Positions 1 through 64,000 of a stretch of 64,000 nucleotides of DNA are shown in pieces. The notes under the pieces were generated by a model. That model had not been told where the DNA came from and searched no databases. It saw only the letters and a program-made list of their open reading frames with translations. The translations under genes and the position numbers were made by a program. The DNA is taken from positions 372,001-436,000 of the forward strand of contig NW_024704753.1 of assembly GCF_018977255.1 (NCBI RefSeq), in the 5' to 3' direction. Origin of the DNA: Callorhinchus milii (lineage: Eukaryota). Position 1 is the stretch's first letter; each line of letters starts with the position of its first letter.

Positions 1-518
1 TCAAAGCGCTTCACAGAACTCAGTGTACAATGTAGTGACTGTATTTTGTAGATGAACACCTACAATTGTAACAGAATCTCCATCCATATTGTCTAGTCCC
101 TTAACGGTAGTTTACCAAGAACATCTTACTACTGTAGTTGGAGTCTGCCTAACTAACTGAACCAATTAAACTTAAGATTTCTGTCTCAGACTATGATTTC
201 ACAGCATGTTTTTGAATATTTTATTTGCAACAGAATCTATTTTCTGATAAAGAAATTTTAGCTCAAACCTCAGGAAAACATTAAAGTGGCCCAAACATTA
301 AATAGCACATTTGATATAAACGACCAGTGAACTGATGAGTCACCTCACGTGAAATCTGCATTTGTTTTGGTCAGCTGGGTGTCTGGCAAATGCAGAAACC
401 CATCGCTATGCTTAAGAGACTCCAAACTAAATTCTATATAGAATTCTATACATCACACCTACGCTAGAAATTTCAGAGATATTGATTGAAATGAATGCAC
501 ATTCCACAGTAAGATGTG

Positions 519-853
519 GAGTCCTGTAGCTCAGTGGTTAGAGTACCCATCTCGCAAGCGAGAAACCTGGGTTCGATTCACGAGCAGGGCGAAACTTTGG
601 GCAAGTAGGAACCCGGTTGTTAGTCGATTGGCAGATCGCTTTTCCAGGGATAATACTTCTTTCAAGAAAAATAATAATAATAAATTGGTCACTCAATCCA
701 CAACTGTTTGTGGGACACTGCTGTGTGCAATTGGCTGTATGTCGGAGTACAAAGCCCACAAAATATATTCACTTTATTGTATATTCTGTTAAGTGCTTTG
801 AGACGTCTCAAAGACTTGATAAGACTCTGTATCAAATGCAAGGATTATTATTC
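519..853 (+). mobile_element. tRNA-derived SINE, full length
   Basis: A box TAGCTCAGTGG, B box GGTTCGATTC, body GTTTGTGGGACACTGCTGTG, tail ATCAAATGCAAGGATTATTATT; multiple copies in the window. Confidence 0.88.
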
Positions 854-3800
854 TCTCCCTGGAGAAGTGCATTCCTGCTTACCTAATTCAAGTGAGTATT
901 ACTACAGGTTGACAGGAGCCAAGGCTTGGGATCCTAGAATATGTATTGGGGTTCTGCCACCTAAAACCACATAGCTTCCCAATGAAAGCACTGCCAAGCT
1001 TTTCCGCTGTTTGTCCAGCAAGGAACACCTTATCCATTAGGGTTGTGACTTGCAGGGTTAACAGGAGCTGAATAGAAAGAATTCTTACCCCCCGTGACTA
1101 GTCTCCCCTTCTCATTGACAGGTCCTGTCAATGAGCCAATGGGTTGTCATCAACAGTGCCTGGAGTATTGTGGACCTGCTTAGCTCAGGAACCGGACAAC
1201 TGAGACCACCACAGAAGGTTGGCTCGATTCTAATGTTTCGTTACCAAGCTTTTCACCATGGAGCCAGTTCATCTCCAAGGATACCCTGCCCCCAGGAAGA
1301 CAGTCACTAGTTGGTCATTTGACATCTAATAATTGCAGGCTTGAGTCCTCATTTAGGTAGATGGCAGCTCAGCATGAAATTCGCAGGAGCATTGCCACCA
1401 TCTTCCTGTCCACAGCTCAGACACACATCCCTTCCCATTGAGTGATGCAGTTGGAGGTGTGGGGCTTGAGCAGTATCTGCTTACCTATCTACAAACCAAT
1501 GAAGATGGATTCCTAGTGCTAGATGTACTCGAACTCAGACTCCAGGTAACGCCTTCCAGCAGTTGTTGCCTCATGCCTCAGAGTTTCCTCATCAGCTATT
1601 TGTTCGACACCTGCATTCAGGGTGGTGCAAGGATCTTTGCAGACCTGCTTGTGATATGCCAGCTACCTTGATGTTCTCGAGGTCCAAGATATTTACATCA
1701 ATAAATAAATAACCCAACCCTCCAAGCTGGAATGAAATGCAGACTTTCTAAAATGGATTGAATATTCTGTGATAAAAAATATTTACACATTAATACAAAT
1801 TAAACAAATGATAAATGGATTGACAGGTGGTCCCAGCAGAGAGAACGGAGAAGAAATCTGAACACCTTTTCAATAAATCTGTTAGAATGCGATAGTTTAC
1901 TTAAAACAGTTTATATCGATGTGTGAAAAAATATTTCACTCAGATAAAGCAAGTCCTGTCCTTTAAATCTCTAGCTCCCTGTAACTAATCCACTTGTTGA
2001 CACCTCCAGCAATAATACTTAGATTGGCATGATGCCATTTTTTAATCACTCCCGTTGGACTACAGGACTTCCTAGCAATTATAGAAATCATCCAGAAATC
2101 CAGCTAGATATTTTGGATCAGTTACAAGCACTGATGGAAAACACATGACCAGTTACAATGCGCTTTCAAAATTTGGTTGTGAGGAGTACGACGAGATGAT
2201 CCATGAGCACATTTGTTTAAACATTACTCAACTGTTTGGGACACAGCACAACTTCCTTTTTAGTTATTAGTATTATTTGCCTTAAATTCTACAGAATTCT
2301 TCCAATACTTAATATCTTCGGAATAAAAATTGTCACGAACCTGGATGTTTTTTGGGTGGACAAGAAGTGTCTTCGGAGCTTCCGAAAGGTATGTGAATTT
2401 ATGAAAGAAATCTAACGAGAAAAGTGCTTCACTCTGTGTAACAAATTCAAATTCCTATTTCTAAAATCTATAGATATCTATGTATTAATGATTAAAAGTG
2501 GAAATGTAAAATATAATTATCTTGCCTAATTTTATTAATGTTATATTCTTCTGCATTCGTTTATATAAGACTGTTTAATGTGTAAAAATTCTATAATTTT
2601 TCTATGAAAAATAAACACACAATTACCATTCACACTTCAATTATCTGAGTCAATAGAAGAGATTTGAACAAGCAACTTTCAATGTCATTTAAGCATTTTC
2701 AAAATTTTCCATTCATTGAGTTCCGTTTAAACGGAGCATTCATTATTACAAGACAATAATAAAAATGCATTTCCACAAACCAAAAATATTTATCAAAGGT
2801 ATAAACTAAAAAAATCCAGTTGAAATAAATGTTTTATTCAAAAGACAATCATAAACACTTTGATGCTATCATTTGGGATGAATAAAATCAGTACTGTTTT
2901 TCTCAATGAACTTCATGGCAGATGATTTGTAAAATTTATTCCTGTTGTTTCTCACAATATTGCACTTTTGGCTCCAATGCACTATATTGTATCCAGAGGA
3001 TAGAGAACATGGTTGCAGATCATGTTCAGCTTGACAGCTCACTACTGTACAAGTAGGAAGCTTTCTTCATTTGTTGTACGCCTTTACTAAGCAAACATTT
3101 CACCAAGGAAATAATTCACCCACTCCAAACGATTCTCTGTAACCACATTTGTGCTGTTTCAAAATTGCAGGTTGAGAGTTGGTTGGCACGATATTTATAA
3201 ATTGCCATTAAATTACGTTCAATATTTGTAAACAAGATCAGGAATCAAAAGACACTGTTCTTGTATTAAGATTTAGTCAAGAGTTGCTTTAAATTTAAAT
3301 AGATTTTTTGGTAAAATACAGGGTTGGCTTTCTAAGTGTTTATTTGAGCCATATTATACTTAGACAGACTATCAACTGCAAATCATTAAAAAATAAAATA
3401 AGTGTAATTAGCCCTTGATGCCAACATTATATTTCAATAGTGTCGGTGATAGTCAAAGTTATCTTAATTAGATATTCGTTTGACAGCAATCAAAATCCTT
3501 CTTTCCTAAACACTTAGAAAAGGTGTAACATCAAAATACTTGCTCTGCTGATGAGCATTACTGCATGTACATGGAGCACATTCAGCACACAAATCTTATA
3601 GCAAATGGTCTATCGTGATAAAAATACTAACCGGTTTATTGATGGTAGTGAGCATTCTGTATACCTTCATTCTATTGGTAAATATGCAAGAAATATCACA
3701 AAAAAGCTTTCCAAAAGCAATCAAGTCATATGTAATTGTTTCAGCACACAATGCCTGTAATAATAAGCTGCAAGGTATAATTATCAGTAGCTGGATATTG

Positions 3801-3871
3801 GTACTTTCTAACGTTGCTTTATTATTGATGTCTTCACTTTGTAAACTAGACGCATAATCCAGGATTGCACT

Positions 3872-6800
3872 ATGAAAGTCTTTACGCTCCTGTCCATTGT
3901 GTCTCTGTGTTCCACAAAACCATTACTTCAGGATGAAGTCAGTCCTCTCATGGTAAAATACGACATTCCAGCAATACCTACTGCACACCATCCGATCTTC
4001 ACTTGTCCACTGGAATGTACATGTCATATACGGGTAGTCCAATGCTCAGATGCTGGTAAGATTCTATTTTTTAATTTAAATTGAGATTTAGGAATATAGA
4101 ATCAGGAAGCCATTTAGCCTCTTCAGTAATTTTATTAAATCATGGTAGTTCTTTCATTCCCATTTCCTTGCCTTTTCTCCTTAACCAGTTTACTTTTAAA
4201 GCACTAATCAACCCTTAACCTCCTCAGACGTAAAGAATATAAACTGTCGCACTGATTATAGCTAAGACCCTTCATCTTAGGTATTAAGATAGTAAATCAG
4301 ATCTGGCCATACTCCAAAATACAAAATACTCCAAAATCCTTCTTAAGATTGGGTGCCCCAACTTCAAATGAGGTCTGCCAAGCATTCTATGTAACAGGAA
4401 TCTGACTCAGGCTTCACATACTGGAGAGCTGTGTGATACAAGAGGTAGCAAAAGTAAATCTTGCAGCTATCAGAAATTGGCTACAAACATAACATTGAAG
4501 AAATGTTAACAGCAATGGCTGCCATTAACTGGAACCTGAAACTAGACAACCACAGGCTGTGGACTGTTCCAAGCAGCCTCCAAGCTGATGCTGAGTGGGC
4601 AGAGCAATCCTACTCACTGAAAGGAAACCCTTCAAAGCTCTCTGAGAGAACTACTGTTATAACTAAATTATACTGATCTTTAAACACCTCACCTCCCCTG
4701 CTTAGCATGACTATTTCACGAGTGTGGTAAGCAGAAGACCATAGCTTATAATAAGACAACCATTTCTATGGATGAAATTCAGATGATGCACAATATTCAG
4801 TGGAACACGGGAATCAGTAATATTGTGATTGTATATTATTGTGTAAACATATAAAACCAGAAACTAATTTGTTGTTTCTTAGGTTTAAGGTCAGTGCCAG
4901 CACAAATTCCCAGAAGCACGGTCATGCTTGATCTTCAGAACAACAAAATTAGTGAAATAAAAGAAAATGATTTCAAGAATCTTCCTTCACTCTATGTAAG
5001 CCAATATGGTTCCATGTCCCTGTGCTATCCATTCTTTTGTTAATTCTTGAATTCCAATTACGTTTATTCAGCTCAGAAATGAACATAAAAATCTCATTCT
5101 TGGAAAAAAAGGTTGACTTCCACATGAATAGAATTTTCCACTTATAGGGAGAAAAATAAATCACTTGGAGCATTACCTCTTAAAGACCTTCCTAATGTCG
5201 CACTGCCATTTCCCCACAAAGTTGAATGTAAAGCCTCATTATGAACTGTACTTTTAGTTCTTTGACTGGAGGTGTAGCAAAGCAACCCCAAGAGTGACAA
5301 CATAAGCAACATAATGCATATATATACCTCAAATACACCAAACAGTCCCATAGCTCAGTGGTTAGAGCACTCGCCACGCAGGCGAGAGACCTGGAATCAA
5401 TTCCTGGCAGGGCGAAATGTTGGACAAGTTTCCTTACTCCACACGCCTTGGTTTACCTAGCCGTAAGTAGAAACCCGATTAGCGGATCGCTTTTCCGGGG
5501 GTAATAATTCCTTAAATTTTTTTTAAAAAAATTGGTCCACGGATGTTTCTGGGACACTGCTGTGCGCAATTGGCTTCAGCGTTTCGCTCAGAAAATACTA
5601 TTTCACAATTCATTTTACAATTGACCTGGGTTCAATTCTCAGCAGGACAAAATGTTGGGCAAGTTTTCTTACTCAACACGCTTCTGCTTACCTAGCAGTA
5701 AGTATGAACCCGGTTGTTAGTGGATTGGCAGATCGCTTTCCGAGATTAATAATCCCTTCAAAAATACAATAAAATAAAAATTTGGTCACTCAATCCACGA
5801 CTGTTTGTAGGACATTGCTGTGTGCAATTGGCTGTCGCATTTTGCCCACAAAGTATATAGGCAACTCATGTCTCAAAGGCATGATAAGGCACTACATCAA
5901 ATGCAAGGATTATTATTATTATCATTTAGGAACTGGCAGTGAGACTCAGAAAAGTATGTGTTTTGCCCAGCTATGATCACAGCAGTGCTGATTGGGTTTG
6001 TTATCTTGAGCCGTCAGATCAGAATACTAACATTGGGAAAGTAAGCAAGCTACTGCTGGCATTAGGGAAATTTAAGGACATTATAACACTAGAGATATCC
6101 ATACAAACAATGAAATCAACTGTGGGAATGTTGTGCTTGGTGGGGACTACAAAATAGTTCTCATTTAGCTCTTGCTTTGTTCCAGGTGCATTGAATCATA
6201 AATAATCCTTGATATAGCACCTTATACTTTTATTGAAACATCTCAAAGTGCTTCACAGAAATTACTGTGTAATGTAATGTTATATATAATAAGCGCTTCA
6301 GAAATTACTGTGAAATGTAGTGTTATATATTTGTAGACATGAAGGCATGTGCTCCTTTTATTTCTCCCCCTTCCCTTTTCCTCGGATATCATTAACATAG
6401 AAAGAAACATTTTTGGCTTCACTGGATCTGGTTCTCAGAACTCTCCAATTCAAAGGTGTGAATATTAATGATCAGTTCATTAAAATTATCTCCTTCAACA
6501 GTCGTGGCACCAAAGTAAGTATGCCTGGATTCCAATGGAGAGAATGGCCCTTGCTCATAATATTCAGTGACACATAACCTTGGCTGAACCTGGACTGCAC
6601 TTTAATTGACTGTACTTCAGACACAATTGAACTGTACAAACAGAACATTTTCATGTAATATATCTGGATTGGATCCAACCCAGGTCCCAGAGGTGAAAGG
6701 CTAATTTGCACAACCCAGACCTGCAGAATGAAAGTATTTAATTCACATGAAATAGTACCTAAATGGAATTTGTTGCTCAATCTGTCAGGACAATAATACA

Positions 6801-9800
6801 GTATTTCTGTTTGCATATTTAACTAGATTTAGCACCATTTTATGTCCAGAATGTAAAACTATTTTTTCCTGTCTAGGCACTTTTTCTGATTAATAATCAG
6901 ATACATAAAATGCATCCAAAAGCTTTTAAATCGATTAAGCACTTGAAATTGCTTTACCTTTCATGGAATCTGATGCCTCAGGTTCCCACCAATTTACCCA
7001 AATCACTTGTGGAACTAAGAATTGATGACAACAAAATTAAGAAAGTACAGAAGGATGTTTTTAATGGAATGAAGCACTTACACGTTTTGGGTAAGCTTAC
7101 GTGGTTGATGTTTTACATAAACATAATTTTACTTCTACAACTGGAACAGGGTTAACTAGAGGGGTGATTGATAAGACTCTTTCAAGAAACAGCTTGATAC
7201 TGTAATGGGAAGATAGGTAATTGGTAGCGCCCTTGCTTCTGGGTCAGAAGATCATGACTTCAAGCCCACATCAGGACTTCAGGTCATAGACTAGGCTGAT
7301 ACACTAGTGCAGTACTGGGGAGTAGCCTTTGATTGTCAGAGGTGGTCCTGAAACAGGCTATTGCACAAGGATAATTTCAACAGACTAATTTCCTTACATG
7401 TTCTAAATGTCGTCCATCTTGACCCTGGGCTACAGTGGGTGCACCTGCCTGCCCAGAGCTTCACCACTCGATTTGTGCTCAGGAAACCAAAGTATCTCCT
7501 TTTCAGAGAAGACATTTCCCATATTTATTTTCTTAGTTTTAGATAAGAGCATTTTAGATTCAGAATGCTTCTTCATTTCCTTCCTCAGATAATTGTTTCC
7601 CATTAATTTGTTTTTAGCTCAAAACCCCTCTTGTTTGACCTTTTCCCAGAGTCCATCTTAACCTTGTTTAAAGGAATATTTATTCCCCAATTTGACCTGT
7701 TCACATTTGCTTCATTCTTGCCAACTTCAGAGTATTCAAGCTTTGATGTTATTTTGATTAAAATAAGTTTGCAATTAAAACCAGTAATAACAACCTCTGT
7801 AAAACACATCCACTAGAAATAAACATTTATATTTTTTCTGCAGTAAACTCCAAGCAAAACTCTTAGATCTGTTAATAGTGAATCCATTACTTTGCAGAGT
7901 TGAGTGGAAATCCGCTGGACACTCCTGGTATTGAACCTGAGGCTTTTAATGGGGTACCCCAACTATTTTATATAAGGATTTCACAGGCAAAGCTATCTTC
8001 AGTTCCAAAGAGTAAGTTTGCTTTCAATTACTCGTTTTTTGTTGCTGATTTATTCAGAGAAATGGTCAGGGAAACAAACGTATTTACAACTATTAGATAC
8101 AACCAAAGATTTATGAAAGCCACAAAGCAAAACTTGAGCAGTTACAATGGTAACCTCTTGTAACCTAGCAATGTAACCACCAACCGCCGATCATGGACAG
8201 CTTGGTAGGGAGGAGCAAGACCATGAAGGGCTTTAAAAGTGAACAAGATTTAATTTGTTCTTCGAGGAGAACAACACGTTCAGTGTTTCCGCCAACATTG
8301 CCAATTTAAGAGATTTTAATATAATGATATTTGATATTAATGAAAGCAACTAGTTTTTGGTGAGAGAATAGCATTTAACAGATGTGAGAGTGACAAACAT
8401 AGGTTCAGGATTCAGGTAACAGTAGACACTGACATTGCTTCCTTGCTAATGTAAACTACAGTGGGAGCGATACTAGTTATCAGCTGATACATTTCCATTC
8501 TGAGAAAGGTGAATCAAATTACATTCCCATTCCTTTCTTTTCTTTCTCTCCCCACCCAATTAGGCAAATCACGATATCAGGGGAATCAAATAATCCTCCG
8601 GCTGGTAACTCTATAGTGTCGATGAGAAACAGAAAATACAGTAGAAAAGGGAACAGGATATGAGGATATAGGGATCCCCATAGTTTAATAGCCCTAATAA
8701 GCTGGACATCCTTATGTTCTCTAAAGGCAGAAATGTGCTTACACAGTGCAGTACTATTTCCACACAGTGGCAAGCTAAGATGAACAATTATTGCGTTGAC
8801 ATAATTTGTTCAATGCTGGAGCCAGAAAAGGGGGTGAAAGTTATGTGTGAAGGTAAAGAGCCCAAGTTTAAATAGTGGAGACACCAGGGTGGACAAACAT
8901 TTGGGAGTTAAGCTTGCTGGTCTGTGCTATAATACTGTACTTGTATCGTTTCCTTACTTTCTTGATATTAATGAAAGTAAAAACTAATGTCATGTTTAAT
9001 AGCTTAGCATCATTTTACATTAATACAGAAAGTACCCTGCTACTGTGTGTGTGTGTGAAGTGTTAAACTGAGGCCCATCTGCCTGTTCAATTAGATGATA
9101 AATACCCCATGATACTGTGGGAAAAACAGGGCGTTTTCCCTGGTATCCAGGCCAACAGTCTTTCTGATCAATTGGTCATTCACTTCATGGATGTTAAATT
9201 GCAATATACAATAATTCACCTACAAAACATACAATCAATTCACTTTACAGTATATTCTGTGAAGCGCTTTGAGACATCTCGAAGATGTGATGGGACCCTA
9301 TATCAAATCCAAGTATATTTATTATTAATAAAAAAACTAACTAGTACGATTCAGATATTTATACTTTGTACAATTTTTCACCAAAGATCTACCATCCAAC
9401 CTCTATGAATTGTACCTTGACTCTAACAAGATTTCAATGGTGGAACTTGAGGATTTTAGACGATATAAACACCTCTACAGGTAAGAATGTCTGGTTTGTT
9501 TTAAAATAGATAGAGAAAATGAGTAGGCGGTGCCATCAGGGCTCTCCAATTGCATGGCGGCCTGTGTATCCTGGATAGTCCACAACCCCACTGGTGTTAA
9601 GTGTTGCTATCTTGTCAGCATGGCACTTCATTGTCTCAATTATTTCCATGCTTTTTGTGAGTAGCAGAGCATGTGACCAAAGGTGTAAACGGTGGGAGTT
9701 TGAGTCAGGTGGGTCCAGCTGGACCATGGAGGGACGTCAAATAGGATATTGGTCAGCTCACCTGTCCGGCTTGACCTGTAAATGCCTTTATGTATTACAA

Positions 9801-10701
9801 TTCTGACTTAATTTAAGGCTTTGAAGTGTTGTCATTTGCATGCTTGTCACCAATGAATAGTTTGAATTATTTTTGAGTTGTCCGTATTTTACTCGTTAAT
9901 ATAAACGGGATATGGTTTTGTCCTCAAAGCCCCCTGACTCTAGCCACTGAGCAATTGGGTATAGATACCAGCTCCGTAACAGTAATATAGGGAGAAAGGA
10001 AAAGAGAGCTCTTCTGAAGTCAGGCTTGGGATAGAGGTGAAAACATTGCTATGTATCCTGAACATTTTAAGCTTGATAACCCTACTTGTTTCCTCTCTTC
10101 AGGCTGGACTTGGGATATAACCAAATTAAAGAGGTTGAAAATGGCAGTTTAGCCTATCTTTCTAATGTAAGACAGATCCATTTGGAAAACAACAAGCTTA
10201 AGAGAGTTCCTCCTGGTCTAAATGAACTGAAATATCTTCAGGTAAGTAGGCAAACAGTTTGCATAGTTTCCATTTTTATTTTAATTATTGTAGCGTATTC
10301 TAGAGTAAATCTAAAAATTGAGCATTTTTGTCTCTATTAAAGCAGCAGTTTTGCCAATAAACAAATGCAAAAATGTGTTTTTATAGAACAGAAACTCTTT
10401 GTTTTGGAAATAAAAGCTGAAAAATGGTAGTACTAAAATTCCAACAAAAAGATTTCCATGTTTTCTAATGTACAGATATAAACAACTANTTTTTTGTGTG
10501 CAGGTAGTATACCTTCATAATAACAATATTAGCAGCGTTGATGTAAATGACTTCTGTCCAAGGGGATCTGGAATTAAGAGAGCCTTCTACAATGGAATCA
10601 GTCTTTTTGGAAATCCTGTGAAATACTGGGAAATTCAACCGGCTTCTTTTCGATGTGTGTCCAGTGCCTATGGGTTGCATCTTGGAAATTTCAAGAAGTA
10701 A
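3872..10701 (+). CDS. ASPN: Class I small leucine-rich proteoglycan, asporin-like (~351 aa, 7 coding exons)
   Basis: Hand-spliced exons 3872-4055, 4883-4995, 6877-7090, 7898-8011, 9387-9480, 10103-10241, 10504-10701; all GT-AG and in frame. Signal peptide [17 protein letters not shown]; class I cysteine cluster CX3CXCX6C ([14 protein letters not shown]); LRRs; asporin-like [30 protein letters not shown]. Position upstream of OMD/OGN inside CENPP supports ASPN over DCN/BGN. Confidence 0.88.
5346..5925 (+). mobile_element. tRNA-derived SINE, two copies in tandem
   Basis: Head at 5346 (TAGCTCAGTGGTTAGAGC), second partial head at ~5625, shared (ATT)n tail at ~5920. Confidence 0.8.
9055..9330 (+). 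mobile_element. Deu-domain SINE fragment in ASPN intron
   Basis: GTTAAACTGAGGCCCATCTGCC core and GTGAAGCGCTTTGAGACATC tail. Confidence 0.65.
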
Positions 10702-12454
10702 AGGAAGCAGAACAATGTGAACAGATAGTGCTCTTTATGGAGAATGGGATTAATTTCCATTTGCCAATATATTAACCAACAAGAGGAATATATCCCTATG
10801 AAGACCTCTGCTCTCAGCATATGGACAGTACTTTACTGTGGTATGTACAGAGAGGAAGTCAACTGCAGCAATTGGGGTTATCTGAAGCAGTAATACATAA
10901 TGCCAAGCAGTTTAGGTTTCTGTAAACAGCTCTATTTTACTGTATCTACACAGACAAGTACCTTCCCTATACTGACATTGTTCTGGAATTACTAGATCCA
11001 CTGCAACAACAAGATTGATTAAATATAGTTCTGTTGCAGTTTTAATCTATTCCATTTAAACAGATAGTAGGATAGATACTGTATATTTAATCAATGAGCA
11101 AGTAAATACTCAGTTACATGTCTGTTGCACACCATTTGCGTGAACACGTAAGAAAAGCGCAGGTTTCAATGCAGTAAACAATCCAGCCCATTCACAATTA
11201 ATTCCCAGAGCTATACCTCTATACCTGCCAAGCCAATTTGGATCAATTGCAAGTATGACATTATGTTATTTGTATTTTACTTTCTTAAAACCAACACCAC
11301 CAGGCAAGAATTCCATTATTACTTGTTTAACAACATATTAATGTACAATTACCATCCAATTAATTATCTCTATCACCGTGTCCATTTGAAAAACAATGTG
11401 AATAGCAGGGCATGCCAGAATAGTATCAATATAATTATAGCATTGTACTTTTTTTAAAAAAAAACACCCTTTTTAATATTACTTGAATATTAATCCCAGA
11501 AGTTATTAGCACTATAGTCATACTATTATTGATGCTAAACGTTTTGCTAGAATAACTGTACTTTGCTGACAAAGGATAAACTTCTAGAACATTTCAGGAT
11601 ATATACTGGAAGATAAAAGAAGGCATCCTAGTAACTTCCATACAGTGAGTCAAAAACTACATCAGTATTTATTTCTGATAGTGAATCATTTAATTCATGA
11701 TAAACGATCACACATTAGTTTGTTGCCTCTAATTTCTATTCACAGGCACCTTTTACATACAGAAATGTGATGAATCGTTTAGCAGTATTACACGCAAGTT
11801 CATACATTACTTTGAATTGCAACTAGCTCCTGTTTGTGCTTGGAATTCACTACTACCCTGAAATGGGAATAGGAATATGGCTGAAATAATTATACTGCTT
11901 TCAATTACCAAAATACACAGTGAATTCCCTTTACAATATATTCTGTGAAGCTTTGAGACGTCTCAACAACGTGATAAGGCACTCTATCAAATGCAAATGC
12001 AAGGATTATTATTATTTATCATTGCCAAATGCTTTTTGTTTAAAATTTAAGGCTTCTCTTCTATATATAAATTGCAGAAATTAACATGAGTTTATGAATA
12101 TTTTATAACTTCTTCCTGGTGATTTTAGTGGCTGTGCTCTATCATTCAGTAATAAAAAAATACAGTATTCAGAGAAAAACAATGATGTACAATAACTTAG
12201 ATTGTCTTTTGTATTGCCACAAGTCTTAGCATTGGGGACTCCAATGGGTCGATTACAATTGACTTCTTGGAGCAGCAACAAGTGGCCCACCAAAGTCCTG
12301 CACCAACCCAGGCGAGTCCACACCAGTTTCAGTAACTACCGAGCCACAATACCCATGGAGTAGCCAAAAATGAAGAAAAGTTCAATAAAGAAAACTTTAT
12401 TTGGTCGGCCGACCATAAAGGTTGGAGACACTTGTCTTAGCACAACTCTGCAGC

Positions 12455-12835
12455 TGGTGTACTCTCACGCACCAGGCTCCGTGACCCCATCACTCCCACC
12501 CTCGCCCGACTCCACTGGCTCCCCATCCCCCAGAGGATTGAGTTCAAGATCCTCGTCCTCACCTTTAAGGCCATCCGTGGCCTTGCCCCCTCCTACCTCT
12601 CTGACCTGCTGACTCCCTACCAACCTGCCCGCTCCCTCCGTTCATCGGGCTCCGGCTGCTCCATATCTGCCAGCCTCTCTGCCCCCACAATCTGGAACTC
12701 CATCCAACGATCCCTTCGCCTTGTTTCCTTCCTTGCCTCCTTCAAGGCTGGTCTCAAGACCCTTCTCTTCGACCATGCCTTTGGTCTCTCTCCCACCCCT
12801 CTGCCTTCCCTCACCCCTACACCATCCCCCCCATG
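12455..12835 (+). mobile_element. L2 LINE 3' fragment
   Basis: CTCCACTGGCTCCCCATCCCCCAGAGGATTGAGTTCAAGATCCTCGTCCTCACCTTTAAGGCC (LHWLPI.QRIEFKILVLTFKA). Confidence 0.85.
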
Positions 12836-15261
12836 CTTGATATCAGAAGACAATAAATATTAAATCATTGTAAAGATTCACTAAATAATGGATTACATGT
12901 ATGTAATGCATTAATATTTAACTACTTTTAATAAACAATAAAAACTATTTGACAATCAACAACCAGGATTTCTTTTTAAGAAGAAAACATGGGAACTGCA
13001 TGATAATTTGAGCAGTGCATGGTCAGGGAGTTTTCATTTTGTTTTGGCTAGAAAACTATCCTTATGATCCTAGAAAGATATTTCAGCAATCATGCTAAGG
13101 GAAAAGAAAATTAGCTAGCAACCCACAGGCAAAAGACCAAAATCTTGTAAATGGTAATTGAAAAAAGATTAAATTGCTTAAATTGGAGACGACTACGTGT
13201 ACAGATTATGTGAAGTTAATATTTTACACGAGCAGAATTCTGGTTTGCATTCAGTGCTAGAGGTTGGAAATCAGTGCTCAGTGCCTGTGTGCACTGCCAA
13301 TGTTAATCATGCTTTTCACAAAACTCACAGGTGGTCTTTGCTGCAATGTTTTGGAAGAATGTGCAAAAGATGGAAAGTAAGCGGAGACTTACTTTCTTTA
13401 CGAGAGAAGCAGCCTTCAAAAGAAATGGAAGGAGAAAACAAGGAGTTAAATAGAGGCCAGGATGAAAAGCTGCTTAATAATTTGGTAGAGAGGGGAAAAA
13501 GAAATGGGAGAGAAGGCTAAGCCATGTTGAAAACAAGAGAAAAGGAAAAGATAAAATGGACATGGAGTCATTAAAGAGATTTTAAAGCAGCTAACTGTAT
13601 AGTGAGTGAAGGTTTGCGTTCGACCTGTTTTTCTTCCCCTTATTATTAACATTATGGACAACAGAAAATATCTTGCATGCAGGAACCTGACACTGGCATA
13701 AATAACACTGGAACTATTGTGTTCAGATAGCCTATTTATTAAAGTAAGCATAGAAAATACTGTTGCTTTATAGTTTGCTGAGGGAAATGTGTAGGAACAA
13801 TATATCAAGAATTCGTACACAAATGGTAACAGAAAACGACAATGAAACATTCCTGTCAAATCTGCTGTAGTCTGATCATCTAGTTATTGCAATCCTTACC
13901 ATGAGAGGGAGATATGCACTCACAGACAACTGCAGAAGAAATCAAAGATATGAGTAGCTAAATATTCAAATAATCTGAATCAATCAATGGACAGTTTCCC
14001 CCTCAAAGAAAGTAAATGCTAATACACTTGAAACACAACATGTTGCACATTGGATATGAGCCTTTACTGCAATAAAGTAAGGAAACACAAGAGGTTACAG
14101 ATTTTAGGGTTCAAGATCTGCTGGAGATCGAATACTTATCATGTTTGTTGCATAATAAACAGATAGGATGATATCTATAACATGACTTAAAGGATTCATA
14201 GTTCATTGTCCAACAAAAATTCTAACCGAAATGTCACAAGCTTTTAAAATGGATTAAAACTTAAAACATATCACTTGATTGACTGAACATTTTTATTATG
14301 AATATTTCTAATGGATTTTAATGTACAGTAAACACCATCAGAATTCACTTTCAGCATCATATGGGTATCAACTGTATGGTCTGATTCAATTCTCCACTGT
14401 CACAATCCTTGCTAGATATAAATGTCTTATGTAGAATTACATAGACTGTATATCACTGAAACAGGCTAACTTGTTCATCAATATTTATGCTTCCCAAATG
14501 CCTTCACCCATCTTAATGCCCTCTTCCTACAGCAGCCTTCTATTCCCTTCCATTTGTGGACTTTAATTTTTCTGCATGCTCTGAATCGTTTCAGACTAAT
14601 CCCTATTCACTTCTCCTTTATGTATGCAGCACAGTTCTGTATAAAACACATTACTAGATTTGAATATACTTTTAAAGAAATGACCATTTAATATAAAGTT
14701 GAAGTAAAGAAGTTATTTGATCACATTGAATGATTTTCAGGATGTGGTGGTTAATGATTACTGACCAGTTTATCTTTCCAAAGCCAAATTTCTAAGAGAA
14801 AACATATGGGAAATTGTGGAGCAAATCAGACTGTTCTGTATGCTACATGCCACGTATTGCATACCATTAGAAATCTGACAACAGTTTTAACAAGCACACT
14901 GTGGCCCTACTTACCAACCTTCAAGCACAGATTAGTCTAAAAAGTTTCAGAGCAAGTAAAAAAATAAACCAATGGAAAATGTATTCTCCCTTTGAAGAAT
15001 ATGGACATGTATTTTTGGCAATCAGCCCTTTGCTGTACTAAACTCCCTTTAATACAGGATAGCTTTGAACTAACTCAACAAATCTGGATAAATACTTGAA
15101 AAATCCCAAATGAGACTGAATTTTGAACCATCATTGCCAGGAATAATATCTGCATTCTGGCAAACAATACTAGCAATTCTGCAAAATGTCACTTGTTTAT
15201 TTTATAGCTTGCCATAAATTAAGCACAAAACCTTTAGTATATTTGAAATAAATCAGTGATG

Positions 15262-15460
15262 CACAAGGAGTTGTTGAGGCAAATAGCATAGATATATTTA
15301 AGGGGAAGCTAGATAGGTGCATGAGGGAGAAAGGATAGAAGGTTATGCTTGAAGGCTTAGTTGAAGAGGGCAGGAGGAGGCTTATGTGGAGCATAAACAC
15401 CGACCTAAGCCAGTTGGGCCGTATGGCCTATTTCTGTGCTGTATATTCTAATGTATTCTA
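15262..15460 (+). mobile_element. CR1 LINE 3' end
   Basis: TTTAAGGGGAAGCTAGATAGGTGCATG...GGAGCATAAACACC...GTTGGGCCGTATGGCCTATTTCTGTGCTGTATATTCTA; related reverse copies at ~23710-23930 and ~30205-30420. Confidence 0.7.
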
Positions 15461-16294
15461 GTCCGAATTCCTTGCTCTTTCCAAGTTCTCTCTAATATCT
15501 TTCCTCTGCATGTGTTTATCTAATTCCCTTTGAAAAGTTATAAATGACTCTGCTCCACTAAGCAAATCCTAGCAAATCATTTCATATTCATATAACTATC
15601 TGGGTTATATACAATAAAATTAACAATTATATAGCACCTTTCACATTGGGAGGATGTTTCAAAGCACTCGAATGTACACAGCAATGACTTTCCTGCACAC
15701 AAATGAAAGACATTTTTCATACTTTTCATATGTTTACATTGAAGATGTACAAACTGATTGTAACACAAATATATAACATTTATAACCTTATATTTCTTTC
15801 TGTTCTCCAATTCTTTCTTAGCTTCTTTGGTGGCTCAATGACTTTTCCTGGTATTCTCTCCTTTACCACATTCTCTCTTTCCTCTGAGCTCTCTTCCCAT
15901 GCTGGCCCTGAACCATCTAGGCAACAACATTTAACTTTGGGAGTAAAGGAACAAAATAATAGCCAAATGAACCCCGAATATTTTTTTAAGTAGACAGAAA
16001 ACAGAGTAGTAGAAAATCTGGTGAATTGCCATCTTAGTGTCTTGAAGATGTGGAGTAAAGCACTGCTGTTTGCAAAATTTTAGAGCTTTTAAACGTTATA
16101 ATATTTTACAAAATGTAGAAATTTAAAAGTATTCATTATACTTTATAAACGTGGTGAACAATATTTGACAGACCATTCAATGGTTCTTGTACAATTATTC
16201 CTTCACTACTGCCATATTCTTACACTTTAATAGAACACCTTAGCTGTTCCAATATTTAACTGAAAATGTCTTAACTAGAATTTGATTTTGTTGC

Positions 16295-16575
16295 AAACAC
16301 CAACAACAAAATTACATTTGTATAATGCCATTCATGTTGGGAGGACGTCCCAAAGCACTGGGCAGACAGAGTTTCAAACCCGAACTGGGGATCGGGTTCG
16401 AGGAGGGTGGAGGGCAGGGGGGGGACACAGGGACATGGTCGAAGAGGAGGGTCTTGAAATGGGTCTTGAAGGAGGCAAGGGAGGGGGCAAGGCAGAGGGA
16501 GCAACTACCGGAGGGAGTTCCAGAGGGTGGGTGGGGGCAGAGTGGCAGAAGGCCCGCCCGCCAATAGTGGGGCAA
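16295..16575 (-). mobile_element. L2 LINE 3' end
   Basis: Reverse-strand TTCAAGACCCTCCTCTTCGACC and (GTT)n tail. Confidence 0.8.
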
Positions 16576-17611
16576 ACATCAGATTTAGAATCTATAATTA
16601 GCATCACTTAATTCTTTCAATAAAATGCAATTTCTTGCATTGTGCGCTATCCTCAGATTACAGTCCAACACAAAGTCATTGTATATTAGAAATATGATTT
16701 GCTTCTGTATAACCTTTTTAAAAAAAAATTAAACTCACAATAACATTGAAAAAGTTTTTTTTCCCCAAACAAAGCATTTTAAAGCTCCTGGCCAAAGGTA
16801 GATCTGTTTTACAGATAAATTGGAAGAGTTGTCAGATTAATTTCCTGTCTGTGTGAAAATACTGCAGCTTTGCCTTATTTCATCAGTAATTCAATACAAA
16901 CAGCAGTCAAATAAACCTGGCACCAGGAAAGATTAAAAATAAGGCTAACACACATTGTTTCATTTAAGCTTCTATTGATTCCTCATGTGTCGTCTCAAAG
17001 GAAATATTCCAGATTCCTTATTCACATAACCTGATAAAAGCGTTTAAATCTCAAAACGTAGCTGCAGTTAATGGGCAAACGTGTCTTTTAGTTCTCAGAT
17101 TAATTTATTCAATGAAAACACTCAGTGCTGAACTTTGCTGCTAAAGTGAGATACAAAACCTAAAAAACACAAGAAATACTAAGGCTGTATTCTTTACTAC
17201 TAGGTTGCAATTTCTGTTGTGGAGACCACTTCGTCTGAGAATCTGGGATCAATTTAAGGATAAGTCTTCCCCAAACCCAAAGGACAAGAGAAATTCAACA
17301 GGTATGAAGTTACAATTTTATTTAAGGCTGGAATGAAGACCCATTGCACAATCTATTTTATATTGTTCTTAGGTATTTCTACATGGTAATAGAGGGATAT
17401 GGTTTCTTACATTTCTATGAATTAGTTTTTAAAAAAATTCTTAAGGATTTCAAAATGCACATTTAAACTGTAATACGTCGATAAAACTGTAAATTTAAAA
17501 GCAAAGGAAACCAATGTTGACCTTGAAATGAACTTTATAAACTTTTTCCTGGATAGGAAATGCTCTACAAAATGACTGTACTCAAACAGTCTCAAAAGTT
17601 TACTTCAGTGG

Positions 17612-18080
17612 TTAATAATAAAAATAATAATAATCCTTGCATTTGATATAGCGCTTTTCATGTCGGGAGGACGTCCCAAAGCGCTTCACAGAACACACTG
17701 TAAAGTGAATTGACTGTATATTTGTGGGCGAACGCGGCAGCCAATGGCGCACAGCAATGTCCCACAAACAGTCGTGGATTGAAAATGACCAATTTATTAT
17801 TGTTTTTGGTTTTGGAGGGATTATTATTAGGCTCTGTGTGGAGTAAGGAAACTTGCTCCAGTTTCGGCATGGCCGAAGAGGAGGGTCTTGAGGAGGGACT
17901 TGAAGGAGGCTAAGGAGGGGGCGAGGCAGAGTGACTGGAGGATGGAATTCCAGAGGTGGGGGGCAGAGTGGCTGAAGGCTCTCCCGCCAATGGTGGGGCG
18001 GGTGGGGCGGTGACGTGGAGCAGCCAGAGCCGGCTGAGCGGAGGGAACGGGCAGGTTGGTAGGGGGTATGTATGTGAGGA
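17612..18080 (-). mobile_element. L2 3' fragment joined to a SINE 3' half
   Basis: 17870-18080 is L2-like; 17612-17860 is a SINE body/tail nearly identical to 42235-42420. Confidence 0.8.
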
Positions 18081-18849
18081 CCAGGATATATATTCCTGAT
18101 TTCTCTCACGAATAAGCGATGGAGATTCTGGTCAGACAGAATCANTTTTTGAAACTTACATTGATAATCTGCCACAATATAGTCATAACAATCAATGCAA
18201 GTGAGAATTACAGGAATTATTGGCAAAGCTTTTAATTATTTGGCAGAACTGTATTGATGTTGAACTATTTCATGAGTTTGAAATGTTACAAAATATTTTA
18301 TTTCATCAATATTTCATAGTTAAATTACAGTCACTGACTAGTGGAATCAAGGTCAGCTATATATGTTGCTCCATTTGAGTCAGAGTAATGGGAGTTCATT
18401 CTTAAAAATCAAATTTTAGAAATGAAAGGGATATGATTTAGCTCAGAAATATACATTTCAAATAACTTCATTATGTACAATGATTTCAAAATTCCTGTCT
18501 GACCCGAGACCAACTTGCTATTTAGTATCATATAGTATTATATCGTTAATACTTTGCTTAGTATTAAATGTAATCCTCATTTATTTTACTTGCTTTCCAA
18601 AAAATGTTTAAAACACAGTCCATATAAAAATAATTTTGATTGGGAAAATCAAATCAAATATTTGCATTCATCAATTTAAAGTAAGCCACAGAAAAAAAAT
18701 CAGGAACACCAACATAACAGACACCTGTGTAGTGTCACAGAACAATTCTTTTACAAACAAACACAGGCACTTTTGAGATTAATTAAACTATGCAAAAAGG
18801 TAAACCCATTGTCAAAAGAAAAACAAGCAAGACACGATTGTTTTAAAAG

Positions 18850-20150
18850 AATCCACTAAAAAGCAAGACAAAGCTAAATAATAATGAGACACCATGGACG
18901 AATAAAGACATAAGGGAAAAGTTGAAACTCTGGAAAAAGGCGGTCACTAAGTACGTAAACAACAAGGGAGAGCATGACNAAAAAATACAAAGAGGTCAGG
19001 AGAATAGTCAAAAAAACAATTAAGACGGCAAAGAGAAATTATGAAATTAAATTATCAAGCAATATAAAAAGAAATAGTAAATTATTCTACAGACATATAA
19101 ATAACAAAAGAAAAATCAAAATAGGAATAGGGCGACTAAGGGATGGACAAGATAAACTCACAGGCCGCAACAGCAAAATGGCAAAAATAATTACTTTATC
19201 TCAGTATTCACCAAGGAGACGGATCAGGTGGACATGTTAGTATAAGAAGAGATCGAAAATAATATAAATACATTTAAGATACAAAAGGGGGGATATATTC
19301 CTCAGAGAGGATAAAATCTCCTGGCCCAGATGGATTGCATCCGGGTATATTAAAAGAATCGAGGGAAGCGATAGCAGATGCACTATTACACATATATAAT
19401 AACTCATTAGAAAAGGGAGGAGTGCCAGAGGACTGGAGCATAGCTAATGTCATACCTATATTTAAAAAGGGAGATAGAACAAGCTCAGGGAACTATAGAC
19501 CTGTCAGCTTAACATCGGTGTTAGGAAAGAAATTGGAATCTTACTGAAGGAGGTAATAGAAAAACATCTAGAAATGGAAAACATAATAAAGAATAGTCAG
19601 CACGGGTTTCAAAAAGGAAGGTCATGCTTGACCAATCTCATTGAATTCTTTGAAGGAGTAACAGAAAGAGTAGACAAGGGGAATGCGGTATAGATGTAAT
19701 ATATTTAGATTACCAAAATGTGTTTGATAAGGTACCACATAATAGACTAATGAATAAGGTCAGGGCATGTGCAGTCCGGGAAAAATAGCAGAATGGATAG
19801 CAAGCTGCTACAAACAGAAAACAGAGAGTAGGGGTAAAGGGTAGCTACTCAAATTGACAGAGGGTTGGCAGTGGTGTTCCACAAGGATCGATACTGGGAC
19901 CCACCGTTGTTCACAATATACATTAATGATTTGGATTCAGGAATCAGCAGTACAATTTCAAAATCTGTGGACGACACCAAATTGGGGGAAAGTAGTTAAT
20001 ACAGAGGAGGACGGCAACAAATTATAGCAAGACATTAATAAACTTGCTGAGTGGGCATTTAAATGGCAAATGCATTTCAATGTAGAAAAGTGTGAGGTGG
20101 TACATTTTGGTAGAAGGAATAAGGAAGTCACATACATCCTGGAAAATAAA
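18850..20150 (+). mobile_element. Degenerate CR1-type LINE ORF2 (reverse transcriptase) fragment
   Basis: HPGILKE...VPEDWSIANVIPIFKKGDR...NYRPVSLTSVLGK, SQHGF.KGRSCLTNLIEFF, GVPQGS.LGP, DDTKLG; stops and frameshifts. Confidence 0.92.
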
Positions 20151-20384
20151 AACCTCTAAAGCTGCTACATGAATGTTTATACATGACATTATTGTTGCCT
20201 AATGAGTAGTTAAAAATAAATTTAAAATATTCGTCCATGGTCGTGCTCTAGAAACTAATCAAAACTCTTAATTGTGTTGACCAGATTTATTATTGTATGT
20301 TCAAAAGATTATTCTTAAACATAATTTAATTTGTGATGGTAAATAGGAAATCAAATTCAAGAAATGTAAAGATTGTATATGTCT

Positions 20385-20730
20385 GGCTCAGTTTTCAGCA
20401 CTCTCGCCTCAGAGTCAGGAGTTTGTGAATGTGGGTCACATATTGGGACTTTGAACTTGCATTGTCTAAGCTGACACTCAAGTTTAGTGCTGGGGAGTGC
20501 TGCATTATTGGAAGTGATGTATTTCAGATGTGACGTTAAACCAAGGTCCTATCTGCCTATCAGGTGGACATTCAAGATCCCATGGCAAAATTTGAAGAGA
20601 AGGGAGATTTTACCAGTGTCCTGGCCAACAAATCCCCTAATAAAATTTATCGTTATCGTCATGGCTGTTTGTGGGACATTGCTGTGTGCATATAAGCTTC
20701 TGCATTCGCCTACAAATACAATAATAAATC
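20385..20730 (+). mobile_element. Deu-domain SINE (SacSINE/AmnSINE-like)
   Basis: GGCTCAGTT...GCACTCTCGCCTCAGAGTCAG head, then GACGTTAAACCAAGG...CAGGTGGACATTCAAGATCCCATGGCA...GTGTCCTGGCCAA core. Confidence 0.75.
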
Positions 20731-20941
20731 TACAATACAATCTAGCCATGGTAGAAAGAGTCCACTTGTATTGGCATTAGTTACATGGTGTCATTTGAAG
20801 AGATAGCAATATTGAATTGATTCTGTTGACAATATATCACTTGTATCACTGTCACTACTCATTACTGTTAAATGTTTCTTGGAAGATTCACTAACTTTTT
20901 TTATATTAATTTCAATTTTAACAGAGCAAAGTGACAACACA

Positions 20942-22331
20942 ATGGCCTTCACAACAAGGCTATCAATATTAATATTTCTATTCAACACAAACATTCTTTG
21001 CCAAGTTGAATGTGATGATCCATTGCCGCCTCCTCCCCCTCCACAGTTTCGAACAAGTGCACAGTATCATTTCCCATACATACATCAATCGTTTCAATGT
21101 GCCAGTGAATGCCGTTGTTCACCATTCTTTCCTTTTGCCATGTACTGTGAGAGTCGGAAGCTAAAGTACATTCCCAATATCCCAGCAGGTACACACTATT
21201 TATACCTGCAGCACAATGAGATAGAAGCAGTACCCGAGAAGGCGTTCATCAATGCCACATCCCTTCAAGAAATCCACCTCAGTTACAACAAAATAAAATC
21301 TTCCATGATAGACAAAGGTGTATTTGGGAGGCTAAAATCCCTTGTTCATCTTCACCTGGAACACAACAAATTGGATAAAGTTCCAAGTCCTCTGCCAAGC
21401 TCACTTGAAAGACTTTTCTTAGGTTTCAACAAGATAAGCAAGCTGCCTGGGGACACTTTTCATGGATTGGTTAACATTACCATGTTGAATCTCTGCAATA
21501 ACCAACTCACCGATGGTTCCTTCAAGGGAAATATTCTTGCAAGAATGAAGAGCCTCATGCAGGTAAACCTATGTAACAACAAGCTGAAATCTATGCCAGC
21601 AGAACTCCCAGCCTCTCTTTTGCAGCTTTCAGTGGAAAACAACTCTATATCATCTCTCCCACCAAATTACTTCAAGAAAGTTCCACACCTCATCTCATTA
21701 AGGATGGCGCATAATAAACTGAAAGAAGTTCCATATGCTGTATTCAACCTCTCAAATCTGCTGGAGCTGAACATGGGGTACAACAAACTAAGTCAAGCCT
21801 TCTACATTCCCAGGCGTTTGGAACACTTGTACCTCAACCATAACCATTTTACAAGTATGAGAAATGTCCTATTATATTTTCAGTAATTAAGTGCCACAAT
21901 TTAAAAATATATAAAAATATAAGCAGCTTACTCCTTGCATTGCTCTATTTGCTTCACTTATAAGTAAAATACAAACATGAAGAGGCAATAACAAACAAAA
22001 ACGAGTGGCAGTGGTACATTTTTTAAACAAAAAATTCTATTGCAGATTTCTATTAATGTTTATTTTTTCCTCCCCAGGGTTTAATATTACACTGATGTGT
22101 CCTACAACTGATTTACAGAACCCAAAACAACTGACCTACATGCGAGTTGACAAAAATATGTTGACACGTAGGTTTGATGCGTTCCTGTTCGCTTGCTTCC
22201 CCCGGTTACAAGCTTTGGTTTATGGTGAACAGAATGTTGCACCAACTGCTGAACATCGAAGAGAGCCTCGACTGTTTGGGATGCCAGTCACATCACCCGA
22301 TGGAGAACCAGACAATCCTCTCCCTTACTAA
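20942..22331 (+). CDS. OMD: Class II SLRP osteomodulin/osteoadherin (~388 aa, 2 coding exons)
   Basis: Exons 20942-21854 and 22078-22331 (phase 1, GT-AG). Signal peptide, CX3CXCX9C (CASECRCSPFFPFAMYC), LRRs, C-terminal NITLMCP...LTYMRVDKN...FACFP...YGEQ matching OMD; lies between ASPN and OGN. Confidence 0.92.
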
Positions 22332-25300
22332 TCTTACCCCAATGTACTGAAGGCTTCTGAAGCAAAGATTGCGATTCTTGTGGTTCCCATTTGTTAATAC
22401 AAGCCTTGCTTTCTCCCATGGTTAACCTAAATCATTGAGGTAAGATGTGTCTACGGAAAATTTCATATTGTGCTTCAACAATCATGTAGCAAGTCAAATA
22501 AATACATGACTTGACATGATTACATAGTTAAGCATAGGTTCATATACTTTATGATAATAAGTTAGACAAACATGTGCGCCATGAATGCCAGTAATTATTT
22601 GTTGTAATTTCAGGTCAAGGTCTAGACCAAGCATGTTTAAAAATAACCAAATTAACCAATTTTAACAATGTTCTGGAAGTTTATCTTATTGACTAAAAAG
22701 GCAGGAAAATTTGCTAGTCTCACTTAGGTCACCTGCGAGAGAGAGAGTTTAATAAACTCAAAACTACGAGATTTAAGTTTATGGGCTCCAGGGAATTGTA
22801 TCCCAACAGAAGAAAAAAAAGTCAAAAAATGCTTTCATGAGTGGGGAATTGGAGAAAATTGGAAGAGAATTTTTTTTTAAAAACCTCTGATTTAAGGACT
22901 AATTAATATTTGTAAACCTGCCCATGGAGTTGGCAATTCCACCCAAACAGCAGCATTCCATAACCAATACTGGCACCTTCCCTGTTAGAATTAGAAAATA
23001 ACCTCGCAAGTTATAATTTGTTGTAGAAAAATATTAAAATACAAAATAAAATTACAAATAGTCCCCTCAAGATCCTCCTGCCGAGGACTACTATTTTTTT
23101 GAGCTCCCTCACCACAGCTGAATCTCTGCAATAACCAACTCACTGATGCTGCAGCTTTTTATTCAACTCTTCAGGGAAGCCACAGTCTGAGTAGTTCTGG
23201 GTGCAACTATGGAATCACCCACCAAGGACAACACATTTAAAGAAAGGTTTCTTCTGAACATCAATTATGTTAATTGGGGTTTAGTAATGTATTGTCCTTT
23301 TTTTCCTGGCACAGTTCCATTGACTACACAGTTTCACATGAGTTATGCACTCATGTTTTTCAAAGCTCATACACTATTTTAAATATTGAATCAATGACAG
23401 TTTTACAACTGTGGCTCCACTTGGTATTAGTTTATCAGTGATTGCAACTTGTAGCAAAAAAGCATAATTTATATATGATATATTTTACATGTAGCCATGC
23501 TAAAAATTTTGTTTAGCTCAATGTATCCATCTTCATGCTTTCTACTAATTAATGTTTTCTCTTACTTTACGATGAAGATGAAAGATCCACCTTCATCACT
23601 CCTATATTTTTATTTTACTAAATAAAATTTAATGTATGGAAAAGTCACTGGTATTGTCTTCTCTTTATGGAGTCAAAATGTTAGGGAGGAAAAAAAGTCA
23701 AGAACCTACATAGAATGATACACATTACCATCGAAATAGGCCACTTGGACCAACTAGTCCATGCTGATGTTTATACCCCAAAGAAGTCTCTACCAATCCT
23801 AATTACCCCTCCCCGGTCTCCCTCCATGCTACTATATTCCCTTATTTCTCATGAACACATTGAGTTTTCTCTTAATTACATTAATGCTTTAGGCTTCAAC
23901 TATAGGTTGTGGCAATGAGTTCCATATATTCACCTAAATCCTTTCAGGGCAACAAGAAATGTTGTTGATATATTTGCATTATAATTTAATTTGAATTGCA
24001 AGTTAAACATAACATTGATTGAACTATAATTTTCCTGTTACTTTTATGAGAGCCTGCACAATGGCAATGAATGTTTAAGTGCTAAAGATGAGATATGGAG
24101 GAAGGAACAAATAGAAATTGAGTCCTTGTCTCACTTATTTGCTGATCTAAATGATGTCAAGTGTGGAGTTGCTGCTTCCTGAGGGGAAGCCATGCCTAGA
24201 CAATACCTGGCAGCTATAAGTGACTGTGAGCAGGCTGACCCTCAGTTTCTCAGGTGCTTTTCAGACATTATTCTTGTCAGACAGAACAAAGATGAGGAAT
24301 AATTTATAAACAACATACCTGTAACTTTTTCATGTAAAAAAAGACCAAAACATTGAAATAAATGCCTGGATTATTAACCACCAATCTGAGTTCTGAGAGC
24401 ATAAAGGAGTTTGAAGTATTTAGGAAAGAAACAACAGCAAAATGGAACTGATCTCAGCAGGCTTGGAACTCTAACATCACAGGTTTGAACAGCAAAAGGT
24501 TTGTTCTTAATTGGGTGTAATCTCAATAAACCTTTTCATTTCATGGCAAATATTTCTCAAATTATTGAACTCTTAAAAACAGGATATTGAAACCATTCCA
24601 AATGACATCATGTCTTCTGTAGAATACTGTCTTGGCTACAGTAACATCAACAGCTGGATTCTCTGCCAATTCGCCCAACGTTCTTAAACCAGCCATACAA
24701 TCAGATTTAACAGCACTAATTTGTTTTGAAATACCATCTCATTTCAATTTGGCATTCACCAAAACTAAAGGAAAAGAAAGCACAGAAGGGAGGGTTCCCA
24801 ATTTAATATAATTGTCCATCCTCCATAATAAATCAAGGTCATTTTGAAAACAGATTGAAATGTTTACAATTCGATGCCATTTGATTGATTGAGCTGCTCA
24901 TAGTTCTAGTCCTTTTGTTCTCAGTTTGATCCATCATTTTAAGCCCTCTCTCTGCATGAAGCCAATCAGTTGATATCAGATCTGGGAATACCATTTAGTG
25001 CTTCCACATAGAATACCTTATATCAGCATTGCTTCCTGTCTAAAAACCAAGCCGAAGGCATCTTGAGCTGGGAATATTCAGTAGCAATAAGGCATACAAA
25101 GCATGATATCTCAAAGTGCTTGACACTGGTAGCTGGACACCCAAGTTGGGGGGAGGGAGCTCAAGATAGCGGGAGAAAGTCAGATAACCAATAATTCATA
25201 TATTTGTTACCGACATTGAAAAATACCCAAATTTTAAGAATTGTGAAGTTCTGCTATTCTGGATCTGTTCCAGTTCAGTCACTGACAGGAAAAGTAAATC

Positions 25301-25924
25301 ATGCAGCCCAGAGAGCCTCCACTTGCTTCAGTGGAGGCAGATCCTTGGGAGCAGCTTGGGCGTTAACAGACAGCTATCCAGCGTGCAGTAATTTCCAGCT
25401 GGTAATGTGCTTGTGTGGGTCAGTCTGAAGCATCAGCCTTGATTGAGGTAAATGGAGCTACTCTGGGCCCCTTGGCTCTAGTCTGCAATAACGGTAAATG
25501 TATAAATATTTCCAAAAGCCAGCTTTAGTTTCTTTATGCTTCCACACTTTGTTTTGCTCTCTGGCTACACATAAGCATTGCAACTCCTACTCCTTTTACA
25601 CATAACAGATGAAGCACATCTGACATCTCAATTATTTAATCACATATCACTGCATATTCTACAACAAGAAGGAGTTGAGATACAATCAAAGTTCCATGTT
25701 AATCAAATCAACATTTATTGATGGATTTAATAGGTCATTTCAATTCCTTTTTGGCAATTTCATTTTCCACCATCGGGTGCCAATGTTCATTGTCTGATAT
25801 ATTTTTCTCCTCAAGAGATATTGTTTTATTTGTGGCCAACACACAGAAAATAATTGAGACACGATAAATTTATTTGCTGTTGTATGTATTTCAAGTGACT
25901 GTGTTTATCAAGCTGAGAATGTGT

Positions 25925-26282
25925 GTCAGCCTGGCTTGGTTGGTAGCACTCTCGCCTGAGTCAGAAGGTTTAAAGCCCAATGTTGGATTTTGGAACCCAT
26001 ATAATCTAAGCTGACACTCTAGTGCAATGCTGGGGTTTACTGCATTGTCGGTGGTGCTGGCCTTCGAATAAGAAGCTAAACCAGGTGGACGTTAAAGGTC
26101 CCATGGCACTATCAAAACGAGAAGGGGGTTTCTCTCAGTGTTCTAGCCAATAATCACCCAATTGGTTACTCACTCCAAGGTTGTTTGTGGGACAATCCTG
26201 TGTACAAATTGATTGCTGCGTTCACCCACAAAATACAGTTACACCACAATGCCACAAATACTATATCAAATGCAAGGATTTT
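25925..26282 (+). mobile_element. Deu-domain SINE
   Basis: Same head and core as 20385-20730, ending CTATATCAAATGCAAGGATT. Confidence 0.75.
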
Positions 26283-26399
26283 CAAATATCAGATACCAGA
26301 ATACTTCTGTTTGGACATCTAGTGTCAGTATTGAGCACTCCAGGCTCCAGGTAAAATACAGCTCAATTCAGATTGAAACTCCCTCTGCCCAACACGATT

Positions 26400-26935
26400 G
26401 ACAACAACAAGAACTTGGAATTATATAGCACCCTCCACGCCGGACGGCGTCTCATAGCGCTTCACAGTAACGGATCCCGAGGCCGAGCCAGGGGGAAGGG
26501 GGGGAAGGTGACCAAAGGCGCGGTCAAAAAGGTCTTCAGCAGAGACCTGAAAATAGGAAGAGAGGGGCCGAGGTGAAGGGAATGAGGAAGGGAGTTCCAG
26601 AGCCTCGGGGCATAGTGGCTGAAGGCACGGCCACCGAGGGTGGAGCGGAGGACTCGGGGGACAAGGAGGAGGCCAGACCCAGAGGAACGAAGGCAAGTTT
26701 TGAGGAGCGAGGTCGGGGGGTGCAGAGAAATGGAGGGATTTGAAGACTAGGGTGATGATCTTGAAGTCGATCCTCTCTGGGATAGGCAGCCAGTGCAGTC
26801 TGGCAAGGACTGGGGTAATCGGGGAGCGGAGTTTGGTGCAGGTGAGAATGCGGGCAGCAGAGTTTTGAATGATCTGGATTTTATGAATGGTAGTGGAGGG
26901 GAGACCGGCGAGGAGGGCGTTTGAATAGTCCAGCC
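26400..26935 (-). mobile_element. L2 LINE 3' fragment
   Basis: Reverse-strand ATCCAGATCATTCAAAACTCTGCTGCCCGC...CTGCACTGGCTGCCTATC...GACTTCAAGATC and (GTT)n tail. Confidence 0.8.
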
Positions 26936-29065
26936 AAGAGTACCTTAAAGTACCTTAACTCCAACTATGTGAATGTGAAGATTTCTTCACCAGCCATCCT
27001 TTTAGCTTTGAAGTAAGACTGCCATTTTTAAGGGATACAACTTTAAATATTTATGATGTGTATAACAGCAGTTAATATGAAAGCTATTTTATCTGTCAAA
27101 TGACATATTATCCCAAGGGTGGAAAAAGCTTGTAGTAGAAAGTAAATTGACATTGATTCTACCCTACCAATTTTCAAAAACAAGAACTGTGCCAAATGTA
27201 CAAATAATTTTATTCCGTAAGCAAAAATCTCTCAAATCTGTGTGTTAACAGCCATTAATAACAGTATATTTTTAATCACTTGTTACCACGTATTTCACCT
27301 GATATTAAGTACACATGAATATCCAAACCGATATATTTAAAAAACAGAAAAAACCTTAGGAGGCCAGAATCACTTGTCAAAATGAGGAGAAAATCTAAAG
27401 CTCTGTGTATTGCATTCAAGTGCTAAACATTCAGATTTGACCATTACTGTATAAACACACATCCCTGTGAATGGGTTACAATTCTTAGCTAGGGGAGAGT
27501 GGTCATTTTACGAATGACTACAAGTACAATGCAATTCAGAGCCATTAGTATACAACACAAGGCTCCCATTGAAAAGCTGTTTACTTTTGCCAATAATTGA
27601 CAAAAAATCACAAGCATTTTTCAAAGATGCAATACTTGAACTTCAATTGTCTCTGAACCAGTTAAACCAATGCAGCTATTGAGCCCCAAGTTTAAAACTA
27701 AGAACAGCTAAGACACACTAACAATAGTTTATAAATTCACACTTTTTGCAAGTTTATTTTCTTTCTTTGTAGATGCATTAACTTTTACCGTGATGAATAA
27801 AATGCAACGATACTGTTCAGCAACTTAACAGTCAGAAGATGAAGACTGCCAAATTGAACAATATTCATAGGTTCATCACTCAACAATTGCCAAAAGTTTC
27901 CTTTTTAAAGAATAAAACTAGCTTCTCCAATGTGCATTTATCCAATGAATAACTGAGCTATACAAACCTCGAGTGCCCAAGGTTCAATTCCTGGTCTGTA
28001 CTGTGTTAACTGATCTGTCAGGGCAAGTGTTGAGGTTACAACTGGAATTTATGGTTAAGATACACGTGTAATGATCACTGGGGAGGGAACAGGGAAGTAC
28101 TGGCGCCTGTAGAATTGTATCCCAGTCGAAGAGAAAAAAAACACAGAACTTTTAAGAGAGTGGAGAAAAAAAGCAAACAATAAGAAGAAAGTGATGGGGG
28201 TAGAATCTATTTTGTGAAATAATAATAATCCTTGCATTTGACATAGCGCCTTATCACGTTGGAAAGACTTCTCAAAGCACTTCACAAGATTTACTGTGAA
28301 ACGGAGTGACTGTGTATTTGTAGCAAACACGGCAGCACAATTGTACACAGTAATGTCCCATAAACAGCCATGAAACAGATGATCAATTTCATTATAATTT
28401 TATTGTTGTGATCGAAACATTTTAAAAAAAAATTCAATGTCTTTTTTAAGAGTTTTAAAAATAGATTGGATTTACTCCACCAAAATAACCATGTCATACA
28501 GGTCAATGTCATGAGAAATATCCTGCCAGCTCTTTGGAGGGTTGTTTGAATGATATGAAAGTACCAGTCTTCAAGTCAAATAAGTGATCAGAATTAAGTC
28601 AGTTAAATGATCAATGCACTGCGCTGATTGTTTAGCATGTTGAAAATTCAGGCCAGGATTAAAGTCTAGGCTTGAAAAATCAATGTCTTCAACTTATTTT
28701 ACTTATGGTTAAGTAAATAAAATGGGTGCAATTCAGTAAGTAAAATATAAAATAACTGAAAAGCTTTGCCTTCAAAAAACAAAATGCGTATGGTTGGTTT
28801 AAAGGAGTTTATAATGATATCGCTGCAAAATTTCATGTTGCCGACAGACTGCATAAAATGTTGTTGTTCCAACTGGAATTGAGAAAGGAATTCACGGGGT
28901 TAAGGGAGTCTCATTCTTCTGAAACTTCTGGCAGCAACTGGTGAAAGCTTTAAATACCGATTTAACAGATTCCATTTCTAAGCCACAAGGACCTATACTA
29001 CTCTATTCAGGACTTCAGCCTTTCAACTGCTTTCTCAGAATCTAGTTTAAAGTCTATGGTCCAAA

Positions 29066-32000
29066 ATGAAGGGGCTATGTCCTGTAGTTCTTTTAGTTGT
29101 ATTTGCTGATATAGCATTCACAGCACCAGCTCACACTGAAGATCTATTTCATGTTTCTGATTTGGAAATGGATTTTGGTACAGAAACAAGTTACGAATAT
29201 CAGGATGAGCCACAGGAAATAAAGCAAGTAAAGGTAATGTAGCAAATTTAACATTTTGGGCATCAACAAACCTTTTATTTTATAAAGAACTGGGTAATTT
29301 AAATGACTACAACCAAAATAAATAAGGTCACTCCACACATGCAAAACTAATATTAGTGATTGTTAATACTGCAGTAAAACTCATAGTATGCTGTAAAAAT
29401 GCTTTGTATGAACCATACCATAAAGCACCTTTAAAAGAGTGATTAAACATAAAGCCAAATTAATTTTACCTATTCACTTCATTGAGTACTTCTTCAAAAT
29501 TGTTTGATAATAATATGAAATAATAGATTATTTGCTAGAATAACCATCGGATTTTAATTATAAGCAAGAACGATTGTAAAAAATGAGAGCAAAGCATGGT
29601 AGTTTACAACAAAAATATATTGTTTTCATTTATAAATGAATTTAAGATATCTTCTGGTGAAGAGATTAGCTTCAGTAATACAGCAGTTAAGTGATTACCT
29701 GGATACAAATTACATGCAGTAACCAACCATATACTGTACAATTCAATGCCTCATTTATATTAAATGTAACGAGTTGCCACCTAATATTGCTCGCTCGCAC
29801 TCCTATCTCAACCTCTCCACAGCCATCCTTCCACGCCTTTGTCACCTTGGTTAAATTTCTCCAATGCTCTCCTCGTCATCCTCCCTAGCTCCACCCTCCA
29901 CAGCCTTCAACTTATCCAATACTCTGCCACCCATATTCTCTCCTACACATTTATTACTGCAATCCTCACCAGCTTTCACTGGCAACAGATCGAATTTAAG
30001 ACCTCCAGATCCCTTTACAGCTTCCCCCTCCCTCCACCATCTCCTCCAGTTCTTTTATTTCTGCTGTGTCCTCCACTCTTCTGACTAGTCTATTGCTCAT
30101 TCCTCACTCTCTCTGCCCCACCATTGATGGCACTACAGCTTTGCTATGGAGCTCTCTCTCAAAATCCCTTCACCTGCTCCTCTCCTGGTCTTCGAAACCC
30201 TCTTCATAGAATCATACAGCAGAAAAAGAGGCCATTCGGCCCATCGAGTTTGTGCCAGCTCTTTGAATAGAGCAATTAATGTCAATCCCACTCCCCAGCC
30301 CTTTCCCCATAACCCTACAAACCCGTCCTCCTCAAATACCTGTCCACCGTGTTTTTAAAAGTTGTTACCGAATTGGCCTCCACCACCCTTTCAGGCAATG
30401 CATTCCAGGTTCTTAAAAACTCTTTGACCAAAGGTCAAAACCCTTAAGTTTCCCTTCCTTTTATCCTTGTTTAGTGTGAAGCACATCAAGACATTCGTCC
30501 TAAAGGAAAGACATTGTGCAGAGCAATTGCAAGTTGTTGCTGTATCATGAGCAGCCTATAACATTCTCATTAGCATGACTCACTTGTAAATTGCTCACCA
30601 AACCAGCTGTGCGCATTAATAGTTCACAATATAGCACTAAAGTTACTTAAACAATTTATATAGCATGTTTTATGTTAGGAGGATATCTCAAAGAGCTTGA
30701 ATTGGAAACCTCAATTTATTCAGAAGGCCCTAAAAGCCTAAACTAATACACAAGGACTGAAAATAATCTTCATCTCTAGGTTTTCACAACTATTGTAAAC
30801 GTAATCTAAAAATGTTATCCTCACTGTTAGCCATCAGTTTTCATAACAGGACAAAGCATTCCGTTTAATGTTCACTTTCCACCAGATAGATAAGTATTTT
30901 TTTATAAAATGGTTGTTTCTGTTGTTGAAAGCCAGAAGAAAGGGCCACTCCAGTTGTTGCTGCTAATGTGAACAGCGAACTCGAAACCACAAATCCAGAG
31001 GAAGATTCAAATTCTGAGGTCCCCGATGCTGGTGAGTGCTGTATACGTTCTACTGCTCACCTCCTCACTGCCACATATACAGCTTCCATTTATACACTGC
31101 AATTGGGACTTTGTAACTAGCAAATCATCCACCATCACCTGCTTTATGACACAATAAACAACAACAACAACAAAATTACATTTATAGAGCGCCTTTCACG
31201 TCGGGAGAACGTCCCAAGGCGCTGGACACAGCTTCCCATGGACAAGCTACATTCTGCAAAGGTGTATTCAATGTCCTTGGATGTTTTTTTCTCTTTCCTT
31301 TTCTTAGAGCCACTTAGTAAACCTGATGTCTGTTCTTTTCTTGCTCCATCAACCTCTCCACCCCTCAGCCCTTCATGCATATCTCTTTTCCCCCATTTTT
31401 ATTTTACTCTCACACAGTTTGGTTACATTTTCCTCTATGCTGAGGATATACTAGTCATGGCATTTCAAGAGCTCCTTCTACTAGAAGGTACATACTTCCT
31501 CAGATCTTGGTTACAAGAGACGTTTATACAGATTTTCAGGAACGAGGTCAGCCATACACAACTCAATGAAAATTATCTGTATTTCAGAAATGCCAACTTG
31601 CCTTCTGTGCGTCTGTCTAATTGGTTCTGTGTACTGTGAAGAAACCGACATTGAATCAATTCCTGTTTTGCCAAAGGAAACAGGATACCTCTATGCACGT
31701 TTCAACGAGATAAAAAAGGTCACTGTAAACAATTTTGCTGATATTAGTGAGTATTCTCTTCTATTTACTATAAGGTCCTGTAGATTTACTCTCCACAGAG
31801 CTAATGGTGAAAGACAATACAAGACAGGGAGTTACAAGCTTATTCCTGTTTGGAGTTTGCATATCTCAGCTACGGCAGCAATTGGTCTTTCACCTCTGGG
31901 CTGCTATGGGAAAATCAGCAAGGGCTGATTGCTATCCAGAGTCCCTTACTGAAAGTATGTGGGTGTGGATATCAGTGAAGACAGCACTTGATTGGATTGG

Positions 32001-33348
32001 GGCAACCAGTATTTTCAGAAGCAAACAGAAAATTAACCCAAAATGATATTTTAGCAAAAATCACATCAAAAATCTAATTAAATTATACAAGAAAGATAAC
32101 AATATTGCTGTAAAATTTGAATAATAGTTTAATTCCACAGTGTTCTACCATTAACAGGTATAACACACCACAAGGTATGCAAAAGATAAAGAGACTTTGA
32201 TAGTTGTATTTACAGGAAAAATGTTTGAATAGCAATTTGCAAAGATCTAGTGTGTATTTTGGGAGAAGTATAAAGAGACAAGTCACATTCTTACTTTTCT
32301 TTATTACTGAATAAAGCATCTCTGAGAACAATCGACCTGACTGGAAACATGATCTCAGAGATAGAAGATAAAGCCTTTTCACAGCTTCCAGATCTTGAAG
32401 TGCTTATCCTTTCTGAAAACAATCTGCTCCGTCTTCCTACTTTACCACCAAAGCTGACAATTCTTAATGCAGAATACAATCGTATTAAAAGCAATGGAAT
32501 AAAAAAAAACGCTTTTAAGGTAATGTAAAATATTTTGGATTGCAGTTTCATTATGATTTCTAATTGAGTTTATACGTTTGGAGGGTACTAGATTGCCCAG
32601 TTATTATTCAACAGTTTAACAGGTCAGAATAATCGTTCCAAGTTATGTTTTACAGAATAAATCTTAATTACTTCAACAGCTAACGGTTATTATATTCAAG
32701 TATGTTGCACTGATGGCACAAAAATGTTTCACAAGATCTCACTTAGCGCATTGATGTGGCAAGAAAAATTAGATTTGAAGTCTCTACAGCTCCAATCTTC
32801 TGCTGGTCTTGGTAGCCACCAACAGAAGTATTGTCAGTGATAATCCAATAATTAGGAGTTGTCATAGTATGATTTTAAAAAGCTAAAACCTTGCACAATG
32901 TTTCTTTCAGAACCTGCCGGCCTTTCAATATCTCTACCTTGGACATAATCAACTGGACAAAGTACCTGTGAACATACCTGACACCCTTCGCATCCTTCAC
33001 TTACAGGTCAGACATACAATAAACATAATTATAGTCTTCCAATCCATACAAGACTGCTGCAGCTTGGGCTCTACGATATGCAAGCATGTCGCCTGCTTGT
33101 GCTGCAGTGCAGCTTAATACAGTATTGTTATATTATGATTTTAAGATAAAAATATTTTGCCACTTTCCACTTTGCAGCACAACAACATAACTACTATTTC
33201 GGACGACACATTCTGCAAACCTCATGATTCCAGGTATATCCGTTACATCCTGGATGAGATTCGGCTAGAAGGCAACCCGATCAATCTGGCAGAATATCCC
33301 AACAGTTACATCTGCTTACCACGACTCCCCATTGGAAGACTCCGGTAG
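29066..33348 (+). CDS. OGN: Class III SLRP osteoglycin/mimecan (~298 aa, 6 coding exons)
   Basis: Exons 29066-29233, 30932-31031, 31588-31746, 32317-32519, 32911-33006, 33178-33348, in frame. [19 protein letters not shown] (CX2CXCX6C), [27 protein letters not shown]...[26 protein letters not shown]; AATAAA at about 33864. Confidence 0.93.
29780..30205 (+). mobile_element. Degenerate L2 fragment
   Basis: CCACGCCTTTGTCACC...CTTCAACTTATCCAATACTCTGCC...CACTGGC...GAATTTAAG. Confidence 0.65.
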
Positions 33349-34372
33349 TCATAAAGGGAAATGTAAAGCAACACGTAAGAACAGCTAAATGCTTACGATA
33401 AAACACTGCCTTTTTGGATATATTCTCATTCATTGTTAACCCTATATCCATTATTATACTGATACTACACCGATGTATGCACACTGGTTTACCTACAGGG
33501 CAGCCTACACCCAAATTACATGTCATATTATTGACAGAAATTCATGTCTAAATTAGCTGAGGAAATGACAATACCTTCAGATACAATCTGCATTATAAGT
33601 CGCCACCTATATCAATTCACATTAATTATACTATTAAAATAGATTCATTTAAAATATCAGACAATTAAATGATATGCTGGGCTGCAGTTTCACACCATAA
33701 TTTGATATAAGTCCCATATCATAATATTTCAAACTGCAAGCACATACTGAATGAACTAATTAAATATGGTGTGCATTTATATTTTAGAAAAATGTTAGTA
33801 TCTTACTGTGCCTAATACTTAATACTTTACTTAATTTTGTAGTTTAACATGAATTGATTTCAAAATAAAGTGCTTTTGAAAAAGTAGTATCTTTGTAATT
33901 AATTTTTAGTATCATTTGATATTTGTATAAATCACTCATTTGTTTTTTAAAAAATTCTACTGTAAAAAAAGCTCTCAGATTATTTGTTTCAACTTGTTAA
34001 AACAACAACAACCAGTTTTCACTATAGAACTCTTGACTGTTGAATGCCATTGTCAATACACGCCTCAATTAGCACTGATTGATTAATTCATCAACATCTT
34101 TCAAACATTAAAGCATTAAACTGCTTGGGCCAACAATTTTATTGTACAGCTCCCTGCAAATGCAAAACTCTTGAATGGAATTGCTGAATGCTCCAGCTAC
34201 CAGGAAAATTAGGTTTCTATTAGTTCAGTGGTGCATTTTCTGCCTAATTGAAGGCCAAGATTAGCTTTAATGGCATACACTCATAACTTCAGTCATAAAA
34301 TTCCTTAAAAGTATTTAAAATGGAACTTAGTGATTGAAGACATCAGAACTGGGTATTAAGATGCTGTCCTAC

Positions 34373-37300
34373 CTTGAAATGCCGAAAAGTGCTCTGACGA
34401 CAATCGTACCATTTTGTAAAAACTGAGAGTGTTCTGAAAAATAGTAAAAGGCTCTTCTGTTCTTCAGCTCTGGAAGATAAAACGGGAAGTTGATTAAACA
34501 CAAAAAAAATCTAAAAGTATTAACAAGCTACGGTTAACATTGAATTCTGTGCTGAGATCTACAAGATAGTTCAAGCACTTTCTGCAAAGTGAATTCTTAT
34601 TTCAGACAACATGGACACAGTACATGCAATGAAATAGAATGGCAGAACACTGAACTTACTTGTGAGGAAGGTCTTTCACTAGTCACTATTGATATCTTGA
34701 TCACCACTGATCACCACTAGAATAAACCTGGTCTACTCCTCCCTTCCATGTACACACCACAGGAGCGAGAGTGGCAAAAATCATCACTTGGCAAAAACCA
34801 CAATGTACTTAGAGATATGCAAATTCTGCCTCTTTTTCTCATTACCATGTAATGTTAGTGGTTTACACCAGTAGCATTCCAGAAGTCAAGGTTTTGAATC
34901 CTGCTATGGTAGTTGTGCATAACATAATTCGCTGTATTAGAGATTACAGCACAAATGGGGTGTGGACTCCAACATTTACTCATTGAAACTGCGTGCAGAA
35001 AGCTCCAGTGACACACATCATCATTCTAAATAACTTTGTTTTGAACCATGACAATGCAAAATGACAGCCTCTTTTGAAGTGTGACATCGCAATTTGAAGT
35101 GTGATGTGCACCAGTGAAGCCGGCTGGCTTTCTGTACACATGTAGTGTCATCACCAGTCATTTGATCAATGAGATCACAATGTGGCAGTGCTGACCAGGT
35201 TCACCCAAGTATTGCCTTATAAAGGGAATCTACTGTTATTTGAATTTTAAAACATTTTGATTTGAGCTGCAACCAGAAAAAGCTGCTGGATTATCGCGAA
35301 AAAACGTTTCACTGACATCCTTCTGAAGATCATATGAAAAGAAAATCAGACTCTATTGATCTTTAGCAATATGATGATGCTGTATGGAAGACACCAACTT
35401 CTTGATAAACAATAAAATGACATTATATACTGCCTTTCCCAAGGACGTCCCTAGGCGCTGGACAATTAAAGTTTTGCACCCAAGCTGGGGATTGGAATCA
35501 AGAGGGTATAAAAAACTATGAAACTATAATAAACTACAAAACAGATCTAGTAATGAAAACCAATTCCTTGAATAGTTAGAAAACCAACATTATATTTGAA
35601 CAGCAGAAACGTATTTTAGGCAAAACACAGAAGGCTTGAGTATTAGCCCTTAACAACTTGCATTTACTGTTTATAGCGCCCTTCATGTGGGTAGTGTCTC
35701 AGAGAGCTGGACGTGTTTTCAAATCAATTTATTCTGGGCAGGCAGGGGATAGCCTGTTGGCATGTTGGGATGAATCAGACTAGAATAAGCACCTGGGAAG
35801 TCCACAAACAAATGTTCACAAAGGATTGGAACTAACTGCTAATACCGTTGATTGAGCTAACCAAAAGAGATTAGATAGATGGATGGACGTATGGACAGAC
35901 AGATACTTTTTAAGTAAGGATATTAAAGCGGGGGAAAAAAAACATATAGATATAGAATTAAAATGAGCTCTCATACACTGAATGGGGAAGGAGGCTCAAT
36001 AGGCTTCTCATATTCGCCCACAAATATACAGTCAATTCACTTTACAGTATATTCTGTGAAGTGCTTTGGGACGTCTAGAAGACATGAAAAGCGCTATATC
36101 AAATGCAAGGATTATTATTATTATTATATTCCTATACATTACTGCTTCAACATAGAAATACAGGAATAGACAGGACAGAGAAATGACCAACTGGGTGGTT
36201 CCAGAGTAAAAATAAATAGTCCTACGGTGGAGCAGACAGAATCAAAGTGAAAATAACGGATCTGTTACCAAACCGTTTTAGCTTAATAGAAACAGCAGAA
36301 ATAACCAGAAAGGTAGCAATTTCATATGAAAATATCACATTGACGTAAAAATCTGACTATGAATAAAGAAAACCTTTCTGGAAAAAGTGTACCCAAATAC
36401 AATACCTCTTCAACCTTTGCTAAGATTTATTATCCAGCGGTATTCAATTTTCCTTCATATTTTTGCCAAGAAAAAGACCGAATTCAATTCAATAATTTCC
36501 AGATGTGCTTCCATGTTGCCATGTTACATAAACTTTTGGCACAATATAAATGCAAGGCAACGTTTCAGTCCCAACCTTGATAGAGTTTCAAGCTGTATAC
36601 TCTGTTTTCCACATTTCAGTAAGACATACGTGGAGCATTTCTGATTAGAAATAATTAATTCACTGGAATTTATTAACAGTTGTATAAGTTGAATTTTTTT
36701 TAAACTTTGCATATGTCTGAATTTTTTTTAACAATATATCTATGAACTACAGAAGATTGTGCAACCTTGGTAACAACTCACATGCACATAGTGCCCTTCA
36801 TGCAAGATAGTCTCTTAGAGCGCTGTATACATTAGCTTTTATAATTTTATAGTTTAGTGCAGAGTGCAATATTTTGGCTGCTGAGGGCCAGATGCCAGGG
36901 TTGAGGAACGTCTGCAGGCCGCAGAAGGAATATTTTTGTGTTTCCCTTCAAGAAACATAACACTTACACAGAGCCCTTTTCATATCAAGAAGAACGTCTA
37001 AAGTGCTTGACACTGCCGGCTGGGCACCTGAGCTGGGGTATAGGGAAATGATGAGTGAAAGAGTTAGGTCTTGACGAGCCTTGAAAGAGGGGAGGGAGGG
37101 ATTCGTAGGGGATGGAGCTCCAGAGTGGGGTGTAAAATACTGATGGTGGGGAAGATGGGGTGAGGGGACATGAAGCAAGCTGGTGTTTGGGGCAAAGGGA
37201 ACGGCTAGGTCGGGAGATCGCATCATAGAGCTAGGGTGAGGAGGCGGGGGGTGTTGCAAGGGAAGTAGAGGAGTTTTTCACTGGGGAAAGAGGGATCTTG

Positions 37301-40300
37301 CTGTGAGGAAACTGAACGGCACGGCATGTCACTCAGGGTCTGTCCTCGGTCCCCCGTTACAACTGAGGAAGGCTTCAATCATCTGTTCTGACAGTGAACC
37401 ATAAGAGTCTGCTCTCATTTGGCCTCTCTCTCTCTCAATCACTCTCTCCCCACGCCCCACTACATCTGTGCCATGACCCGCTCTGCCATCCCCCACATCT
37501 TCACCCAGCTCTGGCACTGACTCACACGCAGGCCGCTGAGACCCTCATACTTGCTTTCATTACACCCAGGCTTGACTATGTAAACTCCCTGCTTGTCAGC
37601 CTCCCCAACTCCTCCCTCCATAGGCCGCAGATCATCCAGAACTCTGCAGCCCGTGTCCTCTCCCGCACCAGGATCTGTGACCCTATCCCCCTATCCTTGC
37701 CCGACTCCACTGGCTTCCCTTCACACAGAGGATACAGTTCAAGATCCTGGTCCTCACCTTAAAAGCCCTCCATGGTCTTGCTCCCCCTAACTCTGCGACC
37801 TCCTAACCCCCTACCATCCTGCCTGCTCTCTCCGCTCAACGGGCTCCGGCCTGCTTCACATTCCCCGCCTCGCTCGCCTTCTGCCACTCCGCCCCCACTC
37901 TCTGGAACTCCACCCCACAGTCCCTCTGCCTCACCCCCTCCCTCGGCTCCTTCAAGTCCCATCTCAAGATCCTTCTCTTCCACCGTATTTTCGATCTCCC
38001 TGCTTCCCGCCCTGCCCTCCACCTTCCCCGACCCCAAGCTCAGGTCTGAAACTCTGAATGTCCAGGTCCTTAGGACGTCCTCCTGACGTGAAAGGCTCTA
38101 TACAAATGTAATTTTGTTGTTGTTGTATACTTCTAGGGGCTAAAGATGACCTGCAGAATCAAAATCAATTTCCTTTAATTTTAAGATAACATATTGTTCC
38201 ATTCCTTCTGTGAAACAATGATTTTACTTTTACAATACATAATCAATAATTCTGCCAGGTCTGTTGCTTGCTCTGTTACGATCATTGTTCCACTATGTAA
38301 CCAATTCTGATCCAATTTATCATCACAAAAATGATCAAGAATCAGATAAAGAGTAAAGAATAAGAACATGTATCTATTGCACCCTCTGCTGCTGGCAAAA
38401 TGAGTAACAGAATAATTGAAAGCAAAGGATAGTAGAGCCTTGTTATAACACAGTAATTGGGTTCTATAAAGGGGCACCACCACCGTCTGTAAATAAAATA
38501 CAGAAGTTTTATGCTACAAAATAATTTCTGTTATTCAAGAGAGTTTAGTCTGGCACAAGTTCATGTAAAGATTCAGAAAAATACTAGATATGGAGTGATT
38601 ATTAATCCCTCGGGTACGCAACCATACAAAACATAGCAGATTTGGGTTCCAGGAATTAATGTTAAGATGCGGAAGTTCTTCCACATGCATAACTACGAAA
38701 GATTATGATTCAGACACCTGAAAAATCCCAACAATTTGTCAAGGCCTAAAAATTAATACATATCCATATCAATCCAAGAATTCTACATTGGGAACAAAGT
38801 AGAGAATATTTTTCATTAAGTTAAGGGGAAAAGACTTGGATGGTTAATTGATTGTAATAAAAGATGAGAATTCTATAAATCTGCCTTCATATGAGAACTT
38901 GAAATTATCAAGACATACCTGGATATAAATCTGCTCAAATCATAGAATTCATTGGATTCCAAAATAATGTTCAGTTCTGTAATTATAGCTGCAACATTTC
39001 CTTCAATCTAAAAGAAAAATTGTGTCCATCAGTTTTTCTACTTTTATAACAAATACAGATAAGTGTGGATATGTGGATACCTGATTTATGCAGCATACTT
39101 ACATACTAATATACACTGATCCCAGACATTATCTTTACAGAGACCATAATTTGTGTGAAATGTAGTCAAAGGGAAATTAATTATTTTCTTACTATTTTAC
39201 TTTAAAACTTTTCTTGTTAATTCATTAGGTATAAAATCTGTGGCACGTTAAAAATACAGTATAATTAATTTCACAAATAAATAAACAACATATAAATCAG
39301 ATATCGGTAAATCAAAGCAGTGTAAGAACATGTTGAAAGAAAGTATGTGTGTGAGAAAGATACCACATGTTTATAAGATGAATCCCAGTTAGTTTGAGGA
39401 AAAGCCAACTTGCTCTAACGAGCAGAAGTTTCTCACTGAAGTATTATTTCAGAAGGAGTGGAAGTGGGAATATGGAATTTAATAATATTCCTGGGATATG
39501 AATCGGGCTTTACAAAATAAGACATAGAGTTATAAAATGTAAACAATCGCCCATATGCTTTGGAACAGATTAGATTTTGATTCAATTGAGTTGATTACCT
39601 CTATCATAGTGAAAAAATATTGTTTTCTCACTATCGTGAAACAACTGATAGTGTATGCATCTAACCTGGTTTTATAAATAAATGAGATTTGATAGTGCAG
39701 TTTATGATTTTGCAAACTACTGTGGATTTCTGTATCTTAGCGGCTAGAGCGCTTGCCTCGCAAGCGAGAGGACCTGGGTTTGATTCCCGAGCAGGGCGAA
39801 ACGTTGGGCAAGTTTCCTTACTCTTACTCTTCACACATGCCTCTGTTCACCTAGCACTAAGCAGGAATGCGTTGTTTTCCCTAAGGTAATAATCCCTTAA
39901 AAAAATTAAATAATAATTTTGTCACTCAATCCACGTCTGTTTGTGGGACATTACTCTGGTAGCCGCATTTTGTCCACAAAGTATACAGTCAATTCATACT
40001 ACGTTATATTCTGTGAAGCTCTTTGAGACGTCTCGAAGACATGATAAGGCGCTTTACAAATGTAATTTTTTTTTGTTGTTGTTGTAAACCAAATACAAGG
40101 ATTATTATTATTTTGTTAATAAATACCTTATTTTCCATCATTTCAAATTCAAGCTCAAAATGCACGCTTCGACTGTTCCCAAATAGTCTGCATTGCATGA
40201 CTTTGTTGTTATCTATAAGTGAAAAGTTAATAAGCATCATTCGTCAAAAATAAGGATGGACAAACACAGATTATACTAATTATGAAGGGAGAATTTTGAA

Positions 40301-41230
40301 CCTTGACATCAATACCTTTGTCGAGCTACAAACGAGCAGGGTGAAACAGTCTTCACACTGCTTCAATGCCCTAAACTCCACATAGAAATAGTTTAATCTT
40401 TCGACCGACTCTCCAACTTAATGGTGGTGCGAATTCTGGAGCTGGTACAACAAAGGTCTTTATCATTCACTCCAACCAATCAATGGAGGAAGGCCCATAT
40501 TAGAATAAAGCCCAAATATTTTTACTTTCTTACTTATCTTGAGCTAGCAAATAGGAAGAGACAATAAAACCGCTTGATGCTAACAACTTCCAATTTGTAT
40601 TCAATGCCACAGCTTTAGTAATAAAATGAATGAGGTAGAGAATTGTGTGTGAAATGTTTTGACTGAAAATTAATTACATCCATAGTTTTCTTCCTGAAAT
40701 TGGGTAAGTGTACACTTACCTTTCTCCACTGTTTGCATGTCATATTTACTGAAACAAATGCCAGTTAGTTGGCTCAGAAAGGCAATCTGACACTCAGTCT
40801 CCTTAATCTGGTTTTCTACATCGGTGCTGGAGCATTTCCATAATTCTGGATTCAGTGAGGTGAGATTTTCTCTATGCAATTCCCTAAAATAAAAAAATTG
40901 TGAATTATGTCCAAAGAACTGGCTACAGCTGGAATTGCACGTTTTTACTTAGAACCTGTTGATAGGACTTTGAAAATGCAATTCTCAAATGCAAGATGCT
41001 CAAATGGCATTGTAAACTCACAACCCACAATCTTTGCATGAGTTTACCTATAACAGAATGTATATATATGTCATTACATATTCCTCAGTTTGTCTTTCTA
41101 TCACTTACGCAGTTTTAAGATTCTCTCCAGAATTAAGAACGTTATCTTGCTGACTGTCTTGGGACTGTTCTTCCAACATTTTGATCTCTTCCTCCAGTGA
41201 ATGGATCTCATCTTCATAAGCCTGAAACAT
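34373..41230 (-). CDS. CENPP: Centromere protein P, first five coding exons (3' part lies left of the window)
   Basis: Minus-strand exons 41230-41109 (MFQAYEDEIHSLEEEIKML...), 40883-40720 (...QIAFLSQLTGICFSKY...), 40212-40127 (CRLFGNSRSVHFELEFEMME), 39007-38919 (IITELNIILESNEFYDLSRFISR), 34469-34373 (AEEQKSLLLFFRTLSVFTKWYDCRQSTFRHFK). GT-AG with consistent phases; the next intron hosts the SLRP cluster as in mammals. Confidence 0.9.
37465..38125 (+). mobile_element. L2 LINE 3' ~650 bp with intact tail
   Basis: Translates AAETLILAFITPRLDYVNSLL...[14 protein letters not shown]; ends GACGTCCTCCTGACGTGAAAGGCTCTATACAAATGTAATTTTGTTGTTG. Confidence 0.88.
39730..40085 (+). mobile_element. tRNA-derived SINE in CENPP intron
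   Basis: GGCTAGAGCGCTTGCCTCGCAAGCGAGAGGACCTGGGTTTGATTCC head, same body and tail as the 519-853 copy. Confidence 0.82.
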
Positions 41231-42234
41231 GCTCCTTGATCAATTTTGCTACATTAAAACACAAATTTGTGTCATTCTGGATATTTAGCAAAATGTTTTC
41301 ATTTAACAGTAAAGAACAGCACAGGCAGCATTGGTGAAATAGAGGAGGTAACATAATAGTAATAATAACAATCGTTGCATTTGATATAGCACCGTATCAA
41401 GTTGAAATGTTTTCTGTAAAAAGTTGTGAATGTGTATTTGTAGGCAAGTGTGGTAGTCAATTTGTGCACAGCAATGTACCTCGATTTAATGTCTCACCCA
41501 AAGAAGAGCACCTTCACGAATGCAGCAATTTCCCTGTACTACATTTGAGAGTTAACCGAGCATAGATCAATAAGTAAGGGGAGCTCTATGTTATCTATGG
41601 GTGTCAGGTAACTCAATTCAAGAAGGTATGCAATCCCTACTTAATATAATATAGTTACAATGTACAGTTAAAGCATTCTGTACTGATTCCTGTTATAAAG
41701 AAAACTACTTTTACCGATTGATAACACACAGAGCAGGAAATGCCTAATAACCAAATCGACACAAGGTCTGGGTTTAGAACAATTTATTCAAAAAAAATAA
41801 GTGTTCCTGATCAAAACCTTTTCTTCCTTGTACAGAGTATTTCACGGAATTGCTGTAGAAAGAGTTTGATAATTGCGCGGTTGCCCAAGTGTACTACAGT
41901 ACTTTTATATTTTGTCTTTTTAAAAAAAATGATATTCTTGAATTACGCGGTGCAACAGCACCTTTTGGTGTCAGAGCTACAGTACTACAATACAAGGACA
42001 CAAACACCCACTTCTATATAAGTTTCATAAAATCTAATCGGATCCTTCAGAATAAAACACTTGGCGGTCGGTCGGTCGGTAAGTAAGTAAGTAAGTGACG
42101 ACAATATGCCACAAAATGTCTTCTCAAATAGGATTTTCTTCTATCCTCCATGATAGCAAAGCAGCCCCCACAAAGCATTACAGGATCCTCGCGCTCATTT
42201 TCAAATCCCTTCATGCCCTCACAGCTCCCCACCT

Positions 42235-42420
42235 ATAATAATAATAATAATAATCCTTGCATTTGATAGAGCGCTTTTCACGTCGGGAGGACGTCCCAAA
42301 GCGCTTCACAGAACACACTGTAAAGTGAATTGACTGCATATTTGTGGGCGAACGCGGCAGCCAATTGCGCACAGCAATGTCCCACAAACAGTCGTAGATT
42401 GAAAATGACCAATTTATTAT
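42235..42420 (-). mobile_element. SINE 3' half with (ATT)n tail
   Basis: Near-identical to 17612-17800. Confidence 0.8.
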
Positions 42421-42499
42421 CTATCTGATCAATGTATTGATTTAGTTAAATCATCAATCAATCAATCCATCAATGTATTGATAAACGGCGTAAATCAAG

Positions 42500-43348
42500 A
42501 GAGAGTCAATCAAGAACATTTATTTCGCTGCCCACCATAGAGACTGACACTCCAGCGCAGCGCTTTGTTGGGGGTGGGGGGAAGCCATCCTTGGAACACT
42601 TGTCCCGTGTCCCCCCCGTCCCCGTCCCCCAGCACCAGCCAACGGGGGGTGGGGCGGCTCTCCCACTGTCCTTGGCCGCAGACACCCCCCACCCCACCCC
42701 CGGGTACAGTCCTCACTCACTCCATGGCCGCTGTGCGCCTACACGGTCACTGCACTCCACAGTACAGTACACACCGCGAGGGAGACATGTTGACGAGGCG
42801 CGGTATCGAATGTAAAGGTATCGTGCACCGGGGGGGGGGGGGGGCTGTGCACCGGGGTCGGGGCTGTGCACCGGGGTCGGGGCTGTGCACCGGGGTCGGG
42901 GCTGTGCACCGGGGGGGGGGGGGCTGTGCACCGGGGGGGGGGGGGGGCTGTGCACCGGGGGGGGGGGGGGGCTGTGCACCGGGGGGGGGGGGGGCTGTGC
43001 ACCGGGGGGGGGGGGGGGGGGCTGTGCACCGGGGGGCTGTGCACCGGGGGGCTGTGCACCGGGGGGGGGGGGCTGTGCACCGGGGGCTGTGCACCGGGGG
43101 GGGGGGGCTGTGCACCGGGGGGGGGGGGGGCTGTGCACCGGGGGGGGGGGGGGGGCTGTGCACCGGGGGGCTGTGCACCGGGGGGGCTGTGCACCGGGGG
43201 GGCTGTGCACCGGGGGGGGGGGGGGCTGTGCACCGGGGGGGGGGGGGGGCTGTGCACCGGGGGGGGGGGGGGGCTGTGCACCGGGGGGGGGGGGGGGGCT
43301 GTGCACCGGGGGGGGGGGGGCTGTGCACCGGGGGGGGGGGGGGCTGTG

Positions 43349-43427
<79 letters not shown>

Positions 43428-44450
43428 CTGTGCACCGGGGGGGTGCCGGGGCTGTGCACCGGGGGGGAGGGGGTGCCGGGGCTGTGTACCGGGCAGCTCT
43501 TACCCGGGTGACGGCGGCTGTTGATGGCTGTTTGAAAAGCGCGGGTCCCGCACCACGTGACGCGCCCAACTGCCGGTGCGCGAGCTCCCTCCGCGGACGG
43601 CTCCACTCAGCGGCTCGCGAGGAGGGGGGAGGAGGGAGAGTCCGCGGGGCTCAAATAGACATATACTTTCTGGCGTATAACGTTTACTGAGAGAGGAGTG
43701 CGGTGTGTGTATTGTTCACATCCTGGTCGGTGTTTTATGTCGATGGCTTGAAGCCCACAGGCCTGGACTGGGCTTGTGTTTAAAAAAATTCACCCCCCAC
43801 GGATGGTTGGGTCGGTGTTGCCAGTGCGTGGGGTCTCCGGCGAGAGGTGTGCGGGCGCCGGACCGTCAGGTGGGCCCCGGAGAGGCCGCGCGCTCGGGGT
43901 AAGGGGGGCTGCGGGGGGTTTCCTGGTGGGGAGGGGGTGTGGTGCGTGGAGAGGGGGTTCACACTTGAGCGGAACGCCGACGTTCCCCTGAAGGTCCGGA
44001 GGCCGCGCGGGTTGAAGTCGGCCTTCCCGCCGTGTGGCGCCCGCCCGCCCCGCGGCCTTGTTATCTCAAAGAGGTGCCCGAGCGGTGTGGGGGGGCGGGG
44101 ATGTGGGGGGTTAGCTGGGTGGGGTGTGTGGGGGCTGGGAGGGTGGGGGGGTGGCGGGGGTTGAAGAGCCGCCGGTGTAACGGCCCCAGTGGGTCACACT
44201 GCGGGTGGGAGCCCCGCGCCGGGAGGTTGAGCCTCAGCGTTGGATGCAGCGCCTTATCACGTCCTCTCGAGGCGTCTCCACCATCTGCTTTACTGTGGTT
44301 CTCACTGCAAAGTGTTTCTTCATTGTGTCTCTTGTGGGTGAAGGAATACGGCAGTCAGTTGCGGGTGAGCGACCGGTTTTATTTGCGGGCGCTCATTGTT
44401 GGCCTGGACACCGCGAGAAACTCCCGGTCTCCTCCAACAGTGCCACGGGA
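42500..44450. promoter_or_regulatory. CpG island / bidirectional CENPP-NOL8 promoter
   Basis: Sharp GC/CpG rise between divergent genes; E-box CACGTG at 43554-43559; TTTGAA (CHR-like) at 43531-43536 next to GCGCGGG; minus-strand donor GTGAGT at 42720. Confidence 0.75.
42822..43492. repeat. G-rich minisatellite (CTGTGCACC + variable G-run), ~28 units
   Basis: Direct reading: constant CTGTGCACC core (palindromic GTGCAC) separated by G runs of about 5 to more than 70 nt. Confidence 0.95.
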
Positions 44451-46141
44451 TATTGAACGTCCACCTGAACGGACCAGACCTCGGGTTAACATCTCACATG
44501 AAAGATGGCACCTCTCGCATTACAATGGACAATGTCCTTCCAGCGCCTTGGGATGGCCTCATGATGTGAAAGGCCTTACACAAATGCACGTTGTTGCAAT
44601 TTACCCCAACGCTGCATTAAGGTGTGAGTTTGGACTGTGATGGCAACAACAAGAAGATTTCATTGACAGAGCGCCTTTCACGTGGGGAGGACGTCCCAAG
44701 GCGCTGGACAGTTGGGTCGGTCGGGCAAGACTTGACGCCTGTCTTGAACCCACGCTAGGCTGGCACTGGTGTTCCTCTGTGGTACTCTTTTGACCTCCCA
44801 CAAACACATTGGAGTAAGTGATCAATTTTATCAGGGGTACCGGGAAGAATCCTTTTCCTTTTTGAGTAATCCTTTCCCTTTTCTGCCCGAACAGGCTGGC
44901 GGGACCTTGGTTTAACGTCTCATCGAAGGATGGCACTTCCAACAATGTTGCACACTGCCTTGGAGTGCCAATTTAAATTGTGAATTAAAGTATTGATGTG
45001 GGGATTTGATATATCAACATAAACGGTGACTACATTTGACATTAATTACTGTTAAGTTCTTTGATCTGTTTTGCCATGATGATATGCTATAAGAATGTAA
45101 GCTCTTTAGTTTGTTAGTTTTTTTGTGTTGTGAAAATTATTGCGCGCAGCTCAACTTTGATCTGTTTCATTGTAAGGTTTCAATTAACTTACACTATTGG
45201 ACCACTGGATGGCAGTATGAAATAAATTGGTATAAATTATTCAGAAAGTTTAATATTGGGCTTTTATTTCATGTAGTTTGGGATAAGTTATTAACTAACA
45301 AATTAAATGCTTTTCCCTTCCAAAAAAATCCTTTCTGCAATAATTCTTTGAATAATAAATTGCAAGATTTTCCATGCCTGTGTCAATGTTGCTTTGAACA
45401 GGCTACTACTGTAAGAATGCTGCTGCTGGTCTCACCAATTGCTTTTCCATTTACACTTAGTATCAGTCCCAAATTGGTAGCTGAGATCAGAAGAGTTTTA
45501 GGAGGAAAGTCAACAGTGGGTCAGGGTAACACCACCACCCCACCCCCCCCCATTAAGTAAAATCATAGCAGCAGTGTGGATTGCTGAAATGATTTTCTAA
45601 AAAAAACCATAGCTTGATGCTTGATTCATTCTCAAATAAACTCTGTCCTTTGCCATGTAGAGGGACCTAACCTTTTGTGAAACCTTACAAAGATTTAGTT
45701 AGCAACTGGCAAGATTAGGAATTACAAGAGGAAATGTCTACATAAGCACGGTGGTAGTACACACAGATCACTTTTGCAGTGATCTGATGGTTTAATTTTT
45801 TTCTGCATTTCTCTAGGAAATCCACTTTACTGTTATTTCTTTCTCTTTGTTCAGTTCTTCACTTTTTTTCTAAATTAAATAATGTATATTTTCTACTTCC
45901 ATGTGTTAAAACGAAAAACAAGAAAAAGAATAAAAACTAAAGGAAGTACTTCTTTGATATACTTTGTCGTTATATTTAATTAACATGTTTTCCTTAATAG
46001 ATACTGTTTTCAAATATTGTAATTAAAATTGCAGGAATGGAATGTGCTGTTAAGGTTTATTACTTTTACTGTAATTAAATCTTCTGTTTCTATATCTCTT
46101 TAACAGAGCTTTTTTGTTATTTCTGAGAAACAAATCATAAA

Positions 46142-49100
46142 ATGGAGACAGACAAAAGTTTAAAGCGTGTATTTGTTGGAGGATTGCATCACACAGTCGC
46201 TGAAAGTGAAATCAAAGAAAGGTTTAGCAAGTTTGGAGATGTAATGAATGTGGAAATTATAATCAGGAAGGATGACAAAGGTAATGTTGATGTTTGCCCA
46301 TCATTACTGCACCATCACTAAGAGTGTAATTCAGATTAATGTTGTCTGTGAAGGAAAGTTCATTGCAATTTAACTATTAATAAGATATACTGGTCTTCCT
46401 CCCCTCCCTACTTTAAGGCCCTGTTTTATTGGTGATAGTCTTTGTGATCTGCGGGTTATAAATTGGGCTAGGATATTTGACTCCATTGGACCAGCCCTCT
46501 TTAAAGAATCCAAGCCCAGCCCATAGGAACCCTTGAGATACTACAAGTAATTGAGGAACCACTTATCCAAATAAGAAAAAATCCCTGGTTTGAGTAAATT
46601 CTAAGTTCACAGTAAAAGTAATAAAACAAAGTTTCACTCTAGCATTTCCTCTTTGAGTTGCCCAAATGGAGTATTATTTGAGACTGGAATACAAACATGT
46701 TTGTGTGACCATGTTCTGATTACCATGCTCTCTGATGTACAGCAACTTGCATTTATATAGCGCCTTTCACATCGAGTAGTGTCTTAGAGCATTGAATATT
46801 CAAGCTGTTGTAGTAACTGATTTCTAGTTTCTTATCGTCAGGAATGACTTAAGGTTTTACAAATTAATGTACATCTTGAAATTAACTCTTTGTAATTTTC
46901 AAATTATCTTTCCAGGAAATCCTGTGAAGACTTTCGGATATATTAATATGAGTTCTTCTGAAAAAGAGTTAAAAAATGTAGGTACAGTAAACCCCTCTAG
47001 ACTACTGGACTTCAGGTATCCGGAATTCAACCCGAGCCAGACCGGGTCCCAAAACCAAAAACAAAAGCCAACACCTCGCTCAGCAGCCCCCATGATCTCA
47101 CAGCTTCCCGCCTCAATGGCCTTGCTCTGGCATCCAGTGTCTGGGGATGAGTGACTTTTATTTAAGCAGTGGTAGAAATGCATTTACAGTGCCGGAAAAT
47201 GTATTATCAGCATTTACAGCACCCCATGTGCATTTTTTGCAATTTCCTGCAATGTAATTGCACTTAGCGGGAAATTCTGAATTGGATCTTACCCCCACCC
47301 ACACACATGCTTCCCGCCCCCACCATTGGCTGGCTGGGGTTTATCTGTATATATCTCCAGTTTTTAAAATCTACACATTTTGCTTTGCTATTGTGATCCA
47401 GAATTTCTTCCACATTTTTGTCTTAGTTGTCTTTCCACAGAGGGTGCATGATTATACAAAAATACATTTCAGTTAAAAATAAGGTAAATATAAAAGCATC
47501 TGCAGGCAAAGATTACTCCTGCTTGCCTCAAGGCTGCGGATCTAAACTGTTATTTCTGCTAGCACTTCTTCATGGGGTTTGTTAACTTGTGGACTACTCA
47601 GTGTTGGAGAATTCAGTATCACAAATGAAAACAATTTAGCTGCAGGATGTACCATGTGTGATTTTCAATTAAATTATTCAACAACTGAATCAACTGAGAT
47701 ATCCATGCATATCTTCTGCAGTTTTATTTGTTTTTGTTTTTAGGCATTTCACTTCTGAATAAATCAAATTGGAAAGGTGGGACACTACAGATCGAACTGG
47801 CCAAAGAAAGCTTTTTACATAAGTAAGTGGGCAGCACTTTTCACATTGGGAGGGCATCCCAAAGCGTTTGACAGGGTTTACTGTGGAGTGACTGTATTGG
47901 GACATCCTCGTGATGTGAAAGGCACTTTATAAATGTAATTTTTTCTTCTTGTATTTGTGGGCAAAGGCTGCAGCCCAAGTGCATACAGCAATGTCCCAAC
48001 TAATAGCCATGAAACAACTAACCAATTTTATTTTGGAGATTGTTAGCCAGGACACTGGGATTTCAGCATTTCATAATTTTCCATGAAAATTTTCCATCGA
48101 TTTTGTTCTGGATATCAGTTTGATATTTAGGGAGAAAGACTGATTTCAAATATAATTTATTATAGATGCTAAAGAATTTGTAAGTATGCTTTTTATCTCA
48201 GTTTTCTATATGATGCCAGTAATTTCCATCCCATGCGTTGTCTATTGCTTGGCATTGAGAAAATGTTTTATGAAATTCCATAGCTTAATATTCCATAGGC
48301 ATCGTTGCAGTAAAATTTAAATAAATCCAATTTTTATTTCAATTTTGAAAAAAGATTTTTGACCTGGGGTACTTAAAAAAAATGTTTGGTTATTCTAGAG
48401 AGCAAGGCCAGAAATGCTGCTTATTCTTTGCCAGTTGGACCATTTGTCTTGCAGCTAATTTAAATTTGTGGAAAATGCTGATACTGGTCAGTTTTAAGAA
48501 AACCAATGAATTAATTTTAATTTTTTTCCACAATCTTGCATATATAGCAAAATAGCTGTAAGGCTAAAGCTATTTGGAATTTCAAGGCCTAAGACCCTTG
48601 GTATGCTCAAAATAAATTACAACCTTTTCACTTTACTTTTCATTTGATGACAAAAACTCAAGAGGCGTGTATTTTACAGGTAAACTCTTAATTTTCATGT
48701 AGGCTTGTTCAGGAGAGACAGGATGCAGCTAAAAATAAAAACAAACCACAAGTGGACAGCAAAGCACAAGTGGTAGAGTCTCTGAAGAAGGCTGGTGTTG
48801 AGAACTTTCACCTTAAATCAGCAGTGCCAGGAACGGAAATATCTGGACACAAGGTGAGCGGTAGTTGCATAAGCGTATTATCAATACTAATTGTTTTACC
48901 AGGAGTTCCGCATTGAAATAATTGGCTTTGGTTAATCTGCTATTTACAAATGTAAGTGGAGTGATCATTGCAGGTTTGTGCCTCTAGTGAGATTCTCACT
49001 CTCTGGCTATAATCCTGGAGAGGAGCAATGGAGCAGCTGTGAGGGAAAAATGGAGGTGAAGTTCATGTCAATCACTTGCATATAGTCCAGTAATAACAGA

Positions 49101-52100
49101 GGCTAAGGAGCAGGTCACCTGGCCATTTCTTCAGCCGGAAAGTGGTGCAATAGTGAGAGATTGAAATGAACAGTGCTGAACCAACCCCCACAGATAAGGC
49201 ACTAGAACTGAACTGATAGCCTAGAGGTTTTGACATCTTGTGATTTCACTCACCCATGAGACTACTCTCTTCTATTTACCACGTCCACTAACATACTTTG
49301 TATTAACTAACCCACTAACTGGTTCTACCTCTGTGATGTAAGTATTATCCAAAAAAACTGACTGGATTGTCTTGGTAATTTTAAATCTGCTCGAGCCCCA
49401 ACACCTGACTGTTCAACGCTTTGGAACGTCCTCCTGACGTGAAAGGCGCTCTATAAATGTCATTTTGTTGTTGTTAAATCATTTTCATGTACCAGTTGAA
49501 GCATTTGAAGTGATTAATGGTGACTAATTTTTATTTTGTTTCATCAGAACTGGGTTGTGAGTAAATTTGGGAGAGTATTGCCCATTCTTCATCTCAGACC
49601 AAATGGCCAGAACAGAATATCCTTTTATCAGAGTAAGTTGCAATAATTGTGTATATAGAAAACATGCTTAGAAACCCGTTGTCCGAAAGGGAAGTACAGT
49701 ACTTTTAAAATGATCAAAACATTCCTTAATTCAGTTTACCTTATAAAATGTGATCCTTCCAAATATTGTCATAACATCAAGAAACTAGATAATTCATCGG
49801 AGTTAGAAACTCAAACTCCAATTACTGAACTTACCTGGAAAATGGAAGAGCGAGATGATGAAAGCAGTAAGAAAAGGCGAGGGGATTTCACTGCTTCTAA
49901 ACGCACTTTCAAAAGCAGGATATCAGTCAATGATTGCAATAAGGGCCATTCCAGCGCCTCTTGCTTTGAGAGCAATGTATCCCCAAAGAAAATGTCTTCA
50001 GCTGCGGTAAAATATAATGCTCAAAGAGAATCTGCTAAAGGTCAGTTGGAGGTTCTGAAGGGAAAGGAATTAATCGCCTTGAAATCTGACTCCGTAAACA
50101 GAAACGTTAGCACCAGTACTAATAAAAGGAATGTCTGGTCCAAAGCACGAATGGCACATAATGATTCTGAGTCTGAGGAAGAATTAAAGTTGTTGATTGA
50201 AACTGAGAAAAATAAAATGAAAGAACTTGGCCAGATGACAGCAGCCACACAGGATGTGTATCACTTAGAGGTAGTTGGTGAGGACTACATTCCAAAATAC
50301 AATTCTCATTGGTCATTAAATGTTTCAAAGAAGGCAGGCTCCAAAGCCAGTGGGACTGATCAAAGAGCAGGCACAGATGATGGTGAGTATGATTCAGCAG
50401 ACACTGATGAAATAATAGCTGCTAAAAGGACGCCAGCCAAAATAATACCCAAGATGCAATCTACTGGAGAAGAAAAGTCTATGACAAAAAGTAATCTTCA
50501 GAAAGAGGCGTGTGAGTTAATTAGCGACAGCGTGAAGAGTCTGAAGAAGTTGATTCAGAATCCAGTTTGGAATCTGATTATGAAGAAATGATGAACAACT
50601 GTTATAGAATTGACCTATCGCTTGCTGACCTTGAGCAGCTCGTGAATAATTCCTCCAAATCTGAAACAGAAGGCAGTGAAGATAGTTCACTGGAGCCATC
50701 CACTTCAGGTATTGAGATTCCCCACAGTCTGCAAGCCGTGACAATGAATACTGCGTCACATTCTGCTAAGTCAGCTATTCAAAGTGAAGAGAGCAGTGAG
50801 GATGAAATCACAGAAAACAAACGGCTGAATGTTGTGCAGTTGCCTCTTTTAGAGGTACAAAGTGCCTCTCAGTGGTCCAGGAAAAACGTCCTAATAAAGC
50901 AGAGCAAACCACTGATCATTTTGTACTGAAAGAAAAGAGGAAAATCTCCCAAAAGTCTTGCGATGATTCTACAAGTGCACCTGTTCTCAAAAAGAAGAAA
51001 GTTAATAAGATAAATACTGTGTCTGACTCTGACAGCGACATGGATTGCAGTTACAAACCACCACCGTTTAGAGGAACTAAATCTCTTCAGATCACACTCA
51101 CTGCTGACCCTCCCAATCAGGTGCTTAACCCTACTGAAAGTGAAGGAAAGTCATGCACCTCCAATTTACTGAACCATAATGGAAGAAGTGATTCCAAAGA
51201 AGTTGAGAGTGGAAAGGAAACAATAGTTCCTGTAAATTCAAGAGATTCTCAGAGACTCAAAGCCACACCTGCCCAAGCTATAAACAAAATTGTTACGGCC
51301 AATTCTTTAAAGAGTGAGAATGGCACAGTTTCTCACAGCACTGAGACTGCGGCTGGTTGTGTCGTCTCAAGAATGTCTGGAAACTTGGATAAACATTCAC
51401 TGGACAATCAAAAAAGACTGGCTGCTTTGCAACAGAGGAAAGAAGAGAACAAGATGCAAAAGTCTCTCATTCAGGGAGCCCTTTCCAATGTGGTATGTTG
51501 GGGTTTGGGGGGAAAAATATTAAATTCAAAGATAATCAGCCCCTTCCAAATGTAATATTCATTCACCTGCTTCTTGAGTAGTCAGGCAAGCATATATATG
51601 TACACAAGATTGGTTTGGATGGAATTGGCCCTGTGGGCTATTTGAGAAGGTAGTTTCTACCATCAAATTAATTCTATTAGTGTTTATTTACTCATTCCCC
51701 GGGGAAAAAATCCAGTTGTGCTTGAGGTATAAAAGATTGTTTGAAACCTTCCAAGAATATATGGTTTGCTTATCAGATGGATCAGCAAGCACTTTTGTAG
51801 GCAACCAGTGCTGAGTAATCTCTTGGATCCATTCTGTCTGTTGCTGTCTTTTCTGACAGTTAATAATAATCCCTACAAAACAATAATAAATTGGTCATTT
51901 TCAATCCACGGCTGTTTGTGGGACACTGTTGTACGCAATTGGCTGCCGCGTTTCTCCCACAAATATACGGTCAATTCACTGTCCAGTATATTCTGTGAAG
52001 CGCTTTGAGACGTCGAGAAGACGTGAAAAGCACTATTATCAAATGCAACGATTGTTATTATTAATCCCCAAAATAATGGATTTTAATGTTCCCAGCTGGA

Positions 52101-55100
52101 GAAGTTTGTATGTGCAGCTTGAAAGGGGAGGAATTTAACTTTGGTAAAATTCTTTGTTAACTGAACACTAGTTTACCAGAAAAGTAACTGGAAAAACCTA
52201 AATAAATATCCAACCCTTTTCCTTCCTCCACTGATCCTGAAGGAAAACTCACACAGAGAGATTGCACAATGGTAAATGATGGTGACAGCAGTCATATTCC
52301 CGTGCAGATCTCCTCTGTAAAGTGACGCATTGCAGTATCGTTGCTCCCCTCCCCCAACAAAAGTCTGGACAAAATCGTGTAATATTTTGAACTGGATATT
52401 TCCACAGGACAGTCCGAAGTCTGGCTATGGGAATCACATTGTCTTTGATTCAGAAGAAGAGAGTGAAAATGAGCAAAATGAAGTGCAGAACAAGGTACTG
52501 CTCGAAGATGAAGATGATTCTGCTGATGGTTCTGAAGAGGAAGATAATGCTGAAGAGAAAGATGGAGAACCACCAGCAGAAGAAAGTGGAAGATCACAAA
52601 GAAAACTGCCTGGTGCCTCAAAAGTAAGCGTCTTTCTTGTGTGTTGACTGAAGTGAAAATCAATGTCTGAATAAATTGCATTACTGTGCCAGTCCTTTGT
52701 GTTGGCATTATGTACTTCCAGGTTAGCACTGTGTGACTGATAGAAATTAAAACTAATATGCTCATACTTTTCCATTTTTCTATATTTCCAGGAGTTTAAA
52801 ATCAAAACTATTGGAAAGTTGTTTGACAGTAGTGAGGATGAAGGCATGAATATCGATGATGAAAATCATGATGATATATTCAAGATTAAGCCACAGTTTG
52901 AAGGAAAAGCTGGTCAGAAGGTGAGCAATGGGCCCAGTTTAAGAACTGCCCTGGTGAATCAATTTATTTTCTTTGATGCATAAAGGCTTTATAATTTATA
53001 TCTACATTCATCCAAGAATTCCTATTAAAAAGAGCCTCCTTCAAATGAGCTGGCCATGCTTTCTTTGAATTGAGGTGGTTAGCTTTGGGAAGGTGACCCA
53101 ACATACTTCAATCAAACATAATCTACCCTTGATAGAAGGGGATTCCTTCTCAGGGAATATGCAGAAACCTGAAGAGCAGAGCCTGAGACCTGGACAACAT
53201 TGTTGATGTGGAGACATGAGAATAGGTCACCTGCATGCATAACCCACCTGCCTGAACAACTCATGAGGAACTTAAAGGGCATTTTATTTTAATAAATCTT
53301 TTTTTTTGTAGTTGTTGGCTTTACAATCACGATTTGGGACAGATGAACGATTTCGAATGGATGAACGTTTTTTGGAAAATGACGAGGAAAGTTCAGGTGA
53401 GCATTATGGTTTTTTATGTATAGGATCGTTTTTACTCCAGCACAAGTCACTCATTATGTTGAGCAGAGGATTAAAGAAAAGTTGATGATTGGGTGCTCTT
53501 GGAACATTTTTCATTTGAAGTAACACCTTAAACAATAAATGTAATGCTTTTCTTACAGAAGAGGCAGATACAGGTGAGAAGCAGACTGCTGAGAAAGATG
53601 AGCTGGCTGTTGAGAAGAAGAGAAATCTAGACATTTTACAAGGTCTTCTGCAAGTCAGTGTGAAAATGCCCGAACTCAAGAAAGAACAGGCGAAAGCTAA
53701 GAAATTTAGGTATGTAATAGTCTATCTAGTCAATGGGAGTGTTTGGAAGGGCTTGCTCCAGTGTTTTTTCTCTGTCAAAGTTTGTCTCCAAATCGCGCTG
53801 TTGTCCTTTCAATTAACTGAACAACATACAGCTACACAACTTTGTTGTATCTGGTTTGTTTTTTTAAATGTAAAGTGAGTAATTTTCCCATGCTTGCTCC
53901 TTTCAGAGATGTCTCTGCTCTGCACTATGATCCTACACGAGAAGACCATGCAGTATTTGAAACCAAAGTAGAAACCAAGAAACAAAGGTAATTCTGATTA
54001 AAGTAAAGGTACATTACATCACTCATCAACAGCATCAGAACTCAAGTATACTTAGATTCTTTTTCTTTGTCCCGCTCTTTCTTTAAAATTGGCAAAAGCA
54101 CAACGATGTGTCTGTGTGCGTACACGTGTGTGTGTGTGTGTGTGTGCACCCTGCATGCATGCAGGCATTGTCCCTTTGTTTAATTTGACCAAAGATCTTT
54201 TGACTTAAAGTTTCTGTATTACTGGACAATAATCAAAAAGTTTAATGTTAACTGTGTTAGACAGATTTAGCTCTGTAGCTAATGAATCCTTTCCTAAATT
54301 AACCAGCAAGGCAGAAAGAAGGAAAATAAGAGAAGCGGTTGAAAAGCTTCCAGAAGTGTCCAAAGAAACATACTTTGATGTTGCTGTGAATTTAAAAGAA
54401 ATCTTCAGTTCAAGTACTGAAGACAAAGGAAACACTGAGGAGAAGAAGAAAGAAGATGATCAGCATCAAAAAGAGGCTGCAAAATCACATGAAGATTCAA
54501 GTGCCCAGCAGATAGCGAGTGTCATTCCTAATAATACTCCAAAGGAAGAATCCACGGGATTTAAGTTTTCATTCTTTGGCACGGAGGCCACGGTTACTGC
54601 TCCGAAAGAAGGTAAAATAAATGATGTGGCTTCCTTGAGGCTACTGTTGGTTCTGTTACCAGAAAGGCTTTATAGACATCACACAGCAATAAGTTTGCTG
54701 ATTTGACATTTTATTTATTTGTTGTAGATATTTATGCTTAACAACAAAATTACATTTGTATAGTGCCTTTCACGTCAGGAGGACGTCTCCCAAGACACTG
54801 AACAATCAGTGTTTCGGACCAGAGGTTAAGTCATTTCAATTTTGGAGAATGGAACATTTTTTTGAGACCCAAGTGTCTGCTTGAATCAGTGCCAGGCATG
54901 GAACAGGGCAGATACAATTGAGGCTGCCTCTGCTACACCTAGTCGTTGTTCTGGAACACTGGCTTAAGGAAATCATGCCATAATTGGCAATTTTCAGGGC
55001 AGCAATCAGGATAAGGAGACCTGGCATAACACACAACTAATTGTGATGCATGCAAATCAATTGTTCCCTATTTAGAGGAGCAGATGATACCTGGATCTAA

Positions 55101-56299
55101 GCAATAGGGATCAGACTTGCACCCTCCTGTTCACCGTGTGACAAGCTGACTCTTAATTTATGGTCATCTTTTACTGTTTCAGAACTCTACAAGGCTGAGT
55201 CACTAAATGTAGCGAAAGTTTCCTGGACAGAAGATCCTCGCTTCCAAGATAGTTCCTCTGAGGAAGAGGAAGAAGATTTGAAAGGACAAGATGATACCAG
55301 GGCACAGAGGTAAATCTAAACATATTGTGTTTCATGCGACAGAGTGATTACAGTGAGCCACTTGGCTTTCTTGATCACTTCAGAAATTACCTGTAATTAA
55401 TTGGTGACTTTATAACATAATAATAACTCGCATTCAAGAATATGCATCTGTTTAAACCAGTTCCTGGCAAGTGCACAACTTGTTTGACGGAAGGAGTTAT
55501 TTCACTGTGTTTTGAAGTTCAGGATCAGCTTGTGTCCTAATATTACCAACTTTGAAGGATAGTGGCATTTACATCCCTGTTTACTACATTAACACTTTTT
55601 CTCCCATTTTATTTTAGTGCTGCACCACTTCTTGAGAAGAATATAAATTTTTTTTTCTTCTTTAAAGATGACCAGAGGCTAAAAGGTAAGAGGATCTTTT
55701 AAGTCAATTAGAATTCATCCAAAGCTGTTACAGTGGGACACAACATATGCATTAATGGACTTTTGTGCAACTTCTCAGTTTAGTTGGCAACACATTAAAT
55801 CAAATTCCATTATTCTCTGTTTTGTTTAGATGGCCCTGAACTATTTTGTCACACTGCAGACCTTGAAGTTGAAAGAAATGATTGGGAAGAAAAGCGATCT
55901 TCATTAATTGAGGTACCCAAGTGTTCTTTAAAACTTTTTTTTAAGTTTGGGCGAGGTGCAATTGGCAGAGATTAATCTGATTGTAATTTTCACCGAGGTA
56001 CTGGTAATACCAGTTGTTGCATGGAATACACATTTTAAGAACTGAGTGAGTCCACAGGGATTCAAACCCAAAACCTCTGGTCAGTGCTCAGCTGACTGAG
56101 CCACATGGGATGGTTGGGGTGTATTTCTGTGTATGTACTTTGCCTGAGGTAGATAATGTAACATTTTGTTTCATTTCTAAAAGAAGTTCTTGAATTTTTC
56201 TTCCCCTTTTTTCAGGAATACCGAAAGAAGCACAAAGATGCACGGAGGAAAGTAAAAGAAAAACGATATATGGGAGTTTTAGGGGAGATGTATAAATGA
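46142..56299 (+). CDS. NOL8: Nucleolar protein 8 (N-terminal RRM; 16 coding exons; apparent 1-nt deletions in this assembly)
   Basis: Exons 46142-46280, 46916-46977, 47744-47822, 48703-48853, 49548-49616, 49740-51492, 52408-52623, 52792-52920, 53312-53396, 53559-53709, 53907-53987, 54307-54611, 55183-55309, 55618-55685, 55830-55912, 56216-56299. Motifs KRVFVGGL, WKGGTLQIELAKESFL, NWVVSKFGRVLP, DPSKYCHNIKK, EYDSADTDEII, DNQKRLAAL, FKIKPQFEGKAGQK, FGTDERFRMD, HYDPT, WTEDPRFQDSS, RKKHKDARRK; AATAAA 56375-56380. Confidence 0.95.
49617..49739 (+). other. U12-type (minor spliceosome) AT-AC intron of NOL8
   Basis: 5' end ATATCCTTTT, branch site TTCCTTAAT at 49722-49730, 3' end TTTAC; removal joins ...LRPNGQNR to LIKCDPSKYCHN in frame. 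Confidence 0.92.
51870..52063 (+). mobile_element. SINE 3' half in NOL8 intron
   Basis: AATTGGTCATTTTCAATCCACGGCTGTTTGTGGGACAC...GTGAAGCGCTTTGAGACGTC...ATCAAATGCAA. Confidence 0.78.
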
Positions 56300-56589
56300 T
56301 GTGCTGGGAAAGGAAGGAAAAACGTCAGATCATAAACTGGTCTGTTTGCATTTGCCAATTTGACTTTTTGTATTAATAAATACATTGCTTTAACTTCATC
56401 ATCTCCCAGGGTATCACCACATTTCTGAAAGGTGAGAGCTCCTGATCTTTCTCAAGTTATTTTGAAAACTTCTTCAGTGCAATGAGAAACAAATGAGCAG
56501 AACACACTCCCGCATGTCTAAGAGACAGTGAGAATGGGGCACCTGATCAGGGGATTGGTGATGGAAGATAACAAAAGCTACAGCTAGCA

Positions 56590-56865
56590 AGCTAAATAAT
56601 AATCCTAATCACATCGTTGAGACCCCTCAAAATGCTTTCCAGGGTATAAAGTGGTTTGACTGTTTTGTGAGTGAAACACAGCAGTCGGTTGTGCAGAGCA
56701 ATCTGAAATTTTATTTGGGGGAATGTTAGGACATTGAGAAACTCCTTTCTCTTTTCAACTAGTTCCATGGGATCTTTAACGTCCACTTGAACAGACAGAC
56801 AGGACCTCAGTTTAACATCTTGTCTGAAGGATGGCACCATCGACAATGCACTGCAATAGTGTGTG
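56590..56865 (-). mobile_element. Deu-domain SINE fragment
   Basis: Reverse complement of GATGTTAAACTGAGGTCCTGTCTG...GTGGACGTTAAAGATCCCATGG core. Confidence 0.7.
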
Positions 56866-58073
56866 TACAAATACACTACACTTTATAGTATACCCTATGA
56901 AGTGTTTGGGATGTCCTGACATGAAAGGGGCTATCACAAATTTAAGGATTATTTATTAAGTCCATGTGTATCACCACATCAACTTCAGACTGGCTGCTGG
57001 GGGAAAGTCAAGTATTTGATTATATTTCTGGTATCGAGCCCTCCTCCCTTCACTGATTCTAGCCTCCAACACAGGTTTATGAACCCTAACCAAACCAGCG
57101 TGGTCTGAAGGTTTGTGCTGAATGGGAACATTTTCTAGTATAATATAACTTTGTCTTTATGTGTAACTATGACTGTTATGTGCCTCCAGTGCCTTGGGAC
57201 ATCCTCCTGACGTGAAAGGCACGACAAATGTGATTTTGTTGTTGATTTCATTATTTCTGTCTGTATTAAAATTGAAGCTTCGAGTAGAGTGCATTTTGCC
57301 CACCACACGAGGAGGGGAAGTGATGTAGGAATATGGTATTTTCCAATTTAGTTTCAATGCTGATTATGTGGATTGCAACTACTAGTTTTATTAACTGTTT
57401 TGACATGCATATTGCATCTGTGTGTCTGTTTCCTGGTGCAGAATTTAGGATTACAGGAAAGGATTTTAGGAGCATACAAGAGCCTTCAAAGCCTGGTGGT
57501 TTTTATAGTAACTTGCATCATCTTTGACTTGACTAAGCAAACTAGTGTCATGGACAGGTGCCTGTTCCTTCCAGAGTGATAGCAACAGCTGCACTTGGAC
57601 ATCCAGCCGATCAACTTAATATAACTTATACTTGATTATGTTCTTAGATGGGAGGGATGATGCACTGGATGACGATTCTTGGATTATTTTGTCACATTGG
57701 AACCCATTTAACTTGAGATGGGATGTTAGAAAGGTGCAGAAATATAAGATGTATTTATTTCTGCAAACAATGGATCTCGGACTAACATATTTGATGAAAG
57801 ACGTGAATTATTTGATTATTAATTAAAACAAAATGGGTGTAGATGTCGTTGCTCTATCAATAAACCTGAAAGCTTTGTAAACTATAGGCGATTGTCAAAA
57901 CTGCCCCCACAGCAAATGCGATCCGAAGGCGCTGATGTGTGTAACCAGATTTCTCGTGAAGCAGCAGTTAAGCCATTGAGACTTGTTCCAACTCGTTAAC
58001 CGGTAACGCCCGTTCTCACTCCTGTGAGGGAAGAGTATGAAAATGTCCGGTGTGTACAGTCATGTTAAAGGAT

Positions 58074-58435
58074 TCCTCTCCTCTCTCCCCTCTCTCTCCC
58101 TCTCCCCCCCTCCCTCCTCCCCTCTCTCCCCCCTCTCTCTCTCTCCCTCCCTCCTCCCCTCTCTCTCCCCCCTCTCTCTCCCTCCCTCCTCCCCTCTCTC
58201 TCCTCCTCTCTCTTCCCCCCTCCCCTCTCCCCTCTCTCTCCCTCCTCCCCCTCCCTCCCCTCTCTCTCCCTCCTCCACCTCTCTCTCTCCCTCCCTCCTC
58301 CCCTCTCCCTCCTTCTCTCTTCCCCCCTCCCCTCTCTCTCCCTCCCTCGCCCTCCTCCCCCCCTCTCTCTCCTTCTCTCTTTCCCCCCCTCCCCTTCTCC
58401 CTCCTCTCTCCCTCCTCCCCTCTCTCCCCCCCTCA
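58074..58435. repeat. Polypyrimidine (C/T) low-complexity tract
   Basis: About 360 bp almost exclusively C and T on +. Confidence 0.95.
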
Positions 58436-59059
58436 CTAACCAGACGAATCCCGTCGCTGTAAAGCAGTGGAGGAGCCGCACAGAGCGGAAGCCGCGGCTC
58501 CTGTCCTGTGAGTGACGGGAGAGGGAGAGATGACTGAGGCAGAGCTTTGTGCAGAAAAACAACTCGAAGCTGCCGACGGTTGCGATTTAATGACTTCGGT
58601 CCCACATTGAAGTGCATCAGATTATGATCTCTCTCTGGAGCCGAATTTGCAGATGTAAAAAGCTCGAAGAAGATTTTCTCCAAAACGCTTTAAATGATTC
58701 CCCTTTTCCACCATCTTTGAAAGTGAACGACTGGTGTAAAAAGTAAATGTTTTTCGGCGGCGGCTCAGGGGACCTGACGGCAAAAAGCTACTAGTTTTAT
58801 AGAAACTAAAAGCTGACGGAATTAATCACAGGTTATATATAGTCTTCAGACTGTAGCTCCAAACTGCACTAAACAGTTTATAGAAAGCAAAAAAACACAA
58901 GAATACAATCACTAAAAAAAAGGGTTTTATTAACAAATATACAAAATATTGGTCACAACTGCCATACATTGTTGTTGAGCAGTGCCCCCCCCGCCACGAA
59001 GCCTGGATTGATTTACACATTCCCCTGCAACCGAGTTTATAAACCCCCCAATGTCACCA

Positions 59060-59515
59060 TCACACACACAGCCGGGGGGGGCACACACACACACAGCCAG
59101 AGGGGGCACACACACACACAGCCCGGGGGGGGGGCACACACACACACGGGGGGGGGGCACACACACACAGCCAGAGGGGGCACACACACACACAGCCCGG
59201 GGGGGGGGGGGGGGGCACACACACACACACACACGGGGGGGGGGGGGGCACACACATACACAGCCAGAGGGGGGGGGCACACACACACACAGCCAGAGGG
59301 GGGGGCACACACACACACAGCCAGAGGGGGGGCACACACACACACACACAGCCCGGGGGGGGGGTCTCACCCCCACACACAGCTCGGGGGGGGGTCTCAC
59401 CCCCACCCACAGCCCGGGGGGGGGTCTCACCCCCACCCACAGCCCGGGGGGTCTCACCCACAGCCCGGGGGGGGGGTCTCACCCCACCCACAGCCCGGGG
59501 GGGGGGTCTCACCCC
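59060..59515. repeat. Compound minisatellite in the 3' UTR of the HEXIM-like gene
   Basis: Units (CA)n-CAGCC-(G)n grading into TCTCACCCC-CACAGCCC-(G)n. Confidence 0.92.
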
Positions 59516-60094
59516 TCACACCAGGGCGCTCCAGAAAGCCGCGAAGTCGCGCTGCATGAAGTGTTCGCTCTCAATCACATCGTCTTCCGATGGGAAGTAC
59601 TGCAAACTCTGCTCCTGGTCGATCGGCCCCAAGAACCTGATACGGAACCGGTTCTCCTCCCCGGAGGGAGACGCGGCGCCGTCCAGAGCTCCGCGGGCGT
59701 TCTCCAGCACTCCCAGACAGGCGTCTATGTCCAGGTCCAACTCCACCGCGTCAGCGCCGCTCTCACCGCCGGTGGAATCCGACCTCATGTGCATCAACTG
59801 GTACTTCTCGTGCATCAGGAACTGGTTGGTGTTGCGGGGCGCCCGGTTGCCCCGCAGGTTGACCGGCCGCAAGGCCACCCCTTGGGGGCGGGCGGACGAT
59901 GCCTGTGGTCCACGGCCGCCCCCCCCGACCCTCGGGATTCTCCCGAACTCTGCCCTTCGCCGCCGCCGGTGCCAGCGAGGCTGACCCCCGGCCCCTCGGG
60001 GCGGCGCCGCTCCGCTCCTGCAGCCCGGTTTGCCCACGTCCGAGCGCCCTTCCCCGGCCTCCCACTGGGCAGCCGCCGCTCTGCTGCCGGACAT
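59516..60094 (-). CDS. Intronless HEXIM/CCER1-related protein (192 aa from first in-frame ATG)
   Basis: ATG at 60094 (AGGATG); WHRRRRR basic patch, LRPVNLRGNRAPRNTNQFLMHEKY, acidic region, SEHFMQRDF. TATAAAAG upstream (60518-60511) and AATAAA downstream (58931-58926) on the same strand. The ORF track's start at 60136 is a GTG. Confidence 0.8.
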   Translation of the reverse strand: MSGSRAAAAQWEAGEGRSDVGKPGCRSGAAPPRGAGGQPRWHRRRRRAEFGRIPRVGGGGRGPQASSARPQGVALRPVNLRGNRAPRNTNQFLMHEKYQLMHMRSDSTGGESGADAVELDLDIDACLGVLENARGALDGAASPSGEENRFRIRFLGPIDQEQSLQYFPSEDDVIESEHFMQRDFAAFWSALV

Positions 60095-60479
60095 CCTCCC
60101 GGTGCTGTGTGACCGCAGCGCCTGTATCCCGCTCACATGCTCCGCCGCTCGGCAGCTGTCCCGGTGCGGGCGCGGGGGTCGGTTCCGCGTCCGCGAGCGC
60201 CTGAACCGCGGGTCTACCTTTGGACCGTCTGTGACTTGTTCTTGTCCCGACGCCTCCGGCAGTGCATTCCCCGCGGCCGCTCCCCCTGACCCGCACCAGA
60301 GCCCGAGGCGCCCACACCCACACAGTCACTGAGCTCCTCTTCTCGGAGGTTATTTTTTTGGGGGGAAAAGAAAAAGATTTTTTTTCTCCCCCAAAAAAAC
60401 CACAACAAACAAACGCAGCAATAACAGAGAGAGCGACTGTGAGCCGATCCCCGACCGCGGCTCAGACACGGGCTCTCAG

Positions 60480-60605
60480 CGCAATGAGAGGCGTTCGCTC
60501 CCCCCACAGCCTTTTATACCCCCCCCCCACGGTCCCCCCCCCACGGTGCCCGCCCCCTCCCACGGTCCCCCCCCCCCACACGGTCCCCGCCCCCCCAATC
60601 AGACT
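60480..60605 (-). promoter_or_regulatory. Core promoter of the HEXIM/CCER1-like gene
   Basis: TATAAAAG at 60518-60511 on the minus strand, C-rich CCACGGTCCCC repeats, CCAAT at about 60595, within a CpG island. Confidence 0.6.
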
Positions 60606-61867
60606 GCCAGACTCGCGTGGAAGAGTCTATGTGCCGCAGCCCCGAGAGAGAGAGAGAGAGGGGGGGGCGCGGGGGGGGGGGTGAGGCTCCTCTTATTAAA
60701 CACATCCCAATGCTTATCGTTTTATTTTCACACCAAAAAAAATCTATATTTTGGAAACCTGTGTATTTTTCAGGCACCTCTCCCCCCCCCACCTCGGCCC
60801 CACCTCCCCCCCCCCCACCTCCCCTTTTGTAAACAGTGTCGAGTCCCCGCCCTTTCTGTCTCTTTCGTGCAGTTGCTCCCGTCTTGGCTGTGGCTGTAGT
60901 TTTGGAGTGAAAGTGTTGGGGTTGAGGTTTGTTGTCAAAAATGGGTTTGGGAGTGAGTGAGTGAGTGAGTGAGTGAGTGAGACGGGAACGTGGCCCCGAA
61001 AGGCGCTTCTGTGTCGCAATGTTGTTAAACCGGTTGGTTGGTGGTCGTCGAGTTTGGAAAATCATCGCCATCGCCTACGTGACTCTGAGCTGCGCTGCGC
61101 TTTGTTTACAAGAACATTTAGGGGGTGTGGAGTGGGAGTGGGGGGGAGTGGGGGTCTCCTGGAAGCGTCGCTTGTGACCTGTTGTCCTGTCCTCCTGTCC
61201 CCCCCCCACACACAGTCACGTTTCCCACCGTTTGAATGCAGTCACAGAATGTTTTTGAACCGGTGATTATTACTCAGAGACCTCGGTTTTCTTGCCGAGG
61301 CTGTTTTCGTAACAATATATTATTTTTTTAAAACAGATTTACTTTTAAGTTTAGAAACCAAAATACATTTTCTTTCGCCCTCTCCACGTGGGAAGCGGGT
61401 GGTTCAGTGAATAGAAGACCCCACTTTTGCTTCTGAGACCTTAGTTTGAGTCAACAACAACTTGCACCTATTATTGTAGGAATGAATGGCACATTGAAGA
61501 TAATTCTGAACGTAGAGAGAGAGAGAGAGCAGAACGAGGAAGTGGCAAATGAAGCTGAGACAGAAAAATATGGTGTTTGTGATGGACCAGATTTGGGGTA
61601 TGAAACACCTTGCTTGGCTGTTTTAATAATAATTAATAATAGTTATATTTGCTAATAATTAAATGACCATGTGCGCAATTGGTTGCCGTGCTTCGTCCAC
61701 AAATATAGTCAATTCACTTTACAGTATATTTGGTGAAGCGCTTTGGGACATCTTCTGGATATGAAAAGTACTATATCAAATGCAAGGATGATTCTTATTA
61801 TTATTACATGTGTTTTCACCTCGCGCTGACAGCATCACTATCCATGGTTGCACACTCCACCTTGCTA

Positions 61868-62465
61868 AGCCTCCAGAACCTTGGCGTCTTGTTTGACCCT
61901 CAACTATCCTTTCTACCCCACATCTGTGCCATGACCCGCTCTGCCTTCCCCCACCTCCGCAACATCGCTCGGCTCCGCCACTGTCTCACACCGGAGACCG
62001 CCAAAACCTTCATACACGCATTCATTACATCGAGGCCTGACTATGTAAACTCCCTGCTTCTCGGCAAACTCCTCCCTCCATAGGCTGCAGATCATCCAGT
62101 ACTCTGCAGCCCGTGTCCTCTTCTGCACCAGGATCTGTGACCCTGTCACCCCCATCCTCGCCTGACTCCACTGGCTTCCCATCACACAGAGGATACAGTT
62201 CAAGATCCTGGTCCTCACCTTGAAAGCCCTCCATGGTCTTGCTGACCTCTGCCACCTCCTAAACCCCTACCATCCTGCTCACTCCCTCTGCTCAGCGGGC
62301 TCCGGCCGGCTTCACATCCCCCGCCTCGCGCGCCCTACTATTGGCGGGTGGGCCATTCTGCCCCCACCTTCTGGAACTCCATCCCACAGTCCCTCCACCT
62401 CCGCCCTCCCTCGCCACCTTGAAGACCCTCCTCTTTGACCGTGCTTTCGACGCCTGCTCCCCCCC
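61868..62465 (+). mobile_element. L2 LINE ORF2 C-terminal fragment
   Basis: QNLGVLFDPQLSFLPHI...HLRNIARLR...AKTFIHAFITSRPDYVNSLL. Confidence 0.88.
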
Positions 62466-62473
62466 CCCCGCCC

Positions 62474-62580
62474 TGGGTGTGCTCAGGTGTGGGCGGGTGT
62501 GCTCAGGTGTGGGCGGGTTGTGGGCGGGTTGTGCTCGGGTGTGGGCGGGTTGTGGGCGGGTGTGGGCGGGTTGTGCTCAT
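62474..62580. repeat. Short GT-rich tandem repeat (GGTGTGGGCG / GTGTGCTCAG)
   Basis: Direct reading; contains several GGGCGG GC boxes just upstream of the CCAAT boxes. Confidence 0.8.
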
Positions 62581-62599
62581 GGCAGCACAGCTGGAAGGG

Positions 62600-63100
62600 G
62601 GAGGAGCAGTTTCCATGGCGATGCCCTATGCACTATGCAAATCTGCCCCAAACTCTCGGCCAATGGCAGGCAGGGTTGGGCCGGGGTGAGCCGAGGTCAG
62701 GTGGCCAATGGGAGCGGCGGGTGTTGGATTGAAGGCTGTCGCTGATTGGATGAGAGCTCCCGCCCGGCTCGCGGTGTGGCCGTCACACACGAGCGTCAGC
62801 TATCGGCACCCACCGGCCTCGCCTCCCAGTCACCGCCCGGCAGCCCCGAGCCCGGCTGTGCCAGCCCAGGCCCCGCTTGACAGCCCCACCGCCGACCCCG
62901 GCCCCCGCGGCCGACGACAGGTGAGGATCAGCCTCGCGGTTGGCGAGACACCGAGGCCGCACCCCGGCCGGGCAGCCTGGGGCGTGGGAGCGAGGGAGCC
63001 CGCGCCTGGGTGCCGGGGAGGGAGGGAGGGCCCGCGGGCATTGCATCATCCCGCAGCTGAGCTGCCTGTCACTGGCCGCCCCGGGGGCCGGGGGCCGGGG
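62600..63100 (+). promoter_or_regulatory. CpG-island promoter and non-coding first exon of the next + strand gene (probably IARS1)
   Basis: CCAAT at ~62659 and ~62705, ATTGG at ~62745, octamer ATGCAAAT 62635-62642, donor CAG|GTGAGG at 62920, ATTGCATCA (ATF4 element) 63040-63048, acceptor CTTGACAG at 63969. IARS1 identity rests on recalled vertebrate synteny only; no coding sequence is in the window. Confidence 0.6.
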
Positions 63101-63289
63101 CCCGGGGGCTGGAGCTGTGGTGCTCAGGGAGTGAGAGGCCTGACCCGAGATCGCGTTGCGTTCAGGCGGACAGTAAAGATACTGCGCGACTGAGAGAGGA
63201 GGAGAGGGCGTGTGCGCGGCGGTCGGTCCACCGTCTGCCTCATTAAAACGGGGCCCGTCTTCTGCTGACGGTCCCAGAGGCTCTGATGT

Positions 63290-63723
63290 GCGAAAAATGT
63301 ATCGCGATCCCCGCGTTTGATACCCGCAGCGCCTCCTCACGCGCGTCGCCGAGACGCCTCAAAGCGCTTCACGGAATACAGCGCAAAGTGAAGTCGACCG
63401 TTGCATTTTGCGGGCGGAGCGCGGCAGCCAATTGCGCACAGCGGCGTCCGTCCCCCGTCCGTCCCCCCCTCCAGCCCCGCACCGCACCGCACACACGCAC
63501 AGTCGTGGGTTGAGTGACCGCGTTATTATTTTTTTTGTTTGAAGGGGTTATTACCTTCGGAAAAGCCATCCGTCCGCCAACCGACTAACGACTGGGGTTC
63601 CTGCTTCCCGCAAGGTAACCGGAGGCGCGGAGTTGAGGAAACCTGCCTCGGTTTCGCCTGCCCCGGGAATCGAACCCTGGTCCTTTCGCCGGCGAGGAGA
63701 GCGCTCGCACCACGACAGGACTC
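63290..63723 (-). mobile_element. tRNA-derived SINE, GC-rich copy
   Basis: Reverse strand shows B box GGTTCGATTCC, GGAACCCCAGTCGTTAGTCGGTTGGC body and GTGAAGCGCTTTGAGG tail region. Confidence 0.75.
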
Positions 63724-64000
63724 CGATGTCCGGCACTGTTTTGTCGGACTTCGTTTTTTTTTACACTCCAGTAATTTTAAATTATCGCAGGTTTGCAAAA
63801 CTTTCAATGGTTGTCCATTTGAAACCTTTCAAAATTTTGAACCCAAAAAGTATTAACCTTAGATCCTCCAATTCTCATGAATACGCTCAAAATCACTGAC
63901 TGGACAATTCGAATAGTGTCAGTTGTAGTGTGAGAATGTTGTTCTGATGTTTTCTGTTGCACTTGACAGGTGCACACTTTTGTTTAAGCAAGTAGCTGTT

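What the first reader, a model, noticed from the sequence alone, without database searches (positions are those of the whole stretch)
59516..60094. Truncated HEXIM-like protein (PYNT changed to PRNT, no cyclin-T coiled coil): candidate uncharacterised 7SK/P-TEFb modulator
Seen: an intronless 192-aa ORF with TATA box and polyA signal. Its motif order is basic HRRRRR, APRNTNQFLM, an acidic linker, SEHFMQRDF, then stop. Established: HEXIM1/2 have KHRR (7SK binding), APYNTTQFLM (CDK9 inhibition), an acidic region and SEFLQRDF, followed by a coiled coil for dimerisation and cyclin T binding. Here the inhibitory Tyr is Arg and the protein ends where the coiled coil would start. Inference: it could bind 7SK or P-TEFb without inhibiting CDK9, acting as a decoy or competitor of HEXIM. 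I recall no such gene between NOL8 and IARS1 in mammals.
Basis: partly seen in the sequence, partly recalled or inferred. Interest (0 to 1): 0.82.

Follow-up and report, generated by a model that had tools for sequence, protein, structure and literature searches.

The report
Conserved short HEXIM-like CCER1 paralog gene
This is a real, ancient vertebrate gene for a small disordered protein, a slow-evolving sister of the sperm factor CCER1, which carries the short motifs that HEXIM proteins use to bind the transcription kinase P-TEFb; its function has never been tested.

Summary
The 192-aa ORF (59516-60094, minus strand) and its motif order are confirmed, as are a TATAAA upstream and an AATAAA downstream.

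It is not a truncated HEXIM. It is the cartilaginous-fish ortholog of a gene annotated elsewhere as "uncharacterized protein wu:fb55g09 / CCER1-like" (Pfam CCER1, PF15482). Best hits are shark and ray proteins of 190-191 aa (E 6e-53 to 1e-47).

The short form, and a non-Tyr residue at the HEXIM Tyr position, hold across the whole family:
- 0 of 206 motif-bearing relatives have Tyr there.
- 137 of 139 type-A relatives carry the C-terminal motif and end a median of 5 residues after it.

A tree splits the family into a slow type A (this gene) and a fast type B (true CCER1). Each holds a cartilaginous fish and a coelacanth; lampreys root the tree.

The HEXIM likeness is real but weak. The window ORF scores below Pfam's HEXIM cut-off (E 0.007). 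A lamprey member scores above it (35.3 vs 29 bits). The conserved F-x4-F matches, by spacing and by a recalled motif, HEXIM1 F262/F267, which are needed for cyclin T1 binding.

Binding to P-TEFb or 7SK and a decoy role are untested. No run on record as RNA holds the gene. The scan noted the CCER1 link before on this window (s1-904341).

The parts
59516..60094 (-). Single-exon coding sequence, 192 aa, type-A CCER1-family protein (ortholog of 'wu:fb55g09')
59954..59974 (-). Basic patch W41-H-R-R-R-R-R47. W41 and R46 are kept in at least 90% of 20 orthologs. Possible nuclear-import or RNA-binding element.
   Evidence: the role is inferred
59813..59872 (-). Family core L75-RPVNLRGNRAPRNTNQFLM-94, the HEXIM 'PYNT'-type motif with Arg87 in the Tyr position. 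This copy lacks the 5 residues RAPGM present in all 19 other aligned orthologs.
59684..59731 (-). Conserved middle motif D122-IDACLGVLENARGAL-137, a predicted helix (123-139, pLDDT about 61-66). Also seen in lamprey (DLDGYSRALERARGG). No counterpart noted in HEXIM.
59579..59602 (-). Conserved Q165-YFPSEDD-172 acidic motif
59531..59569 (-). C-terminal motif S176-EHFMQRDFAAFW-188 inside a confidently predicted helix (170-191, pLDDT 90-95). F179 and F184 are invariant. Trp188 stands where 132 of 137 relatives have Cys.
   Evidence: the match to HEXIM1 F262/F267 rests on spacing, on Pfam model columns and on a recalled HEXIM1 motif
60512..60518 (-). TATAAAA, candidate TATA box 418 nt upstream of the ATG
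   Evidence: use not shown
60519..60597 (.). G-rich 14-19-nt tandem units (3.4-4.5 copies) directly upstream of the TATA box
58926..58931 (-). AATAAA, candidate polyadenylation signal 585 nt past the stop
   Evidence: use not shown
59061..59521 (.). Composite 25-31-nt tandem repeats (G runs, CA runs) that abut the stop codon and would fill most of the 3' UTR

Best explanation
The ORF is a real, conserved, single-exon protein-coding gene. It is the cartilaginous-fish ortholog of the vertebrate 'wu:fb55g09 / CCER1-like' gene, called type A here. Type A is the slow-evolving sister of CCER1 (type B), and both descend from a lamprey-like ancestor.

The protein is mostly disordered. It carries, in HEXIM's order:
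- a basic patch;
- a P-x-N-T-x-Q-F-L-M peptide;
- an acidic stretch;
- an F-x4-F peptide in a terminal helix.

My reading is that the CCER family derives from, or shares an ancestor with, the central part of HEXIM.

Inferred mechanism, with no experimental step shown: the protein acts in the nucleus as a monomer that contacts P-TEFb. The F179/F184 peptide would contact cyclin T and the PRNT peptide would contact CDK9. It lacks the dimerising coiled coil and both HEXIM tyrosines (Y203, Y271). It would therefore modulate or compete for P-TEFb rather than inhibit it as HEXIM does.

My odds: real conserved gene 0.95; common ancestry with HEXIM about 0.7; any P-TEFb contact about 0.3; decoy role about 0.12. 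The confidence given here is for identity plus HEXIM relatedness.
For: Orthologs:
- 223 hits at E<=0.01. The best are Scyliorhinus, Hemiscyllium and Pristis proteins of 190-191 aa at 53-57% identity and 99% coverage.
- 50 columns are invariant across 20 species from sharks to birds.

Family:
- A type-A profile finds only 29 clusters at E<=0.001 among 1.84 billion representatives. The 14 weakest that I read all carry the CCER core.
- In a tree of 27 rows, type A has support 86/82 and type B 94/90. The window groups with two sharks and a ray at 100/99.

HEXIM link:
- Window ORF: E 0.0071, model 37-110.
- Callorhinchus type-B paralog: E 7.8e-6, 26.6 bits, model 37-119.
- Lamprey P0139: 35.3 bits against a cut-off of 29, while the type-A profile also hits it at 1.4e-9.
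- 19 of 23 members match HEXIM at E<=0.1.

Papers, passages read:
- HEXIM1 202-PYNTTQFLM-210 binds and inactivates CDK9 (PMC12901311).
- F262, F267 and H275 are needed for cyclin T1 binding. [quoted passage not shown]
- Mammalian CCER1 is a single-exon gene (PMC10713660).
Against: - The window ORF is below Pfam's cut-off for both CCER1 (21.8 vs 27 bits) and HEXIM (17 vs 29 bits).
- 0 of the 29 clusters found by the type-A profile at E<=0.001 is a HEXIM.
- Four searches of solved chains, which by my recollection include the HEXIM1 cyclin-T-binding domain, found no HEXIM1 at E<=10. The queries were the A1 profile, the A2 profile, lamprey P0139 and the P0134 C-terminus. A fifth, with the window ORF at E<=1, found none either.
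- I could fetch no true HEXIM sequence, so no profile-profile test was run.
- P0135 and P0146 gave no HEXIM hit.
- The similarity rests on short motifs in a disordered protein (mean pLDDT 56.7; Atlas model 0.51) and could be convergent.
- The residue at the Tyr203 position varies (R77, K46, Q6, L6, E3, M1 in type A), so Arg there is not a designed switch.
- No holder run is on record as RNA.
- This copy departs at 6 columns invariant in the other 19 orthologs.
Confidence: 0.65

Rival explanations
1. It is a CCER1-family disordered nuclear protein that works as reported for mouse CCER1: self-associating condensates that affect chromatin and histone marks. It would have no contact with P-TEFb or 7SK. 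The HEXIM likeness would be only a relic of distant ancestry.
For: Family membership is firm. Mouse CCER1 forms nuclear condensates and raises Tnp/Prm transcription; the passages searched held no word of P-TEFb, CDK9, 7SK or elongation (PMC10713660). The protein is mostly disordered.
Against: Type A lacks the glutamate-rich coiled coil that the CCER1 paper ties to self-assembly. The most strongly conserved parts of type A are exactly the HEXIM-like peptides. A grass carp ortholog is reported as upregulated in the muscle transcriptome, not in testis (PMC13361329).
Confidence: 0.3
2. The motifs shared with HEXIM are convergent short linear motifs, or dock on another kinase/cyclin pair, and there is no common descent.
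For: Only about 10 plus 6 residues are shared. HMMER against solved chains and against 1.84 billion representatives finds no HEXIM.
Against: Three elements stand in the same order with similar spacing. The Pfam HEXIM model aligns colinearly over 37-110/119 in 4 of the 11 proteins whose tables I saw. The lamprey member passes Pfam's HEXIM cut-off over the basic region plus motif (model 9-55). Mammalian CCER1 and this ORF both have single-exon coding regions; HEXIM1/2 have too, by my recollection.
Confidence: 0.2
3. In this lineage the gene is decaying (relaxed constraint, perhaps driven by GC-biased gene conversion) and is no longer functional.
For: There are 6 departures at columns invariant in the 19 other orthologs, against 0-1 for any other row. 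They include a 5-residue loss next to the core motif. Trp188 is unique among 137 relatives. GC3 is 0.82 in a window of 0.41 GC. The Pfam CCER1 score is below the cut-off, while the 5 other type-A orthologs scanned singly pass it.
Against: The frame is intact and full length, with no stop or frameshift. All 50 all-invariant columns are by definition kept here. The end branch is 0.31, against 0.49 for coelacanth. The sequence is held by 14 runs of 4 studies.
Confidence: 0.08
4. It is a chance ORF in a GC-rich CpG island.
For: Several overlapping long ORFs exist on both strands, and the region is 65-75% GC.
Against: Only this frame has homologs, 223 of them, at E down to 5.8e-53.
Confidence: 0.01

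Closest known systems
'Uncharacterized protein wu:fb55g09' / 'CCER1-like' of sharks, rays, bony fishes, coelacanth, amphibians, squamates and birds (type A)
   Same: Same length class (about 180-230 aa), same motifs in the same order, and the same abrupt end after FMxRDFxxFC. Identity to shark and ray proteins is 53-57%.
   Different: This copy lacks RAPGM before the core. It has Ala/Ala/Cys at three otherwise invariant Ser/Ser/Tyr columns, and Trp for the usual Cys188.
Mammalian CCER1 (C12orf12), Pfam PF15482 (type B)
   Same: Shares the core LRPVNxxGxRAP(GMRAP)RNT[TN]QF[LI]M and a single-exon gene. Human CCER1 lies in the 12q21.33 interval with EPYC, KERA, LUM and DCN (PMC3997350), and this gene lies beside class II and class III SLRP genes.
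   Different: CCER1 is about 400 aa with a glutamate-rich coiled coil and is testis-specific. It lacks the middle and C-terminal motifs: 58 of 67 type-B/lamprey rows have none. It evolves much faster, with branches of 1.3-1.5 against 0.04-0.67.
HEXIM1/HEXIM2 (Pfam PF15313)
   Same: A basic region, P-x-NT-x-QFLM, an acidic stretch and an F-x4-F peptide stand in the same order. P, N, T, Q, F, L and M of the PYNT block are invariant here.
   Different: Tyr203 is Arg. The position I recall as Tyr271 is Trp (Cys in relatives; Tyr in lamprey and in the Callorhinchus type-B paralog). There is no coiled coil. There is one short basic patch instead of two arginine-rich motifs. Pfam scores are below the cut-off.
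C. elegans Hexim homologue
   Same: It resembles human HEXIM1 only in three short sequences (basic region, PYNT, N-terminus of the dimerisation domain), yet it binds its cyclin T (PMC4227133). This shows that such weak likeness can go with conserved function.
   Different: It keeps a dimerisation domain, according to that paper. I did not see its sequence.

Membership tests
CCER1 family (Pfam PF15482), type-A orthogroup 'wu:fb55g09' | Significant full-length homology to members that pass the Pfam cut-off | tested here: met
   E 5.8e-53 to P0002, which itself scores 43.3 bits against a cut-off of 27.
CCER1 family (Pfam PF15482), type-A orthogroup 'wu:fb55g09' | Own score at or above Pfam's gathering score | tested here: not met
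   21.8 bits against 27. The shortfall coincides with the 5-residue loss in the core. I file the ORF by orthology, not by this score.
CCER1 family (Pfam PF15482), type-A orthogroup 'wu:fb55g09' | Core motif LRPVN..G.RAP..[RK]NT[NT]QF[LI]M | tested here: met
   Residues L75-M94; the columns are invariant.
CCER1 family (Pfam PF15482), type-A orthogroup 'wu:fb55g09' | Placement inside the type-A clade with other cartilaginous fishes | tested here: met
   100/99 with two sharks and a ray. The type-A clade has only 86/82 support.
CCER1 proper (mammalian type B) | Glutamate-rich coiled-coil C-terminal half | tested here: not met
   The protein ends at residue 192. Only three short helices are predicted.
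HEXIM (Pfam PF15313) | Score at or above Pfam's gathering score | tested here: not met
   17 bits against 29, E 0.0071.
HEXIM (Pfam PF15313) | PYNT motif with its Tyr | tested here: not met
   PRNT here. 0 of 206 motif-bearing relatives have Tyr.
HEXIM (Pfam PF15313) | Bipartite arginine-rich basic region that binds 7SK | tested here: inconclusive
   There is one patch, WHRRRRR, weakly conserved. RNA binding is not testable here.
HEXIM (Pfam PF15313) | Aromatic F262/F267 peptide N-terminal of the dimerisation domain | tested here: inconclusive
   F179 and F184 are invariant with the same spacing, and the Pfam alignment reaches model 110. The peptide alone is not detectable against solved chains.
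HEXIM (Pfam PF15313) | C-terminal coiled coil for dimerisation and cyclin T binding | tested here: not met
   Absent.
HEXIM (Pfam PF15313) | 7SK-dependent inhibition of P-TEFb | not testable with these tools
   Needs biochemistry.

The most novel reading that the evidence does not exclude
The whole CCER family, including mammalian CCER1 (which mouse sperm chromatin compaction and male fertility need), is a vertebrate offshoot of HEXIM. It keeps the cyclin-T and CDK9 docking peptides but has lost both inhibitory tyrosines and the dimerising coiled coil. These proteins would therefore compete with HEXIM for P-TEFb and act as positive regulators of transcription elongation. Type A would be the ancestral somatic form, lost in mammals.
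Probability: 0.12. Interest if true: 0.85.

Novelty: new variant of a known kind. Interest (0 to 1): 0.6.

Why it matters
HEXIM1/2 are the only known protein inhibitors that hold P-TEFb on 7SK RNA. A second, vertebrate-wide family with the same docking peptides but without the inhibitory tyrosines or the dimer would be a new class of P-TEFb ligands.

It would also give mouse CCER1 a concrete, testable mechanism. CCER1 is reported to raise Tnp/Prm transcription (PMC10713660). No paper in the searched library holds CCER1, C12orf12 or CCER2 together with HEXIM.

If the link fails, this remains an ordinary, already annotated, uncharacterised conserved gene.

Tried and rejected
Fetching true HEXIM sequences for a profile-profile test failed.
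- The alignment query was swamped: only the 8000 candidates sharing most words were scored, 52 hits, all CCER or lamprey.
- The motif-region query of lamprey P0139 found 3 proteins among 18 candidates, all lamprey.
- All three searches of that tool are used.

Solved structures gave nothing useful. Four searches at E<=10 (A1, P0139, a P0134 C-terminal stretch, A2) and one at E<=1 (window ORF) gave no HEXIM1 chain. The only hits were chance ones (40S S8, a designed PPR, PstS).

The Atlas search, leaving out PF15482, gave no usable feature hit and only TM<0.35 structure rows. The Atlas gave nothing for the NOL8-like exon either.

I could not name NOL8 or IARS1 by any tool. Pfam found nothing in five long ORFs, only an RRM exon.

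dN/dS was not computed, because no ortholog DNA could be fetched.

The lamprey cluster names 'PAK4-inhibitor INKA2-like' belong to sequences that do not align with the CCER-like member (26-27% identity, no motif). I dropped that lead.

A downstream exon that would add a coiled coil was considered (GT after the stop). I rejected it because 137 of 139 relatives end in the same place.

Supplements are closed. Supplemental Table 1 and Figures 5 and 8 of bioRxiv 10.1101/2023.02.19.529146 list 'HEXIM-like sequences' and might include CCER-type proteins. I could not see them.

Full report
OBSERVATION. The ORF lies on the minus strand from ATG 60094 to TGA 59518-59516 and encodes 192 aa. ATG 60094 is the first in-frame ATG, with A at -3. 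Two out-of-frame ATGs lie in the putative leader. A TATAAA(A) stands at 60518-60512. The only AATAAA between 58500 and 59516 on this strand is at 58931-58926. The gene sits in a CpG island (CpG o/e 0.88, GC 0.65, GC3 0.82, against a window GC of 0.41). Tandem repeats of 25-31 nt run from 59061 to 59521 and abut the stop codon.

WHAT IT IS. The protein has 223 relatives at E<=0.01 among 1044 candidates. The best are 'uncharacterized protein wu:fb55g09' of Scyliorhinus canicula (E 5.8e-53), Hemiscyllium ocellatum (1.8e-52) and Pristis pectinata (9.8e-48). These are 190-191 aa long, at 53-57% identity and 99% coverage. Coelacanth, bowfin, gar, many teleosts, geckos and birds follow, and most carry the precomputed Pfam label PF15482 (CCER1). 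Amphibian members also exist (Discoglossus, Pleurodeles, Xenopus, Pelobates).

In an alignment of 20 of these, 50 columns are invariant, and all 20 sequences end about 8-18 residues after FMxRDF. The short end is therefore the family's normal form, not a truncation.

FAMILY STRUCTURE. A profile of the 20 sequences, run against 1.84 billion representatives, found only 29 clusters at E<=0.001. I read the 14 weakest. All carry LRPVNxxGxRAPGMRAPRNTTQF[LI]M. By name they include CCER1 of a caecilian and a turtle cluster, unnamed or hypothetical proteins of a newt, a lizard and unnamed Logan contigs, a second Callorhinchus milii protein (P0134, 204 aa), a second coelacanth protein (P0135) and a lamprey protein (P0139, 242 aa).

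A maximum-likelihood tree was built from 27 rows and 210 columns, rooted on two lamprey rows.
- Type A: 14 rows, support 86/82.
- Type B, true CCER1: 11 rows, support 94/90.
- Each clade holds a cartilaginous fish, a coelacanth and tetrapods.
- The window protein is sister to two sharks plus a ray (100/99), as expected of a holocephalan.
- Type A end branches are 0.04-0.67. Several type B end branches are 1.3-1.5, and the tool flags them as long.

The rows were my own pick from the stored proteins, and the 86/82 support for type A is moderate. The lamprey protein has the core, the middle motif (DLDGYSRALERARGG) and the terminal FMERDFAAVY. Type A therefore keeps the ancestral layout. Tetrapod CCER1 lost the middle and terminal motifs: 58 of 67 type-B/lamprey rows have no terminal motif.

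THE HEXIM LINK: FOR.
- Pfam puts HEXIM second for the window ORF (E 0.0071, 17 bits, residues 84-186 on model 37-110 of 142).
- Of 23 family members scanned, 22 match CCER1 and 19 match HEXIM at E<=0.1.
- Of 10 scanned singly, 8 match HEXIM. P0134 is the best at E 7.8e-6 (26.6 bits, model 37-119). P0135 and P0146 do not match.
- The lamprey protein scores 35.3 bits, above HEXIM's cut-off of 29 (model 9-55). The type-A profile also finds it at 1.4e-9, so it bridges the two families.

From papers, passages read:
- HEXIM1's conserved 202-PYNTTQFLM-210 binds and inactivates CDK9. A basic region precedes it, and an acidic region and a coiled coil (254-359) follow it (PMC12901311).
- Mutating PYNT abolishes inhibition by a HEXIM1-Tat chimera (PMC6245832).
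- F262, F267 and H275, in an unstructured peptide N-terminal of the dimerisation domain, are needed for cyclin T1 binding (PMC4227133).
- The same paper says human and nematode Hexim resemble each other only in the basic region, PYNT and that N-terminal peptide.

Type A has all three elements. F179 and F184 are invariant and five residues apart, like F262 and F267. The numbering in the paper fits it. AlphaFold2 with the alignment gives a mostly disordered chain (mean pLDDT 56.7) with helices at 89-105, 123-139 and 170-191; the last has pLDDT 90-95.

THE HEXIM LINK: AGAINST.
- The window ORF is below the curated cut-off for both families.
- No HEXIM is among the 29 clusters.
- Four searches of solved chains at E<=10 and one at E<=1 found no HEXIM1.
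- I could not fetch a HEXIM sequence, so I could not run hhalign.
- The shared letters are few, and the protein is disordered.
- The Tyr203 position is R77, K46, Q6, L6, E3, M1 in type A and R58, H8, K1 in type B and lamprey. It is never Tyr and not tightly kept.
- The position that I take to match Tyr271 (listed as crucial in the legend of Figure S8 of bioRxiv 10.1101/2023.02.19.529146) is Cys in 132 of 137 type-A proteins and Trp only here. It is Tyr in the 8 lamprey rows and in Callorhinchus P0134.

THIS COPY. Against the 19 other aligned orthologs it departs at 6 columns that are invariant in all of them. Three of these come from the loss of RAPGM; the others are S to A twice and Y to C. 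Any other row departs at 0-1 such columns. The frame is intact, and tblastn finds one copy only in the window.

EXPRESSION. Fourteen runs of one organism in four studies hold 70-100% of the sampled words. Ten are only guessed to be RNA (contig sets of 25-270 million letters). Four look like whole-genome DNA (886-963 million letters). None is on record as RNA. A grass carp ortholog is listed as 'uncharacterized' and upregulated in the muscle transcriptome (PMC13361329). That 'wu:' names come from zebrafish EST clones is recalled.

CONTEXT. The window also holds:
- a class II-type SLRP ORF (20879-21886+, LRRNT plus LRR);
- an ORF with a C-x2-C-x-C-x6-C cluster typical of class III SLRPs (31566-31928+; the class rule is recalled);
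- an RRM exon with long Ser/acidic ORFs that fit NOL8 as I recall it.

Human CCER1 lies in the 12q21.33 interval with EPYC, KERA, LUM and DCN (PMC3997350). It is not proven, because synteny in other species could not be read.

MECHANISM.
- Shown: a conserved gene, its family, its motifs and its disorder.
- Inferred: nuclear location (basic patch); docking on cyclin T through F179/F184 and on CDK9 through P86-M94; action as a monomer; lack of HEXIM-type inhibition.

I put P-TEFb contact at about 0.3 and the decoy role at about 0.12. The main rival is a CCER1-like condensate or chromatin role without P-TEFb.

NOVELTY. The gene is annotated but uncharacterised. No paper in the library holds CCER1 with HEXIM (0 papers), nor HEXIM with C12orf12, CCER2 or the long name (7 papers held two terms, none of them with HEXIM). 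A search for 'HEXIM-like/HEXIM3/homolog/paralog/related' gave 6 papers. I read the passages of three, and none describes this family. 'fb55g09' occurs in one paper.

Noticed in passing
window 60519-60597: Three to four and a half tandem copies of a 14-19-nt G-rich unit (GGGGACCGTGG-like on the minus strand) stand directly upstream of the TATAAA. They may be a promoter element or G-quadruplex-prone DNA.
   Followed up: partly
window 59061-59521: A composite tandem array (periods 25, 30, 31 and 74; G runs and CA runs) starts right at the stop codon and would make up most of the 3' UTR.
   Followed up: partly
window 20879-21886 (+) and 31566-31928 (+): A class II-type small leucine-rich proteoglycan ORF (LRRNT plus LRR_8, E 1.7e-35) and an ORF with a class III-type cysteine cluster. 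This mirrors the human KERA/EPYC neighbourhood of CCER1.
   Followed up: partly
window 46142-46318 (+), 49710-51555 (+), 54245-54706 (+): An RRM exon (RRM_1, E 2.9e-7) followed by long Ser/Glu/Lys-rich ORFs without a Pfam match. They look like NOL8 by recollection, but no tool named them.
   Followed up: partly
window 42565-43690: About 1.1 kb of G/C-rich simple repeats gives long ORFs on both strands (GGGGAVHRG... and PPPPGAQP...). It may be the CpG-island promoter shared by the RRM gene and a gene on the other strand.
   Followed up: no
P0139 cluster (lamprey): The 90% cluster of the lamprey CCER-like protein also lists proteins named 'PAK4-inhibitor INKA2-like' that do not align with it (26-27% identity, no motif). 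This looks like a clustering or gene-model oddity.
   Followed up: yes
P0134 (Callorhinchus milii) and 8 lamprey rows: These members keep a Tyr four residues after the ..DF/NF motif, the position I take for HEXIM1 Tyr271. Type A has Cys there, and tetrapod CCER1 has lost the motif.
   Followed up: partly
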